The notes under the pieces were generated by a model. That model made no database searches, was not told where the DNA came from, and worked only from the letters and a program-made list of their open reading frames with translations. A stretch of 64,000 nt of DNA from an uncultured SAR86 cluster bacterium (GTDB taxonomy: Bacteria > Pseudomonadota > Gammaproteobacteria > Magnimaribacterales > D2472): the NCBI GenBank assembly GCA_902515155.1, contig CABXTT010000001.1, positions 12,389 to 76,388 of the forward strand, in the 5' to 3' direction. Below are positions 1 through 64,000 of this stretch, in pieces. Numbering within the stretch: the first letter of the stretch is position 1; every line of letters begins with the position of its first letter. The translations under genes and the position numbers were made by a program.

Positions 1-2
1 AA

Positions 3-722
3 TTAGGGTCATTAGGATTACTACCCGGATTTGTAATTGCAGGAATAGTTGCATTTCTCCTAAATGAAGTGACTTTTTCTATTGAATGGGGTTTTAAAAT
101 TCCTGAAGTAGTTTCCTTATTTAATAGAACATCACCTTTAGCTATTGGATTCCCATCTTTAGACATGTATTTAGAGGCAATACCCCTAGTTATAATTGCA
201 TATACTCTGCTATTTGGTGATTTAATCACTGCAACAGAGGTTTTAAACGATGCACAGGTCAAAAGACCAGATGAGCCTCTTGATGTTAATGTTGATAGAT
301 CTCATTTATCAATAGCATTTAGAAACTTTATTGGATTGTTGATTAATCCTTTTTTCCCAACTCAAGGCGCCTTATGGACAGGCGTTCATGTAGTTATTGT
401 CGAAAGATGGAAGAAAGGCTTTAAAGAAATGCCATCTATTTTTGATGGACTTGGATCTTACTATTTAATGGCTATTCCATTTCTATATGTCACACTCCCA
501 TTCATTACTTTGATGAAACCTTTAATGCAAATGGCATTAACATTAACTCTTATATTAACTGGTTTTGCTTGTTCTTATGTGGCCATGGCTATACCAAAGA
601 AAAATTCTGAAATGGCTTCCGCTTTATTAATTGCTGTATTTATAACGTTCTTTAGTGCATGGGTTGGCCTATTAATTGGTATAATTCTGAGCATATTTGT
701 AGTTGGTATAGAGAAAAAATAA
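3..722 (+). CDS. integral membrane permease, C-terminal portion (5' end outside window)
   Basis: The frame of ORF 69..722 stays open back to base 3 (LGSLGLLPGFVIAGIVAFLLNE...), so the GTG at 69 is probably internal. The product is a series of hydrophobic helices typical of a secondary transporter. Family not recognised confidently. Confidence 0.6.
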   Translation, partial: LGSLGLLPGFVIAGIVAFLLNEVTFSIEWGFKIPEVVSLFNRTSPLAIGFPSLDMYLEAIPLVIIAYTLLFGDLITATEVLNDAQVKRPDEPLDVNVDRSHLSIAFRNFIGLLINPFFPTQGALWTGVHVVIVERWKKGFKEMPSIFDGLGSYYLMAIPFLYVTLPFITLMKPLMQMALTLTLILTGFACSYVAMAIPKKNSEMASALLIAVFITFFSAWVGLLIGIILSIFVVGIEKK

Positions 723-732
723 AAATAATTTC

Positions 733-1653
733 ATGAAGTATGCGTTAGAGATCAAAGATCTTAAAAAAATATATCCAGGAGGAGTTGAGGCTTTAAAAGG
801 CTTATCTTTTTCTGTTGAGGAGGGAGATTTTTACGCATTACTTGGGCCAAATGGAGCAGGTAAATCATCCACTATCGGCATTATCGGCTCTATTGTTACC
901 AAAACATCTGGAGAAGTTAAAATCTTTGATGTTGATACCGACAAAAACTCTGCTCTAGCAAAAACAATGCTTGGAGTAGTTTCTCAAGAAATTAATTTCT
1001 CACAATTCGAAAAAGTTATTGATATTGTTGTTACACAGGCTGGTTTCTATGGAATTCCTAAATCAGAGGCAGGACCCAAGGTAGAGTCTATTCTTAAGAG
1101 ATTGAGTCTTTGGGATAAAAGAAATGATCAAGCAAGAACTTTATCTGGAGGCTATAAGAGAAGGCTTATGATTGCTAAAGCTTTGATTCACGAGCCAAAA
1201 TTATTAATTCTTGATGAACCAACAGCTGGCGTTGATATAGAATTAAGAAGGGAAATGTGGTCTTTCTTAAAAGAAATTAACAAAAATGGAACTACTATAA
1301 TTTTGACGACCCACTATCTTGAGGAAGCAGAACAGCTTTGTAGAAATATTGGTATTATTGATCACGGCGAGATAGTTGCAAACACAAGTATGAAAGATTT
1401 ACTGGGAACTCTTAATGTTCAAGGTTTTGTTTTTGATTTAGAGGTGCCATTAAATGAGGTTCCAGTTATTGAAGGTTTTCCACTAAAACTAGAAGATCCT
1501 TTTACATTAGTTGCAGCAGTTAACAAAGATAAATCAATCAATGCTTTATTTAATAAACTTACTGACTTAGATATAAAGGTTAAGTCTATGAGAAATGAAG
1601 CAAATAGACTGGAAGAATTATTTATAGAAATGGTACAAAACAATGAAAAATAA
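733..1653 (+). CDS. ABC transporter ATP-binding protein (ABC-2 / YadG-like)
   Basis: Walker A GPNGAGKSS, signature LSGGYKRRL, Walker B LLILDEPT, H-loop TTHY. Followed by an overlapping ABC-2 permease. Confidence 0.9.
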   Translation: MKYALEIKDLKKIYPGGVEALKGLSFSVEEGDFYALLGPNGAGKSSTIGIIGSIVTKTSGEVKIFDVDTDKNSALAKTMLGVVSQEINFSQFEKVIDIVVTQAGFYGIPKSEAGPKVESILKRLSLWDKRNDQARTLSGGYKRRLMIAKALIHEPKLLILDEPTAGVDIELRREMWSFLKEINKNGTTIILTTHYLEEAEQLCRNIGIIDHGEIVANTSMKDLLGTLNVQGFVFDLEVPLNEVPVIEGFPLKLEDPFTLVAAVNKDKSINALFNKLTDLDIKVKSMRNEANRLEELFIEMVQNNEK

Positions 1654-2416
1654 TATATCTGTTGCCCTATGGACTCTTACAGTTAAAGAAGTAAGACGTT
1701 TTATGAGAATATGGGTCCAAACCTTAGTTCCACCTGCAGTAACCATGTCACTTTACTTTGTAATTTTTGGTTCGCTTATTGGCCCAAGAATAGGAACAAT
1801 GGATGGATTTGATTACATTCAATTTATGATTCCTGGATTGATTATGATGTCTGTTATCACAAATTCATATAACAATGTTGTATCTTCTTTCTATGGCATT
1901 AAATTTCAAAAATCTATAGAGGAGCTTCTTATATCGCCAATGCCCAACTGGAGTATTTTATTAGGCTTTGTTTTAGGAGGTGTTGCAAGAGGGGTGATGA
2001 TAGGCTTTATTGTTTATGGAGTCAGTTTATTGTTTTATCCAAGTTTCACTATAGTTAATCCCTTATTAACTTTATTTGTACTTTTTTTAACTGCTATCCT
2101 CTTTTCTTTGATGGGATTTATAAACGCAGTTTTTGCAGATAGTTTTGACGATATTTCCATTATTCCTACATTTATACTTACTCCTTTAATTTATTTGGGA
2201 GGTGTTTTTTACTCTATAAATATTCTTCCAGAAGTTTGGCGATCAATATCAATGGCAAACCCTATGCTATATGTTGTTAATACTTTTAGAGAAGGGATGC
2301 TTGGTGTAAGTGACGTTTCTATTATGTTTTCATTGGGAATGATATTAGGCTTTATAGGACTTTTAACTGGTGCTTGTCTATATCTTTTAAATAAAGGCAC
2401 TGGCATTAGAGAATGA
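1643..2416 (+). CDS. ABC-2 type transporter permease (YadH-like)
   Basis: 257 aa with six predicted hydrophobic helices. Overlaps the ATPase stop by 11 nt. Typical ABC-2 exporter pairing. Confidence 0.85.
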   Translation: MKNNISVALWTLTVKEVRRFMRIWVQTLVPPAVTMSLYFVIFGSLIGPRIGTMDGFDYIQFMIPGLIMMSVITNSYNNVVSSFYGIKFQKSIEELLISPMPNWSILLGFVLGGVARGVMIGFIVYGVSLLFYPSFTIVNPLLTLFVLFLTAILFSLMGFINAVFADSFDDISIIPTFILTPLIYLGGVFYSINILPEVWRSISMANPMLYVVNTFREGMLGVSDVSIMFSLGMILGFIGLLTGACLYLLNKGTGIRE

Positions 2417-3135
2417 ATCCCAAGTTCCTTGGAAAAAAAACCAATAATTACTCAAAAGGAAGCTTCAAATCTCTTGATCCCATTCAAAGGAAAATATCTT
2501 ATTCAAAATATGGTATAGATTTTTGGAATGCGTATGAGTTTAATTATTTGGATAAATATAATATTCCAATTTTAAAGCTTCTTGAAATCAGAATACCCAG
2601 CAATTCCAAAATAACAATAGAATCTAAATCTCTAAAAATTTATCTTAATTCTTTCTACAATAAAACATTTCATAAGGAAGCGGAGATATTAAAGATTATA
2701 AAAAGAGATCTTGAACATATAATTAAATCTTCTGTAAAACTTAGGTTTATAACAAAATTTGATAATGAACCTAAATGTATTGAGATTAATAAAACAAGAT
2801 TAAAAATGGTTCCAGCAAACAATCCTTTAAAATTTTCAGGATTTCGGTCTATTTGTCCTGTAACATCTCAACCTGATTTTGCAAACATTTATGTACTTTG
2901 TAATAAAAAATTAGATGTATCATTCTTATGCGAATTATTTATTTCATTTAAAGAGACAGGCGAATTTCATGAGCAATGTGTTGATAATATTTTCAAGATA
3001 TTAAATGAAAAGTATAAGTGTTCTTCTTTAGAAGTAATGGGAAGATTTATGCGAAGGGGCGGCATAGATATTAATCCACTAAGATCGTCAAACAAAAAAC
3101 TATTTTTTAACAATTTTAGATTCTTTAATCAATAA
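2413..3135 (+). CDS. queF: NADPH-dependent 7-cyano-7-deazaguanine (preQ0) reductase, bimodular type
   Basis: QueF motif E-S-K-S-L-K-I-Y (ESKSLKIYLNSF) and catalytic-Cys context SICPVTSQPDFANIYV. ATGA overlap with the upstream permease. Confidence 0.8.
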   Translation: MNPKFLGKKTNNYSKGSFKSLDPIQRKISYSKYGIDFWNAYEFNYLDKYNIPILKLLEIRIPSNSKITIESKSLKIYLNSFYNKTFHKEAEILKIIKRDLEHIIKSSVKLRFITKFDNEPKCIEINKTRLKMVPANNPLKFSGFRSICPVTSQPDFANIYVLCNKKLDVSFLCELFISFKETGEFHEQCVDNIFKILNEKYKCSSLEVMGRFMRRGGIDINPLRSSNKKLFFNNFRFFNQ

Positions 3136-3225
3136 TGGCGGAGAGAGGGGGATTCGAACCCCCGGTGGGGATAAACCCACACAACCTTTCCAAGGTTGCA
3201 CGATAGACCACTCTGACACCTCTCC
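3136..3225 (-). tRNA. tRNA-Ser (anticodon GGA)
   Basis: The reverse complement reads GGAGAGGTGTCAGAGTGG...CAACC-TTGGAAA-GGTTG...long variable arm...GGTTCGAATCCCCCTCTCTCCGCCA. It has a 7-bp acceptor stem, an encoded CCA, anticodon loop U-U-GGA-A-A and a class II variable arm. Confidence 0.9.
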
Positions 3226-3361
3226 GAATTGGTAATTATATATATCTTCTTACGTTATAAATCAAAATTTAAATAATTTTTATAAATATTACTAATATAG
3301 TATTTATGTTCTTTTTTTATCTCTTTTTTTTCATTATTTTTAGTTTTAAGATATCATCCCA

Positions 3362-3370
3362 GGGGGGGGG
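3362..3370. repeat. G9 homopolymer tract in an AT-rich intergenic region
   Basis: Read directly: ...atcatccc a ggggggggg ctgc... The tract lies 48 nt upstream of the ATG at 3418. It is immediately followed by an imperfect hairpin, ctgcttcttttg/caaaagagcag (3371-3402). Confidence 0.9.
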
Positions 3371-3417
3371 CTGCTTCTTTTGTTATATTTCCAAAAGAGC
3401 AGGTTGTTGATAGAAGT

Positions 3418-3714
3418 ATGACAAAAAAAGAATATATAGCTGAAATTGCTGATTCTATAGATAAGCTTAGATTATATGAAAAAGAACTAAATATAACTGA
3501 GTATAACGAAACTGAAAAGAAAATTTTTTGGACTATATGCTCAACTGTTGCAAAGTTTCCTAAATGTAATATTTCAGATGTAATTAATCATTCTAAATTA
3601 TCAAGATCTACAGTATATAAAACAATATTATTATTTGAAAAAAATTCCTTAATATCTCTCCATAGGTCCGGAGAAGACAAGAGACAACACTTAATTACGA
3701 TTATTACTGATTAA
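3418..3714 (+). CDS. small winged-helix (MarR-like) DNA-binding protein, hypothetical
   Basis: 98 aa. The segment ISDVINHSKLSRSTVYKTILLFEKNSLISLHRSGEDKRQHLITI fits the MarR-type HTH plus wing (D-x-R) pattern. It is shorter than canonical MarR. Weak SD. Confidence 0.5.
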   Translation: MTKKEYIAEIADSIDKLRLYEKELNITEYNETEKKIFWTICSTVAKFPKCNISDVINHSKLSRSTVYKTILLFEKNSLISLHRSGEDKRQHLITIITD

Positions 3715-3735
3715 TTTTTTATATTATTTCTTTAC

Positions 3736-3755
3736 TACTGTATAAATATACAGTA
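3736..3755 (+). promoter_or_regulatory. LexA operator (SOS box) embedded in a candidate promoter
   Basis: TACTGTATAAATATACAGTA matches the gammaproteobacterial consensus TACTGTATATATATACAGTA at 19/20, with CTGT-N8-ACAG intact. It is flanked by TTTACT (3731-3736) and TATTAT (3754-3759) with 17-bp spacing. Confidence 0.7.
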
Positions 3756-3765
3756 TTATACATCT

Positions 3766-3978
3766 ATGGGTAATGTAATTAAATTCAAACCAAAAGATAA
3801 TGTGCTAAGAGAGCTCGAGTGTTCTATTGATAAAGAATCAACAAAAAAAATGCTTGCCTTTAAGTACTTTAATAATGATTTTAATGCCCTAACTATATTT
3901 TTAAGTAAACATAAAACTTCAGAAGCTCAACATATAAATTATATTGAGCCCAAGCGCCAATTAGAATTTAGTTTTTAA
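3766..3978 (+). CDS. hypothetical 70-aa protein downstream of the SOS box (possibly leaderless)
   Basis: The only ORF on this stretch. Its ATG lies 7 nt after the -10-like TATTAT, with no SD. The product is Lys-rich and I recognise no family. Confidence 0.4.
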   Translation: MGNVIKFKPKDNVLRELECSIDKESTKKMLAFKYFNNDFNALTIFLSKHKTSEAQHINYIEPKRQLEFSF

Positions 3979-4030
3979 TTCTTTCTTTTTTCAATAAGTC
4001 ATTCTATTTATCAAATAGTGTGTATATAAT

Positions 4031-4222
4031 TTATTTGGGTGTCTTGTTTTTAGATTTTTTAAGGGGATTTAGAAACATTCTATTATTACCCTGAACATGG
4101 AGGTGGTCTTATTAGTATTTATACAACAACAGGAAACAGAGGGTCTGCCTTTTGACACAGGGCAAACTTTAAGTTTCTGACTAAATTTCTGTTATTAAAT
4201 AACAAAATTTAGATTTTTTTGT
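4031..4222 (+). ncRNA. candidate structured 5' leader (riboswitch/attenuator) or sRNA, class unknown
   Basis: TATAAT at 4025-4030. No long ORF. A possible 8-bp closing helix pairs 4069-4076 with 4173-4180. Segments TTTGGG (4034-4039) and GGGG-A-TTT (4063-4070) are complementary to the 5' arm of the downstream terminator. The region ends at a strong intrinsic terminator 12 nt before the EamA start. Confidence 0.3.
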
Positions 4223-4252
4223 AAACCCCCAAATTTAATTTGGGGGTTTTTT
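4223..4252 (+). terminator. Rho-independent terminator
   Basis: aaaccccca-aatttaatt-tgggggttt followed by a T-run (9-bp stem with a C5/G5 core). Unidirectional for the + strand. Confidence 0.8.
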
Positions 4253-4264
4253 ATTAGTTAAAAT

Positions 4265-5149
4265 ATGGCTATTAGATACTGGATTCTCTTAACAACTCTT
4301 GGTGCTTTATGGGGAAGTGCCTTTATGTTCATAAAAATTGCTACACCTGAATTTGGGCCAGTTCTTTTGGTCAATACAAGATTATTAATAGCATCGTTAA
4401 TTTTTTTACCGATTTTACTTAGATCAAAGTATATAAATTTATTAAGCCCAATTTGGAAACATGCTCTTTTATTAGCAGTCACTAACAATATGATACCTTT
4501 TACTTTATTTTCATTTGCAAGTTTAGGATCCGACTCTAATATGTTAGCAATTTTAAACTCTACTACAGCTTTTAATACAATGATAATTGCATATTTATGG
4601 CTTAATGAATCAGTTTCTAGACTTCAGCTTTTTGGTTTAATTATTGGATTTATTGGTGTTTTTATTCTAGTGAATCCGCAAAATTCAACCTCTACTATAA
4701 TTTCTAGTCTTTCATGTCTTGTTGGAGCTGCATGTTATTCATTTTCTACAGTGTTTATTCAAAAAAGCTCAGAAAAAACAAATAAACTTGTATTAATAGG
4801 ATGGTCAGTAATTTTTAGTGCTTTATTGATGATACCTTTTTCATTGTTGTATCTACCAGATAAGGTTCCATCATTAAATGCATTGGTATCTGCAACTTGG
4901 TTAGGAGCAGTTTCTACTGGTTTAGGTTTCTTAGGATATGTAAGACTTATTGATAAAATTGGTGCTGTAAGAACATCAACCGTAGCTTATTTTCTTCCTG
5001 TCTTTGGGATAATATGGGGATACATATTTTTAAGTGAGGTAATTACATTATCAATAATACTTGGTTGCATAGTAGTTTTAATTGGGGTATTTTTAGCTAC
5101 ATCAAATAAAAAAGGCTATAAATTCAGGGGACAAAATGTCACAGACTAG
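4265..5149 (+). CDS. EamA/DMT-family transporter
   Basis: 294 aa with about ten hydrophobic helices arranged as two EamA-like halves. Confidence 0.85.
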   Translation: MAIRYWILLTTLGALWGSAFMFIKIATPEFGPVLLVNTRLLIASLIFLPILLRSKYINLLSPIWKHALLLAVTNNMIPFTLFSFASLGSDSNMLAILNSTTAFNTMIIAYLWLNESVSRLQLFGLIIGFIGVFILVNPQNSTSTIISSLSCLVGAACYSFSTVFIQKSSEKTNKLVLIGWSVIFSALLMIPFSLLYLPDKVPSLNALVSATWLGAVSTGLGFLGYVRLIDKIGAVRTSTVAYFLPVFGIIWGYIFLSEVITLSIILGCIVVLIGVFLATSNKKGYKFRGQNVTD

Positions 5150-5513
5150 TTTAGAATCAATGCTCTCTGAAGCAAATCAAAATATAAAAAGATTAGATTT
5201 TAGTGAAACTGAAAACATTATTAAAAATACTAATCATGTAATTATTGATGTAAGAGAAGAGTCAGAGGTCCAATCACATGGACTAATCAAAAATGCCATA
5301 CATATTCCAAGAGGGCTGATTGAATTCAAACTTAAACCATATTCCTTTGATAATCCAGTCACTATTGATGACGATACAAATATATTAGTTTATTGTGCTG
5401 GTGGATATAGATCTGCTTTAGCTGCACAGACTTTAGTTAATTTAGGTTTCAATAACGTATATAACATTGGTGGCTTTGGTGAATGGGTCTCTAATGGAGG
5501 CCAACTTCAATAA
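5136..5513 (+). CDS. rhodanese-domain sulfurtransferase
   Basis: 125 aa single rhodanese domain with active-site loop CAGGYRS. Overlaps the EamA gene by 14 nt. Confidence 0.85.
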   Translation: MSQTSLESMLSEANQNIKRLDFSETENIIKNTNHVIIDVREESEVQSHGLIKNAIHIPRGLIEFKLKPYSFDNPVTIDDDTNILVYCAGGYRSALAAQTLVNLGFNNVYNIGGFGEWVSNGGQLQ

Positions 5514-5582
5514 ACCTTTCGCTTAATAATCCAAAACTTTAAAAAATATTAATTAAAATCCTTCAATGAATGTTTTTTTGTT

Positions 5583-5659
5583 TGGTGCGCCCGGGAAGAT
5601 TCGAACTCCCGACCCCTTGGTTCGAAGCCAAGTACTCTATCCAGCTGAGCTACAGGCGC
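5583..5659 (-). tRNA. tRNA-Arg (anticodon UCG)
   Basis: The reverse complement is GCGCCTGTAGCTCAGCTGGATAGAGTACTTGG-CTTCGAA-CCAAGGGGTCGGGAGTTCGAATCTTCCCGGGCGCACCA. It forms a cloverleaf with an encoded CCA. Confidence 0.9.
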
Positions 5660-5990
5660 ATCCTTTTATTATAAGTTTATAGAGGGGCTAATGCATATTA
5701 AATTATATGACTATTAAAAGATTTAATAGTTATTTTTAATTAATAAAAAATAGGAATAAAAAAAGCTGAAATAACAAAGAACCACTTACTAAACTTGAAG
5801 AAAATATACATTCTCATATTTCTACTGTAATCACTATATTTACTCCCCTCAAGAGACCACATCACCATAGCAATAAATAAGCAAATAATTGAATAAATAA
5901 ATATGCTTTGCATAAAATTAATTAATAGTTATTTTAAGATTTAATATATTTAACATTATAATATTATTATAAAAATACAATAGGAATTTT

Positions 5991-8147
5991 ATGGATATTA
6001 AAAGTATATTAAAAAAAGCTCTAATAGCTGCACCTATAATTTATTTAACTATTGCATTATTAGCTTATGTTGATGTTAATAACAGTAGACCAATACTCAC
6101 AATATTTAAAAACATACAAACTGATTCTGCTCTTGAAATAGTAGATTTTTCTGAAGATAAACCTGAAGTTAATAAACCAAAGCCAACTCCAAATAATGAT
6201 AGAAATCCATATTATGGTGATCTTCATGTTCATACAAAACATTCTTTTGATGCTTATGTTTTTGGAGTTACAGCTTCTCCTGATGATGCATATAGATATG
6301 CTAAAGGAGAGGGGATATTGCATCCATTAGGCTACGAAATGAAACTCAGAGAACCTTTAGATTTTTATTCTGTTACAGATCACGGTTTTTATATGGGAAT
6401 GATACAAGCTTTTTCTGATCCTACATCAGATATAGGTAAAAAAGAATTTACTAAACCTTTTCATAACTTAAATAGAAAAGAAAACCTTACTCCAGAGTCC
6501 GCAGGCGAAAGATCAAATATTTTTAGCTCAATTCTTGGAGCAACAATTATTCAACTATATCCAGATTGGCATCCAAAATTGCTTAAGGCATGGTTTACTA
6601 GAAATATTCAAGTTGCATTAAAATCATTTGATTATGATGTTCACAAGTCAGCATGGGCCGATGTTGCAAGGTCTGCAAATGAACATAATGATCCAGGGCA
6701 CTTTACTACCTTTATTGGATATGAATTCACTACTTCTACTGATGTAGAGGGAGGAAATCTTCATAGAAATGTTATTTTTAATTCGTCTACTGCCTCAATA
6801 AGGCCTTGGACGAGAATTGATTCTCTTAATCCAGAAGATTTATGGACATGGCAAGATGCATTAAGAGATAAAGGAGTAGATACGGTTTCAATTCCTCATA
6901 ATAGCAATGGTTCAAATGGCCAGATGTTTGAAATGGAAACTTTTAAAGCTAATGCTATTAATAGAGGATATTCAGAAAAGCGAATGAGAAATGAACCTTT
7001 AGTAGAAATTACCCAAGTTAAAGGTACTTCTGATACCCATCCATTGCTATCACCTGATGATGAATGGGCTGACTTTGAAATTATGGATGTGCGAGTTGGA
7101 AGTAGACCACCAACATACAGTAAACCATCTGGCGGATACGTTAGAGAGGCTTACTTAAATGGTTTAACTCTTGATTTTACAAATCAAGGAAATCCTTATA
7201 AATTTGGCTTAATTGGTTCAACAGATACACATACTGGTGCTGGAGCATTTGAAGAATCAAATTATTGGTCAAAAGTTGGTCTTCTTGATGGCGATCCGGA
7301 AAATAGAGGATCAATTCCTTTAACTGAGGAAAATGTTGAAACAATGAATGAATATATGCAGGCTTTTAATCAGCCAGTAAGTACAATTGAGCTTGATCAA
7401 GGAACTTATGCAAACACAGGATTTACTCAATGGGGTGCCTCAGGACTTGCTGTTGCTTGGGCTGAAGAAAATACAAGAGATTCTATTTTTAAAGCATTTA
7501 AGAGAAAAGAAACCTTTGCAACATCAGGCCCAAGAATAGCTGTACGTTTTTTTGGTGGATATAACTTATCTTCTATAGATTTAAATTCAGACTCTTTAGT
7601 TAGTGAAGCTTATAAAAAAGGAGTCACTATGGGTGCTGATTTAATGAATGATGATAATAAAACTCCTGAGTTTATTGTCTGGGCGCAGAAAGATAAAAAT
7701 GGTGCGCCTCTTCAGAGAGTTCAGATTGTAAAGGGTTGGATGGATTCTTTAAGTGGTCGTCCATATGAAAAAGTTTATGATGTAGCATGTTCTGATGGAT
7801 TAGAAGTTGATCCTCTTACAAATAGATGCCCCGACAACGGAGCTAGAGTAAATATTTCAGATTGTTCAATACCTCAAAATATAGGTTCATCAGAACTAAA
7901 AACAGTATGGCAAGACCCTGAATTTAATTCAAAAGATAAATCTTTTTATTATGTTCGAGTTCTTGAAAACCCAACTTGTAGATGGAGTACTTGGGATGCG
8001 ATTAACCGAGGTTTTGAAGCTCGTGAAGATCTTCATGAAACTATTCAAGAAAGGGCATGGTCATCACCAATATGGTATGTACCTCAAAAAACTGGAGTAG
8101 AAGTTATACCACTTGGTGGAAGTATTCAGCTACGAAGCGCTGATTAA
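5991..8147 (+). CDS. DUF3604-family protein (PHP-like metal-dependent hydrolase fold), N-terminally membrane-anchored
   Basis: 718 aa. N-terminal hydrophobic helix, then YYGDLHVHTKHSFDAY, which I recall as the characteristic DUF3604 N-terminal His motif. SD-like aggaa upstream. Confidence 0.75.
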   Translation: MDIKSILKKALIAAPIIYLTIALLAYVDVNNSRPILTIFKNIQTDSALEIVDFSEDKPEVNKPKPTPNNDRNPYYGDLHVHTKHSFDAYVFGVTASPDDAYRYAKGEGILHPLGYEMKLREPLDFYSVTDHGFYMGMIQAFSDPTSDIGKKEFTKPFHNLNRKENLTPESAGERSNIFSSILGATIIQLYPDWHPKLLKAWFTRNIQVALKSFDYDVHKSAWADVARSANEHNDPGHFTTFIGYEFTTSTDVEGGNLHRNVIFNSSTASIRPWTRIDSLNPEDLWTWQDALRDKGVDTVSIPHNSNGSNGQMFEMETFKANAINRGYSEKRMRNEPLVEITQVKGTSDTHPLLSPDDEWADFEIMDVRVGSRPPTYSKPSGGYVREAYLNGLTLDFTNQGNPYKFGLIGSTDTHTGAGAFEESNYWSKVGLLDGDPENRGSIPLTEENVETMNEYMQAFNQPVSTIELDQGTYANTGFTQWGASGLAVAWAEENTRDSIFKAFKRKETFATSGPRIAVRFFGGYNLSSIDLNSDSLVSEAYKKGVTMGADLMNDDNKTPEFIVWAQKDKNGAPLQRVQIVKGWMDSLSGRPYEKVYDVACSDGLEVDPLTNRCPDNGARVNISDCSIPQNIGSSELKTVWQDPEFNSKDKSFYYVRVLENPTCRWSTWDAINRGFEAREDLHETIQERAWSSPIWYVPQKTGVEVIPLGGSIQLRSAD

Positions 8148-8955
8148 TAAAAACTATTTTGAATTGAAACATAAAATAATTATATTTTTTACTATTGGTA
8201 TATTTTTATATCTTATTGATATAGGGTTGAATTCTGAATCTAAAGATATCTACATAAGTGATCAAGAAATTCTTAGTTTAGTTAGTGCTTGGAAATCCCA
8301 AGTTGGTAGAGAACCAACTGATGATGAAATTTCTAGGATTATAAATAATCTTGTAGATGAAGAAATTTTATATCGTGAAGCATTATTACTTGGTCTAGAT
8401 AATGAAGATAGAATAATTAAGCGTAGATTGGCTCAAAAAATATCTTTCTTGAAACAAGAATCTATTTCAATCTCTCCGTCTAATACAGAGATATTAAATT
8501 TTTATAATAAAAATAAAGATAAATACTTTGTAAATCCCTCATACTCATTTACTCATTATTATTTTTCTTCTGAAAATAATTCTGAAGACAGATCAAAAGT
8601 TGCCATGCAGCAAATTAAAAATAATATTGAGGTCAATTCAGATTCATTTTTCTTAGGAAAAAATTTTGCTGCTGAAGATATACTAAATATTGATAGTAAC
8701 TTTGGTAATAACTTTAGTAGTAATTTTTTAGATGCACCATTAAATAAGTGGATAGGACCATATAGATCTTCTTTTGGCCACCACATTCTCTTCATAACAG
8801 ATTTTCAACCTGGTTTTTATTTGGATATTGAAGATGTACTCAACCAAGTAGAGGTTGATTTATTGCAAATTAAAAGAGATAAAGCAGTACAAGATTTTCT
8901 TAATAAAATTAGATTAGAGTACGAGGTAATAATTAATCCTAATTTAAAAATTTAA
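8113..8955 (+). CDS. parvulin/SurA-like peptidyl-prolyl isomerase-related protein, membrane-anchored
   Basis: One hydrophobic helix near the N-terminus, a SurA-N-like segment (EILYREALLLGLDNEDRIIKRRLAQKISFL) and a parvulin-like SSFGHHILFI. The TTG start at 8113 overlaps the upstream gene; the true start is uncertain. Confidence 0.55.
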   Translation: MVEVFSYEALINKNYFELKHKIIIFFTIGIFLYLIDIGLNSESKDIYISDQEILSLVSAWKSQVGREPTDDEISRIINNLVDEEILYREALLLGLDNEDRIIKRRLAQKISFLKQESISISPSNTEILNFYNKNKDKYFVNPSYSFTHYYFSSENNSEDRSKVAMQQIKNNIEVNSDSFFLGKNFAAEDILNIDSNFGNNFSSNFLDAPLNKWIGPYRSSFGHHILFITDFQPGFYLDIEDVLNQVEVDLLQIKRDKAVQDFLNKIRLEYEVIINPNLKI

Positions 8956-9905
8956 TGAAGAATTTTTTTTATTTTTTTTTATTTTTTTTTACATTAGAGA
9001 TTCATACACATGAATTTAATCCTGCTCATTTGGTAGTAGAACAGTCAAAAATAGATACCAATAAGTATGAAGCTACATGGATGTATCCCCATAAAAATAT
9101 TGGAAAAAGAGCAGAGGTAATTTTTTCTGAGGTTTGTACAAAGTCTAACAAACAACCTTATTTACAAGGTAAATATTTAGTAGAGAAGATAAACCTTGTA
9201 TGCGAAGAGTCGTTAAAGGGAACCTCAATAGAAATTGTTGATTTAAGTGTCTTAACAGACGCCTTGATTACAATAAATTTTATTGATAACACTTTTGAGG
9301 GGATAGTAAATGTCCAAAATTTTTCAATAGATATTCCAAAAAAAAATCAATACTATCCTACTTCTTATCTTTTATTGGGTATCAACCATTTGTTTGATGG
9401 TTTAGATCATATTTTATTCATATTTGGGCTAATTTTTTGTATTTCTGGCCTTTTTAATATTATCAAAACAATTACAGCTTTTACTGTTGCGCATAGCTTT
9501 TCACTTGGTCTTTCTGTATTTAATGTTATTTCATTGCCCCAAGGAACGATAGAAGCCTTAATAGCACTTACTATTGTTTATCTTGCATTAGAAGTAAGTA
9601 AATCTAATAAAAGTTATAAAACTCCGTGGCTAATGGCTTTTGGTTTTGGTTTATTGCATGGCTTGGGATTTGCTGGAGCATTAATGGATATAGGAATTGC
9701 TAACAATCAAATGTTTTTATCTTTAGTCTTCTTTAATTTAGGAATTGAATTAGCACAGCTAGCGCTTATACCTATACCTCTTTTGATAATATATATTTCT
9801 AAACAATATACCTATTCAAGTCAGGTTAAAACAATAGCAAGTTTCTCTATTGGCGGAATGGGATTCTATTGGTTTATAGATCGGGTAATTGGTATCATTC
9901 TCTAA
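8955..9905 (+). CDS. HupE/UreJ-family membrane protein with ~140-aa N-terminal extracytoplasmic extension
   Basis: GLDHILFIFGL and the following helices match the HupE/UreJ pattern. A signal peptide is followed by H-T-H-E. TAATG overlap with the upstream gene. Confidence 0.75.
   Translation: MKNFFYFFLFFFTLEIHTHEFNPAHLVVEQSKIDTNKYEATWMYPHKNIGKRAEVIFSEVCTKSNKQPYLQGKYLVEKINLVCEESLKGTSIEIVDLSVLTDALITINFIDNTFEGIVNVQNFSIDIPKKNQYYPTSYLLLGINHLFDGLDHILFIFGLIFCISGLFNIIKTITAFTVAHSFSLGLSVFNVISLPQGTIEALIALTIVYLALEVSKSNKSYKTPWLMAFGFGLLHGLGFAGALMDIGIANNQMFLSLVFFNLGIELAQLALIPIPLLIIYISKQYTYSSQVKTIASFSIGGMGFYWFIDRVIGIIL
8963..8990 (+). repeat. three consecutive T8/T9/T9 runs inside the HupE-like signal-peptide coding region
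   Basis: aa-tttttttt-a-ttttttttt-a-ttttttttt-ac, encoding NFFYFFLFFFT. Confidence 0.9.
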
Positions 9906-9927
9906 TAAAATAAAGAAAAATAGAGCA

Positions 9928-11127
9928 ATGTTAAATTTTTCAAAAAAAAATATCCTTCTTTGCGTAACTGGAGGAATAGCAGCCTATAAATCAGCAGAAA
10001 TTATTCGCCTTTTTAAAAAAAATGGAGCTGATGTAAGGGTGGTAATGACTGAATCTGCCAAAGAGTTTATTACACCTTTAACTCTTCAAGCTGTTTCTGG
10101 AAATGATATTCATGACTCTTTGCTAGATGAAAAAGCTGAATCAGCAATGGGGCATATCGAGCTAGCAAAGTGGGCTGATATCATTCTAATAGCTCCGTGT
10201 ACAGCTGAGACAATGTCTAAAATTACTCATGGGAGAGCTGACGATCTTATGGGTGCTTTAATTCTTGCTTCAAAAGCAAATGTTTATATTGCACCTGCAA
10301 TGAATACCAATATGTGGATGGATAAGGGAACTCAAAATAATTATCAAAAATTATTGTCTAGAAACTATACTTTTATTGGTCCTGCAGATGGTGAGCAAGC
10401 TTGTGGAGATGTTGGACCTGGAAGAATGGTTGAGCCCAATGATATTATTGATTTAATAATATCGTCATTAAAGAATGGACCCTTAGCTAATAAAATTGTA
10501 ACTATTACTGCTGGTCCAACAAGAGAACAAATCGATCCAGTTAGATTTATATCTAATAATAGCTCTGGAAAGATGGGTTATTCAATTGCTGAAGCAGCTC
10601 TAGAGCTTGGTGCAACAGTTAACTTAGTTAGTGGACCTGTTTCTATTAAGGCAGACAAGTCTATTAATTTAATTAAGGTAAACTCTGCAAATCAAATGCT
10701 AGAAAGTGTAATGAACTGTATGAGTGATTCAGATATTTTTATTGGTTGTGCTGCAGTTTCGGATTTTAAACCATCTGATTATTCAGAATCTAAGATAAAA
10801 AAAGATAGCGCTGATAATTTAGATATTAAATTAGAAAAAAATAAAGATATTTTAAGCATTGTGTCTGATAAATTTCCTTCTGCTTATGTAGTTGGGTTTG
10901 CCGCAGAAACGTCCAATGTAAAAGAAAATGCTAAAAGTAAACTTATTTCTAAAAATCTTAATATGATTATTTCTAATGATGTTTCTGATAAATCAATTGG
11001 TTTTGACGTTGATGAGAATGAGGTTAATGTTATTACTAAGGATGAAATTATTTTTTTAAAAAGGGATAAAAAGATTAGAATAGCAAGAAATGTTCTTAAT
11101 ACCATAGCAGCACAAATAAATAATTAA
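9928..11127 (+). CDS. coaBC: bifunctional phosphopantothenoylcysteine decarboxylase / synthetase
   Basis: ILLCVTGGIAAYK flavoprotein motif, PAMN..MW and SSGKMG in the CoaB half. I prefer the ATG at 9928 over the TTG at 9889, which overlaps the HupE-like gene. Confidence 0.9.
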   Translation: MLNFSKKNILLCVTGGIAAYKSAEIIRLFKKNGADVRVVMTESAKEFITPLTLQAVSGNDIHDSLLDEKAESAMGHIELAKWADIILIAPCTAETMSKITHGRADDLMGALILASKANVYIAPAMNTNMWMDKGTQNNYQKLLSRNYTFIGPADGEQACGDVGPGRMVEPNDIIDLIISSLKNGPLANKIVTITAGPTREQIDPVRFISNNSSGKMGYSIAEAALELGATVNLVSGPVSIKADKSINLIKVNSANQMLESVMNCMSDSDIFIGCAAVSDFKPSDYSESKIKKDSADNLDIKLEKNKDILSIVSDKFPSAYVVGFAAETSNVKENAKSKLISKNLNMIISNDVSDKSIGFDVDENEVNVITKDEIIFLKRDKKIRIARNVLNTIAAQINN

Positions 11128-11129
11128 AT

Positions 11130-11945
11130 ATGTCATCACACTCTGATAAAAACTTAGTCACCTTGGCCACTTTAAAAAAAATGAAAAAAGATGGTGATAA
11201 ATTTACTTGCCTAACTTCATATGAAGCAACCATGACATCAAAAATATGCGATGCTGGTGTTGATGTAGTTTTAGTTGGTGACAGCCTCGGAATGGTTGTT
11301 CAGGGTCATGACAGCACACTTCCTGTAACAATGGATCAATTGATATATCATCTAGAATGCGTTGTAAAAGGTAATAAAGGTGCGCATATAATGGCTGATA
11401 TGCCATTCATGAGCTATGCAACTGATGATATGGGTTTTGAAAATGCAACCAGGTTAATGCAAGCCGGTGCTAATTCAGTAAAGATTGAAGGTGGAGAATG
11501 GATTTCAAAAATGGCTTCAATGTTATCAGATAGAGGCATACCTATATGTGCGCATATGGGATTAACTCCACAAACTATAAATAGAATCGGTGGTAATTTT
11601 GTTCAAGGAAGAGATCCAACAAAAAGAGAATTAATTATAAATGAAGCAAAGTCATTAGAAATTGCAGGTGCCGCAATGTTACTACTTGAATGTGTTCCAG
11701 ACTCCTTAACTAAAGAAATAATGTCAGAGTTAAAAATTCCTGTTATTGGAATTGGGGCGGGACCTTCAACTGATGGACAAGTAATGGTTATTCATGACCT
11801 ACTTGGCATATCTTGTTTAGATAAGCTTCCTAAATTTGTTAAAGACTATATGAAAGACTCAAACTCTATTCAAGATGCACTTAAAAATTATGTCAAGGAA
11901 GTAAAAGAAAATAAATTTCCTGCAAAAGAGCACACTTTTTTCTAA
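11130..11945 (+). CDS. panB: 3-methyl-2-oxobutanoate hydroxymethyltransferase
   Basis: 271 aa. LTSYE...VLVGDSLGMVVQGHDSTLPVT and MPFMSY are typical PanB. Confidence 0.95.
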   Translation: MSSHSDKNLVTLATLKKMKKDGDKFTCLTSYEATMTSKICDAGVDVVLVGDSLGMVVQGHDSTLPVTMDQLIYHLECVVKGNKGAHIMADMPFMSYATDDMGFENATRLMQAGANSVKIEGGEWISKMASMLSDRGIPICAHMGLTPQTINRIGGNFVQGRDPTKRELIINEAKSLEIAGAAMLLLECVPDSLTKEIMSELKIPVIGIGAGPSTDGQVMVIHDLLGISCLDKLPKFVKDYMKDSNSIQDALKNYVKEVKENKFPAKEHTFF

Positions 11946-11946
11946 A

Positions 11947-12759
11947 TTGGAAATAATTAAAAATATTGAAGACCTAAATAAATTTAGATCTAATTATGAT
12001 CAAATTTCATTTGTGCCAACAATGGGAAATTTACATGATGGGCATATATCATTAATCAAAAGAGCAAATGAATATAACGACACTGTTATTGCTTCAATTT
12101 TTATAAACCCACTACAATTTAATGATAAAAATGATTTTATAAATTATCCAAAAACTCTTGATAGCGATATAAGTCTTCTTATTAAGAATGAATGTGACTG
12201 TCTTTTTTTACCTGACCAATCAATTTTAAATAATATTAAACAAATTAAATCTTCCTACAAATCTCAGCACTTATGTGGATTAAATAGACCTGGACATTTT
12301 GATGGTGTTTTAACAATAGTAAATAGACTTTTTGATCTGGTAAAACCTACAAGAGCTATTTTTGGAAAAAAAGACTATCAACAATTGTTGCTCATATCTG
12401 ACTTTGTAAAAGAGAATAACTTACCTATAAATATAATTGGATCTGAAATAGTAAGAGATCAAAGTGGACTAGCTTTATCATCAAGAAATAACCATCTCTC
12501 GGCTGATGAAAAGAAATTAGCCTCGAATTTATATAAAACTCTTAATATAATTGCAAATAAGCTAGATACATTAACTATTAACGATATTATTAATGAAAAA
12601 AATAAATTAAGGGATTTGGGGTTTAGCATTGATTATTTAAATGTTTGTAATCCTTTAGAGCTTTCAGAAGAGTCAAATTACAATATCAGGCCACTAATTG
12701 TTGCTATTGCAGCTTATATTGGAGAAATAAGGCTTATTGATAACATATTAATTACTTAA
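11947..12759 (+). CDS. panC: pantoate--beta-alanine ligase
   Basis: PTMGNLHDGHISLI (HIGH-like) and FGKKDYQQ. TTG start. Confidence 0.9.
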   Translation: MEIIKNIEDLNKFRSNYDQISFVPTMGNLHDGHISLIKRANEYNDTVIASIFINPLQFNDKNDFINYPKTLDSDISLLIKNECDCLFLPDQSILNNIKQIKSSYKSQHLCGLNRPGHFDGVLTIVNRLFDLVKPTRAIFGKKDYQQLLLISDFVKENNLPINIIGSEIVRDQSGLALSSRNNHLSADEKKLASNLYKTLNIIANKLDTLTINDIINEKNKLRDLGFSIDYLNVCNPLELSEESNYNIRPLIVAIAAYIGEIRLIDNILIT

Positions 12760-12804
12760 ATCTAAAACTTTTAAAAATGTTTATAATTCCTTATACTGCG
12801 CGTT

Positions 12805-13194
12805 ATGTTAAAAACACTACTAAAATCTAAGCTTCATAGAATTAACGTTACTCAAGTCGAACTTGAATATGAAGGCTCATGCGCAGTTGATCAAGATTTT
12901 TTAGATGCTGCTGGTATGGCGGAGTATGAAAAAGTTGATGTTTATAATGTCACTAACGGTGAAAGGTTCTCTACTTATTTAATTCTAGCTGAAGCCGGCT
13001 CAAAAACACTATCAGTAAATGGTGCTGCTGCTCACAAAGTCTCATTAAATGACGTTGTTATAATTTGTACTTATGGAAAATTTGATGAAGTTGAGTCATC
13101 AACTCATAAACCAAAACTCGTATATTTTGATAAACATAATAATATTTTAGATATCAAAAATTCAATTCCTCTTCAAAAACTGCATTCAGTATAA
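12805..13194 (+). CDS. panD: aspartate 1-decarboxylase (pyruvoyl-dependent)
   Basis: MLKTLLKSKLHRINVTQVELEYEGSCAVD, with the Gly-Ser self-cleavage site. Confidence 0.95.
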   Translation: MLKTLLKSKLHRINVTQVELEYEGSCAVDQDFLDAAGMAEYEKVDVYNVTNGERFSTYLILAEAGSKTLSVNGAAAHKVSLNDVVIICTYGKFDEVESSTHKPKLVYFDKHNNILDIKNSIPLQKLHSV

Positions 13195-13250
13195 ATTTGA
13201 CCTTATTTAATTACCTATATAATCTGTAGCGGTAATAATCAACCAAGACT

Positions 13251-14474
13251 ATGAAATTTAATGATCTGGATTTATCAGAGCTAATAATTAGATCATTAAA
13301 AGATCAAAATTATAAAAAACCAACACCAATTCAAGCAGAGGTAATACCTGCAATTTTAAATAATAGTGATGTTATGGCAGCTGCCCAGACTGGAACTGGA
13401 AAAACTGCAGCATTTGTTTTACCAATATTAAGTAAACTATCGAACCCTAAAAATAATTACAAAGGTCACCAATTAAGGGCATTAATATTAACTCCTACCA
13501 GAGAGCTTGCTGCTCAAGTAAGGGAAAATGTAAATACATATAGCAAATATCTTAGTATTCGCTCTACTGCGGTTTATGGCGGAGCTAGAATACATAATCA
13601 AAAGCTAAAATTAAGAAAAGGCATTGATGTTCTAGTTGCTACTCCAGGTAGATTACTGGACTTGTATAATCAAAAATCAGTTAATTTTAAAAATATAGAA
13701 ATACTTGTCTTAGATGAGGCTGATCAAATGCTTGATATGGGTTTTATTCATGATATCAAAAAAATAATTAAGCTTCTTCCAGAGAGAAGGCAAAATTTAA
13801 TGTTTTCAGCAACTTTCTCAAATCCATTTAGATCTCTGGCACTTGAAGTTGCAGATAAAGCTATTGAAATTTCAGTAACAAATGATAATCAAACTGGAGA
13901 CAATATCGAGCATTGCGTTCATCCAGTAGATAAATCAAGAAAGACAGAATTACTTATTGAATTAGTAGAAACTGAAAAATGGGAACAGGCTTTGGTTTTT
14001 ACAAGAACAAAACATGGAGCTGATCGGCTGAAAAAGCAATTAGATAAAGTTAATATTAAATCTCTAGCAATACATGGTAATAAAACACAAAACAACAGAA
14101 TGAAAGCGTTAGATGCTTTTAAAAACAACAGAGTTAGTATTCTCGTTGCAACCGATGTTGCTGCTAGGGGAATTGATATAAAAAATATGTCACAAGTTAT
14201 TAATTTTGACGTACCTACTGTAGCTAAAGATTATGTCCATAGGATTGGAAGAACAGGAAGAGCAGGTGAGAAAGGTAAGGCTATTTCATTAGTCAGCGCA
14301 GATGAATTTAGACTTTTACAGGACATAGAAAAATTACTTAATCAAAAAATTGAAAGAGTCGAAATTAATGGATTTGAACCTGAACACGCTGTGCCACTAA
14401 AACACAAACCAGCAAAAAAGAAATTTAATAATAAAGGCGGATACAGAAAAAGAAAAAGAAGTAGAAAAGGGTAG
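13251..14474 (+). CDS. rhlE: DEAD-box ATP-dependent RNA helicase (RhlE-like)
   Basis: Q-motif PTPIQ, AQTGTGKT, DEAD, SAT, HRIGRTGRAG and a basic C-terminal tail. Confidence 0.9.
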   Translation: MKFNDLDLSELIIRSLKDQNYKKPTPIQAEVIPAILNNSDVMAAAQTGTGKTAAFVLPILSKLSNPKNNYKGHQLRALILTPTRELAAQVRENVNTYSKYLSIRSTAVYGGARIHNQKLKLRKGIDVLVATPGRLLDLYNQKSVNFKNIEILVLDEADQMLDMGFIHDIKKIIKLLPERRQNLMFSATFSNPFRSLALEVADKAIEISVTNDNQTGDNIEHCVHPVDKSRKTELLIELVETEKWEQALVFTRTKHGADRLKKQLDKVNIKSLAIHGNKTQNNRMKALDAFKNNRVSILVATDVAARGIDIKNMSQVINFDVPTVAKDYVHRIGRTGRAGEKGKAISLVSADEFRLLQDIEKLLNQKIERVEINGFEPEHAVPLKHKPAKKKFNNKGGYRKRKRSRKG

Positions 14475-14630
14475 AAGCAAATATACTAACTTTACATTGT
14501 TAAGAACATTATAAAAATAACAGGCAATGTTAAAGAAACAATTAATATTAGAATAAATTTTGGTGTTGTCATATTAAATTTACTTTTAAGCCATTAATTA
14601 TATTTTGTCATAATTGTAATAAATTGAAAA

Positions 14631-14707
14631 TGGCGCGCCCGGAGAGATTCGAACTCCCGACCCCTTGGTTCGTAGCCAAGTACTCTATCCAGCTGAGCTA
14701 CGGGCGC
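14631..14707 (-). tRNA. tRNA-Arg (anticodon ACG)
   Basis: The reverse complement is GCGCCCGTAGCTCAGCTGGATAGAGTACTTGG-CTACGAA-CCAAGGGGTCGGGAGTTCGAATCTCTCCGGGCGCGCCA. Confidence 0.9.
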
Positions 14708-14711
14708 TTTT

Positions 14712-14882
14712 TTACAACTTCCGTGCTTCTTCCGGAAGCATGACAGGAATACCGTCTTTTACTGGGTAGGCAAGACCTGCTTCAGCTGAAACTAACTCAT
14801 TAGTCTCTTTATCATATTCAAGAGGTTTTTTTGATACAGGACATACCAAAATATCTAATAGTGCTTTGTCTAATACTGTCAT
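14712..14882 (-). CDS. Trm112/YcaR-family small zinc-ribbon-like protein
   Basis: [17 protein letters not shown]...[21 protein letters not shown] prefer the ATG at 14882 (56 aa). The 85-aa ORF would overlap the divergent CofE-like gene. Confidence 0.8.
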
Positions 14883-14960
14883 ATTTTTGAAGTATACATT
14901 AGGATTTATATTGATAGTATATGTTATTGTAATTACTCGTAACCTATCCATATATATAAA

Positions 14961-15722
14961 ATGCATCATTTAAAGTTAATAGCATTAAAAGATTTTCCTT
15001 TAATTGAACCAAATGATGACTTAGCTTCAATTATTAATAAATCTATTAACAATAATGGTATTAATATTGAGTCAGGCGATGTAGTTGTAGTGGCTCAAAA
15101 AATAATATCAAAATGTGAAAATAGATACGTAGAACTAAAAAATATTCAACCCTCAAAAGAGGCTATTGATCTTGGTAAGATACTGGAGAGAGATCCAGCT
15201 TTTATCCAAATTATTCAAAATGAATCAAAAAAAATTATTAGTACTAAAAAAAATGTAATTATTGTTGAACACAATTTAGGATTTATTAATATAAATGCAG
15301 GTATAGATCGATCTAATATTTTACAAAAAGATGATGTAGTACTTCTATTACCAGAGAATCCATCTAAAAGCGCTAGAGGTTTACAATCATTGATATCAGC
15401 ATACTTTCAAAAAGATATTGCATTAATAGTTACTGATTCTATGACTAGGCCTTACAGATCGGGAGTCACTAACTTTGCTTTAGCAAGTGCGAATATTCCT
15501 AGTTTGATTGATCTTAAAGGTGATTCAGACATATATGGAAATATTCTTCAAAGCACAGAAATCGCTATAGCAGACGAATTAGCTGCAGCAGCAGGTCTTT
15601 TGATGGGTCAAGGAAGTGAAAAACAACCAGTAGTAATTATAAAAGGATTTGATAAGAAAAATTATTCCACTAATGATGCGTTTGATTTAGTTGTTGATGA
15701 AGATGAAGATTTATATAGATGA
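14961..15722 (+). CDS. CofE-like F420-0:gamma-glutamyl ligase family protein
   Basis: Collinear similarity to archaeal CofE as I recall it: LPLIxxxDDLAxxI, [15 protein letters not shown], INAGIDxSN, ITDSxxRPxRxGVxxFA, [15 protein letters not shown]. Confidence 0.75.
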
Positions 15723-15753
15723 GTCATTTTATTTTTAACTTTATAATATAAGA

Positions 15754-16518
15754 ATGAAATTAAGCGTTAATTTAAATAAAGTTGCTTTACTCAGAAATGC
15801 TAGAGGTGAGGGGAGACCTTCTGTTAGGGATTTTGCTAATAAAGCTATTGATTATGGAGTAAGTGGCTTAACGCTCCATCCTCGACCTGATCACAGGCAT
15901 GCAACAAGTAAAGATGTAGTTACTATTTCTCAGCTTTGCAAGGAAAGAAATGTAGAATTTAATATTGAAGGAAACCCGTTTTCTTCTCCTTCAGGTGATT
16001 TTAAAGGGTTTTTAAATCTTGTTGAAGAATCTCAACCTGATCAAATTACATTAGTGCCTGACTCACCAGATCAAATTACTTCTGATCACGGATGGGCTGC
16101 TGGTAATCACGATGATGACTTAAAAAATATAATTAATAATTTAAAAGACTTATCTAATCATTCTCAGATAAGTCTTTTTGTAGATAACATGAAAGGCAAT
16201 AAAGTAAATTACGATGCTATAGATTATGCTATCAATGTGGGTGCAAACTTAATTGAGATTCATACAGGTTATTTTTCTAAGCATATCGAAGAGGGTAATT
16301 TATCTGTAGTTAATAAAATAGAAAGTTTAATTAATAAAGCTAATCAATCCAATCTGATGGTTAATGCTGGACATGACTTAAATCTAATAAATCTTCCCCA
16401 CTTAGTTAAAATTGGAGGCATTAATGAAGTCTCTATTGGTCATGCAATTGTTATTGATGCCTTGAATTATGGCTTTGAAGCAACTATAAAGAGTTATATA
16501 GATACTATAAAAGGATAA
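15754..16518 (+). CDS. pdxJ: pyridoxine 5'-phosphate synthase
   Basis: LSVNLNKVALLRNARG, HPRPDHRH, EIHTG, GHDLN and EVSIGHAI are PdxJ hallmarks. Confidence 0.9.
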   Translation: MKLSVNLNKVALLRNARGEGRPSVRDFANKAIDYGVSGLTLHPRPDHRHATSKDVVTISQLCKERNVEFNIEGNPFSSPSGDFKGFLNLVEESQPDQITLVPDSPDQITSDHGWAAGNHDDDLKNIINNLKDLSNHSQISLFVDNMKGNKVNYDAIDYAINVGANLIEIHTGYFSKHIEEGNLSVVNKIESLINKANQSNLMVNAGHDLNLINLPHLVKIGGINEVSIGHAIVIDALNYGFEATIKSYIDTIKG

Positions 16519-16520
16519 TT

Positions 16521-16835
16521 ATGGATATTTCAGAAAAATTAAAACAACAGATAAAAGATAATGACCTTTTAATCTATATGAAAGGAACACCTTATGAGCC
16601 CCGCTGTGGATTTTCTGCAAAAACAGTTCAAGCTTTGATTGAATGTGAAGCTCAATTCTCTTATGTAGACATTTTAGAAAATAATGATGTCAGAGCAACC
16701 TTACCTTCCGTTTCCGACTGGCCAACTTTTCCTCAAGTTTTTTTTCAAGGAGAGTTAATTGGTGGTGCTGATATAGTTACTCAAATGCATGAATCAGGCG
16801 AACTTAAAAAAATGATTGCTAGCTCGTCAGAGTAA
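16521..16835 (+). CDS. grxD: monothiol glutaredoxin (Grx4 type)
   Basis: CGFS active site (PRCGFSAKT) and WPTFPQVF..GELIGGADI. Confidence 0.9.
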   Translation: MDISEKLKQQIKDNDLLIYMKGTPYEPRCGFSAKTVQALIECEAQFSYVDILENNDVRATLPSVSDWPTFPQVFFQGELIGGADIVTQMHESGELKKMIASSSE

Positions 16836-16836
16836 A

Positions 16837-17421
16837 TTATTTATTAAAGTCATTTATAATCTTACAAAAAACCTTAGCTGTTACGTCTGAATCATATGCC
16901 GCAGAATGAGCCTCTTTAGAGTCATATTCAACATTTAAGCTTTCACAAATCTTTGCTAAAACAGTTTGATTCGTAGCAAGCGCACCAAGGGTAACGGTAT
17001 CTAGAACTGAAAAACTGTGAAAGGGTGATTTTTTTATATTATTTCTATTAGTTGCAGCTTTTAAAAATGATAAATCAAAATGCGCATTATGCCCAACCAA
17101 TATAGCTCTCGAGCACTCGTATTTATTTTTATGTACATTAATTATTTTAAATAATTCTTTTAATGCAATTTCTTCACTAACAGCATTTCTAAGTGGGTGA
17201 TTTAATTTAATTTTAGTAAATTCTAATGATTCATCTTCAACAATAAGTCCATCATATGGTTCAATATGATATCTATGAGTCTTGCCGACCAATAATTGAT
17301 TATCTTCCTCTTCAATTAATGTTATAGCTATCTCAAGAACAGCACTATTTTCATAATCAAAACCACCAGTTTCAAGATCTACCACAACAGGTAAGTATTT
17401 TCTAAATCTATTTTTTAACAT
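16837..17421 (-). CDS. rnt: ribonuclease T
   Basis: DEDDh exonuclease motifs VVVDLETGG, GHNAHFDLSFL and HSAAYD. Lies next to grxD, as in E. coli. Confidence 0.85.
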   Translation of the reverse strand: MLKNRFRKYLPVVVDLETGGFDYENSAVLEIAITLIEEEDNQLLVGKTHRYHIEPYDGLIVEDESLEFTKIKLNHPLRNAVSEEIALKELFKIINVHKNKYECSRAILVGHNAHFDLSFLKAATNRNNIKKSPFHSFSVLDTVTLGALATNQTVLAKICESLNVEYDSKEAHSAAYDSDVTAKVFCKIINDFNK

Positions 17422-18095
17422 CAGTCAGAATTTTTATCTATAAATCCATCAATATCATCATTTTCATATTTATGAATTTTTTCAAGATCAGATTTAATGA
17501 TACTTATTTGCATGCTTTTCAGATTTTTAAGCTTATTAATATCTCTTTTTTTTAATTGAAGATTTATTTTTTCACTTATGTTCAGATTCTTGTTTGAATA
17601 ATTCTTAATTTTTGTTCTTTTTGAAGATGTCCTAATGAACTCTTTGTTATCAAAAAAATGTTGAGAATCATTTCTAGGTTTTAAAATTTCTTTGTCACTT
17701 AATTCAATTATTTCAATACAATCTACCGGGCAGGGCTCAATACATAATTCACATCCAGTACATATATCATCAATAACAGAATGCATCATATTTATACCTC
17801 CAACAATTGCATCAACAGGACAAGCAGATATACACTTTTTACAACCGATACACTCTTCTTCAATAATTGAAACTTTTTGATTATTTATTGTAGGTCCATA
17901 TTCCATGTCAACTTTTTTGTAAGAAGAACCAACAATTTTATTGAGTTTATTCAAAGTTTTTTGACCACCAGGTACACATCTATCATGAGCTTCACCAGAT
18001 GCTATAGCTTCAGCATATTCCATACATCCAGAAGTGTTACATCTCCCACATTGAATTTGTGGAAGCTCAATATGTATTAGATTAATTAGTTCCAC
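17421..18095 (-). CDS. RnfB/RsxB-like iron-sulfur protein lacking the N-terminal membrane anchor
   Basis: LPQIQCGRCNTSGCMEYAEAI...DRCVPGG matches the RnfB N-terminal Fe-S domain. Two 4Fe-4S ferredoxin motifs follow (CIGCKKCISACP, CTGCELCIEPCP), then a Lys/Asn-rich tail. Confidence 0.75.
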   Translation of the reverse strand: MELINLIHIELPQIQCGRCNTSGCMEYAEAIASGEAHDRCVPGGQKTLNKLNKIVGSSYKKVDMEYGPTINNQKVSIIEEECIGCKKCISACPVDAIVGGINMMHSVIDDICTGCELCIEPCPVDCIEIIELSDKEILKPRNDSQHFFDNKEFIRTSSKRTKIKNYSNKNLNISEKINLQLKKRDINKLKNLKSMQISIIKSDLEKIHKYENDDIDGFIDKNSD

Positions 18096-18096
18096 G

Positions 18097-19140
18097 TTAG
18101 TCGTCTATAACACCGAGCTTTTTTTGAAGTTTTGTATTTGAAGTTGTATATCCAAAGGGAACACGTTCGCCAGGATGAATTCTTTGATATGCTTTTTGAA
18201 CCGCTAGGGTGGTTTCATGAAACCCAGAAAGAATAAGGTCTAGTTTTCCTGGATAATGATTTATATCTCCCACAGCAAATATTCCTTCTTTGGAGGTTTG
18301 AAAGTTTTCGGTGTTCACAGTTATCTTTTTTCCATCAAGATCTATTTCCCATTCAAGTATTGGACCTAATTTTTTATTAAGTCCAAATAGGAAGATTAAT
18401 TCATCAGCATCAAATTTTTCAATCTCTTTTGTATCGAAATTTTTTAAAGACACACCAGTTACTTTATCTGAGCCATGTATTTCTTCAATAATATATGGAG
18501 TCATTAAACTAATTTCATCTGACTTAACTAGTTCTCTCATCTGCTCTTCAGAATGAAGAGCACCTCTAAAGGCATCTCTTCTGTGAACAAGAGATAAAGT
18601 TTTAGCATTTTTGGCTAATTCAATTGTCCAGTCTAGTGCTGAGTCGCCTCCACCAAAGATAAATATATTTTTATCTTTATATGTATCAATCGACCTAACT
18701 GCATAACTGACACCCTTACCAAGATAATCATCAGGACTATCTATATTTGGCGGTCTTCTTGCCTCAAAAGATCCAGCACCTGCGGCTATAAAAACATTTT
18801 TTGTAATAAATTCGTTATTTTCGTTGGTTATAACACGCCATTGATTAATATTTTCAGACTCAACCTCCTCAAGAGTTTCAACCCGCTGATTTAGAAAAAC
18901 CTCATAATCAAAGGGTTTAATTTGCTCTAGCAATGCATCAACATGTTCTTGCGCAGTTTGAAAGGGCACGCCAGGAATGTCATAAATTGGTTTCTCAGGA
19001 TAAAGCTCAGCACACTGACCTCCAACCTTATCTAAGTTATCAATTAATACACAGTTTAGACCTAAAAGACCTGCTTCAAAGACTGTAAATAGTCCTACTG
19101 GCCCAGCTCCTATTACAACTATATCTACTTCTTTATTCAT
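18097..19140 (-). CDS. ferredoxin--NADP+ reductase, thioredoxin-reductase-like type
   Basis: IVVIGAGPVGLF, GGQCAELYPEKPIYDIPG, GGGDSALDW and the AVGD motif. No CxxC redox pair. Confidence 0.8.
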   Translation of the reverse strand: MNKEVDIVVIGAGPVGLFTVFEAGLLGLNCVLIDNLDKVGGQCAELYPEKPIYDIPGVPFQTAQEHVDALLEQIKPFDYEVFLNQRVETLEEVESENINQWRVITNENNEFITKNVFIAAGAGSFEARRPPNIDSPDDYLGKGVSYAVRSIDTYKDKNIFIFGGGDSALDWTIELAKNAKTLSLVHRRDAFRGALHSEEQMRELVKSDEISLMTPYIIEEIHGSDKVTGVSLKNFDTKEIEKFDADELIFLFGLNKKLGPILEWEIDLDGKKITVNTENFQTSKEGIFAVGDINHYPGKLDLILSGFHETTLAVQKAYQRIHPGERVPFGYTTSNTKLQKKLGVIDD

Positions 19141-21098
19141 TATTTTACTCTCAAGCCAGGCGTTGCACCTGTATCAGGTGATATTAGATATATTCCCTTG
19201 TCATCACTAGATGCTAAAACCATACCTTCTGACACACCAAATTTCATTTTACGAGGCTCCAAGTTACTAACCAAGATAACAAGTTTATTATTAAGTTCAT
19301 CAGGATTATATGCTGATTTAATTCCAGCAAAAACCTGTCTTTCACCCAAATCTCCTACATCAAGCTTAAGTTGCAAGAGTTTATCGGCACCCTCAACATG
19401 CGAAGCTTCAATAATTTTTGCAACTCTAAGATCTATATCTGTGAACTGATTTATATTAATGTAATTATTTTCATCATTCATAATGTTTTCCTTTGGAATT
19501 TTTATAGGCTCCATCCTATTTAATAACGGATCATATTTATTAATTTTATTTAAAAGAATTTTATCAATATCAGAAAATAAAAAATTATCTGAATTTAAAA
19601 AATTAAATGCATTTTTAGTAATATTTGGAATAATCGGACTTAGGTAAATAGATAATATATTGAAGGCATTTAAGGCAGTTGAGGAAATTATTACAGCCTC
19701 ATCGATATCTTTTTTCCATGGAGTTTTATCATTTATATACTTGTTTACCTGATCTGCAAGCTCCATGATTAATCTAACTACTTTAGAATAATTTCTCGAT
19801 TCATAAAAACCTAAAATCTCACCTTTTCTTGACGTAAGCGTATTTAAAATAGTTTGGTCAATATCAGTTGAAAGATTATTATCATTTTTTTTAATAAATG
19901 ATGAGCATCTGCTAGCAATGTTAAGATATTTTCCAACCAGATCTGAATTTACTCTTTGAACATAATCCTCAAAATTAAGATCAATATCTTCAACTTTGTC
20001 GTTGAGCTTTGCAGCGAAGTAATATCTTAATGTTTCTGGGTCACAAATATCTGCAAATTCTTTTGCCATTATTCCTGTGCCTTTTGATTTAGACATTTTT
20101 TCACCATTTACGGTGAGGAATCCGTGAACATAGACACCTTTAGGTAGTTTGAAGTTAGCAGCACTCAGAAGAGCGGGCCAGAATAAACCATGAAAGTAAG
20201 CAATATCTTTACCAATAAAATGATATATCTCGTATTCAGATTTTTCAGACCATAAATTATTCATATCTAAATTATTTTTTGAAGCCCAGTTGTCAATAGA
20301 GGCTAAATAACCTATTGGAGCATCTAACCAAACATAAAAATATTTCTGATTTTCTCCAGGTATTTCAAAACCAAAATAAGGAGCATCTCTAGAAATATCC
20401 CACTGCTGAAGATCATCATTTAACCATTCATTTAGTTTATTAGTTATAGGTTTCTGCAGATCACTATTTTTTAAAAAATCTTTTAAAATATCAATCTGCT
20501 TTGGCAAGTCAAAAAACAGATGCTCACTTTCTTTTTTAATTGGCTTAGTATTTGAAATTGCTGACATAGGGTTTTTAATATCACTTACGTCATAGGTTGC
20601 GCCGCATACACTGCAATTATCGCCATACTGATCTTCAGCTCCACACTTAGGACAGGTACCCTTAATAAATCTATCTGAGAGAAACATAGACTCACTTTCA
20701 TCAAATAGTTGGTTTATGGTTTTTCTTGAAATGTATCCATTATCCTTGGCTTTTAAATATATTTGCTCAGAATATTTCTTGTTTTCATCAGAGTGCGTTG
20801 AATGAAAGTTTGTAAATTTAATATCATATAAATCATATGTATCTATATGGTCTAATTGAACATTCTTAATTAATTCTTCTGGTTGTATACCCAGCTCCTT
20901 AGCTTTGAGCATAACTGGAGTTCCGTGAGTATCATCTGCACAAAAAAACAAGCATTCGTTTTGATTGATATTCTGAAATCTAACCCATATATCAGTTTGA
21001 ACAGCCTCTAAAATATGCCCGAGGTGCAATGACGCATTTGCATAGGGCAAAGCCTGGGTAACAATAATTTTTCTAGTTTTTTTAGTAGTTGAGTCCAT
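19140..21098 (-). CDS. metG: methionine--tRNA ligase
   Basis: HLGH ([10 protein letters not shown]), KMSKS, zinc knuckle CPKCG...CSVCG and a C-terminal tRNA-binding domain. Confidence 0.95.
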
Positions 21099-21134
21099 GT
21101 ATTAACTGTATTATATGTGAAAAATACAATATAT

Positions 21135-21827
21135 ATGGCCATAAAAAAAATAATAGCAATAGCATCAGCAAAGGGTGGGGTAGGTAAAAGCTCAATAACT
21201 GCTGCCATAGCATTAAATATGGCTAAAACCTCAAAAGTTGGCATTCTAGATGCTGATATATATGGACCGAATCAACATATTCTTTTTAATATCGAACACC
21301 TTAAGCCTAAAGTTATTCTAAAGAAGGATAAAAAATATCTTGAGCCAGTGATAGCAAAAGATATTGCTATAAATTCTATGGGTTTTCTACTTGATGAAAC
21401 TAAAGTTGCCATTTGGAGAGGACCAATGTTAAGTGGAGCAATTAGACAGCTGATGAATTCAACATTATGGGGTGATTTGGATTATTTATTTGTAGACATG
21501 CCTCCAGGCACAGGCGATGCATATCTAACGGTGGCATCAGAAATCAAACCAGATTATGCTTTGCTTGTTACCACTGCAAATAAATTAGCTGTTCATGACT
21601 TACAAAAATCAATTATTTTATTTAACAAGCTAGATATAAAAATGATGGGCTTTATTGGGAATAATATTGCAAACATTCAAGAAACAAATGACTTTGGATT
21701 CATAAAAGAGTTAGGTATATCTCATATATCATCCATACCATTTAACTTAGATATTTATAACTCTAACTTAGACAATCTTCCATCTTGTTTTGATGATATC
21801 TCAAAATCTATCGAAGAACTTGTATAA
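21135..21827 (+). CDS. Mrp/ApbC-family P-loop ATPase (short form, CXXC motif absent)
   Basis: Deviant Walker A ASAKGGVGKSS and DMPPGTGD. Divergent from metG, as in E. coli. I prefer the ATG at 21135 over the GTG at 21117. Confidence 0.8.
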   Translation: MAIKKIIAIASAKGGVGKSSITAAIALNMAKTSKVGILDADIYGPNQHILFNIEHLKPKVILKKDKKYLEPVIAKDIAINSMGFLLDETKVAIWRGPMLSGAIRQLMNSTLWGDLDYLFVDMPPGTGDAYLTVASEIKPDYALLVTTANKLAVHDLQKSIILFNKLDIKMMGFIGNNIANIQETNDFGFIKELGISHISSIPFNLDIYNSNLDNLPSCFDDISKSIEELV

Positions 21828-21834
21828 TTGGAAT

Positions 21835-22533
21835 GTGAAAAAAGCATTATTTTTAATTGTTCTTTTATCTCTAAATTCTAATGCAGATAATAGTATCAAT
21901 GACCCATTTGAAGAAATTAATAGGGCAACCTTTGAATTTAATGAGTCATTAGATATATATTTGGCAAAGCCTGTAGCAGAGGTCTATTCTAGTTTTCCTA
22001 AACCTATTAAAAAAGGCGTGACAAATTTCTTTGATAATCTTGAAGAGATAGATACATCATTCAATCAACTTCTTCAATGGAAACCAAAAAAAGCAATCAA
22101 TGACTTTACTAGATTTATTATCAATACAAGTATTGGTCTAGGAGGAATTTTTGATGTAGCAACTAAACTTGGACTTGAAAGACATGAAGAAGATTTTGGT
22201 CAAACCCTCGCTTTATGGGGTGTACCAAGCGGCCCATATTTAATGCTTCCTGTCTTAGGGCCTTCCAGTGTTCGAGATCTTGCAAGCAAACCTGTATCTT
22301 CATTACTGTCTGTTACTTTTCATATGACAGATGATGATGTCAATATTAGCCTTAAGGCCATAGATGCGCTTGAAACAAGAGAAAGGCTTCTAGAAATAGA
22401 GTCCTTAATCTCAGGCGATAAATATAATTTTGTGAAAGATTCCTATATCCAATATATAAATTACGAAATCATGGACGGAGAAAATGTCCAAGACGACTTT
22501 ATAGATGATATGGATGATTTTTTAATAGAATAA
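21835..22533 (+). CDS. mlaA: MlaA/VacJ-family outer-membrane lipid-asymmetry protein
   Basis: DPFEEINRATFEFNESLD and WGVPSGPYLMLPVLGPSSVRD. The start is uncertain. GTG at 21835 gives a signal-peptide-like N-terminus and avoids overlapping the mrp-like gene (the track ORF starts at 21790). Confidence 0.8.
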   Translation: MKKALFLIVLLSLNSNADNSINDPFEEINRATFEFNESLDIYLAKPVAEVYSSFPKPIKKGVTNFFDNLEEIDTSFNQLLQWKPKKAINDFTRFIINTSIGLGGIFDVATKLGLERHEEDFGQTLALWGVPSGPYLMLPVLGPSSVRDLASKPVSSLLSVTFHMTDDDVNISLKAIDALETRERLLEIESLISGDKYNFVKDSYIQYINYEIMDGENVQDDFIDDMDDFLIE

Positions 22534-23493
22534 AAGGTCTTCTAAGTCCTGTCTGTGACCTTTTAAAGATTCTTTTTTCATTACTTCTAAAATTTTAATT
22601 CTAAATGTTTTTGCATACTTATCACCCCTAGATAAGCCAAATAAATGTTTCATCATTTTAGATAGCTCATAGCCTTGCTCTAATTTTTCTTCAACGTAAT
22701 CAAGGTATTGATTTAAGATAGCTTTTTTTGATTTTAATACAGGCTCTAATCCATATATCTCACTATCTATGTCTTTTATTAAGAAAGGATTTTCATAAGC
22801 AGCTCTTCCAATCATTACACCATCAACTTTTGTTAAATGTGTTTTACATTCATTAATATTTTTAATACCACCATTTATAACAATATTTAGATCTGGAAAA
22901 TCCTCTTTGAGTTTATATACATAATCATATTTCAACGGTGGTATATTTCTATTCTGTCTCGGACTAAGCCCTTTAAGGATTCCATTTCTTGAGTGAATTA
23001 TAAAATCATTGACTCCTGATTCTTTAACTATTTCAACAAAATTATATAGAAATTCATAAGTATCATGATGATCTACACCTAAACGACATTTTATAGATAC
23101 AGGAATAGAAACATTGTTTTTCATAGCAGAAAGACAGTCTGCAACATGATTAGGTTCAAGCATTAAACATGCACCAAAACGACCTTTTTGAACTCTATCT
23201 GATGGACACCCAACATTAAGATTTATTTCATCATATCCGTAATTTTCAGATATTTTTGCTGATTCAACTAAGTCTTTTATTTCTGAACCGCCTAACTGAA
23301 CAGATACAGGATGCTCTTCTTGATTATATTCAAGTTGATGGAAGCATTTTCCATAAAGTATTGCTCCGGTTGTAACCATCTCTGTGTACAAAAAAACTCT
23401 TTTTGATATAAGTCTTAGAAGATACCTGTCATGCATGTCTGTGTATTGCATCATAGGTGCTATACATACCTTATGAGTTGATGCAAAAGACAT
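22522..23493 (-). CDS. dusA: tRNA-dihydrouridine synthase A
   Basis: CIAPMMQYTD and INLNVGCPS. I prefer the ATG at 23493, which avoids overlapping the nhaB stop. Confidence 0.85.
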   Translation of the reverse strand: MSFASTHKVCIAPMMQYTDMHDRYLLRLISKRVFLYTEMVTTGAILYGKCFHQLEYNQEEHPVSVQLGGSEIKDLVESAKISENYGYDEINLNVGCPSDRVQKGRFGACLMLEPNHVADCLSAMKNNVSIPVSIKCRLGVDHHDTYEFLYNFVEIVKESGVNDFIIHSRNGILKGLSPRQNRNIPPLKYDYVYKLKEDFPDLNIVINGGIKNINECKTHLTKVDGVMIGRAAYENPFLIKDIDSEIYGLEPVLKSKKAILNQYLDYVEEKLEQGYELSKMMKHLFGLSRGDKYAKTFRIKILEVMKKESLKGHRQDLEDLLFY

Positions 23494-23497
23494 AAAG

Positions 23498-25009
23498 TTA
23501 CAACAGGTAAATAATAGACAAGAATCCAACTATTGAAAGAATTATTGTATAAGGGAGTGCCATTAGAACCATTCTCATATACGAAAGATTTATAAGTGGT
23601 GCTAAGGATGATGTAAGTAAAAAAAGAAAAGCAGCTTGACCATTAGGTGTAGCAATACTTGGAATATTTGTACCAGTATTTATAGCCACAGCTAGTGAAT
23701 CAAATTGCTCTCTTGTAATCAACCCATTATCAAGAGCAGCTTTAACTTCATTGATGTATATGGTTGCAACAAAGACATTGTCACTTATTGCAGATAGAAA
23801 ACCATTTGCAACAAAAAATAATGGAGGTTGTACCTCAGTACTTTGAGACAAAACATAATTTATAACAGGAGAAAATAGATGCTGATCATGAATAACTGCA
23901 ACAATTGCAAAAAAAACTGCTAGCAAGGCAGTAAATGGCAAGGCTTCATGAAAAGCTTCACCAAGATGGTGCTCCTCTGTTATACCTTTAAATGCAGTTA
24001 ATAAAATAATTACTCCAAGACCAATAAGACCAACAGCTGCTAAATGTAATGCCAATGCGATTACTAATAAAAGAGCAACTATTGATTCAACTATTAATTC
24101 AGCCTTATGCTCAATAGTAGTATTTGTACGTTCGTATTCATCAAAGTCATTAAAAATTTTCCTTACATTTTCAGGTAATTGATTTCCAAATCCAGCAATA
24201 GCAAATTTCTCAATGAAAACACAAGTAATCATTCCAGCAATAAAAACTGGCATTGTTATAGGAGCCATTCTAAGGAAGAATTCTATAAACTCCCAACCAG
24301 CAACTTTAGCAATTAATAGATTTTGAGGCTCACCTACAATAGTACAAACTCCACCTAATGCAGTTCCAACAGCACCATGCATTACAAGATCTCTTAAAAA
24401 GCCTTTAAATTTTTCTTGATCTTGTAATCCAAGATCTGTTAATGATGAGTCATTGTTGTAATCATGATTATTATCACCAAAAGGTTTGTTAGATGAAACA
24501 GTATGAAATACTCTATAAAAACCAATAGTAACCCCAATAAGCACAGCTGTAACTGTTAATGCATCTAAAAATGCAGAAAGAATTGCAGCAGAAAAACAAA
24601 AAAGGAGTGAAAGATAAATTTTAGATTTAACTCTTAATAAAAGTTTTGTAAATATAGTTAGCATTAAATTTTTCATGAAAAAAATACCAGCAACCATGAA
24701 AACTAATAGAAGTATTACTTCAAGATTGTTTTCTATCTCATGAAAAATAGCCTCAGTAGTTGTAAGGCCTAAAATTACTGCTTGAATTGCAAGTAGTCCT
24801 CCGGGTTGCAATGGGTAACATTTTAAAGCAAGCGCTAAAGTGAATATAAATTGAAGAAGGAAAAACCAACCAACAATAAAATTACCATTCATACCAATAG
24901 TATTAAATATTGATAGCGCTATTGGATTAATTATCAGAAACACTACAATAGTATTTTTATACCAAATTGGAGAATTTCCTAGAAACATTTTTTGTATTGC
25001 ACTAATCAT
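23498..25009 (-). CDS. nhaB: Na+/H+ antiporter NhaB
   Basis: 503 aa polytopic protein. The N-terminus [21 protein letters not shown] parallels E. coli NhaB. Confidence 0.9.
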
Positions 25010-25034
25010 CGATATATAAGATTTTAATTAACAC

Positions 25035-25850
25035 ATGCATTTTAAAAGATTTTTTAAGTTTAAGCCTAATAATAATAGTTTATTTATTATATTTAATGAT
25101 AAAAAAGTATTGTTTGATTTAGAAGAAAAAACCTTTATTTTTGATGAAGCTTATCTAAACTTCGAAAATTATGATCTTGAAATAATAGGTATTGCTGAAG
25201 ATGAAGGTAAAAATATTTATGCTGTTGATGTAACCTCTTCTAATTTTAATTATAAAGAACAAGGTTATAAATCATTAATTGATTACGATTTAAGGTTTAT
25301 TCTTACAAGTCTTAGTAATAATGAAATAAATTTAATTGGAAGAGCTAACCAACTTCTGCATTGGATAAAAAGTAATAAATATTGCGGTTACTGTGGTTCA
25401 GCTAAGAAATTTAATGACGAGGAACAAGCATTGTTTTGTGATTGTAATAAAATCATGATTTATCCAAGTATCTCTCCTTGTGTTCTTGCATTAATACAAA
25501 ATGGCAATCAAATACTTTTAGCTAGAAATGCCTTATTCCCCGAAGGTCTTTTCAGTGCATTAGCTGGCTTTATTGAAGTTTCTGAGACTGCTGAAGAAAC
25601 AATAGAAAGAGAAATTTTTGAAGAAGTAAGATTGAAAGTTAAAAACATAAAATACTTTGGAAGTCAGTCTTGGCCATTTCCAAGTCAACTAATGTTAGCT
25701 TATACATGTGAATTCGATTCGGGTGAAATTGAAGTAGATGGACAAGAAATTGTCGAAGCAAAATGGTTTGACTTAAATAATTTACCAAATACACCACCCA
25801 ATTCAACCTTATCAGGAAGATTAATTAACTCCTGTATCTTGGATCGTTAG
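25035..25850 (+). CDS. nudC: NAD-capped RNA hydrolase / NADH pyrophosphatase
   Basis: Zinc ribbon CGYCGS...CDCN, a Nudix box GFIEVSETAEETIEREIFEEV and the downstream SQSWPFPSQLM motif. Confidence 0.85.
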   Translation: MHFKRFFKFKPNNNSLFIIFNDKKVLFDLEEKTFIFDEAYLNFENYDLEIIGIAEDEGKNIYAVDVTSSNFNYKEQGYKSLIDYDLRFILTSLSNNEINLIGRANQLLHWIKSNKYCGYCGSAKKFNDEEQALFCDCNKIMIYPSISPCVLALIQNGNQILLARNALFPEGLFSALAGFIEVSETAEETIEREIFEEVRLKVKNIKYFGSQSWPFPSQLMLAYTCEFDSGEIEVDGQEIVEAKWFDLNNLPNTPPNSTLSGRLINSCILDR

Positions 25851-27873
25851 CTGCTCTGGTAGGTATTTCTTTCTTCACTTTTGGTTCTTTTACAATTTCT
25901 TTAATTGCAGGTTCTCTTTTTACCGGTGAATCTTTTTTCTCTACTTTCTTAGGAACTGATTTGGGCTTATTATTTTTTACAACATCTTTTTTTGGGCTTT
26001 GATTCTTTTTTTCGGCCTTATTAGTATTAATATCTGTTGATTGCTTTTTATTGTTCTTAATAGACTTTTTATTCTGAGTAGGTTTTTTATTCTGAACAGG
26101 CTTTTTATTATGCTCAGGTTTTTTATTTTGGTTGATATTTTTCTTAGCAGTATTTCTATTATGATTTTGTTGAGAATTATTATTTCTAGGCTTTCTTTTT
26201 CTATTTTGATTATTTTTTCTTGTTTTTGCCTTTGGTTTTTCCTCACTATCAATACCAGCAATACTTTTAATCCAACCGACTAAACCATCCTTTTTCTTTT
26301 TAGGCATTTTAGGAGGTTTGATTCCATCTACTAATGGTTTCATGACATTAGATTTATTCTTGTCATCTCTCCAGCCTGTGTCTGGCTCAGGACTATTTGG
26401 TGTAAGGTTGTATGATTCTACATTTTTAATCTCAGAAGATTTAACTCTAACAACTTTATAGTATGGACGTGCCTTATATGGATCTGCTATTACTAAAACT
26501 CTAATGTTATTAGTTCTTTCAATATTAATTATATCTTGACGTTTTTCATTTAAAAGATAACTGGCAACATCGGAAGGGACATACACTTGAATTTCACCAG
26601 TGTTATCCTTTGCAGAGTCTTCTCCTATTATTCTTAATATAGATTGCCCTAAAGACCTTGGACCTCTCACTAAGACATGTTCGATGTCATAAGACTCATT
26701 CAAAGAAGGTCTTAATCTTTGTCTAGATACTTCTAATAGACCAAATTTTGATATTCCTGATATTTGTACTCTAGCTCTATCAGAATATACAGCTTTTCTA
26801 AATGCGCTTTCAACTTTATCTTGATGAGATGAATCAAGCATATCTATAAAATCAATAACTACAAGACCACCAACATCTCTGAGCCTTAACTGTCTGGCAA
26901 CTTCTCTAGCTGCTTCTAAATTCGTTTTATAGGCAGTATCTTCAATATCTTTACCTTTAGTTGATCTTGCTGAATTAACATCTACTGCAGTCATCGCCTC
27001 GGTAGGATCTATAACAATAGAACCTCCTGAATTTAATGAAATTTCTCTTTGAAAAGCTAATTCTATTTGTGATTCTATTTGATATCTATTGAATAAAGGT
27101 ATTTCTTCATCATATAACTTAACCTTATCTGCATGATCTGGAATCACTGCATCGATAAACTCTTTTGCTTCATTAAATGTATCAAGATCATCAATTAGAA
27201 TTTCTTCTATGTCATCTTTAAAATAATCTTTAGCAACCCTAACAATTAATTTATCATCTCTATATATCAGAGATGGGCTGGGAGCCTCAGGTATATTTTT
27301 ATTAATTTCATCCCATAAAGCTAGTAGATAGGCTAAATCTAAACTTAGTTCCTCTGATGATCTTCCAATTCCATTAGTTCTAACAATGGCGCTCATATTA
27401 TCTGGGATATTTAAAGAATCTAAAGCTTCTTTAATTTGATCTCTTTCCTCGCCACTAATTCTTCTTGAGATACCACCAGATCTTGATGAATTAGGAATTA
27501 GTACTATAAATCTTCCAGCAAGACCGATTTGAGTTGTTAACGCAGCTCCTTTGGTACCTCTTTCTTCTTTAGTGACCTGAACAATTATTTCTTGGCCTTC
27601 TTTGAGAGTGCATTCATTTTTACCTTCAGAATTTTTCTTGTAAAATTCATTAGATAAATCTTTTAGTGGAAGAAATCCATGTCTTTCGGAGCCAAAGTTT
27701 ATAAAGGCTGCATCAAGACTTGATTCTATTCTTGATACAGTAGCTTTAAATATACTGCCTTTCAGAAGTACTTTGTCAGGTGATTCTGTGTCAAAATCAT
27801 ATAATTTAGCACCATCAACAAGTGCCACACGTAATTCATCACCATAGGATGAGTTAATTAAAATTCTCTTCAT
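25825..27873 (-). CDS. rne: ribonuclease E (short form with Lys/Asn-rich C-terminal tail)
   Basis: MKRILIN...ELRVALVDG, an S1 domain and GGLVVIDFIDM. Divergent from rluC, as in E. coli. Strong SD agggag. Confidence 0.9.
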   Translation of the reverse strand: MKRILINSSYGDELRVALVDGAKLYDFDTESPDKVLLKGSIFKATVSRIESSLDAAFINFGSERHGFLPLKDLSNEFYKKNSEGKNECTLKEGQEIIVQVTKEERGTKGAALTTQIGLAGRFIVLIPNSSRSGGISRRISGEERDQIKEALDSLNIPDNMSAIVRTNGIGRSSEELSLDLAYLLALWDEINKNIPEAPSPSLIYRDDKLIVRVAKDYFKDDIEEILIDDLDTFNEAKEFIDAVIPDHADKVKLYDEEIPLFNRYQIESQIELAFQREISLNSGGSIVIDPTEAMTAVDVNSARSTKGKDIEDTAYKTNLEAAREVARQLRLRDVGGLVVIDFIDMLDSSHQDKVESAFRKAVYSDRARVQISGISKFGLLEVSRQRLRPSLNESYDIEHVLVRGPRSLGQSILRIIGEDSAKDNTGEIQVYVPSDVASYLLNEKRQDIINIERTNNIRVLVIADPYKARPYYKVVRVKSSEIKNVESYNLTPNSPEPDTGWRDDKNKSNVMKPLVDGIKPPKMPKKKKDGLVGWIKSIAGIDSEEKPKAKTRKNNQNRKRKPRNNNSQQNHNRNTAKKNINQNKKPEHNKKPVQNKKPTQNKKSIKNNKKQSTDINTNKAEKKNQSPKKDVVKNNKPKSVPKKVEKKDSPVKREPAIKEIVKEPKVKKEIPTRAANDPRYRS
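26062..26133 (-). repeat. 4 x 18-bp imperfect tandem repeat within the rne tail
   Basis: The units are agactttttattctgagt, aggttttttattctgaac, aggctttttattatgctc and aggttttttattttggtt. They encode (NQ/EH/VQ/TQ)-NKK-(P/S) hexapeptides. Confidence 0.85.
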
Positions 27874-28064
27874 TGTTTTCTCCCTATATATAGGAAGATA
27901 ATTCAGCAGTGCGCTTTTAAGGCTTCTATCAGTAAGTCTTACGTAGTTCTGCTTACTTGATTAACTCTTTACAGAGTTGTTTCTAAACTGTTGTATTTAT
28001 CTTTCTTTTAAATTTTTAACTAGTTTTTCTAGTTATTTACAGACATATCCTATAGATTTGTTAC
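27874..28064 (-). promoter_or_regulatory. rne 5' leader / rne-rluC divergent promoter region with hairpins
   Basis: On the rne strand: AACTAG-aaaa-CTAGTT; AACTCT-gtaa-AGAGTT; AGTAAG...CTTACT; and CUUCCUAUA/UAUAGGGAG (27880-27897), which would pair the SD GGGAG. Confidence 0.35.
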
Positions 28065-28979
28065 ATGCCTGTCAAAAAATTAGAAGTAGACAATGATAAT
28101 ATTGATAGAAGATTAGATAACTATCTACTATCTATATTTAAAGATATTCCAAAATCTAAAATCTATAGCATCATCAGAAAAGGTGAGGTTAGAGTTAATT
28201 CAGGCAGAGTAAAGCCACAACGGAAGCTTAAATTAGGTGATATTATAAGAATTCCCCCTTATCTAGATAATGAAAAAAAATTTGAACAGGCAAAAGCAAT
28301 ACCTGCCAATATTATAAAATTAATTAAAAACAGTGTTATTTACGAGGATTCAAACTATTTTGTAATTAATAAGCCACAAGGCTTGAGTGTTCATGGAGGG
28401 ACTAAAAATACAATTGGTGTGATCTCAGTTATGAGGCATCTTTTTTCTGATTCCATTGATCTATGTCATAGAATTGATAAAAATACTTCTGGATGCTTAG
28501 TTTTATCTAAAAATAAAACATCCAATAAACATTTCAATGAGGAGCTTAAAAAGAAAACTATAAAGAAAAAATATTTAGCTATATTAAAAGGGCACTTAAA
28601 AAGCAATATGCAAATTGATATCCCAATAGATAAATCCTTTTCTACGAATGCTAAATCTTTTGTATCAGATAACGGTAAACAATCTTTATCAAATTTTAAA
28701 ATTCTTAAAAAGCTTAATTCTTCTTGTCTAGTAGAAGTTAGAATATATACAGGGCGAACACATCAAATAAGAGTTCAAAGCAAATACATTGGACATCCTA
28801 TTCTGAACGATAATAAGTACGGAGATAAAGAATTTAACAAAAGTCCATTGTTAAAAAATATAAAAAGAATGGCACTTCATTCCTCAGAAATGGAATTTAT
28901 TGATCAATCAAATAAAACTATCAAAGTAAAAGCGCAAATTGATAAGTCATTTAACGAGCTGCTAGAGCTATTAAAATAA
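28065..28979 (+). CDS. rluC: 23S rRNA pseudouridine synthase (RluC-like)
   Basis: N-terminal S4 domain, HRIDKNTSGCLVLSK catalytic motif and GRTHQIRVQ. Confidence 0.85.
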   Translation: MPVKKLEVDNDNIDRRLDNYLLSIFKDIPKSKIYSIIRKGEVRVNSGRVKPQRKLKLGDIIRIPPYLDNEKKFEQAKAIPANIIKLIKNSVIYEDSNYFVINKPQGLSVHGGTKNTIGVISVMRHLFSDSIDLCHRIDKNTSGCLVLSKNKTSNKHFNEELKKKTIKKKYLAILKGHLKSNMQIDIPIDKSFSTNAKSFVSDNGKQSLSNFKILKKLNSSCLVEVRIYTGRTHQIRVQSKYIGHPILNDNKYGDKEFNKSPLLKNIKRMALHSSEMEFIDQSNKTIKVKAQIDKSFNELLELLK

Positions 28980-29036
28980 AAAAATCTATCAATAATAGTA
29001 TAATTTTGATAGGATACGTTTTTTTTAAGGTTAACA

Positions 29037-29243
29037 ATGGCAGTTCAAAAAAGTAAAGTTACAAGATCAAGAAGGGGGCAAAGAAGATCTCATGATTCTC
29101 TTTCAGCTTCCACATTATCTGTAGATCCAGTTTCTGGTGAAAAACATGCACGTCATCAGATGACAAAAGATGGTTTTTACAAAGGCAGACTTGTAAAAGA
29201 TCTCAGAAAAGTAGAAAAAGAAGCTGAAGAAACAACAGCTTAA
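29037..29243 (+). CDS. rpmF: 50S ribosomal protein L32
   Basis: [20 protein letters not shown]. Confidence 0.95.
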
Positions 29244-29245
29244 AT

Positions 29246-30166
29246 ATGCCTAGGCATATAAGTTTACTTTTTCCAGGTCAGGGATCTCAATCTACTGGGA
29301 TGCTAGACGACTTTGACAACTCAAAAATCAATCCAATTAGAAAAATATCTAATAATCTTTTTGATTTTGATTTAGTTGATGTCATTAAAAATGGACCAAA
29401 CGATCTTATTAACCGAACATCAATAACGCAACCGGCTCTTTTAGCAACCTCTTTTCTATATTTTAAAAAATTTTTAGCACTCTCGCAGACCCTACCTAAT
29501 ATATTAGCAGGCCACTCTTTAGGAGAGTATTCAGCACTCGTTGCCGCGGAAAGCATTACCATGGAAGATGCGATGTCTATTGTTCATAAAAGAGGCTTAT
29601 TTATGGAGTCATGTCCAAAAGGTGGTATGTATGCAATTTTAAATTTTGATTTAGATTCAATTAATAATATATGTAATAAAGTTTCATTAGAATTAAATGA
29701 TGTCGTCTCTGCAGCAAATATAAACTCAGAGAATCAAGTTGTTATTGCTGGCAGTCTTGAAGCAGCAAAAAAGGTTGCAGATGATTGTAAAAACGCTGGT
29801 GCAAAAAGGTGCATTCAGTTAAATGTAAGTGTAGCTTCTCATTGTAATTTAATGGAAGAGGCATCAAAACAATTATCGTCTGAATTAGATAAATTTATGT
29901 TCAAAGCCCCAAAATTTCCAATTATCCATAATATTGATGCTGAATTTGAAAATAATCCAATTAACATACCTATAAAACTTGAGAAACAATTAACTTCTCC
30001 TGTTCAATGGGTTAAAACTATGAAGTATCTTCATAATAAAAATGGAATAGTTATCGAATGTGGTCCAGGTAAGGTTTTATCAGGTCTTGCTAAAGCAAAC
30101 GGTTTGGATAATATATTATCAATGTCATCAGAAAATTTTGAAGAAAATTTTAGAAAATTAATATGA
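29246..30166 (+). CDS. fabD: malonyl CoA-ACP transacylase
   Basis: FPGQGSQ, GHSLGEYSALV and the VASH motif. Confidence 0.9.
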   Translation: MPRHISLLFPGQGSQSTGMLDDFDNSKINPIRKISNNLFDFDLVDVIKNGPNDLINRTSITQPALLATSFLYFKKFLALSQTLPNILAGHSLGEYSALVAAESITMEDAMSIVHKRGLFMESCPKGGMYAILNFDLDSINNICNKVSLELNDVVSAANINSENQVVIAGSLEAAKKVADDCKNAGAKRCIQLNVSVASHCNLMEEASKQLSSELDKFMFKAPKFPIIHNIDAEFENNPINIPIKLEKQLTSPVQWVKTMKYLHNKNGIVIECGPGKVLSGLAKANGLDNILSMSSENFEENFRKLI

Positions 30167-30879
30167 ATAAAGAGATTATTTTTATATCAGGAGCATCACG
30201 TGGCATAGGTTTATCAATGGCTAACTATTTTGCAGATGCTGGACATATTGTTATAGGCACATCAAGAAATAATTTTAAATTTGAAAACAACTCAGCCAAT
30301 TTAATACCTATTAAACTAGATATTACTTGCAGAGACTCTGTTAAAAATTGTATAGATTCTCTAAAAGAAAAAAATCTTATACCTTCAATTTTAATAAATA
30401 ATGCTGGAATAACTTCAGATCAATTATTTCTTAGAATGAAAGACGAAGACTGGGATGCTGTTGTTTCAACAAATCTAACTGGAACTTTTAATTTATCAAA
30501 AGCTTTAATAAAAAATATGTTAAAAAATAAATTCGGTAGAATTATAAATATTTCATCTGTATCTGGTTTAATGGGAAATCCTGGACAAGTTAACTATTCA
30601 TCTGCAAAAGCTGGCTTGAGTGGATTTACAAAATCTTTAGCAAAAGAAGTTGGTTCTAGAGGCATTACTGTAAATTCTGTTGCACCAGGTTTTATTGAAA
30701 CTGACATGACATCATTTTTAGACTGTGATGCTAAAAATGAAATTGTTAAAGATATTCCATTAAAACGAATGGGTTCAACTACGGATGTTACTTTGCTTGT
30801 AGCCTTCTTAATTAGTCAAGAGGCTTCTTATATTACAGGTCAAACCATTTCTGTTGATGGTGGTTTGTATATGTATTAA
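30163..30879 (+). CDS. fabG: 3-oxoacyl-ACP reductase
   Basis: GASRGIG, NNAGIT and YSSAKAG (YxxxK). Lies between fabD and acpP. Confidence 0.9.
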   Translation: MNKEIIFISGASRGIGLSMANYFADAGHIVIGTSRNNFKFENNSANLIPIKLDITCRDSVKNCIDSLKEKNLIPSILINNAGITSDQLFLRMKDEDWDAVVSTNLTGTFNLSKALIKNMLKNKFGRIINISSVSGLMGNPGQVNYSSAKAGLSGFTKSLAKEVGSRGITVNSVAPGFIETDMTSFLDCDAKNEIVKDIPLKRMGSTTDVTLLVAFLISQEASYITGQTISVDGGLYMY

Positions 30880-30938
30880 GTATGTGCATCTTTTTATTAT
30901 TAGGGTAAAATAATCAAGTTTTCTAATAGGGAGTTAAT

Positions 30939-31169
30939 ATGAGCGTTGAAGATAGAGTAAAAAAAATTGTAAGTGATCAATTAGGTAAGTCTATAGATGA
31001 GATAGAAAGTGATTCTTCATTTGTTGACGATCTTGGTGCTGATTCTCTAGACACTGTTGAATTAGTGATGGCTTTAGAGGAAGAATTTGATTTAGAAATT
31101 GCAGATGAAGATGCTGAAAAAATCTCAACTGTTAATGAGGCTGTCGACTACATAAACTCAAACTCTTAA
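30939..31169 (+). CDS. acpP: acyl carrier protein
   Basis: [20 protein letters not shown] with the phosphopantetheine Ser. SD gggag. Confidence 0.95.
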
Positions 31170-31287
31170 AAAAGAACACAAATTTCTCAATTCATCTGTC
31201 ATAAGGCAGTAATCTCTATTAGTCTTTGTAAACGTTTAAGCTATTGTCTTAACTTTCACACATTTATATTTAAATGATTATAGTAAA

Positions 31288-32244
31288 ATGAACTTTATGA
31301 AATACATAACAATTTTTGTTATAGCAATTCTTTCCTTTATTGGACCATACAAAGCATTCATTAACTTTGTTCCAAATAACGCAATAAACTCAATAGTTAT
31401 AAATAATGGAGACTCAATGAATGATATTGTTAAGCAATTAATTCCAGATTCTTTATTAAATAAAGTATTATTCAGAACTTTTCTTAAACTTGAATCTATT
31501 GATTCCTTTAAAAGTGGCGAGTATGAAGTTCTAAATAAATCACTTATCGAAATATTTATTCTATTCAAAGAGGGAAAAACCATTACACATAAATTGACTA
31601 TTCAGGAAGGCTCAACAATATATGATTTACAAAAACTTCTTGATAATAGTTTTTTAATAAATAATTGTTATTATCTGGATTGTATCGACAGTCAGTATCC
31701 TTTTAAAGAAGGTATTTTATTTCCAAACACATATTTTTATAAAAAAGATATGCTCGCATCATCTATTATTAAACAAAGTTATAACAAACTTGATTTAGTT
31801 CTTTCAGAGCTTTGGTCTAAAAAGCCACCTAATAATATTTTAAAGGATAAAAATGAAGCTCTAATACTTGCTTCTATAATAGAAAAAGAAGCAGGCAATG
31901 ATAATGAAAAATCATTAATAGCTAGTGTTTTTCTAAAAAGAATAGAGATAGGAATGAGACTTCAAGCAGACCCAACGATAATATATGGACTATTACCAAA
32001 TTTTGATGGAGATATTAAAAAATCTGATATTCTTGATAAGAATAATCCATATAATACATATATGATTAAAAGCTTGCCTCCAACTCCTATAGCCATTCCA
32101 TCACTTACCTCTATTGAGGCAGCAGTTTTAAGTACCCCCGGTGAATATTTATTTTTTGTAGCAAATACTCCTACTTCGCATTATTTTTCTAAGACTTATG
32201 ATGAGCATCTCTCTATGATTAAAACTTTGGGTTTAAATAAATGA
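31288..32244 (+). CDS. mltG: endolytic murein transglycosylase MltG (YceG)
   Basis: N-terminal anchor, then LASIIEKEAG and LQADPTIIYG. Confidence 0.85.
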   Translation: MNFMKYITIFVIAILSFIGPYKAFINFVPNNAINSIVINNGDSMNDIVKQLIPDSLLNKVLFRTFLKLESIDSFKSGEYEVLNKSLIEIFILFKEGKTITHKLTIQEGSTIYDLQKLLDNSFLINNCYYLDCIDSQYPFKEGILFPNTYFYKKDMLASSIIKQSYNKLDLVLSELWSKKPPNNILKDKNEALILASIIEKEAGNDNEKSLIASVFLKRIEIGMRLQADPTIIYGLLPNFDGDIKKSDILDKNNPYNTYMIKSLPPTPIAIPSLTSIEAAVLSTPGEYLFFVANTPTSHYFSKTYDEHLSMIKTLGLNK

Positions 32245-32837
32245 AGATTATTAGTTTCGAGGGAATAGAGGGTGTTGGAAAATCAACTCAAATAAAATTA
32301 CTCAATGAGTATTTAGGTTCAAAAGGATTAAAGACAGAAATTCTAAGAGAACCAGGATCAACAGTAACTGGTGAAATGATTAGAGACATTCTATTAAATT
32401 CAAAAGAAAGCCTGTCGTCTGAGTCTGAATTATTATTGATGTTTGCTGCTAGAGCTCAACTAATTCATGAAAAAGTAATTAATTCTAAAAATGATATTAT
32501 TTTATTTGATAGATTTTATGATGCTTCTATTGCCTATCAAGGTGCCGGTAGAGGCTTGTCTATAGATTTCATAGAAAATCTAATTGCTTTTAGTAAATGC
32601 CCATCACCGTTAATAACATTCCTGTTAGATATATCTGTAAAAGATGGTTTCGCAAGGAAAGCCGAAGATATTAAAGATAGAATCGAATTATCTGGTGATA
32701 AATTTTTTGAAAAAGTTAGAGAGGGCTATATTTCTTTATCGAAACAATATCCTGAAAGAATTAAGTTAATTAATGCCAATAATTCAGTAGAAAAAATACA
32801 TCAAGATATTCTTAAAGAAATAGAGATAGTTATATGA
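32241..32837 (+). CDS. tmk: thymidylate kinase
   Basis: FEGIEGVGKSTQ P-loop and a DRF..S motif. Confidence 0.9.
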   Translation: MKIISFEGIEGVGKSTQIKLLNEYLGSKGLKTEILREPGSTVTGEMIRDILLNSKESLSSESELLLMFAARAQLIHEKVINSKNDIILFDRFYDASIAYQGAGRGLSIDFIENLIAFSKCPSPLITFLLDISVKDGFARKAEDIKDRIELSGDKFFEKVREGYISLSKQYPERIKLINANNSVEKIHQDILKEIEIVI

Positions 32838-33808
32838 ATTTGAATCAATGCAGATGGTTAAATGACGTCTTTGATTCTATTAATTTTGAGAACCTTCCAC
32901 ATGGAATTATCATTAACGGATCAACAGGTATTGGAAAAAAAATTCTTGCAAAAGAAATAGCCAATAATATTTTATTAAATTTTAAGAAAGATAATAATTT
33001 CAAGCATCAAGTACTTTTTGATAAAAATACCCATCCTGATTTTTATTTACTCGACAAAGATAAGATTGGTGTAAATGACATTAGCAGAAGAGATAAATGG
33101 GATGAAGAAAAAGGCTTCAGAGATGTAGTAACTTTTTTAACAATGACTCCTTCAATATCAAAAAACAAAGTGGTGTTAATAATGAATGCAGATTTAATGA
33201 ATAATGCTGCTCAAAATGCATTATTAAAGTCCTTAGAAGAGCCAGCGCCATACTCATACATAATTATGACTACAAATAGGCCTAAAGCCTTAAACCAAAC
33301 TATTTATAGTAGATGTAGGCAAATTAATATAAACAATTTAAGTGTAATTGAAACTAACCATTGGTTAGAAAAAGTTGGTGTAACAGACTATAACGCAATG
33401 GACTTTCCAAGTTTTGCAACGCCTTTTGATATTCTTCATGACATTCAAAATGATAACCACAACTCATATAAAGAATTTATTTTATTAATGAATGACTTCA
33501 TGTTTAGTAAGATAGATCAACCACAAGCTATAAAATTGTTTACTGATATAGATATTAACTTTATTGGGAAAATAAATTTTTTGGTAGAATTTCTAAAAAT
33601 AATATTAGCTTCCAAATTAACCGACAATCAATTGAGCGGAGCTTATAAAAATTTCAATATTGCAAAATTTAGCAATTTAAAAATATCAAATATTATTGAT
33701 GATTTGAACAATCTTAGGTTCGATTTCTTTAATGTCTCTTCGATTAATGAAACTCATGTATTGAATTATTTCTTTAGTGAATTAAAAGTATCTATTAGAC
33801 AATCGTAG
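32834..33808 (+). CDS. holB: DNA polymerase III delta' subunit
   Basis: Positioned after tmk. Contains GSTGIGKKILAKEIA, NALLKSLEEP and the SRC motif (YSRCRQ). Confidence 0.8.
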   Translation: MNLNQCRWLNDVFDSINFENLPHGIIINGSTGIGKKILAKEIANNILLNFKKDNNFKHQVLFDKNTHPDFYLLDKDKIGVNDISRRDKWDEEKGFRDVVTFLTMTPSISKNKVVLIMNADLMNNAAQNALLKSLEEPAPYSYIIMTTNRPKALNQTIYSRCRQININNLSVIETNHWLEKVGVTDYNAMDFPSFATPFDILHDIQNDNHNSYKEFILLMNDFMFSKIDQPQAIKLFTDIDINFIGKINFLVEFLKIILASKLTDNQLSGAYKNFNIAKFSNLKISNIIDDLNNLRFDFFNVSSINETHVLNYFFSELKVSIRQS

Positions 33809-34583
33809 TTCCGCCATCAACAACAATGGTTTGACCATTTATGTAACTTCCAGCATTTGATGCAAGCATCACTGCAACACCTGCTATTTCATCTGGCTCA
33901 CCAATTCTTTGCATAGGAGTTGTTCCTAGAACTGATTTGAGTATCTCAGGATTCTCCCATAAGGCTTTAGCAAAATCAGTTTTAATTAAGCCTGGAGCTA
34001 TTGAATTGGCTCTAATATTTTTGTGACCAAACTCTGCTGCTATATTTTTTACAATCATTACATCTGCAGCTTTACTAATATTATAAGCACCTAGTATAGA
34101 GCTTCCCTTAATAGCAGCGATACTTGAAACTATAATTATCGATCCTGCTTCTTTTTCAATCATATGAGGAATGCATAAATTACATAGAATCTGATTTGAT
34201 CTTATATTGTTATGCATTACTTTATCAAATTGCTCATTAGACATATCTAGCATAGAGCCCATGTAGGTATTGGTAGCAGCATTACATACCAATGTATCAA
34301 TACTTCCTAAAGTTTCTAAAGATGCATTTACTAAGTTTTGAAGTTGATCTTCATTACCAATATTACACTCAATAGGAAAAGCCACTTCTTTTCCAATAGA
34401 TTTATTAATCTCTTCAGCAGTTTCTTTACAAGCATCTATTTTTCTAGATGATATTATTACGTTAGCGCCCATCAGTGCAGACTGGTATGCTATAGCTTTA
34501 CCAATTCCTCTAGAGGAACCAGTTATTAGAATAGATTTATTTTTGAGATCAAATAAAGACATTTTAAGATTATAATTTAACAA
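33795..34583 (-). CDS. SDR-family oxidoreductase
   Basis: TGSSRGIGKAIA, NAAT and the catalytic Y-NISK-A triad. Confidence 0.85.
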   Translation of the reverse strand: MLNYNLKMSLFDLKNKSILITGSSRGIGKAIAYQSALMGANVIISSRKIDACKETAEEINKSIGKEVAFPIECNIGNEDQLQNLVNASLETLGSIDTLVCNAATNTYMGSMLDMSNEQFDKVMHNNIRSNQILCNLCIPHMIEKEAGSIIIVSSIAAIKGSSILGAYNISKAADVMIVKNIAAEFGHKNIRANSIAPGLIKTDFAKALWENPEILKSVLGTTPMQRIGEPDEIAGVAVMLASNAGSYINGQTIVVDGGTTIV

Positions 34584-34599
34584 TTAAAGGAATATTAAC

Positions 34600-34827
34600 A
34601 TGATTGAAATATACGGAAAAACATTTTGCCCATATTGCGATAAAGCAAAAAACCTCTGCGAAAGAGAAGGGCTTGAATATACCTATAAACAATTGGATAC
34701 AGATTTTTCTAGAGATGAATTCTTTAATATATTTCCAACAGCAAGAACTTTTCCTCAAATTAAAATTGATGGTAATGATGTTGGTGGTTACACAGAGCTA
34801 GAATTTTGGTTACAAAATAAGGATTAA
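34600..34827 (+). CDS. glutaredoxin (CPYC type)
   Basis: 75 aa. IYGKTFCPYCDKAK and TFPQIKIDGNDVGG. Confidence 0.85.
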   Translation: MIEIYGKTFCPYCDKAKNLCEREGLEYTYKQLDTDFSRDEFFNIFPTARTFPQIKIDGNDVGGYTELEFWLQNKD

Positions 34828-34829
34828 TT

Positions 34830-36524
34830 ATGGAACAATTTAACGATTTTTTACTTTTTCTTGACAGTAATTTAAGTGGCTCAGTCTGGTTCCCCGCATT
34901 GTTAATAGGTACGGGTATATTTTTTACTATTTATCTAGGTTTTCCACAATTTAGATTTTTTGGTAAGGCATGGGGTCTCGTTTCAGGAAAAAATAATAAA
35001 TCAGATGCCGAAGGTGAAACAACTGCATTTGAGGCATTAACAACAGCTATGTCTGGTGCAATTGGTACTGGAAATATTGGTGGAGTCGCTCTAGCTATTT
35101 GGACAGGAGGTCCTGCTGCAATATTCTGGATGTGGATTACTGCAATTTTTGGCATGACAACAAAATTTGTGGAAGTGACTTTAGGTCATAAATATAGAAC
35201 AAAACTTGAGGATGGCTCTATTTCTGGTGGACCTATGTATTACATAGAACATGCCTTAAATATGAAATGGGTAGGTATTCTTTTTGCATTTTTAATGATG
35301 ATTACTGCAATAGGTTCTGGAAATATGCCTCAAATCAATAATATAGCCCTTGTCATGAATACTGAATTTTCTGTACCTAAATTGTTTACTGGTTTATTTT
35401 TAGGTGTTTTGCTTTGGGTCATTATAATTGGAGGTATAAAGAGAATAGCCTCTGTGGCAAGTAAAATAATTCCAATTATGGGCTTAATATATTTTGGAGG
35501 CGCTTTAATAATCCTAATAGAAAATTATCAGAATATTATTCCATCATTTAATGCAATTTTTGCGCAAGTTTTCACTGGTTCTGCCGCGGTAGGTGGATTT
35601 TTAGGAGCTAGTTTTGCAATGAGCTTAAAGTATGGTGTTGCAAGAGGTTTATATTCTAATGAAGCTGGTCAAGGGTCCTCTCCAATTGCTCATGCATCAT
35701 CTAAAAATACATCAATTGATCAAGGCGTTGTATCAATATTAGAACCATTTATAGATACTATTGTTGTTTGTAGTGTTACAGCTTTAGTTATTTTATCTAG
35801 TGGAGCATGGACTCAAAAATTTGATACCTCTTTCTCTAAAACAGATATGATTATTCTTGAGGGTATTTATAGCGATAAAAAAAATACTGATGGAGATTAT
35901 TTGTATCCAGATCATATTAATGAATTAACAAAATATGTTCAAAAAATGGATTCAAATGTTAATGAATTTTCAGGTTTATTAGCGATCGAAAATGGTAAAT
36001 TAATCACAGACAATATTACAGTTATCCATTCTAGATCGATAGCTGAAGATGTAATTGTTTCATCCTCTTTCGCAAAGTCAGATGACCCGAATTCCAACCT
36101 GTATTCAGGCTCATTGAATGTAAAAAAAGGTAAGGTTGTTGAATCTGTATTTTTTGAAGGCAAATCATTGGTAAGTTCTGCTCAATTAACTGCTAAAGCT
36201 TTTTCTCAAGGAGTGCTCGGTGAGTATGGTGGAAAACTTGTAGCTATAGCATTACTTTTATTTGCATTTTCTACTGCCATAACATGGTGCTATTATGGAG
36301 ATCGATCTACAGCATATATTTTTGGTGAAAGGGGCGTATTTTGGTATCGAAATGTATACGTTCTCTGCTTCATGCTCGCGGCTGTTATTGATACAACTAT
36401 AGTTTGGAATATTGCTTATGTTGTCGTCGCACTGGTTTCAATACCTAATTTAATAGCATTATTCTTTTTAAGAAATGAAATGAAAGATTTAACTAACGAA
36501 TTTGTGGTCAAAAACTTTAAATAA
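34830..36524 (+). CDS. alanine/glycine:cation symporter (AGCS) family transporter
   Basis: TTAMSGAIGTGNIGGVALAIWTGGPAAIFWMW and GLYSNEAGQGSSPIAHA are AGCS hallmarks. Confidence 0.85.
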   Translation: MEQFNDFLLFLDSNLSGSVWFPALLIGTGIFFTIYLGFPQFRFFGKAWGLVSGKNNKSDAEGETTAFEALTTAMSGAIGTGNIGGVALAIWTGGPAAIFWMWITAIFGMTTKFVEVTLGHKYRTKLEDGSISGGPMYYIEHALNMKWVGILFAFLMMITAIGSGNMPQINNIALVMNTEFSVPKLFTGLFLGVLLWVIIIGGIKRIASVASKIIPIMGLIYFGGALIILIENYQNIIPSFNAIFAQVFTGSAAVGGFLGASFAMSLKYGVARGLYSNEAGQGSSPIAHASSKNTSIDQGVVSILEPFIDTIVVCSVTALVILSSGAWTQKFDTSFSKTDMIILEGIYSDKKNTDGDYLYPDHINELTKYVQKMDSNVNEFSGLLAIENGKLITDNITVIHSRSIAEDVIVSSSFAKSDDPNSNLYSGSLNVKKGKVVESVFFEGKSLVSSAQLTAKAFSQGVLGEYGGKLVAIALLLFAFSTAITWCYYGDRSTAYIFGERGVFWYRNVYVLCFMLAAVIDTTIVWNIAYVVVALVSIPNLIALFFLRNEMKDLTNEFVVKNFK

Positions 36525-36539
36525 ATTTTTATACAAATA

Positions 36540-37529
36540 ATGATCTTTAGAATTGCTAGTTACATTTTGTTATTTGTTATTCTTTCGTCATGTGGCGGAG
36601 GTGGTGGGTCATCAATTGAAAATAATAACAATTCAATAACTCAGCCCCCCAACAATCCATTTGTTTATATTCCTCCTTCAACTACATCAACTGATAATTG
36701 TGTAGCAAAGTCTCAACCTGTTGCTAATAGCTGGCATGAAGATTTCAACTCAAACGAGTTAAATATAAATGATTGGTCTTACGATGAGGGTTGTAATGAC
36801 AATGGTGGTGGATGCAATGGAAACAATGAAGCACAAAACTACACTTCAAATGATTCGGATAATTTATTTATTGAAGACGGGTATCTTAAAATTCAACCAA
36901 TTTATGAACTAAATACTGGCTCTGATGGAGTCAATCAACAATATACTTCTGCAAAAATTTATACTAAAGATAAAAAACTATTTACTTATCCAGCCAAAAT
37001 ATCAATTTGTTTCAAAGTTCCAGAGGGGACTGGAATGTGGCCTGCAATATGGATGATGCCTAATGCAGATGTTCCTTGGCCAACTGGAGGTGAGATTGAT
37101 CTCATGGAAGCGAGAGGAAGAGCTGCTCTTGCCAATGTTATGGGTTCAGCAGTTCATTTTGGAGAAGTGTGGCCTAATAATAAATACATATCACAAAATG
37201 TTAACTCTGCAGTTGGCAATGATTTTCAAACATACTTTCATTCAATCACTTTTATATGGCAGGAGGATAAGATTGAGATGTATTTAGATCAAGAATCTTC
37301 TCCATTTTTTTCAGTAACGCCAAATTCCTATCTTTTGAATCAATACGATTATCCTTTCAACAGTAGTTTTTATATGATTTTAAATGTAGCAGTAGGCGGA
37401 CATTTTGATAATTATGCTCTCGATAGTAGCCATTTTTGTATAGATGCTGATTGTACAAATTTTTTAGATAATCCAGACAAAAAAAGAATGACTGTTGATT
37501 GGATTGAGTACCTTCCTATATCTAATTAG
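36540..37529 (+). CDS. GH16-family beta-glucanase (laminarinase-like) lipoprotein
   Basis: Lipobox LSSCGG with a Gly/Asn linker. Catalytic GEIDLMEA (ExDxxE) and WPAIWMMP. Confidence 0.8.
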   Translation: MIFRIASYILLFVILSSCGGGGGSSIENNNNSITQPPNNPFVYIPPSTTSTDNCVAKSQPVANSWHEDFNSNELNINDWSYDEGCNDNGGGCNGNNEAQNYTSNDSDNLFIEDGYLKIQPIYELNTGSDGVNQQYTSAKIYTKDKKLFTYPAKISICFKVPEGTGMWPAIWMMPNADVPWPTGGEIDLMEARGRAALANVMGSAVHFGEVWPNNKYISQNVNSAVGNDFQTYFHSITFIWQEDKIEMYLDQESSPFFSVTPNSYLLNQYDYPFNSSFYMILNVAVGGHFDNYALDSSHFCIDADCTNFLDNPDKKRMTVDWIEYLPISN

Positions 37530-38130
37530 CTGAAGAAGATCTTTTCTCAAGTTCTTTAATAACTGCTTTTAAATTTGTTCCTTGTTGGTTAAGTAATACA
37601 AGTAGATGAAATAAGAGATCTGCTGATTCTTCAACAACTCTTCCGTCAGCAGTCACTGCAGATATAGAGGTTTCACCAGCTTCTTCTGTTAGTTTTTTAG
37701 ATATCTCTTTAACACCTTTATTAAAGAGAGAAGATACATAAGAATCAGACTTATCTTCATTCTTTCTTTGTTCTATAATTTTTTCAAGAACCTCAAGGGT
37801 AAAAACTAATTTATTATCATGAGGTTCATCAAAACAAGATTCAGTACCTAAGTGACAGGTAGGGCCAAGCGGAGTTGCTTTTATAAGAAGAGCATCCTTG
37901 TCACAATCAAGAGACATTTCATCTATTAAAAGCTTATTTCCAGAAGTCTCACCTTTTGTCCACAAACGTTTTTTTGACCTACTAAAAAAAGTTACGATCT
38001 TTTCGCTAAGAGACTTATTAATTGATTCAAGACTCATATAACCAACCATTCGTATTTCTAATGTTTTTGAGTCTTGAATAATTGCAGGTATTAATCCTTT
38101 TTCGTCCCATTTAATATTTTTAATTTCCAT
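37522..38130 (-). CDS. hisIE: bifunctional phosphoribosyl-AMP cyclohydrolase / phosphoribosyl-ATP pyrophosphatase
   Basis: GLIPAIIQD and RLWTKGETSGN (HisI), plus the C-terminal EEAGE...ESADLLFHLLVLL (HisE). Confidence 0.9.
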   Translation of the reverse strand: MEIKNIKWDEKGLIPAIIQDSKTLEIRMVGYMSLESINKSLSEKIVTFFSRSKKRLWTKGETSGNKLLIDEMSLDCDKDALLIKATPLGPTCHLGTESCFDEPHDNKLVFTLEVLEKIIEQRKNEDKSDSYVSSLFNKGVKEISKKLTEEAGETSISAVTADGRVVEESADLLFHLLVLLNQQGTNLKAVIKELEKRSSSAN

Positions 38131-38135
38131 TTTTA

Positions 38136-38900
38136 TTACCTTATATTGAGTGATTCTTTTTTTAAGTATATTTTTAAGTCATTTATATTAAACAAATTTT
38201 TATGAAATACACTTGCAGCAAGTGCGCCACTAGAGTTTGTTTGAGTTAATACATTTTTAAAGTCTTTCATTGAGCCAGCGCCGCCTGATGCAATAACTGG
38301 AATATTACTAATTGAAATCATTTTGTTTAATTGATAAATATCATAACCATCTCTTACACCGTCTCTATCCATGCAATTTAAAACAATTTCGCCCGCACCA
38401 AGCTCTTGAACTTTCTCAATCCAATCAATTGTTTTTATACTAGTATTTGTTGCAGTATTTTCATCACCTGTTTTTGAATAAACAATATAGTCATCCTCAA
38501 TCATTAATGAATCAATTCCAACAACAACACATTGGCTTCCAAATTCATTTGCTAATTCATGAATAAGTTCAGGTCTTTCTATGGCTGGAGAATTAACTGA
38601 AACTTTGTCAGCTCCAGAATTTAATATAACTTTAGCTTGCTCAACTGATTTAATACCTCCAGCAACACAAAAGGGTATATTTATTTTTTCAGCTATAGCT
38701 TTTACCCATTCTTTTGAAACAACACCATCATATGTGCTGGCACCAATATCATAAAAAACTAACTCATCAGCTCCTTCATTATTATATTTAATTGCTAAAT
38801 CAATTATGGAACCAACTATTTCATGATTTCTAAACCTTACTCCTTTTACAACAGAGTTATCTTTTACATCTAAGCAAGGAATTATTCTTCTAGTTAACAT
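38136..38900 (-). CDS. hisF: imidazole glycerol phosphate synthase cyclase subunit
   Basis: [13 protein letters not shown] start. The longer track ORF (to 39011) runs out of frame through hisA. Confidence 0.9.
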
Positions 38901-39609
38901 TAATAAGATCCTTAAGAGACAATTTATTTTCATATATTGCCTTCCCAACAACACATTCTTGAGTACCAATATTTTTAAGCTTTTTAATATCTTCCATATT
39001 CCCAATACCACCTGAAGCGATTAAATTAGTATTTTTATTTTCAAGTATTTTTTTATATATATTGCAATTAGGACCTTCCAATGTTCCATCTACTGATATG
39101 TCAGTTGCAAGCACATTTTTAATCCATTGATTGTTATTTATAAAATCAAAAAGATTAATGTTTGTATTTTTAGTCCACCCATTTACAGATAACATCGGCT
39201 CATCATTAATAACGTTAAAATCTAGCCCAAATATAATTTTATCAAGGTTCGTATTGGATCGTATTTCCTCTCTAAAAGCTTGATTGTTAATAGCAGCAGT
39301 TCCTACGATCAATCTATCTACTCCAATAGATATTAGTTCATTCAAAGTTTGTTCATCCCTTATACCACCTCCAACTTGAATATTTAAACCTTCAATTAAT
39401 AGGAATTTTTCAATAATAGGAAGATTTTTATTTTTTCCTGACCTTGCCGCATCAAGGTCAACAATATGAACATAGTCAAAACCCGCATCTAAAAAGATAT
39501 TTATTTGATTTAAAGGCGAGGAATTATATTCTGATACATCTTGATAATTACCTTTTAAAAGTCTTACACATTTGCCATCAAGTAAGTCTATAGCTGGAAT
39601 GATCTTCAT
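38890..39609 (-). CDS. hisA: ProFAR isomerase
   Basis: [23 protein letters not shown] and ASGGI. Confidence 0.9.
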
Positions 39610-40184
39610 GCCGTAGTTAGAAAATACTGAAGAAATTTTTCACCACTTACTGAGGATTTTTCTGGATGAAATTGACAGCCTATAAAATTATTTTTTTTTA
39701 CAAGACTAGTATAATTAACACCATATTCAGTATAGCCCATCGCACTGTCTGTGGAATCCGTGTAAAAACTATTTGCATAATAATAATGCCCATTTAATGA
39801 TTTAAGATCATCATTGCATAATAATTTATTCCATCCCATTTGCGGAACTGTTAGACTTTTATCTGATTTAAATTTTTTAATTTTTCCATCTATTATTCCA
39901 AGACATTGTGTATCACCTTCTTCTGAGTACTCATACATTATTTGCATTCCTATGCATATTCCTAGAACTGGCTTAGTTATGTTTTTTATAAAATCTATTA
40001 AGCTCTTATCTTTAAGACACTGCATTACAGCATTTGCTGAGCCAACACCTGGTAATACATAAGCATCAAGACCACTAAGCTCATTCTTTGAATTACTAAT
40101 TACTGTATTAATACCTAGCCTTTTAAAAGAATAGTAAATAGAATTTAAATTCGCTCCTCCGCAATCAATTATCCCTATGATCAT
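39606..40184 (-). CDS. hisH: imidazole glycerol phosphate synthase glutaminase subunit
   Basis: GICIGMQ catalytic Cys and QFHPEKS. Confidence 0.9.
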   Translation of the reverse strand: MIIGIIDCGGANLNSIYYSFKRLGINTVISNSKNELSGLDAYVLPGVGSANAVMQCLKDKSLIDFIKNITKPVLGICIGMQIMYEYSEEGDTQCLGIIDGKIKKFKSDKSLTVPQMGWNKLLCNDDLKSLNGHYYYANSFYTDSTDSAMGYTEYGVNYTSLVKKNNFIGCQFHPEKSSVSGEKFLQYFLTTA

Positions 40185-42055
40185 AGCGTTCCTTTTGTCG
40201 ATGCAACGGCAGAATCATTTTTCTTTAAAGCATTGCTCAAAGCTCTGGTGAAGCTTTTAAATGTTGCCTCTATAATGTGGTGACTATTAGTGCCTTTTGT
40301 TTCTATGTGGCATGTAAAACCTAGTGTGTTAATAAAGGATATAAAGAAATGCTCAAACATTTCAGTTGGAAAATCGCCAACATACTCCCTTAACTTTGAA
40401 GTTTTCATTTTTAAAAAGGGCCTTGATGCCATATCAATGCTCACATTTGAAATAGTTTCATCCATAACGAGATTTTCACTTGAAGCATATCTTTCTATAT
40501 TCTCTCTTTTTCCAACAGCATTTTTAAATGCTTCTCCTAATGCTATAGAAACATCTTCAATTGTATGATGTTCATCAATCTCAAGATCACCTATAGAGTG
40601 AACAGATAAATCAAAATTTCCATGTTTCGCGAGTTGTTCTAACATGTGATCGAAGTATTTAAGACCTGTATCAATATTAAAGTTTCCTTTTCCATCAATA
40701 TCTAGATTTATATATATGTTTGTCTCATTTGTAGACCTTTTAATAAATGATTTTCGAGATTTTAATGATATTTCACTTGATGCTAAATTTTTTCTAATTG
40801 AAACTGCTTTTTCATGAGCATCTAAACTTTCTGCATTTGCTAAGATTGAAACAGTAGGAGCAAGATTTAAGAATCCTTCCGGACTTGCAGTTTGAAAAGT
40901 AATTATTTTACCGAAATCTTTAACAGACAACCCAGAATATGTTTTAGCATATCTATTTGTTGGTAATGTGTGATTAGAGCCAGATGCATAATCACCAAAT
41001 GATTCCGGTGAATATTTTCCGCAGAAAACCGAGCCTGCATTATTTATATATGGTGTGAATTTAGCAAAATCTTTATCTAAGAGTATTAAATGCTCAGGAG
41101 CATTACTATTAATAAATTTAATAATTTCATCATCGTTTTCTGCAGATACCAAATAGATATTACTAAAACTTTTTTTAAGTATGTCTTGTCTTTTTAGCAT
41201 TTCCTTTTGTTTATTTAATTCATCTTTTAAATCATTAATTAAAATTTTATTTTTACTAACGAATACCGCCTTAGCATCTGTACTATGTTCTAGTTGAGAT
41301 AATAGATCAGAGGCTATTATATGAATTTTATTTTTATCATTTGAAACCACATATACCTCACTTGGACCAGCAGGCATATCAATAGATGTTTTATTGCTGA
41401 CCATAACTTTTGCTTCGGTTACAAATTGATTTCCTGGACCATATATTTTTAAACATTTCGGTATAGTTTTAGTTCCATGAGACATAGCAAAAATTGCTTG
41501 AGAGCCACCAATCTTATATACATTTTTTATTTTTAATAATTTAGCTATCCATAATATAGCTGGATTTATATTTCCATTTTTATCAGGAGGAGTGCAAATA
41601 ACTATTTTTGGACAACCTGCAATAAGGGCGGGTATAGCTTGCATTAGTAGGGAACTGAAAAGCGGAGCTGTACCACCTGGAATATATAAACCAACCGAAT
41701 CTATTGGCTTGAATTCAGACCATAGTCTAATACCTTTAGTTGTTTCCATTTCAGAGATAGACAAACCAGGTAATTGTTTTTCATGATATTGGTAAATATT
41801 TGTATAGGCAATAAGAATTGCTTCTTTAAGGTCGCCATCTAGCATAGCCTCAGCTTTTTTAAACTCAGAATTTGTTACTTTAAAGTTTTTTATTACCTTT
41901 TCATTCAATGTTTTCGATATCTTTCTTAAACCTTCATCACCCTCATTTATTACAAGATTTTCAAATTTCTTAAGAGTGGACTTATTTTTTGATGACATGA
42001 CAGAATCTTTAAAGTCTATAGTCATATTTGATTTATTTATAATTATCTTCTTCAT
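40181..42055 (-). CDS. hisD-hisB: fusion protein: histidinol dehydrogenase (HisD) + imidazoleglycerol-phosphate dehydratase (HisB IGPD domain)
   Basis: Single uninterrupted 624-aa ORF. The HisD part carries GGSQAIFAMSHGT, DMPAGPSEV, LLSQLEH and GDYASGSNHTLPT. After the linker KNLASSEISLKSRKSFIK comes the IGPD part with RSTNETNIYINLDIDG, IDEHHTIED and SHHIIEATFKSFTRAL. Confidence 0.85.
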   Translation of the reverse strand: MKKIIINKSNMTIDFKDSVMSSKNKSTLKKFENLVINEGDEGLRKISKTLNEKVIKNFKVTNSEFKKAEAMLDGDLKEAILIAYTNIYQYHEKQLPGLSISEMETTKGIRLWSEFKPIDSVGLYIPGGTAPLFSSLLMQAIPALIAGCPKIVICTPPDKNGNINPAILWIAKLLKIKNVYKIGGSQAIFAMSHGTKTIPKCLKIYGPGNQFVTEAKVMVSNKTSIDMPAGPSEVYVVSNDKNKIHIIASDLLSQLEHSTDAKAVFVSKNKILINDLKDELNKQKEMLKRQDILKKSFSNIYLVSAENDDEIIKFINSNAPEHLILLDKDFAKFTPYINNAGSVFCGKYSPESFGDYASGSNHTLPTNRYAKTYSGLSVKDFGKIITFQTASPEGFLNLAPTVSILANAESLDAHEKAVSIRKNLASSEISLKSRKSFIKRSTNETNIYINLDIDGKGNFNIDTGLKYFDHMLEQLAKHGNFDLSVHSIGDLEIDEHHTIEDVSIALGEAFKNAVGKRENIERYASSENLVMDETISNVSIDMASRPFLKMKTSKLREYVGDFPTEMFEHFFISFINTLGFTCHIETKGTNSHHIIEATFKSFTRALSNALKKNDSAVASTKGTL

Positions 42056-42056
42056 A

Positions 42057-42920
42057 TTAATTCAATATTTTTTCAACAGGCATAATTAAAATTGATGATG
42101 CTCCTTTTTCCTTGAGTTTCTCCATTGTTTCCCAGAAAATCGGTTCCTGACATAAAGCGTGAATTGCTACTTTATTTTTATTTTCCAATGGAATAATTGT
42201 TGGAGACTCAGAACCAGGTAAAAGTTTACATATCTCCTGAACCTTAGAAGCGTCAGAATTTAACATTACATATTTACTCTCAATCGCATTAATTACACCC
42301 TCCATTCTATTAATGACTTTTGTAGCAATTGATAACTTTTTTGCACTTATATTTTTATTTTTAATTAGAACTGCTTGCGATTGAAGAATTATTTCAATTT
42401 CTTTTAAGTTATTAGCCTCTAGTGTTGCTCCTGACGAAACTAGATCACAAATAACATCCGACATCCCTATATAGGGCGTTAATTCCACAGAGCCATGAAT
42501 ATTGGTAACTGATGCATTTATTTTATTATCCTTAAGATATTTTTTAACAGTGTTGGGATAAGAAGTAGCAATTTTTTTGTTTTTAAAATTTTTAATATTT
42601 GAATTTTGAGGCACTGCAAATGAAAGCCTACATTTTGAAAATCCCAAGTTAAGCATTTTCTCAATGTAAGTTCTTTTAAATAATGTCTTTTCAATCAAAA
42701 TATTTTCTCCAACAATGGCTAAATCAGCATCACCATTAGAGACCAATGACGGTATATCATCACTTCTGACAAATAATATATCTATAGGTAGATTATTAGA
42801 TTTTGCTAATAATTTATCTCCTTTGTAAGAAAAATTAATTCCTGATTTCTTAAGTAAATCTATGCTTTGCTCAGACAGCCTTCCATTTTTTTGTATTGCA
42901 ATTGTTAGTCTATTTTTCAT
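42057..42920 (-). CDS. hisG: ATP phosphoribosyltransferase, long form
   Basis: 287 aa. LTIAIQKNGRLSEQS, and a C-terminal regulatory domain is present. Confidence 0.9.
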   Translation of the reverse strand: MKNRLTIAIQKNGRLSEQSIDLLKKSGINFSYKGDKLLAKSNNLPIDILFVRSDDIPSLVSNGDADLAIVGENILIEKTLFKRTYIEKMLNLGFSKCRLSFAVPQNSNIKNFKNKKIATSYPNTVKKYLKDNKINASVTNIHGSVELTPYIGMSDVICDLVSSGATLEANNLKEIEIILQSQAVLIKNKNISAKKLSIATKVINRMEGVINAIESKYVMLNSDASKVQEICKLLPGSESPTIIPLENKNKVAIHALCQEPIFWETMEKLKEKGASSILIMPVEKILN

Positions 42921-43183
42921 TTTGAAATCCTTTTCAATATGTTCAGATACCCCTTATATGGCTCATTTGATAAAAACCTAGCGACCCTTGTAACTGTAGT
43001 TGTACTTGTTTTTAATTTACTTGCTATCTCTCTATAAGATAATTTATCTTCAAATAAAAGTTGAGCTACAGCCCATCTTTCTTCAAGTGCTTTTAGCTCA
43101 GAAGGTGTACATAGATCTTTTAAAAATCCATTTACCTCATTTTTATTCTGTAACAATAATATTGCTTCATTTAGGTTTTTCAT
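42917..43183 (-). CDS. TrpR-related YerC/YecD-family DNA-binding protein
   Basis: 88 aa. LCTPSELKALEERWAVAQLL..KLSYREIASKLKTSTTTVTRVARFL fits the YerC/YecD (Trp-repressor-like) pattern. ATGA overlap with hisG. Confidence 0.7.
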   Translation of the reverse strand: MKNLNEAILLLQNKNEVNGFLKDLCTPSELKALEERWAVAQLLFEDKLSYREIASKLKTSTTTVTRVARFLSNEPYKGYLNILKRISK

Positions 43184-43220
43184 GTGTGCTAGTGTATTAC
43201 TATGTTAATACAAAGTAAAC

Positions 43221-43246
43221 AAAAAAAAGGCACTTTTAAGTGCCTT
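43221..43246 (-). terminator. Rho-independent terminator of the 143-aa membrane protein gene
   Basis: On the minus strand: AAGGCAC-ttaaaa-GTGCCTT followed by T8, 18 nt after the stop codon. Confidence 0.8.
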
Positions 43247-43264
43247 TGATTATAATGATATTAA

Positions 43265-43696
43265 TTATTCATTTGGGTTAAACCACAATGGTAAAACAGC
43301 AATCAATAAACCTGAAACATAAAACATCCATGCCCCAATAGTGCCCATCATATTTCCACCATTTGCCATGTTCTCAATGAACTGTTTTGAGCCTGCTCCA
43401 ATATCAAGTGAACCATTTGCTGCGTCTAAAGCTGCTAAGGCTGCAGAATGGCCCTCATAAGTACCGCTTACCCATCCACCTAGATTAAGCCCAAGCAGAA
43501 ATACCGATACAGCAAAAGCAGTACCAATAATTTTAGCTAATGTATTAGCACCTTTTTCCATCATAACGCTCGAAAATCTAGCAGCTATCCAAACAGCTAT
43601 AACTGTTGATAGAAAAACTGTAGCATTTGCTCCTCTTGAAGTAGCAAATAACTCCCACAATGCAATTTCAGCTGTTGCACTTGCAATAATATCCAT
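43265..43696 (-). CDS. hypothetical Ala/Gly-rich small membrane protein
   Basis: 143 aa with about three hydrophobic helices. Strong SD (taggagaag), its own terminator, and visibly higher G+C than its surroundings. No family recognised. Confidence 0.6.
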   Translation of the reverse strand: MDIIASATAEIALWELFATSRGANATVFLSTVIAVWIAARFSSVMMEKGANTLAKIIGTAFAVSVFLLGLNLGGWVSGTYEGHSAALAALDAANGSLDIGAGSKQFIENMANGGNMMGTIGAWMFYVSGLLIAVLPLWFNPNE

Positions 43697-43805
43697 AAAA
43701 TCTTCTCCTAAGATTAATAATTAATATTTATTTATACATGTTTCTATAAATTAATTCAAAGATTGTTTCTAAATAATACTTAAAATAAATATATATAAAT
43801 ATGAA

Positions 43806-44816
43806 TTATTTTTGAGTTAATAAAGACACAATTTCTAGATGTTTTGTATTTGGAAATTGATCAAATATTTCTATATTTTGAATTTTATATGATTCTAAAT
43901 AAGCAACATCTCTTATATATGTTTCTATATTACAAGACACGTAAATAATATTTTTAAACTTCTTTGTCATATCAATTACATTAGTTGTAAGTCCAGACCT
44001 TGGTGGATCAACTAGAATATGTGAAAAATTGTAATGATTAATGTCTATCCCTTTCATTCTTCTAAAAATTCTACCTTCAATAGCTTCGCTAATTTCATCA
44101 GCTGATAATCTGGAGTAATGTATATTTTTAATCGACATAGCATCAATAGATTTTTCAATACATTTAATAGATTGCCTATTATTTTCAGTTGCATAAACTT
44201 TATTAAAATATTTAGATAATGGGAAAGTAAATGTTCCAGATCCACAATAAAGCTCTAAAAGATCATTTGGTTCCTCTAAAAAAGAGATGACTTTTTTTAC
44301 CATTTCAGGCATATGAAAATGATTTGGTTGATAGAAAGATTGATCTGATTGATACAGTTTTGTTTTTAAAGACTTCACATGATCCTCTAAGAGATCATCA
44401 TTTAAATAAAATATATCGTTTTTAGATCTTAAGATTACAGATATTTTGAGCGATTTAGATAAACATTCTGCTTGGACTTTAATCTTGTCATCAAGTTTTT
44501 TATGATAAATTAATGTTACTAAAACTTTATTACAACTATTTGTTCTAAAGTTTATTTGAAACAATTTATTATTGAGCTCAACTTCATTATTAATTGAATT
44601 AAGCAACTTAGGCATTAAGTCAGATATTATTGGTCTAGCTACTTGGAAAGTTGTAAGATTTATTCTATTACTTTCCTTATCATACATAGTGTAATAGCCA
44701 TTTCTATAGCCGAATTCACATCGTGACCTATAACCATGAGAAGGACTCAAGTTAATGATAATATCTTTATTGAAGTGTTCCTTTAATAGTTCATGTGCCT
44801 TTGAAAATTTATCCAT
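43806..44816 (-). CDS. trmA: tRNA/tmRNA (uracil-C5)-methyltransferase
   Basis: LELYCGSGTF SAM motif, DPPRSGL, YVSCN and the EIFDQFPNTKHLE C-terminus. Confidence 0.8.
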   Translation of the reverse strand: MDKFSKAHELLKEHFNKDIIINLSPSHGYRSRCEFGYRNGYYTMYDKESNRINLTTFQVARPIISDLMPKLLNSINNEVELNNKLFQINFRTNSCNKVLVTLIYHKKLDDKIKVQAECLSKSLKISVILRSKNDIFYLNDDLLEDHVKSLKTKLYQSDQSFYQPNHFHMPEMVKKVISFLEEPNDLLELYCGSGTFTFPLSKYFNKVYATENNRQSIKCIEKSIDAMSIKNIHYSRLSADEISEAIEGRIFRRMKGIDINHYNFSHILVDPPRSGLTTNVIDMTKKFKNIIYVSCNIETYIRDVAYLESYKIQNIEIFDQFPNTKHLEIVSLLTQK

Positions 44817-44820
44817 TGGA

Positions 44821-44985
44821 TTATAAAAAAAACATTGTTATAAGCATTAAAAACCCTATAAATGTTATATTAAGGACAATAAACAGGGTAATAATCTTAA
44901 AAAGTGATAATCCTTTTAGATCATTTTCAAGTTCTAATTTATTTCGAACTCCTAAGAATGAATGAATTACTCTTTTTAACCACAT
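44821..44985 (-). CDS. DUF2970-like small membrane protein (54 aa, not in ORF track)
   Basis: My own translation is MWLKRVIHSFLGVRNKLELENDLKGLSLFKIITLFIVLNITFIGFLMLITMFFL*. The SF-x-G-V/I-R...D... motif plus one TM helix resembles DUF2970 as I recall it. The stop lies 4 nt before the trmA start. Confidence 0.4.
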   Translation of the reverse strand: MWLKRVIHSFLGVRNKLELENDLKGLSLFKIITLFIVLNITFIGFLMLITMFFL

Positions 44986-44988
44986 ATT

Positions 44989-45582
44989 ATGAATGAAATT
45001 GTTAACATTACTAAGTCAGCTGAAGAATATCTATCAAAACTGCTTACTGAAAAAAATGAGATTGATTTATCAGTAAGAATATTTATATCAGATCCTGGCA
45101 CCCCTAAGGCTGAAACTTGTCTTGCTTATTGTAAACCAGATGAAGCTGGTGAAGATGATGTGATTTTAAATTTAGAGTTAATAACAGTGAATATAGATCA
45201 CAGGAGTATTCCATTTTTAAAGGATGCAGAGGTGAACTTTGATAACGATACATTTGGAGGTCAACTAACAATTAAAGCCCCCAATGCAAGATTGCCAAAT
45301 ATCTCACCTGATAGTCCGCCAGAAGATCGAATAAATTATGTTATTTACAATGAAATAAACCCTATGCTTGAATCGCATGGCGGAGAGGTAAGTCTTGTTA
45401 AGTTTACTGACAAGGGAGAAGCAGTTCTTCAATTTGGAGGAGGGTGTCAGGGTTGTGGAATGGTAGATGTTACTTTAAAAGACGGCATTGAAAAGACATT
45501 GCTAGAACAAATACCTGAATTAAAATCTGTTCTTGATTCAACCGATCATTCTATCGACGATAACGCATTTTATAAAAGTTAG
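44989..45582 (+). CDS. nfuA: Fe-S cluster biogenesis protein NfuA
   Basis: An N-terminal degenerate A-type domain and a C-terminal Nfu domain with GGGCQGCG. Confidence 0.9.
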   Translation: MNEIVNITKSAEEYLSKLLTEKNEIDLSVRIFISDPGTPKAETCLAYCKPDEAGEDDVILNLELITVNIDHRSIPFLKDAEVNFDNDTFGGQLTIKAPNARLPNISPDSPPEDRINYVIYNEINPMLESHGGEVSLVKFTDKGEAVLQFGGGCQGCGMVDVTLKDGIEKTLLEQIPELKSVLDSTDHSIDDNAFYKS

Positions 45583-46424
45583 ATTTTTTCTATAGATATA
45601 ACTATTCCGAAGTAGGGGTGATCAAAATAGTGTATTTCTCCATCAAAAACTCTTTTTTGTTCGTCTATAAATATATTAATGTCATTATAAAGTTGATTTC
45701 CATATGACTCTTCAATTGGCAAGGTAATAACTTGTGTAAATTCATTTTTTAAATTTAGATCTAGGATAGGTTTTTCATCAGTTTTCTGTTCTGTTTTTCT
45801 AGATAAAATCTCATTTTCATATGATTTTATGTGTGAATCAGTAATTATTTTATTATCAACTGGTTTAGCAATTCCGAGATAGGCTTTTAAATCAACATGC
45901 AAGAAACGACTCTTATAGAACTTTAAATAGTATCCGTATTTATTTTCAGTATTTTTTTCAAATAGATATTTTGATATTTCTTTATTTTCAATATTTTGAA
46001 TCCAGCTATAACTATTTAAAACTTTATAATTAGTATTACTCGATAACTTTGAATTTAATTTCTTCAATTTTTCTAGATTAGTATTCTTACGAAACCAATA
46101 ACCTGGATTTGGAATAATTTTTTTAATATCTTCATCAGTATTATTTTTAGTAAAGGATGGTCTTAAATTTTTAAACATCTTTGTAAAAAAAGAATCATTA
46201 TTTTTTGGAAATAGATCTGTTGTATTTATTAATAATTCTGGCTCATAAAAACTTAAGACATTCTCTTTAGGTAATATTAATAAATTATCAAAAGTCTCAG
46301 TCGTATTTATATTGACGTTTTTAAAAATTATTAATTCAATTTTATATTCCTCTAATGCAACTTGATCTTGAGCAACTAGATTTGTTATTAAGAAAATAGA
46401 GATAAATAATTTAAATAATATCAT
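45579..46424 (-). CDS. secreted protein, possibly CsiV family
   Basis: Signal peptide, YKIELIIFK near the N-terminus and HYFDHPYFGIVISI at the C-terminus. It lies immediately downstream of mfd, as I recall for Vibrio csiV. Assignment from memory only. Confidence 0.45.
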   Translation of the reverse strand: MILFKLFISIFLITNLVAQDQVALEEYKIELIIFKNVNINTTETFDNLLILPKENVLSFYEPELLINTTDLFPKNNDSFFTKMFKNLRPSFTKNNTDEDIKKIIPNPGYWFRKNTNLEKLKKLNSKLSSNTNYKVLNSYSWIQNIENKEISKYLFEKNTENKYGYYLKFYKSRFLHVDLKAYLGIAKPVDNKIITDSHIKSYENEILSRKTEQKTDEKPILDLNLKNEFTQVITLPIEESYGNQLYNDINIFIDEQKRVFDGEIHYFDHPYFGIVISIEKI

Positions 46425-49400
46425 TTAGTAACTTAGAAATAATTCTTCTTCTATTAGCAGGTACAGGTTCAATCATATCTATAATAAATCTATTGTCTTT
46501 GTTGATGCTATAAATATTGGGCTTGTTTGTAATTAGTGTCAATATATTATCAAAAACATATTTTTTTATATTAGGAGACAACAGTAATGATGTTTTATTT
46601 TCATTTGAAGAGACTTTTTTAATACCTCTACTATTTATTAATAATCCAATTTCAGCATTATTTATCAAGTTCAGTGTTTCTTCAGGTATTGAGCCACATC
46701 TATCTTCAAGATTTGCTTTAACTTTATTTAACTCTTCAAGATTTTCTGCACTATTTATGGATTTGTATATTTTGAGTCTTTCCAATGCAGAGGGTAGGTA
46801 GGTATCACTGATATAAGAAGAATCATAGAAATTTACTTCTGTTCGTATTAGCTCTTTTTCATTATTAGATTTGAATTTATTTAAAGCACTTTTTAACATA
46901 GAAAGGTAAAGATTAATTCCAACAGTATTAATATGACCACTTTGCTTATCTCCAAGCATTTCACCCCCACCTCTAATTTCTAAATCTTCTTGAGCAATAA
47001 AAAAACCTGAACCTAAGGCAGATAATCTAATGATTGAATCTAATCTTTCCTTAGCAATTTTTGATAAATCAGGTGTTGGTATTAAAAAATAACAATATCC
47101 TTGAGAACTTGATCTACCAACTCTTCCTCTTAATTGATGAAGCTGGGATAGACCAAAATTTTGAGCGTCAATAATAACAATGGTATTTGCATTAGGTATA
47201 TCTAAACCCATTTCTACAATTGTTGTGCAAATAAGTACATCCAATTCTCCAATATCAAATCCAGTCATAACCTTTGATATATCCGTTTTATTTAATTGAC
47301 CATGAGCTATGCCTATTGTGATTTCTGGAAGTAACTTGTTAATTTCATTTTTTAAATTTTCTATTTTAGAAATATCATTTTGAACAATAAAACATTGTCC
47401 GCCCCTTGATATTTCTCTTGTAATAGCCTCCTTAATTAATTGATTTGTGTGAATCTTTAAAAACGACTTAATACTTATTCTATTTACAGGAGGGGAGTGA
47501 AGAAATGAAAATTCTTTTAGGCCTGAAAAAATAAAATTCATTGTTCTTGGTATTGGCGTTGCTGAGAGATATAAAATGTGAATATTTTCCTGTCTTGATT
47601 TAATAAGATCCTTTTGTTTTATTCCAAACTTATGTTCCTCATCTACAATTAGCAATCCTACATTAGAAAAGTCAATTCCAGAGGTAAATAATGCATGAGT
47701 TCCAATCAATATATCAATTTCGTTATTATTGAATGAGCTCACAATAGATGCTTTATTTTTTGATCCTGAATGCCTATTCAAAAGTTTGATATTCACCGGA
47801 AAGTTCTTATATCTATTTAAAAAAGATTCGTAGTGCTGATCTGAAAGAACTGTACTTGGACATAAAATAATAACTTGTTTATTTGAATGAATGGCGATGT
47901 ATGCAGATCGCATTGCTACTTCTGTTTTTCCAAAACCTACATCACCACATAAAACTCTATTCATAGGTTTAATGAGAGAAATATCTTTCTTAATAGAATT
48001 AATAGCCTCTACTTGATCAGGTGTTTCTATATATGGGAAATCTTTATTAAATTCTTCAAATGATTTGTCATCAATTCTGAGTACTGACGAGGTTGATGCC
48101 TGTCTTCTTGATTCTATATCTAGAATTTCTGCTGCATGGTCATATGCTCTTTTAGCAGCTTTATTTTTATTGTTAAGCCATTTATTTGATGATAAAGAAT
48201 CATAATTAATATTTGTTTGAATGTCTGTTTTATGAAATTTTGTTATTAACTCAACGCCTCTAAGAGGAACATATAAGGACTCGTTTCCAGAGTAAATTAT
48301 CTTAATATATTCATTTGGAATTTCGTTTGTAGTTACAATTTCTAAACCATCATATCTTCCTAATCCATACTCCTCATGAACAACCAGATCTCCAGTTTTA
48401 AACATAATATCTTTTTCAATATATTTATTGGTTTCAATATGCTCATCCGATGCTTCAATATTTATATTTAAAAAATATTCTCTATGTACAATATATTCTG
48501 CATTTTTTATATTTATTAATGGTCTAATTATAGGATTTAACATTATGTTTAGTCCTAGCTTTGCCTCATGTCGAAAATTTATTTCATTAATATTTGGTAA
48601 GTATTTTTTTAGAATTATTTCGTATTCACTAGTAATAGAAGTCATCAATATAATTCTTTTTTCCTTTAAGTTATTAAAAACTTCAGCTCGACTAAAATCA
48701 TCAAAATCCTTATATTTAAAATCACTATATTCTGATAAAGAATCACAAAACAAAGGCATTTCATTTACTTTATTTTCTATAAATGAACTTTTTATAAACA
48801 TTTCATCTGGCTTAATTAAGGGTCGTTTAATATCAATATTTTCGTCATTAAACCTTTGCTGAATAAATCTAGAATAGGATTTTATAGAACTAGATAATTC
48901 TTTATTTATGATGAATTTATAATCAGAAAATAACTCAAAAAAATTTGATTTACTCTTAAAGAATAGGGGATGATAGATTTCTGAACCTTCTGTAATCTCT
49001 TTATTATTTAATTTTTGAAATATTTCACAATCTCTTTCATCATAATCTTGAAAATATTCCCTCCATGCATCTTTAAATACTTTTAATCCCGATTCATCCA
49101 ATGAGCTTATTGAGCCCTTAGATAAATTAAATTCAGTTATTTTTTGGATAGATAGTTGAGTATCGACATCAAATAATCTTATAGACTCAATTGAGTCATC
49201 AAAGATTTCAATTCTTAATGGGTTTGAGTATATCGGTGAATAAACATCAACTATTCCTCCTCTAAGTGAGTATTGGTTTAAGGAATCAATTTTATTAACT
49301 TTTAAGTAATTTAAGGATTTCAAAATTGCCTCAAATGATTCTATTGATAGCTTATTTCCTAAATTGAAGTTTTTTCTAGATTTAAAAAAATCAATTTTTG

Positions 49401-49716
49401 GGTATACCTCAAAAAGATTTTTTACTGTAGAAATAATAATTTTATTATTATCAATTGAATTGAGTATTTTAAATCTTTCTTTAACAATAGACTCAGGAAC
49501 TGAGAAATGATCGTATGGAAGAATTTCATTTTCTGGAAAATAATCTACTTTTGTAGCATCTAGATATAAATTAAGTTCATTTTTAAGTAACTTAGCCTCT
49601 TTTGCATTTTCAACAATTACACATAAGGCATTATCCTTATCTTTATTAGCGACAAAAAGTTGATGCGCAAATCTATGGTCAATTGTTGCGCAAATTTGAT
49701 CATTTGTTTTGGCCAT
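46411..49716 (-). CDS. mfd: transcription-repair coupling factor
   Basis: 1101 aa. GDVGFGKTEVAMR, VDEEHKFG, a TRG-motif region and QLHQLRGRVGRS. Confidence 0.95.
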   Translation of the reverse strand: MAKTNDQICATIDHRFAHQLFVANKDKDNALCVIVENAKEAKLLKNELNLYLDATKVDYFPENEILPYDHFSVPESIVKERFKILNSIDNNKIIISTVKNLFEVYPKIDFFKSRKNFNLGNKLSIESFEAILKSLNYLKVNKIDSLNQYSLRGGIVDVYSPIYSNPLRIEIFDDSIESIRLFDVDTQLSIQKITEFNLSKGSISSLDESGLKVFKDAWREYFQDYDERDCEIFQKLNNKEITEGSEIYHPLFFKSKSNFFELFSDYKFIINKELSSSIKSYSRFIQQRFNDENIDIKRPLIKPDEMFIKSSFIENKVNEMPLFCDSLSEYSDFKYKDFDDFSRAEVFNNLKEKRIILMTSITSEYEIILKKYLPNINEINFRHEAKLGLNIMLNPIIRPLINIKNAEYIVHREYFLNINIEASDEHIETNKYIEKDIMFKTGDLVVHEEYGLGRYDGLEIVTTNEIPNEYIKIIYSGNESLYVPLRGVELITKFHKTDIQTNINYDSLSSNKWLNNKNKAAKRAYDHAAEILDIESRRQASTSSVLRIDDKSFEEFNKDFPYIETPDQVEAINSIKKDISLIKPMNRVLCGDVGFGKTEVAMRSAYIAIHSNKQVIILCPSTVLSDQHYESFLNRYKNFPVNIKLLNRHSGSKNKASIVSSFNNNEIDILIGTHALFTSGIDFSNVGLLIVDEEHKFGIKQKDLIKSRQENIHILYLSATPIPRTMNFIFSGLKEFSFLHSPPVNRISIKSFLKIHTNQLIKEAITREISRGGQCFIVQNDISKIENLKNEINKLLPEITIGIAHGQLNKTDISKVMTGFDIGELDVLICTTIVEMGLDIPNANTIVIIDAQNFGLSQLHQLRGRVGRSSSQGYCYFLIPTPDLSKIAKERLDSIIRLSALGSGFFIAQEDLEIRGGGEMLGDKQSGHINTVGINLYLSMLKSALNKFKSNNEKELIRTEVNFYDSSYISDTYLPSALERLKIYKSINSAENLEELNKVKANLEDRCGSIPEETLNLINNAEIGLLINSRGIKKVSSNENKTSLLLSPNIKKYVFDNILTLITNKPNIYSINKDNRFIIDMIEPVPANRRRIISKLLNDII

Positions 49717-49805
49717 TAATTTAATATAAATCCTTTACAAGTGGTGGTCTAATAGCTGTATAATATGCGACGTATTCTATCAATCAAACAACATAAAAGG
49801 TAAAT

Positions 49806-50981
49806 ATGGAATTAAATTTTTCAAAAGAAGATCTACAGTTTAGAGATGAAGTTCGTTCATGGTTAGAGAACGATTATCCAAAACATGTAAAAGCCAAACA
49901 AGATAATGCTGAACCCCTTACAAGACAGGATATGGTAGATTATCATAAAGCTGTTTCTGCTAAAGGTTGGATGGGCTATAACTGGCCTGTTGAATATGGT
50001 GGTACTGGCTGGACAGCTACTCAATTATATATTTTTAATAAAGAATTTGGTCTTGCTGGAACACCCCCATTGTTAGCTTTTGGAGTAAGTATGGTTGCTC
50101 CAGTTATTTATACCTTTGGTAACGAAGAGCAAAAGGCTAAATATTTACCAGATATTCTTGAGTTTAATACTTGGTGGTGTCAAGGCTATTCTGAGCCAGG
50201 ATCTGGATCTGATCTAGCATCACTAAAAACAAAAGCTGTTAAAACATTTGATGGTAAACATTATATTATTAACGGTGCAAAAACATGGACCACATTAGCT
50301 CAAAATGCAGACTGGATTTTTTGTTTAACAAGAACTGAAACAACATCAATCAAGCAAGAAGGAATATCTTTCATTTTAATTGATATGAAAACTCCTGGTA
50401 TTGAAGTAAAGCCTATTATTACTATAGATGGAGAACACGAAGTTAATTCAGTATTTTTTACTGATGTAAAAGTTCCAGTTGAAAACTTAATTGGCGAAGA
50501 GGGTAAAGGTTGGACTTATGCTAAATTCTTATTAGCTCATGAAAGATTCGGAATCGCATCTGTTGGTGGTTCTCTAAGGGCTCTTAACAAGTTAAAAGAA
50601 ATTGCATCAAATCTTGAAAATACTGATTTAGATAAGAAAATTACCGAACTTGAAATTGATCTTAATGCTTTAGAAATTACAGAGTTAAGAATGCTTTCTG
50701 ATCTTGAGAATGGCGGTCAAGTTGGAGCTGAGTCTTCTATTTTAAAAATAAAAGGTACAGAGATACAACAAAGACTTACAGAGCTTATGGTTGAATCTTC
50801 TGGCGAGCATGCGCTTTTATATCCAGGACCTCATGGCTTTGGTTCAAATGATAAGCCAAGTGGACCTGATTATTCTGCTGATGCAGTATCTAAATTCCTT
50901 AATATGAGAAAAACTTCTATATATGGTGGAAGTAATGAGATTCAGAAAAACATTATTTCTAAATTTGTTCTAGGAGTCTAA
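49806..50981 (+). CDS. acyl-CoA dehydrogenase family protein
   Basis: WCQGYSEPGSGSDLASL and a C-terminal IYGGSNEIQKNII. Confidence 0.85.
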   Translation: MELNFSKEDLQFRDEVRSWLENDYPKHVKAKQDNAEPLTRQDMVDYHKAVSAKGWMGYNWPVEYGGTGWTATQLYIFNKEFGLAGTPPLLAFGVSMVAPVIYTFGNEEQKAKYLPDILEFNTWWCQGYSEPGSGSDLASLKTKAVKTFDGKHYIINGAKTWTTLAQNADWIFCLTRTETTSIKQEGISFILIDMKTPGIEVKPIITIDGEHEVNSVFFTDVKVPVENLIGEEGKGWTYAKFLLAHERFGIASVGGSLRALNKLKEIASNLENTDLDKKITELEIDLNALEITELRMLSDLENGGQVGAESSILKIKGTEIQQRLTELMVESSGEHALLYPGPHGFGSNDKPSGPDYSADAVSKFLNMRKTSIYGGSNEIQKNIISKFVLGV

Positions 50982-50983
50982 AA

Positions 50984-52078
50984 ATGAATCTTAACTTTAG
51001 TGAAGAGCAGGTCATGCTCAAAGAAACTATTCAAAAGTTTTGTGATAATGATTATGATTTTTACAAAAGGGAAGAGGTCATCAAGTCTGAAAATGATTTT
51101 GATTTAAATACTTGGAATCTATTTGCTGAACAAGGATGGCTCTCAATGCCATTTTCTGAAGATTCAGGTGGTTTTGGAATGGGCCCAATAGAACTTTCTA
51201 TATTATTTGAAGAATTTGGCAAAGCACTTGTTATTGAACCATATCTATCTACTGTTGTCCTTTCTGGCACACTAATTGATAATTCAAGCTACGAACATAA
51301 AAAAGATATCATTGAAAGAATATGTTCAGGTTCTCTTCATATATCTCTTGCATATGCTGAAGCAAAAAATTCTTATAATTACAATTTACCATCAACTTCA
51401 TTATCATCTGATCTTCTTTTAAACGGAACTAAAAATCTAGTTCTTAATGGAGGAAATGCCAATAAGTTAGTTGTTTCTTGTATTTATAATGAAGAATTAG
51501 CTCTTGTTATTGTAAATGCAGACAAAGATGGAATATCAATGAATACTTTTCCAACAGTTGATGGTCAATCCTGTGCTGAAATAACATTTGAAAATGTATC
51601 AATAAATTCTGAAGATGTTATTGGAACTGGAGATAATGCAATAACTCTCCTAAATAATTCCATTAGTTTAGCTACCTTATGTGTTAGCGCAGAAGCAGTT
51701 GGATGCATGTCGTCATGTTATTTAAAAACAGTTGCATATACAAAAGAAAGAGAACAGTTTGGTCAACCCATATCAAACTTTCAGGTACTCCAACACAGAA
51801 TGGTAGATATGTTTATTGAAAGCGAGCTTTGTAGATCCTTATTAATCAAAGCAATGCTTGAAGTTGATTCCGGTTCAGATGATATGCATAAACATGTTTC
51901 TGGTCTTAAAGCGCAAATAGGTAAGTCTGGTAAGTTTTCTGCTCAACAAGCCGTACAATTGCATGGTGGTATGGGTGTTAGTGATGAGCTTATGATTGGT
52001 CACTACTTAAAAAAATTAATTGTTATTGATGCATTATTTGGAAATACAGACCATCATCTTAAAAAATACGCTCAATAA
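50984..52078 (+). CDS. acyl-CoA dehydrogenase family protein (divergent partner)
   Basis: ACAD fold signatures (REQFGQPISNFQVLQHRMVDM, QLHGGMG). Starts 2 nt after the first ACAD. Confidence 0.8.
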   Translation: MNLNFSEEQVMLKETIQKFCDNDYDFYKREEVIKSENDFDLNTWNLFAEQGWLSMPFSEDSGGFGMGPIELSILFEEFGKALVIEPYLSTVVLSGTLIDNSSYEHKKDIIERICSGSLHISLAYAEAKNSYNYNLPSTSLSSDLLLNGTKNLVLNGGNANKLVVSCIYNEELALVIVNADKDGISMNTFPTVDGQSCAEITFENVSINSEDVIGTGDNAITLLNNSISLATLCVSAEAVGCMSSCYLKTVAYTKEREQFGQPISNFQVLQHRMVDMFIESELCRSLLIKAMLEVDSGSDDMHKHVSGLKAQIGKSGKFSAQQAVQLHGGMGVSDELMIGHYLKKLIVIDALFGNTDHHLKKYAQ

Positions 52079-52147
52079 TAGTATTTATTTATATATCTTT
52101 TTAGCACTAATATTATTATTATTGGATTTTAGATTTATTAATTAATC

Positions 52148-53650
52148 ATGACTGATAATAAAGATACCACATTTCAATCTACTAAAAGACAGAATCGTAT
52201 CTTGCCTGAGGACTCCTTTGGAGATTGGAAGTGGAGAGAGGGACTTGCAGAATTAATGATACCTATAATTGGAAATTTGTATCGTGATGGTATAAATATT
52301 CTTGTTTATGGCAAATCTCTTGTGAATGAATCACCAGTAGAAATTATGAGAGCTCATAGATTTGCTAGACAATCTGATATGAATGAGCTTAGTGAATTAG
52401 AAACATTTCCTATTCTTCAGTATATATCTGGTTTAGATTTAGCTGACTGTGAAATTGATATTGGCGAACTTGCAGTAAGATGTCCGTTTTTTTCAACACT
52501 AAAAGAAGATTCGTCCGGTTTACCTGATTTTATTAATAAAGAACTAAAGTCTGTAATAAATAAAGATTCAAATAGGCCTGAAAGTCCAAAAGATATAGTT
52601 TTATATGGATTTGGAAGAATTGGTCGTTTAGTTACGAGGATGATGATTCAAAATACTGGTCCTGGTAATTATTATAAATTAAAAGCAGTAGTTATTAGAA
52701 AAGCTTCTGATGATGACATTTATAAGCGTGCCAGTCTTCTTTCTAGAGATTCAGTTCATGGTTCTTTTGATGGCACTGTTCGGGTTGATGAAGATAATTC
52801 ATGCTTAGTTATCAATGGAAATCCTGTAAAAATAATATATGCAAATAGTCCTGAAGAGGTTGTTTATTCTGATCATGGCATTAAAGATCCAATAGTAATA
52901 GATAATACTGGGGTATGGAGAGACGAATCTGGATTAGGTCTTCATATAAAGTCAGGTGCATCAAAAACTATTTTAACTGCTCCTGCAAAAGGTGATATAA
53001 AAAATATTGTATTTGGCGTAAACGATGAAATCCTAAATAATGAAGATCAGATTATATCTGCTGCCTCATGCACAACAAATGCGATAGTTCCTGTACTAAA
53101 AGTTCTTAATGATGAATATGGAGTAGAAGGAGGGCATATCGAAACCGTTCATGCCTATACTAATGATCAAAATCTTATTGATAACTTCCATAAAGGTGAT
53201 AGAAGAGGAAGAGGAGCTCCACTAAATATGGTCATTACTTCTACTGGTGCTGTAAAAGCAGTTGGTAAAGCTATACCTGAGCTTGCAGATAAATTAACCG
53301 GTAATGCTATTAGAGTTCCCACCCCAAATGTTAGTTTGGCTATTTTGTCATTAATTCTTAATGTGGATGTGGATAAAGAAAACTTAAATTCCTACCTTAA
53401 ATCAATGGCTTTTCATTCAAAATATCGTGAAATCATTGGCTACGTTAATTCATCAGAAATTGTTTCAACTGACTTTTATTCAAGTCCATTTGCATCAATT
53501 ATCGATTCTCAAGCAACCATTACGAGCGGCAATAGAGTAACTTTGTATTGCTGGTACGATAATGAATACGGTTACTCAAAACAAGTTATTAATTTAGCTA
53601 AAAAAGTAGCTAATATTGAACTTGAAAGATTACCTAAACCAATTAACTAA
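52148..53650 (+). CDS. glyceraldehyde-3-phosphate dehydrogenase with ~140-aa N-terminal extension
   Basis: GFGRIGRL begins at about residue 153. Catalytic SCTTNA is present, and WYDNEYGYS lies near the C-terminus. Confidence 0.85.
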   Translation: MTDNKDTTFQSTKRQNRILPEDSFGDWKWREGLAELMIPIIGNLYRDGINILVYGKSLVNESPVEIMRAHRFARQSDMNELSELETFPILQYISGLDLADCEIDIGELAVRCPFFSTLKEDSSGLPDFINKELKSVINKDSNRPESPKDIVLYGFGRIGRLVTRMMIQNTGPGNYYKLKAVVIRKASDDDIYKRASLLSRDSVHGSFDGTVRVDEDNSCLVINGNPVKIIYANSPEEVVYSDHGIKDPIVIDNTGVWRDESGLGLHIKSGASKTILTAPAKGDIKNIVFGVNDEILNNEDQIISAASCTTNAIVPVLKVLNDEYGVEGGHIETVHAYTNDQNLIDNFHKGDRRGRGAPLNMVITSTGAVKAVGKAIPELADKLTGNAIRVPTPNVSLAILSLILNVDVDKENLNSYLKSMAFHSKYREIIGYVNSSEIVSTDFYSSPFASIIDSQATITSGNRVTLYCWYDNEYGYSKQVINLAKKVANIELERLPKPIN

Positions 53651-53726
53651 AAGTCTTTTATCAACAACATTTTAGATTTATAATCATCACGATTTAAGTT
53701 GTTTTTAACTTTTTTAAGGCGCACAA

Positions 53727-55043
53727 GTGATTAAAATAAATAAAGGTCTAGATTTACCAATTTCTGGTAAACCTGCTCCTGATATTTCTGACAAACCAAA
53801 TGTTTCATCAGTTTCTTTGCTGGGTAACGATTTTGTTGGTATGAAGCCAACTATGTTAGTAAAAGTTGGAGATATAATTAAAGCAGGATCTAAAATAATT
53901 GAAGATAAAAAAAATCCTGGTGTTTTTTTTACAGCTCCTGCTGGTGGTGAAGTAACTGCAGTCAACAGAGGAGAGAAAAGAAAGTTTTTATCTCTTGAAA
54001 TTGAAATAGCTTCAAATGAGGAATTTCATCATTTTTCTTTCGATGACACAGCTATAAGTATTAAGAATTTATTGTTGGACTCAGGCTTATGGAACGCTTT
54101 TAGAACAAGACCATTTAATAGAACCCCATCTATAGATTCCTTACCAAATGCTTTATTTATTAATGCTTGTGATACAAATCCATTATCAATGGACCCATAC
54201 AGTATCATTAAAGATGATCTTGAATTATTTAATTTAGCATTAACTTATTTAAAGAAGTTTTTTACATGCCCGATTCATTTAGCCTATCAAAATGATAACT
54301 TTGATACATCTATTGAAGATATTAATTACCATCAATTTAGTGGCCCTCATCCTGCGGGGCTATCAAGTACCCATATTAATAAGATTTATCCTGTAAGTTT
54401 AGATAGAGTTGCTTGGACTATTGGTTATCAGGAAATAATTTCTATTGGTTATTTATTAAAAAATAACACTATAAGAACACATAAGACGGTTTCACTAGCT
54501 GGCTCCTCTGTTTTCAATCCTTCTCTAATAAGAGCCAGAATTTCTGGTAATCTTGATGAACTTACAGCAGGAAAAATTGATGACAATACAAGAATAATTT
54601 CTGGTTCTGTTATTTATGGTCATTCTTCTGAAGGTGTTATGAATTATCTAGGTTTTTATGATTCTTTAATCTCAGCAATCCCAGATACTGCGAATAACAT
54701 ATTTATGAACTGGCTAATGCCAGGCTCTGAACTTCATTCAAAGCTTAACGTTTTTTCATCGTCATTTTTTAAACCTAAAGATTTTATTTTTAATACTTCG
54801 GTTAATGGAGGAGACAGAGCTATAGTTCCAATTGGTTCATATGAAGAAGTTCTTCCAATGGATATTCTTGTAACACAATTATTAAAATCACTTGTTGTAT
54901 CTGATATCGAAATGTCTACAGATCTTGGGATGCTTGAGTTGGTCCCAGAGGACCTTGCATTATGCTCATATGTTTGTCCTAGTAAATATGATTATGCTTC
55001 TATTTTATTTGATAACCTTAATAAATTTTATTTAGAACAATGA
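53727..55043 (+). CDS. nqrA: Na+-translocating NADH:quinone oxidoreductase subunit A
   Basis: GTG start giving MIKINKGLDLPISG. First gene of a six-gene nqr cluster. Confidence 0.9.
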   Translation: MIKINKGLDLPISGKPAPDISDKPNVSSVSLLGNDFVGMKPTMLVKVGDIIKAGSKIIEDKKNPGVFFTAPAGGEVTAVNRGEKRKFLSLEIEIASNEEFHHFSFDDTAISIKNLLLDSGLWNAFRTRPFNRTPSIDSLPNALFINACDTNPLSMDPYSIIKDDLELFNLALTYLKKFFTCPIHLAYQNDNFDTSIEDINYHQFSGPHPAGLSSTHINKIYPVSLDRVAWTIGYQEIISIGYLLKNNTIRTHKTVSLAGSSVFNPSLIRARISGNLDELTAGKIDDNTRIISGSVIYGHSSEGVMNYLGFYDSLISAIPDTANNIFMNWLMPGSELHSKLNVFSSSFFKPKDFIFNTSVNGGDRAIVPIGSYEEVLPMDILVTQLLKSLVVSDIEMSTDLGMLELVPEDLALCSYVCPSKYDYASILFDNLNKFYLEQ

Positions 55044-56266
55044 AATTTTTAAGAAACTACATTGATGATGTTAAGCCAAATTTTATAGGAGAAGGCAAGT
55101 ATGCTAAATGGTTTCCTTTATTTGATGCTTTTGAAAATTTAGTATTTTCAACACAAACAAAAACTTCAAATCCGATACATGTAAGAGATGCTGTTGATAT
55201 TCAAAAAGTCATGGTCACAGTTTGGTTGGCAACTTTTCCAGCAATGTTTTTTGGTATGTATAATTTAGGAGCTCACTCACTTGAATATTTAGAAGGAATT
55301 AATCAAGCAAATACCGGTGATTGGCATCATTTCATAATTAATATGGTCGGCTACGACTCAACTAGTTTTTTTGCTAAGTTATGGTTTGGAGCAGCATACT
55401 TTATTCCAATATATGCAACAGTTTTTATAGTTGGTATCGGATGGGAAGCCTTATTTGCAATAATTCGCAGACATGAGATTAACGAGGGTGCTTTTGTTTC
55501 AACTGTATTATTTTCACTAAGTTGTCCTCCTGATCTTCCTCTTTGGCAAGCTGCATTAGGAATTACTTTTGGTCTTGTTATTGGTAAAGAAATCTTTGGA
55601 GGAACGGGTAAAAACTTTTTAAATCCTGCACTTACAGGAAGAGCTTTCTTATATTTTGCTTATCCATCACAAATCTCTGGCGATAAAGTATGGATAGCAG
55701 GTCTGGCAGATAATAATATTATTCCTGAAGGCTATAGTGGTGCAACTGCTTTAGGTGTAGCAGCAGAGAGCGGCATGGCTGGAATATATGAGCGTTTTTC
55801 TTGGTGGGATGCATTTTTTGGTTATATTCCCGGATCGGTTGGAGAGACTTCCATAATAGCGATTGGCATAGGCTTGATTATTTTATTAGTTACTAAGGTA
55901 GCTTCATACAGAATTATTCTTGGAACTTTATTTGGTATGATTTTAATGTCATCAATTCTTAATCTTGTCGGATCAGAAACTAATCCTATGTTTTATGTTC
56001 CATGGTATTGGCATGCTGTCATTGGCAGTTTTGCCTTTGGTCTGGTATTTATGGCTACTGAGCCAGTATCAGGATCTGGAACAAATAGTGGCAGATGGAT
56101 ATATGGTTTTGTTATTGGTATAACGGTGATTTTAATAAGAGTTGTTAATCCAGCTTTTCCTGAAGGCATGATGTTAGCAATACTATTTGCAAATCTGTTA
56201 GCACCTGTTATTGACCATATGGTAGTAATGTCAAATATTAAAAGAAGGAAGGCTTTAACAACATGA
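55040..56266 (+). CDS. nqrB: Na+-NQR subunit B
   Basis: Polytopic. GGTGKNFLNPAL, and FMN-attachment-region SGAT-like YSGATALG. Confidence 0.9.
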   Translation: MKFLRNYIDDVKPNFIGEGKYAKWFPLFDAFENLVFSTQTKTSNPIHVRDAVDIQKVMVTVWLATFPAMFFGMYNLGAHSLEYLEGINQANTGDWHHFIINMVGYDSTSFFAKLWFGAAYFIPIYATVFIVGIGWEALFAIIRRHEINEGAFVSTVLFSLSCPPDLPLWQAALGITFGLVIGKEIFGGTGKNFLNPALTGRAFLYFAYPSQISGDKVWIAGLADNNIIPEGYSGATALGVAAESGMAGIYERFSWWDAFFGYIPGSVGETSIIAIGIGLIILLVTKVASYRIILGTLFGMILMSSILNLVGSETNPMFYVPWYWHAVIGSFAFGLVFMATEPVSGSGTNSGRWIYGFVIGITVILIRVVNPAFPEGMMLAILFANLLAPVIDHMVVMSNIKRRKALTT

Positions 56267-57051
56267 ATGACTCTATTACAAAAACATTAGCCGTTGCATT
56301 TTCTATATGCTTAATTTGCTCTTTAGTTGTATCTGTTGCAGCAGTAAGTCTCCGTGATATGCAAAATGAAAATAAAGCTAATGATAAAAAAATAAAAATT
56401 CTTCAAGCTGCTAGGATTTATGATTCAAATATTGATGTAAAGGACCAGTTTGAACAACTTGAGGTTATGTATTTAGATTTTAACAAAGGCGAAGTGCTCA
56501 AAAATGATGTTTTGGAATCCTTTTTATTGGAACATAAGAATGACTATGATCAACTTAGTGCAACTAGAAAAGAAGAGTACTCTACAAAACTAAATACTTC
56601 AGAAGATATCGCTATTATTAAAAGTAGAGAAAATGTTGGTAAGTTTTTCTTACTTAGAAATGAAGATCAAACTATTGATAAAGTTATACTTCCAATAAGA
56701 GGTTACGGTTTGTGGGGAACTCTATTTGGGTATATATCCATAGAAGAGGATTTCAACACCATTGCCGGTTTAGAGTTTTACGATCACAAAGAAACTCCAG
56801 GTCTTGGTGCAGAGGTTGATAATCCTAAATGGAAATCTCAATGGCCAGGCAAAAAAATATTTATTGATAATGATGTCTCAATTGAGGTTATAAAGGGAAA
56901 AGTAGATCCAGATGATGTAAATATTGCATATAAGGTTGACGGTCTATCAGGTGCAACACTTACAAGCAGGGGTGTAACAAATATGATCAAATATTGGTTT
57001 AGTGATTCAGGGTATGCAAAATTATTTAGTGAGTTAAATTATGAATCTTAA
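56263..57051 (+). CDS. nqrC: Na+-NQR subunit C
   Basis: N-terminal anchor and the FMN attachment motif [12 protein letters not shown]. Confidence 0.9.
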
Positions 57052-57727
57052 TAGATATAAAGATGTCGTAGTAAAGCCACTTATCGAAGAAAACCCTATA
57101 ACATTACAGATTCTTGGTATATGTTCTGCTTTAGCCGTTACTAATAATTTATCTGTTACTTTAGTAATGTGTGTGGCTTTGACGAGTGTTGTCTCTTTTT
57201 CAAATTTATTTATTTCAATTATAAGAAATCATATTCCTAGTAGTATTCGTATTATTGTTCAGATGACAATTATTGCATCACTTGTAATAGTAGTTGATGA
57301 GTTATTAAAAGCTTACGACTATGAAACTAGTAAAAAATTATCAGTTTTTGTGGGGCTAATTATTACTAATTGTATTGTTATGGGACGAGCTGAAGCTTTT
57401 GCAATGAAAGAGAGACCTCTGCTTAGTTTTTTTGATGGCTTAGGTAACGGCTTGGGTTATAGTTTAATTTTAATTGGCGTTGCAACTATTAGGGAGCTAT
57501 TTGGTTCTGGTACCTTGCTTGGGTATGAGATATTACCTCTTGTTTCAAATGGTGGTTGGTATATGGGCAATAATCTACTATTACTTCCACCCAGCTCATT
57601 CATTATTATTGGATTATTTATATGGGCTATCAGAGAATACAAGCCCGCTCAAGTAGAAGAAGACGAATTTAAAGTCTCAAAACATTCAAGCTACCCAGAT
57701 TTAACAAAAAAGGAATTAAATGTTTGA
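57041..57727 (+). CDS. nqrD: Na+-NQR subunit D
   Basis: RnfE/NqrD-type membrane protein ([17 protein letters not shown]). Confidence 0.9.
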
Positions 57728-58331
57728 GCATTATTTAAATATTTTTATTACTACTGTATTTATTGAGAACATAGCTTTGTCAGTATTTTTAGGTATGTGT
57801 ACATTCATTGCAATCTCAAAAAAAATTGATGCTGCAATTGGTTTAGGAATTGCTGTAATAGTTGTATGTTTAATTACCGTACCTCTAAATAATTTAATTT
57901 ATAATTTTATTTTAAGAGAGGATGCGTTAACTTGGGCAGGACTCCCTGGTACTAATTTAGAGTTTGTTGAGCTTATAAGCTATATTGGCGTCATTGCAGC
58001 TGTTGTTCAAATTCTTGAAATGTTTCTAGATAGATACGTTCCTGCTTTATATAATGCCCTTGGTGTCTTTCTTCCTTTAATAACTGTAAATTGTGCAATT
58101 TTAGGTGCTTCGTTATTTATGATTGAAAAAGATTTGTTATTTGGTGAGAGTGTTGTTTATGGTCTTGGTGCAGGTTTTGGTTGGGCAATGGCTATTGTTA
58201 TTCTTGCAGGTATTAGAGAAAAATTGAAATATTCAGATATACCAGAGGGTTTGAAGGGACTTGGTGCTACGTTTATAATTGTTGGCTTAATGAGTTTTGG
58301 TTTTATGTCATTTGGAGGCATTTCGCTTTAG
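57720..58331 (+). CDS. nqrE: Na+-NQR subunit E
   Basis: RnfA/NqrE-type membrane protein ([23 protein letters not shown]). Confidence 0.9.
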
Positions 58332-58343
58332 TAGGAGTTACTT

Positions 58344-59570
58344 ATGCAGATTGATTTAATACTTGGTGTAGTTTCATTTTCAGGAATAGTTCTGGCACTT
58401 GTATTGATTATTATTGGAGCAAGATCTCGTCTTGTATCTACAGGAGATGTTTCTATTGAAATTAACGGGGATTCTTCAAACCCCTTAGTAGTTCCTGCTG
58501 GATCTAAGCTTCTGCAAACCTTAGCTGAAAATAAGATTTTTCTGTCATCAGCATGTGGTGGTGGTGGCACTTGTAGCCAATGTAAATGTGTGATTTTAGA
58601 TGGAGGTGGTTCAATACTTCCTACTGAAGAATCTCATTTTAATAGCAGAGAAAAAAATGATGGCTGGAGGCTCTCATGTCAAGTTGCTGTTAAAAATGAT
58701 ATGAAAATACAAGTACCTGAAGAGATATTCGGTGTTAAAGAATGGGAATGTGAAGTTATTTCTAATGATAATGTTGCAACTTTCATTAAAGAATTAATTT
58801 TAAAATTACCTGAAGGTGAAAATGTTGATTTTAAGGCAGGTGGATACGTTCAACTAGAAGCGCCTGCTTATGAAATTGATTACAAATCATTTGATATTCA
58901 GAAAGAGTATCACGGAGATTGGGATCATTTTAAAATATGGGATAACAAGGCTATAAATACAGAACCAGTTATACGTGCATATTCCATGGCTAATTATCCA
59001 GAAGAAAAAGGCATTATAAAATTTAATATAAGAATAGCTTCTCCACCTCCAGGTACTGATTTTCCTCCTGGAGTAATGTCTTCATGGACATTTAATCTAA
59101 AACCTGGTGATAAAGTAAAAGTATTTGGGCCCTTTGGTGAATTTTTCGCTAAAGAAACATCAAACGAAATGGTATTTGTAGGTGGTGGTGCTGGTATGGC
59201 ACCAATGAGATCACATATTTTTGATCAACTTCTGAGGATAAATACTGATAGAAAGATTACTTTTTGGTATGGTGCAAGAAGCTTAAAAGAAATGTTTTAT
59301 GTTGATGAATTTAATGAGCTAGCAGAGAAGTATGATAATTTTGAATGGCATGTAGCACTATCTGACCCCCAGCCTGAAGATGATTGGGATGGCGATACAG
59401 GTTTTATTCATAATATTTTATATTCAAATTATCTTAAAGATCATGATGCCCCAGAAGACTGTGAATACTACATGTGCGGACCTCCAATGATGAATAAAGC
59501 TTGTATTGATTTATTATTGAATATCGGAGTAGAACCAGAGAATATTGCTTTAGATGACTTTGGTGGTTAA
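58344..59570 (+). CDS. nqrF: Na+-NQR subunit F
   Basis: TM anchor, 2Fe-2S motif [15 protein letters not shown] motif RAYSMAN and NAD motif GGGAGMAP. Confidence 0.95.
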
Positions 59571-59577
59571 TTAAATC

Positions 59578-60570
59578 TTGATCACAAGATTTACAATTTC
59601 AAAAATAATTGCATTAGTTGTAGGTCTTTTATGTCTATTAATTGCATTTAACTACAATACAAAAAATTCATTTTCTATAAATGGAACTGCATATGGCACT
59701 TCATGGTCTGTAACCTCATCAGAATTTATTGCTGATCATCATCATAAAAATATTATTAAAATAATTAATAATATTGATATGGTCGCATCAAATTATAAAA
59801 GTGACTCTGAAGTATCTGTTATAAATGATAATGCTGTAACTACAGAATTTGTTATAAGTGAGCATTTATATAAAATTTTGACTATTGCTAAAGAAGTTCA
59901 TAATCAATCAGATGGTCTATATGATATAACTTTAGGAAAGTTATCAAGCAAGATGGGCTTTTCTCCTGATTTTAATGATGACTTATCGCATACTTCAAAT
60001 AATAAATTTTTGCTTCAAAATCCAAATAAGCTTACTAAAAATACTAAAGATTGGTTTGACCTATCATCAATAGCTAAAGGCTATAGCGTTCAACTTATTC
60101 ATGAATATCTATTAGAAAATAATCTTAATGACCATCTAATTGACATAGGTGGAGAGGTAATTATTAATGGAAGTATTCATGGTGAGTCTTGGAAAGTGGG
60201 AATTCAAGATCCATCCTCATTTATTGATAAACCTATTTATGTTATTAATAATTTAGATAATAAATTTTTGTCAATTGCTACATCTGGTGAATACAGAAAT
60301 TTTAAAATTCTTGATGATGGAAAAAAAATTACTCATACAATTAACCCGGAAACATTAAGTTCTATCTCGTCTAAAGTTAGTTCTGTAACAGTTGTTCATG
60401 AATCATCTGCGACATATGCAGATGCTTACGCTACTGCTTTCAATGTTATGGGTGAAACTAAGGCCATAAATTTTGCAAATGAAAACGATATAGCAGTCAT
60501 GCTTACATTTACAAATGAAGAGGGTACTAATCTTAAATTTTCTAAAAAATGGTATGATTTGAAACTATGA
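59578..60570 (+). CDS. apbE: FAD:protein FMN transferase
   Basis: ApbE pattern (FDLSSIAKGY, IDIGGE, ATSGEY, HTINP, ADAYATA). Follows nqrF. TTG start. Confidence 0.85.
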   Translation: MITRFTISKIIALVVGLLCLLIAFNYNTKNSFSINGTAYGTSWSVTSSEFIADHHHKNIIKIINNIDMVASNYKSDSEVSVINDNAVTTEFVISEHLYKILTIAKEVHNQSDGLYDITLGKLSSKMGFSPDFNDDLSHTSNNKFLLQNPNKLTKNTKDWFDLSSIAKGYSVQLIHEYLLENNLNDHLIDIGGEVIINGSIHGESWKVGIQDPSSFIDKPIYVINNLDNKFLSIATSGEYRNFKILDDGKKITHTINPETLSSISSKVSSVTVVHESSATYADAYATAFNVMGETKAINFANENDIAVMLTFTNEEGTNLKFSKKWYDLKL

Positions 60571-60743
60571 GTACTTTTATATCAGCATTTATTATTATTG
60601 GTTTAGCTTTTCTAGGGCTTGCTATTGGTTTAATACTTAAAAATCAGCCTATTAAAGGATCTTGCGGCGGTATGGCTAATTTAGATGAGGGCTCAGAATG
60701 TCAAATATGTGGAAGAACTGATCCTCAGTCTTGTAGTAAATAG
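60567..60743 (+). CDS. nqrM: (Na+)-NQR maturation protein NqrM (58 aa, not in ORF track)
   Basis: My own translation is MSTFISAFIIIGLAFLGLAIGLILKNQPIKGSCGGMANLDEGSECQICGRTDPQSCSK*. It has one TM helix plus four Cys, with an ATGA overlap with the apbE stop. Position and pattern fit NqrM (DUF539). Confidence 0.75.
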   Translation: MSTFISAFIIIGLAFLGLAIGLILKNQPIKGSCGGMANLDEGSECQICGRTDPQSCSK

Positions 60744-60752
60744 GTAACATTT

Positions 60753-61961
60753 ATGATTTTAAAGGGTCATTGTGATGACCGTTTTAAAAAAATCCATGAA
60801 ATACTCTCTAAGCAATTATCCTCTGGATATGAGCTTGGTTGCTCTGTTGCCGTTGAATACCAAGGTAAAGAGGTCATAAATCTATATGGCGGTCACACAA
60901 ATACAGCAAAAGATAAAGAATGGACTAACGATACTCTTGTAAATGTTTGGTCTGTAACTAAGGCAGTTACTGGCATATGCATAACAAAAATAATTAACGA
61001 TGGTCTTTTAGATGTAAACAAAAATGTTGGATATTATTGGCCTGAATATGTTGAGCATAAATCTGACACCAAGGTTATTGATTTGCTAACCCACAGAGCA
61101 GGAATGTTTGGTTTTCAGGATGGACTTCCTGATTGCAAATGGACTGACTGGGATGTTTTTGTAAAAGCCTTAGAAAATCAAAAACCTTATAACGTTCCAG
61201 GTACATCTCAAGGATATCATGCGTTAACATTTGCATGGCTTGTTGGTGAACTGTTTAGAAGAGCTGAAGGAAGAATGGTTGGTGATTATTTTAAAGATGA
61301 GATTGCTGCTCCATTTAATTTAGATTTTCATATTGGCTTATCTGAAAATCAGCTTCATAGATGTGCGGATGTTTCTGTTAAAAGATTCGACAGTCTAAAG
61401 CCACCATTTGAATTTATTAAATATATACCAAATATTTTTCTACCAACTGATTTAAAAAATTTTAAAAATTCAATTATTTCTAAAGATTTCGTCCATGCAT
61501 TCAATGGTAGTTTATTTGATACCTTTGATCCAAATTCAACTAATTGGAGAATGTCTCAAGTTCCAGCTGCTAATGGTCATGGAACAGCAGCTAGTCTAGC
61601 CAAATTATTTGGTATTTTATCTACAGGTTGCGAACGAGACAATATTAAGCTATTTGATATTTCTGCATTAAAAAATGCAACATCAGTCAAGACAAGAGGG
61701 CCTGATACAGTTTTATTCGGTTCAAAGCTTAATTTTGGTTATTGTTTTATGCTCAATGGAAATGAATCAAGCAGAGTAAATTTTGCACCAACTATGAAAA
61801 AGAATTCTTTTGGCCATGCAGGTATAGGCGGATCTGTAGTTTTTGGTGATGCAACAAAAAGCATAGGATATGCTTTTGTATGTAATCGGCAGCATAAGCC
61901 AGCAACACTATATAAGACTTCTAATCTTTTAACAGAAGCCCTATATAGAATAATAGATTAG
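60753..61961 (+). CDS. serine hydrolase, class C beta-lactamase/esterase family
   Basis: S-x-x-K nucleophile motif (WSVTKAV), YHALTF and HAGIGGS. Confidence 0.8.
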   Translation: MILKGHCDDRFKKIHEILSKQLSSGYELGCSVAVEYQGKEVINLYGGHTNTAKDKEWTNDTLVNVWSVTKAVTGICITKIINDGLLDVNKNVGYYWPEYVEHKSDTKVIDLLTHRAGMFGFQDGLPDCKWTDWDVFVKALENQKPYNVPGTSQGYHALTFAWLVGELFRRAEGRMVGDYFKDEIAAPFNLDFHIGLSENQLHRCADVSVKRFDSLKPPFEFIKYIPNIFLPTDLKNFKNSIISKDFVHAFNGSLFDTFDPNSTNWRMSQVPAANGHGTAASLAKLFGILSTGCERDNIKLFDISALKNATSVKTRGPDTVLFGSKLNFGYCFMLNGNESSRVNFAPTMKKNSFGHAGIGGSVVFGDATKSIGYAFVCNRQHKPATLYKTSNLLTEALYRIID

Positions 61962-63550
61962 AACTGATTCATAGTATTATCTTCACCAGCCGCTTTTAAA
62001 GCAGCTTCACCAGCAAAATATTCCTTATGATCGTCTCCCATATCAGATCCTGACATATTTTGATGTTTAACACATGCTATACCTTGTCTTATTTCTTTTC
62101 TTTGGACTCCTTTCACATAACCAAGCATGCCTTCTTCACCAAAATATTCTTTTGCAAGATTATCTGTAGATAATGCCGCAGTATGATAAGTTGGCAATGT
62201 TATTAAATGATGAAAAATACCGGCTTCTCTAGCTGCATCAGCTTGAAAGGTTCTTATTTTGTTATCAGCTTCAATTGCTAGTTCAGTATCATCATAACTT
62301 TCATTCATCAGATCAGAGCGATCATATTCTGATAGGTCAGCTCCATTTTTTTCCATTGAGTCAAAAACTTGTTGACGAAAATTTAATGTCCAGTTAAAAG
62401 AAGGGCTGTTGTTGTAAACTAATTTAGCATTTGGAACAACCTTCCTAATTTCATCCATCATTGCCCCAATTTGTCCAATATGTGGTCTTTCTGTTTCAAT
62501 CCAAATTAAATCAGCACCATTTTGTAAGCTTGTTATTGAGTCTAAAATACATCTTGCTTCACCTGTGCCTTTTCTAAATTGATATAGGTTACTAGGTAAT
62601 CTTTTAGGTCTTAAGAGATAACCATCTTTATTTATAAGAACATCACCATGATTCATATCTTCTTGATTAACTTCTTCTAAGTCTAGGTAAGAATTATACT
62701 GATCCCCTAAATCACCTTTTTCATTAGTTATAGCAATTTGTTTAGTTAATCCAGCGCCAAGAGAGTCTGTTCTAGCAACGATAATTCCATCATCAACACC
62801 CAATTCTAAAAATGCATATCTAACAGCATTAATTTTTGCAAGAAAGTCTGCATGTGGTACTGTAACTTTACCATCCTGATGTCCGCATTGTTTTTCATCA
62901 GACACTTGGTTTTCAATTTGTATTGCACACGCTCCTGCTTCAATCATTTGTTTAGCCATTAAGTAAGTAGCTTCTTCATTACCAAATCCCGCATCAATAT
63001 CTGCAATTATTGGAACAACATGAGTCTCAAAATTATCTATCTTATCTTGTATACTTGATTTATCTGCATCAGATGCGCTATCAAGTTGTCTATATAAGCC
63101 ACCAAGTTCTCTTGCATCAGCCTGTCTTAGAAATGTATATAACTCAGCTATTAATGATGCAACTGTTGTTTTTTCATGCATTGATTGATCTGGTAGGGGT
63201 CCAAACTCTGATCTGAGTGCTGCAATCATCCATCCTGATAAATATAAATATTTCTTACTTGTAGAATTAAAATGTTTTTTAATTGATATAAGTTTTTGTT
63301 GGCCTATAAAACCATGCCAACATCCTAGTGACTGAGTATATGCAGAAGTGTTATTATCATATTCCTCCATATCTCTTCGCATTACAGCAGCAGTGTATTT
63401 TGCTATATCAACACCGGTTTTAAATTTATTTTGCATACGCATTCTAGCAACGTATTCTGGATTAATTGAATTCCAGTTTCCTGATGACATTTCAGGTATT
63501 TTATTTGCAGCATCTTTATGCTCATTATGATTAGACATTTTATTACTCAC
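61958..63550 (-). CDS. aceA: isocitrate lyase (long, ~530-aa form)
   Basis: The catalytic-loop signature QCGHQDGK (cf. KKCGH), IADIDAGFGN and the C-terminus GEDNTMNQF. Confidence 0.9.
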   Translation of the reverse strand: MSNKMSNHNEHKDAANKIPEMSSGNWNSINPEYVARMRMQNKFKTGVDIAKYTAAVMRRDMEEYDNNTSAYTQSLGCWHGFIGQQKLISIKKHFNSTSKKYLYLSGWMIAALRSEFGPLPDQSMHEKTTVASLIAELYTFLRQADARELGGLYRQLDSASDADKSSIQDKIDNFETHVVPIIADIDAGFGNEEATYLMAKQMIEAGACAIQIENQVSDEKQCGHQDGKVTVPHADFLAKINAVRYAFLELGVDDGIIVARTDSLGAGLTKQIAITNEKGDLGDQYNSYLDLEEVNQEDMNHGDVLINKDGYLLRPKRLPSNLYQFRKGTGEARCILDSITSLQNGADLIWIETERPHIGQIGAMMDEIRKVVPNAKLVYNNSPSFNWTLNFRQQVFDSMEKNGADLSEYDRSDLMNESYDDTELAIEADNKIRTFQADAAREAGIFHHLITLPTYHTAALSTDNLAKEYFGEEGMLGYVKGVQRKEIRQGIACVKHQNMSGSDMGDDHKEYFAGEAALKAAGEDNTMNQF

Positions 63551-63688
63551 CCTATAGTTAATATGTAGTGCAGTTAATAATATATGTTGATTAAAGTCAA
63601 TATATTTTCAATAGTAATGATTCTATAGGTTTAAATTAAGTATTTTTGTGTAGTTTTACTACTCAAATTGGTATTTATTGGTCTATTA

Positions 63689-64000
63689 TTAATCTTTGGC
63701 TAGTTTGGATGCAATACCAATATATTTTTCTGGAGTAAGCTTCAGTAGGTTTGCTTTGGAACTTTCAGAGAGTTTTAGAGAATTTATAAAATCTTTATAG
63801 GTTATAGCATCTAATTTAGATCCTCTAGATAGATTTTTTAATTGTTCATAGGCATCTGGAATACCTTCATATCTCATAACAGTTTGGACAGCTTCAGCTA
63901 ATACTTCCCAATTTTCATTAAGCTCAGATTTAATTTTATCCTTATTAGGAATAATTTTTCCAAGGCCTTTGTTAGTTGAAACGATTGCAAGAACAGCATA
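63689..64000 (-). CDS. purB: adenylosuccinate lyase, C-terminal portion (5' end outside window)
   Basis: The frame is open to base 64000: ...ELNENWEVLAEAVQTVMRYEGIPDAYEQLKNLSRG... parallels the E. coli PurB C-terminus (NWEVLAEPIQTVMRRYG). Confidence 0.9.
   Translation of the reverse strand, partial: YAVLAIVSTNKGLGKIIPNKDKIKSELNENWEVLAEAVQTVMRYEGIPDAYEQLKNLSRGSKLDAITYKDFINSLKLSESSKANLLKLTPEKYIGIASKLAKD

What the first reader, a model, noticed from the sequence alone, without database searches (positions are those of the whole stretch)
3731..3978. Near-consensus LexA (SOS) box in the spacer of a promoter for a possibly leaderless 70-aa orphan ORF
TACTGTATAAATATACAGTA (3736-3755) matches the gammaproteobacterial LexA operator consensus TACTGTATATATATACAGTA at 19 of 20 positions, and the CTGT-N8-ACAG core is intact. 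A bare CTGT-N8-ACAG could occur about once by chance in an AT-rich window of this size, but a match over the full 20-mer is very unlikely by chance. TTTACT (3731-3736) and TATTAT (3754-3759) sit 17 bp apart, so the operator occupies the promoter spacer as in a classic SOS-repressed promoter. The ATG at 3766 lies 7 nt after the -10-like hexamer with no SD, so the mRNA may be leaderless; many genes in this window also lack an SD, which weakens that point. The 70-aa product (MGNVIKFKPKDNVLRELECSIDKESTKKMLAFKYFNN...) matches no SOS protein I know (not SulA, DinI, YebG or TisB-like). It directly follows a 98-aa wHTH gene beside tRNA-Ser. That arrangement recalls LexA-controlled small antirepressors of temperate elements (coliphage 186 Tum type) and lineage-specific small SOS division inhibitors. 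Either would be new for this kind of organism.
Basis: partly seen in the sequence, partly recalled or inferred. Interest (0 to 1): 0.65.

Follow-up and report, generated by a model that had tools for sequence, protein, structure and literature searches.

The report
SOS-controlled small gene in SAR86
A near-perfect LexA (DNA-damage) operator sits on the promoter of a small gene found at this same chromosomal spot in every SAR86 marine bacterial lineage sampled. The protein belongs to no known family, and its invariant tail looks like the peptide that replication and repair proteins use to grip the DNA sliding clamp.

Summary
TACTGTATAAATATACAGTA (3736-3755) is the only LexA-like site in the 64 kb. 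In 24 sequences from about 14 SAR86 lineages, both 8-bp arms (TACTGTAT / ATACAGTA) are invariant. Only the central 4 bp vary, although synonymous sites of the gene are saturated.

The 70-aa ORF is a real gene, not an orphan. dN/dS is mostly 0.15-0.3, and more than 600 protein clusters exist, all placed in SAR86. It always lies in the same core synteny: ABC transporter, QueF, tRNA-Ser, wHTH, small gene, EamA, rhodanese. It is absent from phage and viral collections, so the Tum-type antirepressor idea is not supported.

The protein is soluble and matches no family or fold. It has three helices, a variable disordered linker and a C-terminal tail whose first Gln is one of only two invariant residues in the family. 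The tail occurs as QLEFSF or QPELL(H), matching the hexameric (QLxLxL) and pentameric (QLxLF) beta-clamp-binding motifs.

My best reading is a tightly LexA-repressed, SAR86-specific SOS effector that docks on the sliding clamp. That function is inferred, not shown.

Leaderless translation fits the geometry in this clade but not in all clades. I could not retrieve a SAR86 lexA or recA, so the regulator remains unconfirmed.

The parts
3731..3736 (+). -35-like hexamer TTTACT (TTGTAT or TTGCAT in sister clades)
   Evidence: One search finds TTTACT-17-TATTAT (9 of 12 matches). The position relative to the box is the same in L001-L019. Function is inferred, not mapped.
3736..3755 (.). LexA-type operator TACTGTATAAATATACAGTA (19 of 20 to the consensus; palindromic)
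   Evidence: Searches show it is unique in the window, with 0.03 expected by chance. Searches show arms invariant in 24 sequences, with only the central 4 bp varying (AAAT, ATTT, ATAT, AGAT, ACTT, AAAC, ATAC).
3754..3759 (+). -10 hexamer TATTAT, overlapping the last 2 bp of the operator (TATAAT in most sister clades)
   Evidence: The spacer is 17 bp. The hexamer ends 6 nt before the ATG here and 7-8 nt before it in sister clades.
3766..3768 (+). ATG start codon and predicted transcription start (T at -1, A at +1), giving a putative leaderless mRNA
   Evidence: Inferred from geometry only. All orthologues start with ATG and share a conserved M-x-N N-terminus. No 5'-end data exist.
3766..3978 (+). 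CDS of the 70-aa small protein (stop codon included)
   Evidence: One search lists the ORF. Searches show a conserved family. One search gives dN/dS 0.09-0.64, mostly 0.15-0.3. No Pfam, NCBIfam, PHROG, PADLOC or PDB match.
3790..3915 (+). Three-helix domain (residues 9-50) with the conserved core D-K-x-S-x-K-K-M-L-A-F-K-Y-F
   Evidence: AlphaFold2 predicts helices 9-19, 23-34 and 39-50 with block pLDDT 81-90. A relative at about 33% identity gives the same fold with pLDDT 90-96. No significant fold match.
3916..3957 (+). Disordered linker (residues 51-64), variable in length and sequence
   Evidence: pLDDT is about 50. Length and sequence vary across alignment A4.
3958..3975 (+). C-terminal tail QLEFSF (residues 65-70), a putative beta-clamp-binding motif
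   Evidence: Q65 is one of only two invariant columns in the family. 203 of 234 representatives carry the tail motif Q-[LPVM]-x-[LFMI]-(x)-[FLIM] within their last 10 residues, with up to 3 trailing residues allowed; most of the rest look truncated or chimeric. It matches the motif classes QLxLxL and QLxLF (PMC4564189, PMC9690074). Binding was not tested.
3418..3714 (+). Upstream neighbour: 98-aa MarR/TrmB-like winged-helix gene. Context only; not shown to act on the operator
   Evidence: It is always upstream, but in other clades 1-3 other genes separate it from the operator.
4223..4256 (+). First intrinsic terminator downstream of the small gene. It belongs to the EamA leader RNA (about 4033-4256)
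   Evidence: One search finds no terminator between 3978 and 4223. define the RNA.

Best explanation
The 20-mer is the operator of the SOS repressor LexA and lies on the sigma-70-type promoter of a conserved, SAR86-specific core gene.

Without DNA damage, a LexA dimer on the near-consensus palindrome occupies the spacer and the -10 element and shuts the promoter tightly. After damage, RecA-stimulated LexA self-cleavage frees the promoter. In this clade the mRNA probably starts at, or within a base or two of, the A of the ATG, so it would be leaderless.

The product is a soluble 70-aa protein with a three-helix domain, a flexible linker and a C-terminal hexapeptide, QLEFSF. I propose that the hexapeptide inserts into the hydrophobic cleft of the beta sliding clamp (DnaN). 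The protein would then compete with, or recruit partners alongside, the replicase on the clamp, acting as a damage-induced replication brake or adaptor.

Shown here: the operator sequence and its conservation, that the gene is real and under purifying selection, the domain, linker and tail architecture, and the motif match.
Inferred: LexA as the binder, damage induction, the 5' end, and clamp binding with its consequence.

Sub-confidences: real LexA/SOS-controlled gene about 0.85; leaderless in this clade about 0.55; tail is a clamp-binding motif about 0.45.
For: Operator:
- It is unique in 64 kb and unlikely by chance.
- Its arms are invariant in 24 sequences from about 14 lineages whose small proteins are down to 25-30% identical and whose synonymous sites are saturated. 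Only the central 4 bp change, which is the pattern expected for a dimeric LexA site.
- The upstream neighbour varies between clades (wHTH, a 187-202-aa membrane protein, Cupin or SnoaL), yet the box stays fixed to the small gene.
- The named hits are all SAR86 or Gammaproteobacteria. By established knowledge, CTGT-N8-ACAG is the LexA motif of that class. Two other marine gammaproteobacterial lexA genes fetched here carry such boxes upstream.

Gene:
- dN/dS is mostly 0.15-0.3. The family has more than 600 clusters.

Architecture:
- Two independent AlphaFold2 models give three helices, a low-confidence linker and a tail.

Tail:
- Only A31 and Q65 are invariant family-wide.
- Two tail forms exist, Q-L-E-[FL]-x-F and Q-[PL]-E-L-[LIFM]. 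They correspond to the hexameric and pentameric clamp-binding motifs (PMC4564189; PMC9690074).
- From my own knowledge, the closest known match is the extreme C-terminus of Pol III alpha, QVELEF.

A near-consensus operator implies tight, late derepression, which fits a product that would be harmful if expressed constitutively (inference).
Against: - No SAR86 lexA or recA could be retrieved, so neither the regulator nor the rest of the regulon is confirmed.
- There are no expression or 5'-end data.
- The clamp-binding motif is short and degenerate. A hydrophobic C-terminal tail could equally be a protease degron or bind another partner. No complex could be modelled.
- The QPELLH form has Pro at position 2 and His at the end, which is atypical for the motif.
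- pI differs between clades (9.1 against 4.5), so the helical domain gives no consistent functional clue.
- Promoter placement differs between clades, so leaderlessness is not a family trait.
Confidence: 0.5

Rival explanations
1. LexA control is the same, but the tail is not a clamp-binding motif. It would instead be a degron (Lon- or ClpXP-type turnover signal, as in several SOS proteins) or dock on another hub. The protein would then act as a RecA or LexA modulator, or as a soluble division inhibitor.
For: The protein is small, soluble and tightly repressed. The tail is hydrophobic or aromatic at the extreme C-terminus. By established knowledge, short-lived SOS effectors such as SulA and UmuD carry protease signals. 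Small proteins that modulate LexA exist, such as GIL01 gp7 and DdrR (PMC4551915 and PMC11332147, listed).
Against: The strict invariance of the Gln is characteristic of clamp-binding motifs and is not expected for a degron. There is no similarity to DinI, SulA or YebG, and none to any family in Pfam, NCBIfam, PHROGs or PADLOC, which would cover RecX and PsiB. There is no membrane segment of the SidA/YneA/SosA type.
Confidence: 0.3
2. The palindrome is the operator of a regulator other than LexA, for example the neighbouring 98-aa MarR/TrmB-like winged-helix protein. The gene would then not be part of an SOS response.
For: The wHTH gene is always upstream in the same orientation. By established knowledge, some gammaproteobacterial lineages such as Acinetobacter lack LexA (also PMC11332147).
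Against: The site matches the gammaproteobacterial LexA consensus at 19-20 of 20 positions in every lineage, and two lineages carry the perfect consensus. In most clades 1-3 unrelated genes separate the wHTH gene from the operator. No similar palindrome lies upstream of the wHTH gene itself.
Confidence: 0.08
3. It is a LexA-controlled antirepressor or other module of a temperate or integrated element next to tRNA-Ser (coliphage 186 Tum type).
For: The gene lies near a tRNA gene and next to a small HTH gene. By established knowledge, LexA-controlled small antirepressors exist.
Against: There is no integrase or phage gene within 10 kb on either side. The same housekeeping synteny is found in all SAR86 clades. 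G+C is no different from the surroundings. There are no relatives among 2.9 million viral contigs or 50,697 phage genomes, and no PHROG or PADLOC hit.
Confidence: 0.02

Closest known systems
Classical gammaproteobacterial SOS promoters (for example E. coli sulA, umuDC, recN)
   Same: A 20-bp CTGT-N8-ACAG palindrome overlaps the core promoter elements. Near-consensus boxes are associated with tight repression (established knowledge). Conservation is concentrated in the arms.
   Different: The regulated gene has no homologue in any characterised SOS regulon. Promoter placement relative to the box differs between SAR86 clades: the box is in the spacer in this clade and over the transcription start in others. 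LexA itself was not verified for this lineage.
SOS-induced clamp clients: Pol II, Pol IV, UmuC/UmuD (clamp-binding motif QLxLF or QLxLxL)
   Same: LexA-controlled proteins that carry a Gln-first penta- or hexapeptide, often at the extreme C-terminus (PMC4564189, PMC9690074). By established knowledge, over-expressed Pol IV slows forks, which is a 'brake' precedent.
   Different: Here there is no catalytic domain, only a domain of about 40 residues plus linker and tail. Clamp binding is predicted from sequence only.
SocB toxin of the Caulobacter SocAB system
   Same: A non-polymerase protein that blocks replication elongation by occupying the clamp cleft through a clamp-binding motif (PMC9690074).
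   Different: There is no sequence similarity and no adjacent antitoxin or adaptor gene. The control is a LexA box rather than proteolysis.
Small SOS division inhibitors (SulA; SidA, YneA, SosA, DidA)
   Same: Lineage-specific small proteins made after DNA damage (PMC4211646 and bioRxiv 10.1101/364299, listed).
   Different: SidA, YneA and SosA are membrane-anchored, whereas this protein has no hydrophobic segment. There is no SulA domain.
Coliphage 186 Tum antirepressor; DinI and YebG
   Same: Small products under a LexA box.
   Different: The location is not a prophage and viruses carry no relatives. There is no DinI or YebG similarity.
Leaderless mRNAs such as lambda cI from the PRM promoter
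   Same: The -10 element ends 6-8 nt from an ATG, there is no room for a Shine-Dalgarno sequence, and the start codon is strictly ATG in all orthologues.
   Different: This is not experimentally mapped. Clades L013, L220 and L221 probably make leaders of roughly 15-30 nt.

Membership tests
LexA (SOS) regulon, gammaproteobacterial type | Palindromic operator CTGT-N8-ACAG close to the 20-bp consensus | tested here: met
   19 of 20 in the window and 18-20 of 20 in 24 orthologous sites.
LexA (SOS) regulon, gammaproteobacterial type | Operator overlaps the promoter or transcription start of the regulated gene | tested here: met
   The box fills the 17-bp spacer and overlaps the -10 element. In other clades it covers the predicted start. 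The promoters are predicted, not mapped.
LexA (SOS) regulon, gammaproteobacterial type | Site conserved in orthologous promoters (phylogenetic footprint) | tested here: met
   The arms are invariant while dS exceeds 1 and flanking non-coding sequence diverges.
LexA (SOS) regulon, gammaproteobacterial type | The organism encodes LexA, and lexA and recA carry the same motif | tested here: inconclusive
   No lexA or recA lies in about 380 kb of held SAR86 DNA. A metagenome scan for an AT-biased recA pattern returned other phyla. A synthetic AT-biased LexA bait returned Pseudomonadales-like LexAs only. Viral contigs gave none. The SAR86 papers are silent.
LexA (SOS) regulon, gammaproteobacterial type | Induction by DNA damage, dependent on RecA and LexA cleavage | not testable with these tools
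   This needs an experiment or metatranscriptomes.
Beta-clamp-binding proteins (clamp-binding motif) | Penta- or hexapeptide QLxLF or QLxLxL, with Gln first and hydrophobic residues at positions 4 and 5 or 6 | tested here: met
   QLEFSF, QLELSF and QLEFTF fit the hexamer. QPELL(H), QLELI, QPELF and QLAMF fit the pentamer. Consensus from PMC4564189 and PMC9690074.
Beta-clamp-binding proteins (clamp-binding motif) | The motif lies in a flexible, exposed segment and is conserved while its surroundings vary | tested here: met
   Linker pLDDT is about 50 and its length varies. Q65 is one of two invariant columns.
Beta-clamp-binding proteins (clamp-binding motif) | Physical binding to the DnaN cleft | not testable with these tools
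   Only single-chain prediction is available, and no SAR86 dnaN sequence is held.
Temperate-element antirepressor (phage 186 Tum type) | Encoded within a prophage or integrative element, with homologues in phages | tested here: not met
   The gene sits in core synteny without integrase or phage genes. No hits in IMG/VR, INPHARED or PHROGs.
SulA, DinI, YebG | Sequence membership of the Pfam families | tested here: not met
   No such Pfam or NCBIfam hit even at E up to 1. No tblastn hits for DinI or YebG.
Membrane-anchored SOS division inhibitors (SidA, YneA, SosA) | A transmembrane segment | tested here: not met
   The maximum 19-residue Kyte-Doolittle hydropathy is 0.2-0.72 in four clades. The model shows three amphipathic helices.
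Leaderless mRNA | Transcript 5' end at the A of the AUG | not testable with these tools
   The geometry is compatible in the window clade and most sister clades, with 6-8 nt from the -10 element to the ATG. It is not compatible in L013, L220 and L221.

The most novel reading that the evidence does not exclude
SAR86 bacteria make, only under severe DNA damage, a minimal 'clamp plug'. This would be a leaderless-translated 70-aa protein whose C-terminal Q-L-E-F-S-F tail occupies the beta-clamp cleft and stalls or re-programmes the replisome. It would be a new class of SOS checkpoint effector, doing with a domain of about 40 residues plus a peptide what Pol IV or UmuD2C do as a brake and what SocB does as a toxin in other bacteria.
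Probability: 0.35. Interest if true: 0.75.

Novelty: new variant of a known kind. Interest (0 to 1): 0.55.

Why it matters

This locus gives a concrete, conserved read-out of an SOS-type circuit in that lineage. It also assigns a testable role to a hypothetical-protein family of more than 600 clusters that is widespread in marine metagenomes.

If the tail does bind the sliding clamp, the protein would be a natural, minimal clamp antagonist or adaptor under LexA control. That would be a new kind of SOS effector and a compact tool or lead for clamp inhibition. With a SAR86 isolate now in culture (HIMB1674, PMC11582366), the predictions can be tested directly.

Tried and rejected
Finding SAR86 lexA or recA. 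All routes failed.
- tblastn with E. coli LexA, RecA, DinI and YebG, and with four marine LexAs, against all held SAR86 DNA gave nothing.
- My one metagenome scan used an AT-codon recA pattern (EKQFGKGSIM). Only 3 had LexA boxes, at 39-43% G+C, so they were not SAR86.
- A synthetic AT-biased LexA bait returned 8000 candidates, but the 120 listed are Pseudomonadales- or Marinomonas-like. The most AT-biased ones lie on contigs of 42-46% G+C, and the cluster look-up gave no names.
- A LexA alignment against viral contigs found nothing SAR86-like.
- Papers, including the SAR86 isolate paper and its supplements, do not mention lexA, recA or the corresponding KEGG orthologue numbers.

Identifying the protein.
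- Pfam, NCBIfam, PHROGs, PADLOC, a PDB sequence profile and Foldseek against PDB on two models gave no significant match.
- A hunch that it resembles Pol III theta (HolE, also a small three-helix protein) was rejected: hhalign probability 0.1%.

The 196-202-aa gene upstream of the box in sister clades is about the length of LexA. It is a multi-pass membrane protein with no S24 domain.

A 27-codon ORF inside the downstream RNA was rejected because a stop codon interrupts it in L008 (read from the alignment).

Full report
**1. The observation**

- TTTACT lies at 3731-3736.
- TACTGTATAAATATACAGTA lies at 3736-3755.
- TATTAT lies at 3754-3759, giving a 17-bp spacer.
- The ATG is at 3766 and the 70-aa ORF runs to 3978.
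- The 98-aa ORF is at 3418-3714.
- tRNA-Ser(GGA) is at 3136-3225 on the minus strand.

The bare CTGT-N8-ACAG core is not significant: 0.58 are expected per window. The 20-mer at up to 3 mismatches is significant: 0.03 are expected. A relaxed scan finds no second LexA-like site in the 64 kb. The -35 and -10 hexamers alone are at background frequency in this 31% G+C DNA. The missing Shine-Dalgarno sequence says little, because only 13 of 59 ORFs have a strong one.

**2. Organism and context**

Relatives of the 70-aa protein occur only in marine Gammaproteobacteria assemblies. All seven species-representative genomes that carry it are SAR86 single-cell or metagenome-assembled genomes.

The gene always sits in the same housekeeping neighbourhood: VWA/AAA genes, an ABC transporter pair, QueF, tRNA-Ser, a 96-101-aa MarR/TrmB-like winged-helix gene, the small gene, an EamA transporter, rhodanese and DUF3604. 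Some clades have extra genes between the winged-helix gene and the small gene:
- a 187-202-aa membrane protein;
- glyoxalase and SnoaL;
- Cupin.

There is no integrase and no phage gene, and G+C does not shift. The family has no relatives in IMG/VR, in phage genomes or in PHROGs. This is a core chromosomal gene, not a mobile module.

**3. The operator is conserved far beyond neutral expectation**

I compared 24 sequences: the window, L001-L019 and L220-L223. They represent about 14 distinct lineages, whose small proteins fall to 25-30% identity.
- The site always reads TACTGTAT-NNNN-ATACAGTA.
- Only the central four bases differ: AAAT, ATTT, ATAT, AGAT, ACTT, AAAC, ATAC.
- Two lineages carry the perfect consensus.
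- Synonymous sites of the adjacent gene are saturated (dS above 1 for most pairs).
- The sequence upstream of the -35 element is unalignable, because different genes lie there.

Invariant arms with a free centre are what a dimeric repressor contacting two half-sites produces. The half-site is that of gammaproteobacterial LexA (established knowledge). The box travels with the small gene, not with the winged-helix gene.

**4. Promoter and 5' end**

In the window clade and most sister clades the box fills the spacer of TT(T/G)(A/T/C)(C/A)T-17-TA(T/A)(T/A)AT. The -10 element is TATAAT in many of them and ends 6-8 nt before the ATG, with T at -1 and A at +1. A transcript from this promoter that still contains the ATG must begin at or next to it. 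Leaderless translation is therefore the natural reading here, and every orthologue uses ATG.

This is not a family trait.
- L013 has 33 nt between the box and a later ATG.
- L220 and the L221 clade have a better promoter upstream (TTGAC(A/T)-17-TT(A/T)AAT). That puts the box over the transcription start and predicts a leader of roughly 15-25 nt.

In every architecture a bound repressor would occlude RNA polymerase. No 5'-end data exist.

**5. The gene product**

dN/dS is 0.09-0.64, mostly 0.15-0.3. The family comprises 66 clusters of the window type and 539 of a 77-aa type. That is 53 representatives at 50% identity.

No Pfam, NCBIfam, PHROG, PADLOC or PDB-sequence match exists.

AlphaFold2 gives the same picture for the window protein (mean pLDDT 74) and for a relative at about 33% identity (mean pLDDT 75, core 90-96). 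There are three short helices, then a low-confidence linker, then the tail. Foldseek against PDB finds nothing significant. There is no hydrophobic segment. pI flips from 9.1 to 4.5 between clades, which argues against a conserved DNA-binding surface.

**6. The tail**

Across the whole family only two columns are invariant: A31 in helix 2 and Q65, the first residue of the C-terminal motif. E67 is nearly invariant. The linker before the motif varies in both length and sequence.

Of 234 representatives, 203 carry the tail motif Q-[LPVM]-x-[LFMI]-(x)-[FLIM] within their last 10 residues, with up to 3 trailing residues allowed. Most exceptions appear to be truncated or to be adaptor or assembly chimeras.

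Two forms occur.
- QLEFSF, QLELSF and QLEFTF in the window type.
- YYQPELL(H), QPELI, QPELF, QLELI and QLAMF in the 77-aa type.

These correspond to the hexameric (QLxLxL) and pentameric (QLxLF or QL[S/D]LF) beta-clamp-binding motifs, which typically sit at protein termini (PMC4564189; PMC9690074). From my own knowledge, the closest single match is the C-terminus of E. coli Pol III alpha, QVELEF.

A small folded domain, a flexible linker and an invariant Gln-first hydrophobic peptide together form the canonical layout of a clamp client. This remains an inference. No complex could be modelled and no binding data exist. A degron or another docking partner is the main alternative.

**7. Mechanism proposed**

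LexA holds the promoter shut. The near-consensus site implies tight binding, so derepression would occur only after sustained damage. The small protein then accumulates and docks on DnaN. There it would either compete with the replicase, acting as a brake or checkpoint, or tether an unknown partner through its helical domain.

Precedents for non-catalytic or inhibitory clamp occupancy are SocB (PMC9690074) and, from established knowledge, over-produced Pol IV and UmuD2C.

**8. What remains open**

I could not obtain a SAR86 lexA or recA. Five routes failed; they are listed under Tried and rejected. The two marine gammaproteobacterial lexA loci I did retrieve show the expected auto-regulatory CTGT-N8-ACAG boxes, but at 42-46% G+C they are not SAR86.

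The rival that another regulator, such as the neighbouring winged-helix protein, binds the palindrome is therefore not formally excluded. It would require a 19-20 of 20 coincidence with the LexA consensus in every lineage.

**9. Verdict**

The prophage antirepressor idea is contradicted. A membrane-type division inhibitor is unlikely.

The gene is an order-wide, lineage-specific SOS gene of a new protein family with a probable clamp-binding tail. It is a new variant of a known kind of system. Interest is moderate to good, and it is directly testable now that a SAR86 isolate exists (PMC11582366).

Noticed in passing
window 4033-4256 (+), with promoter-like TTTATTTA-N-GTATATAAT at about 4003-4030; also L220:11362-11560 and L221:10290-10500: A roughly 190-nt structured RNA lies directly upstream of the EamA transporter and rhodanese genes. 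It is better conserved than the flanking genes in 12 SAR86 lineages. It has 46 predicted pairs, 18 with compensatory changes, and invariant blocks AAGGGGA, GGAGGUG(G/A)UC (an 11-nt complement of the 16S rRNA 3' tail) and CUUUUGACA. It ends in an intrinsic terminator, 8 nt before the EamA ATG in the window. In L220, where an alanine dehydrogenase gene is inserted, the RNA stays with EamA and not with the SOS gene. No Rfam family matches it. It is a candidate new riboswitch or attenuator.
   Followed up: partly
window 3979-4222: The small SOS gene has no terminator of its own. The first one downstream (4223-4256) belongs to the EamA leader RNA, so SOS-induced transcription would run into that leader.
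   Followed up: no
L008:4992-5582, L012:3887-4495, L221:8422-8985 (absent from the window): A 187-202-aa multi-pass membrane protein with no family match sits between the wHTH gene and the LexA box in most SAR86 clades. It is missing in the window clade.
   Followed up: partly
window 5514-5990, compared with L001-L004:7883-10420: Strain-level difference. Contigs whose small protein is 94% identical carry an 845-aa TonB-dependent receptor gene between rhodanese and DUF3604. The window has tRNA-Arg(TCG) (5583-5659, minus strand) and a 57-aa ORF (5740-5913, minus strand) there instead.
   Followed up: no
window 3362-3402: A G9 run is followed by a near-perfect inverted repeat, CTGCTTCTTTTG-N9-CAAAAGAGCAG, about 15 nt upstream of the wHTH start codon. 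It is flagged as terminator-like on the plus strand. It could be a 5'-UTR hairpin or the operator of the wHTH gene.
   Followed up: no
window 46411-49716 (-): This ORF is mfd, the transcription-repair coupling factor. In a marine Pseudomonadales-like contig (L224), mfd lies about 5 kb from lexA and topA. The window shows no lexA near mfd.
   Followed up: partly
P0076, P0077, P0094, P0116 and similar (protein representatives): Several family 'members' are chimeras or carry sequencing-adaptor-derived tails, for example ...CLLYTSPSPRDRTRSRMPSSA and ...VSYTHLTLPTIYTV, or an FKBP N-terminus joined at a shared DSSVDR stretch. These are artefacts in the public protein collection, not domain fusions.
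   Followed up: partly
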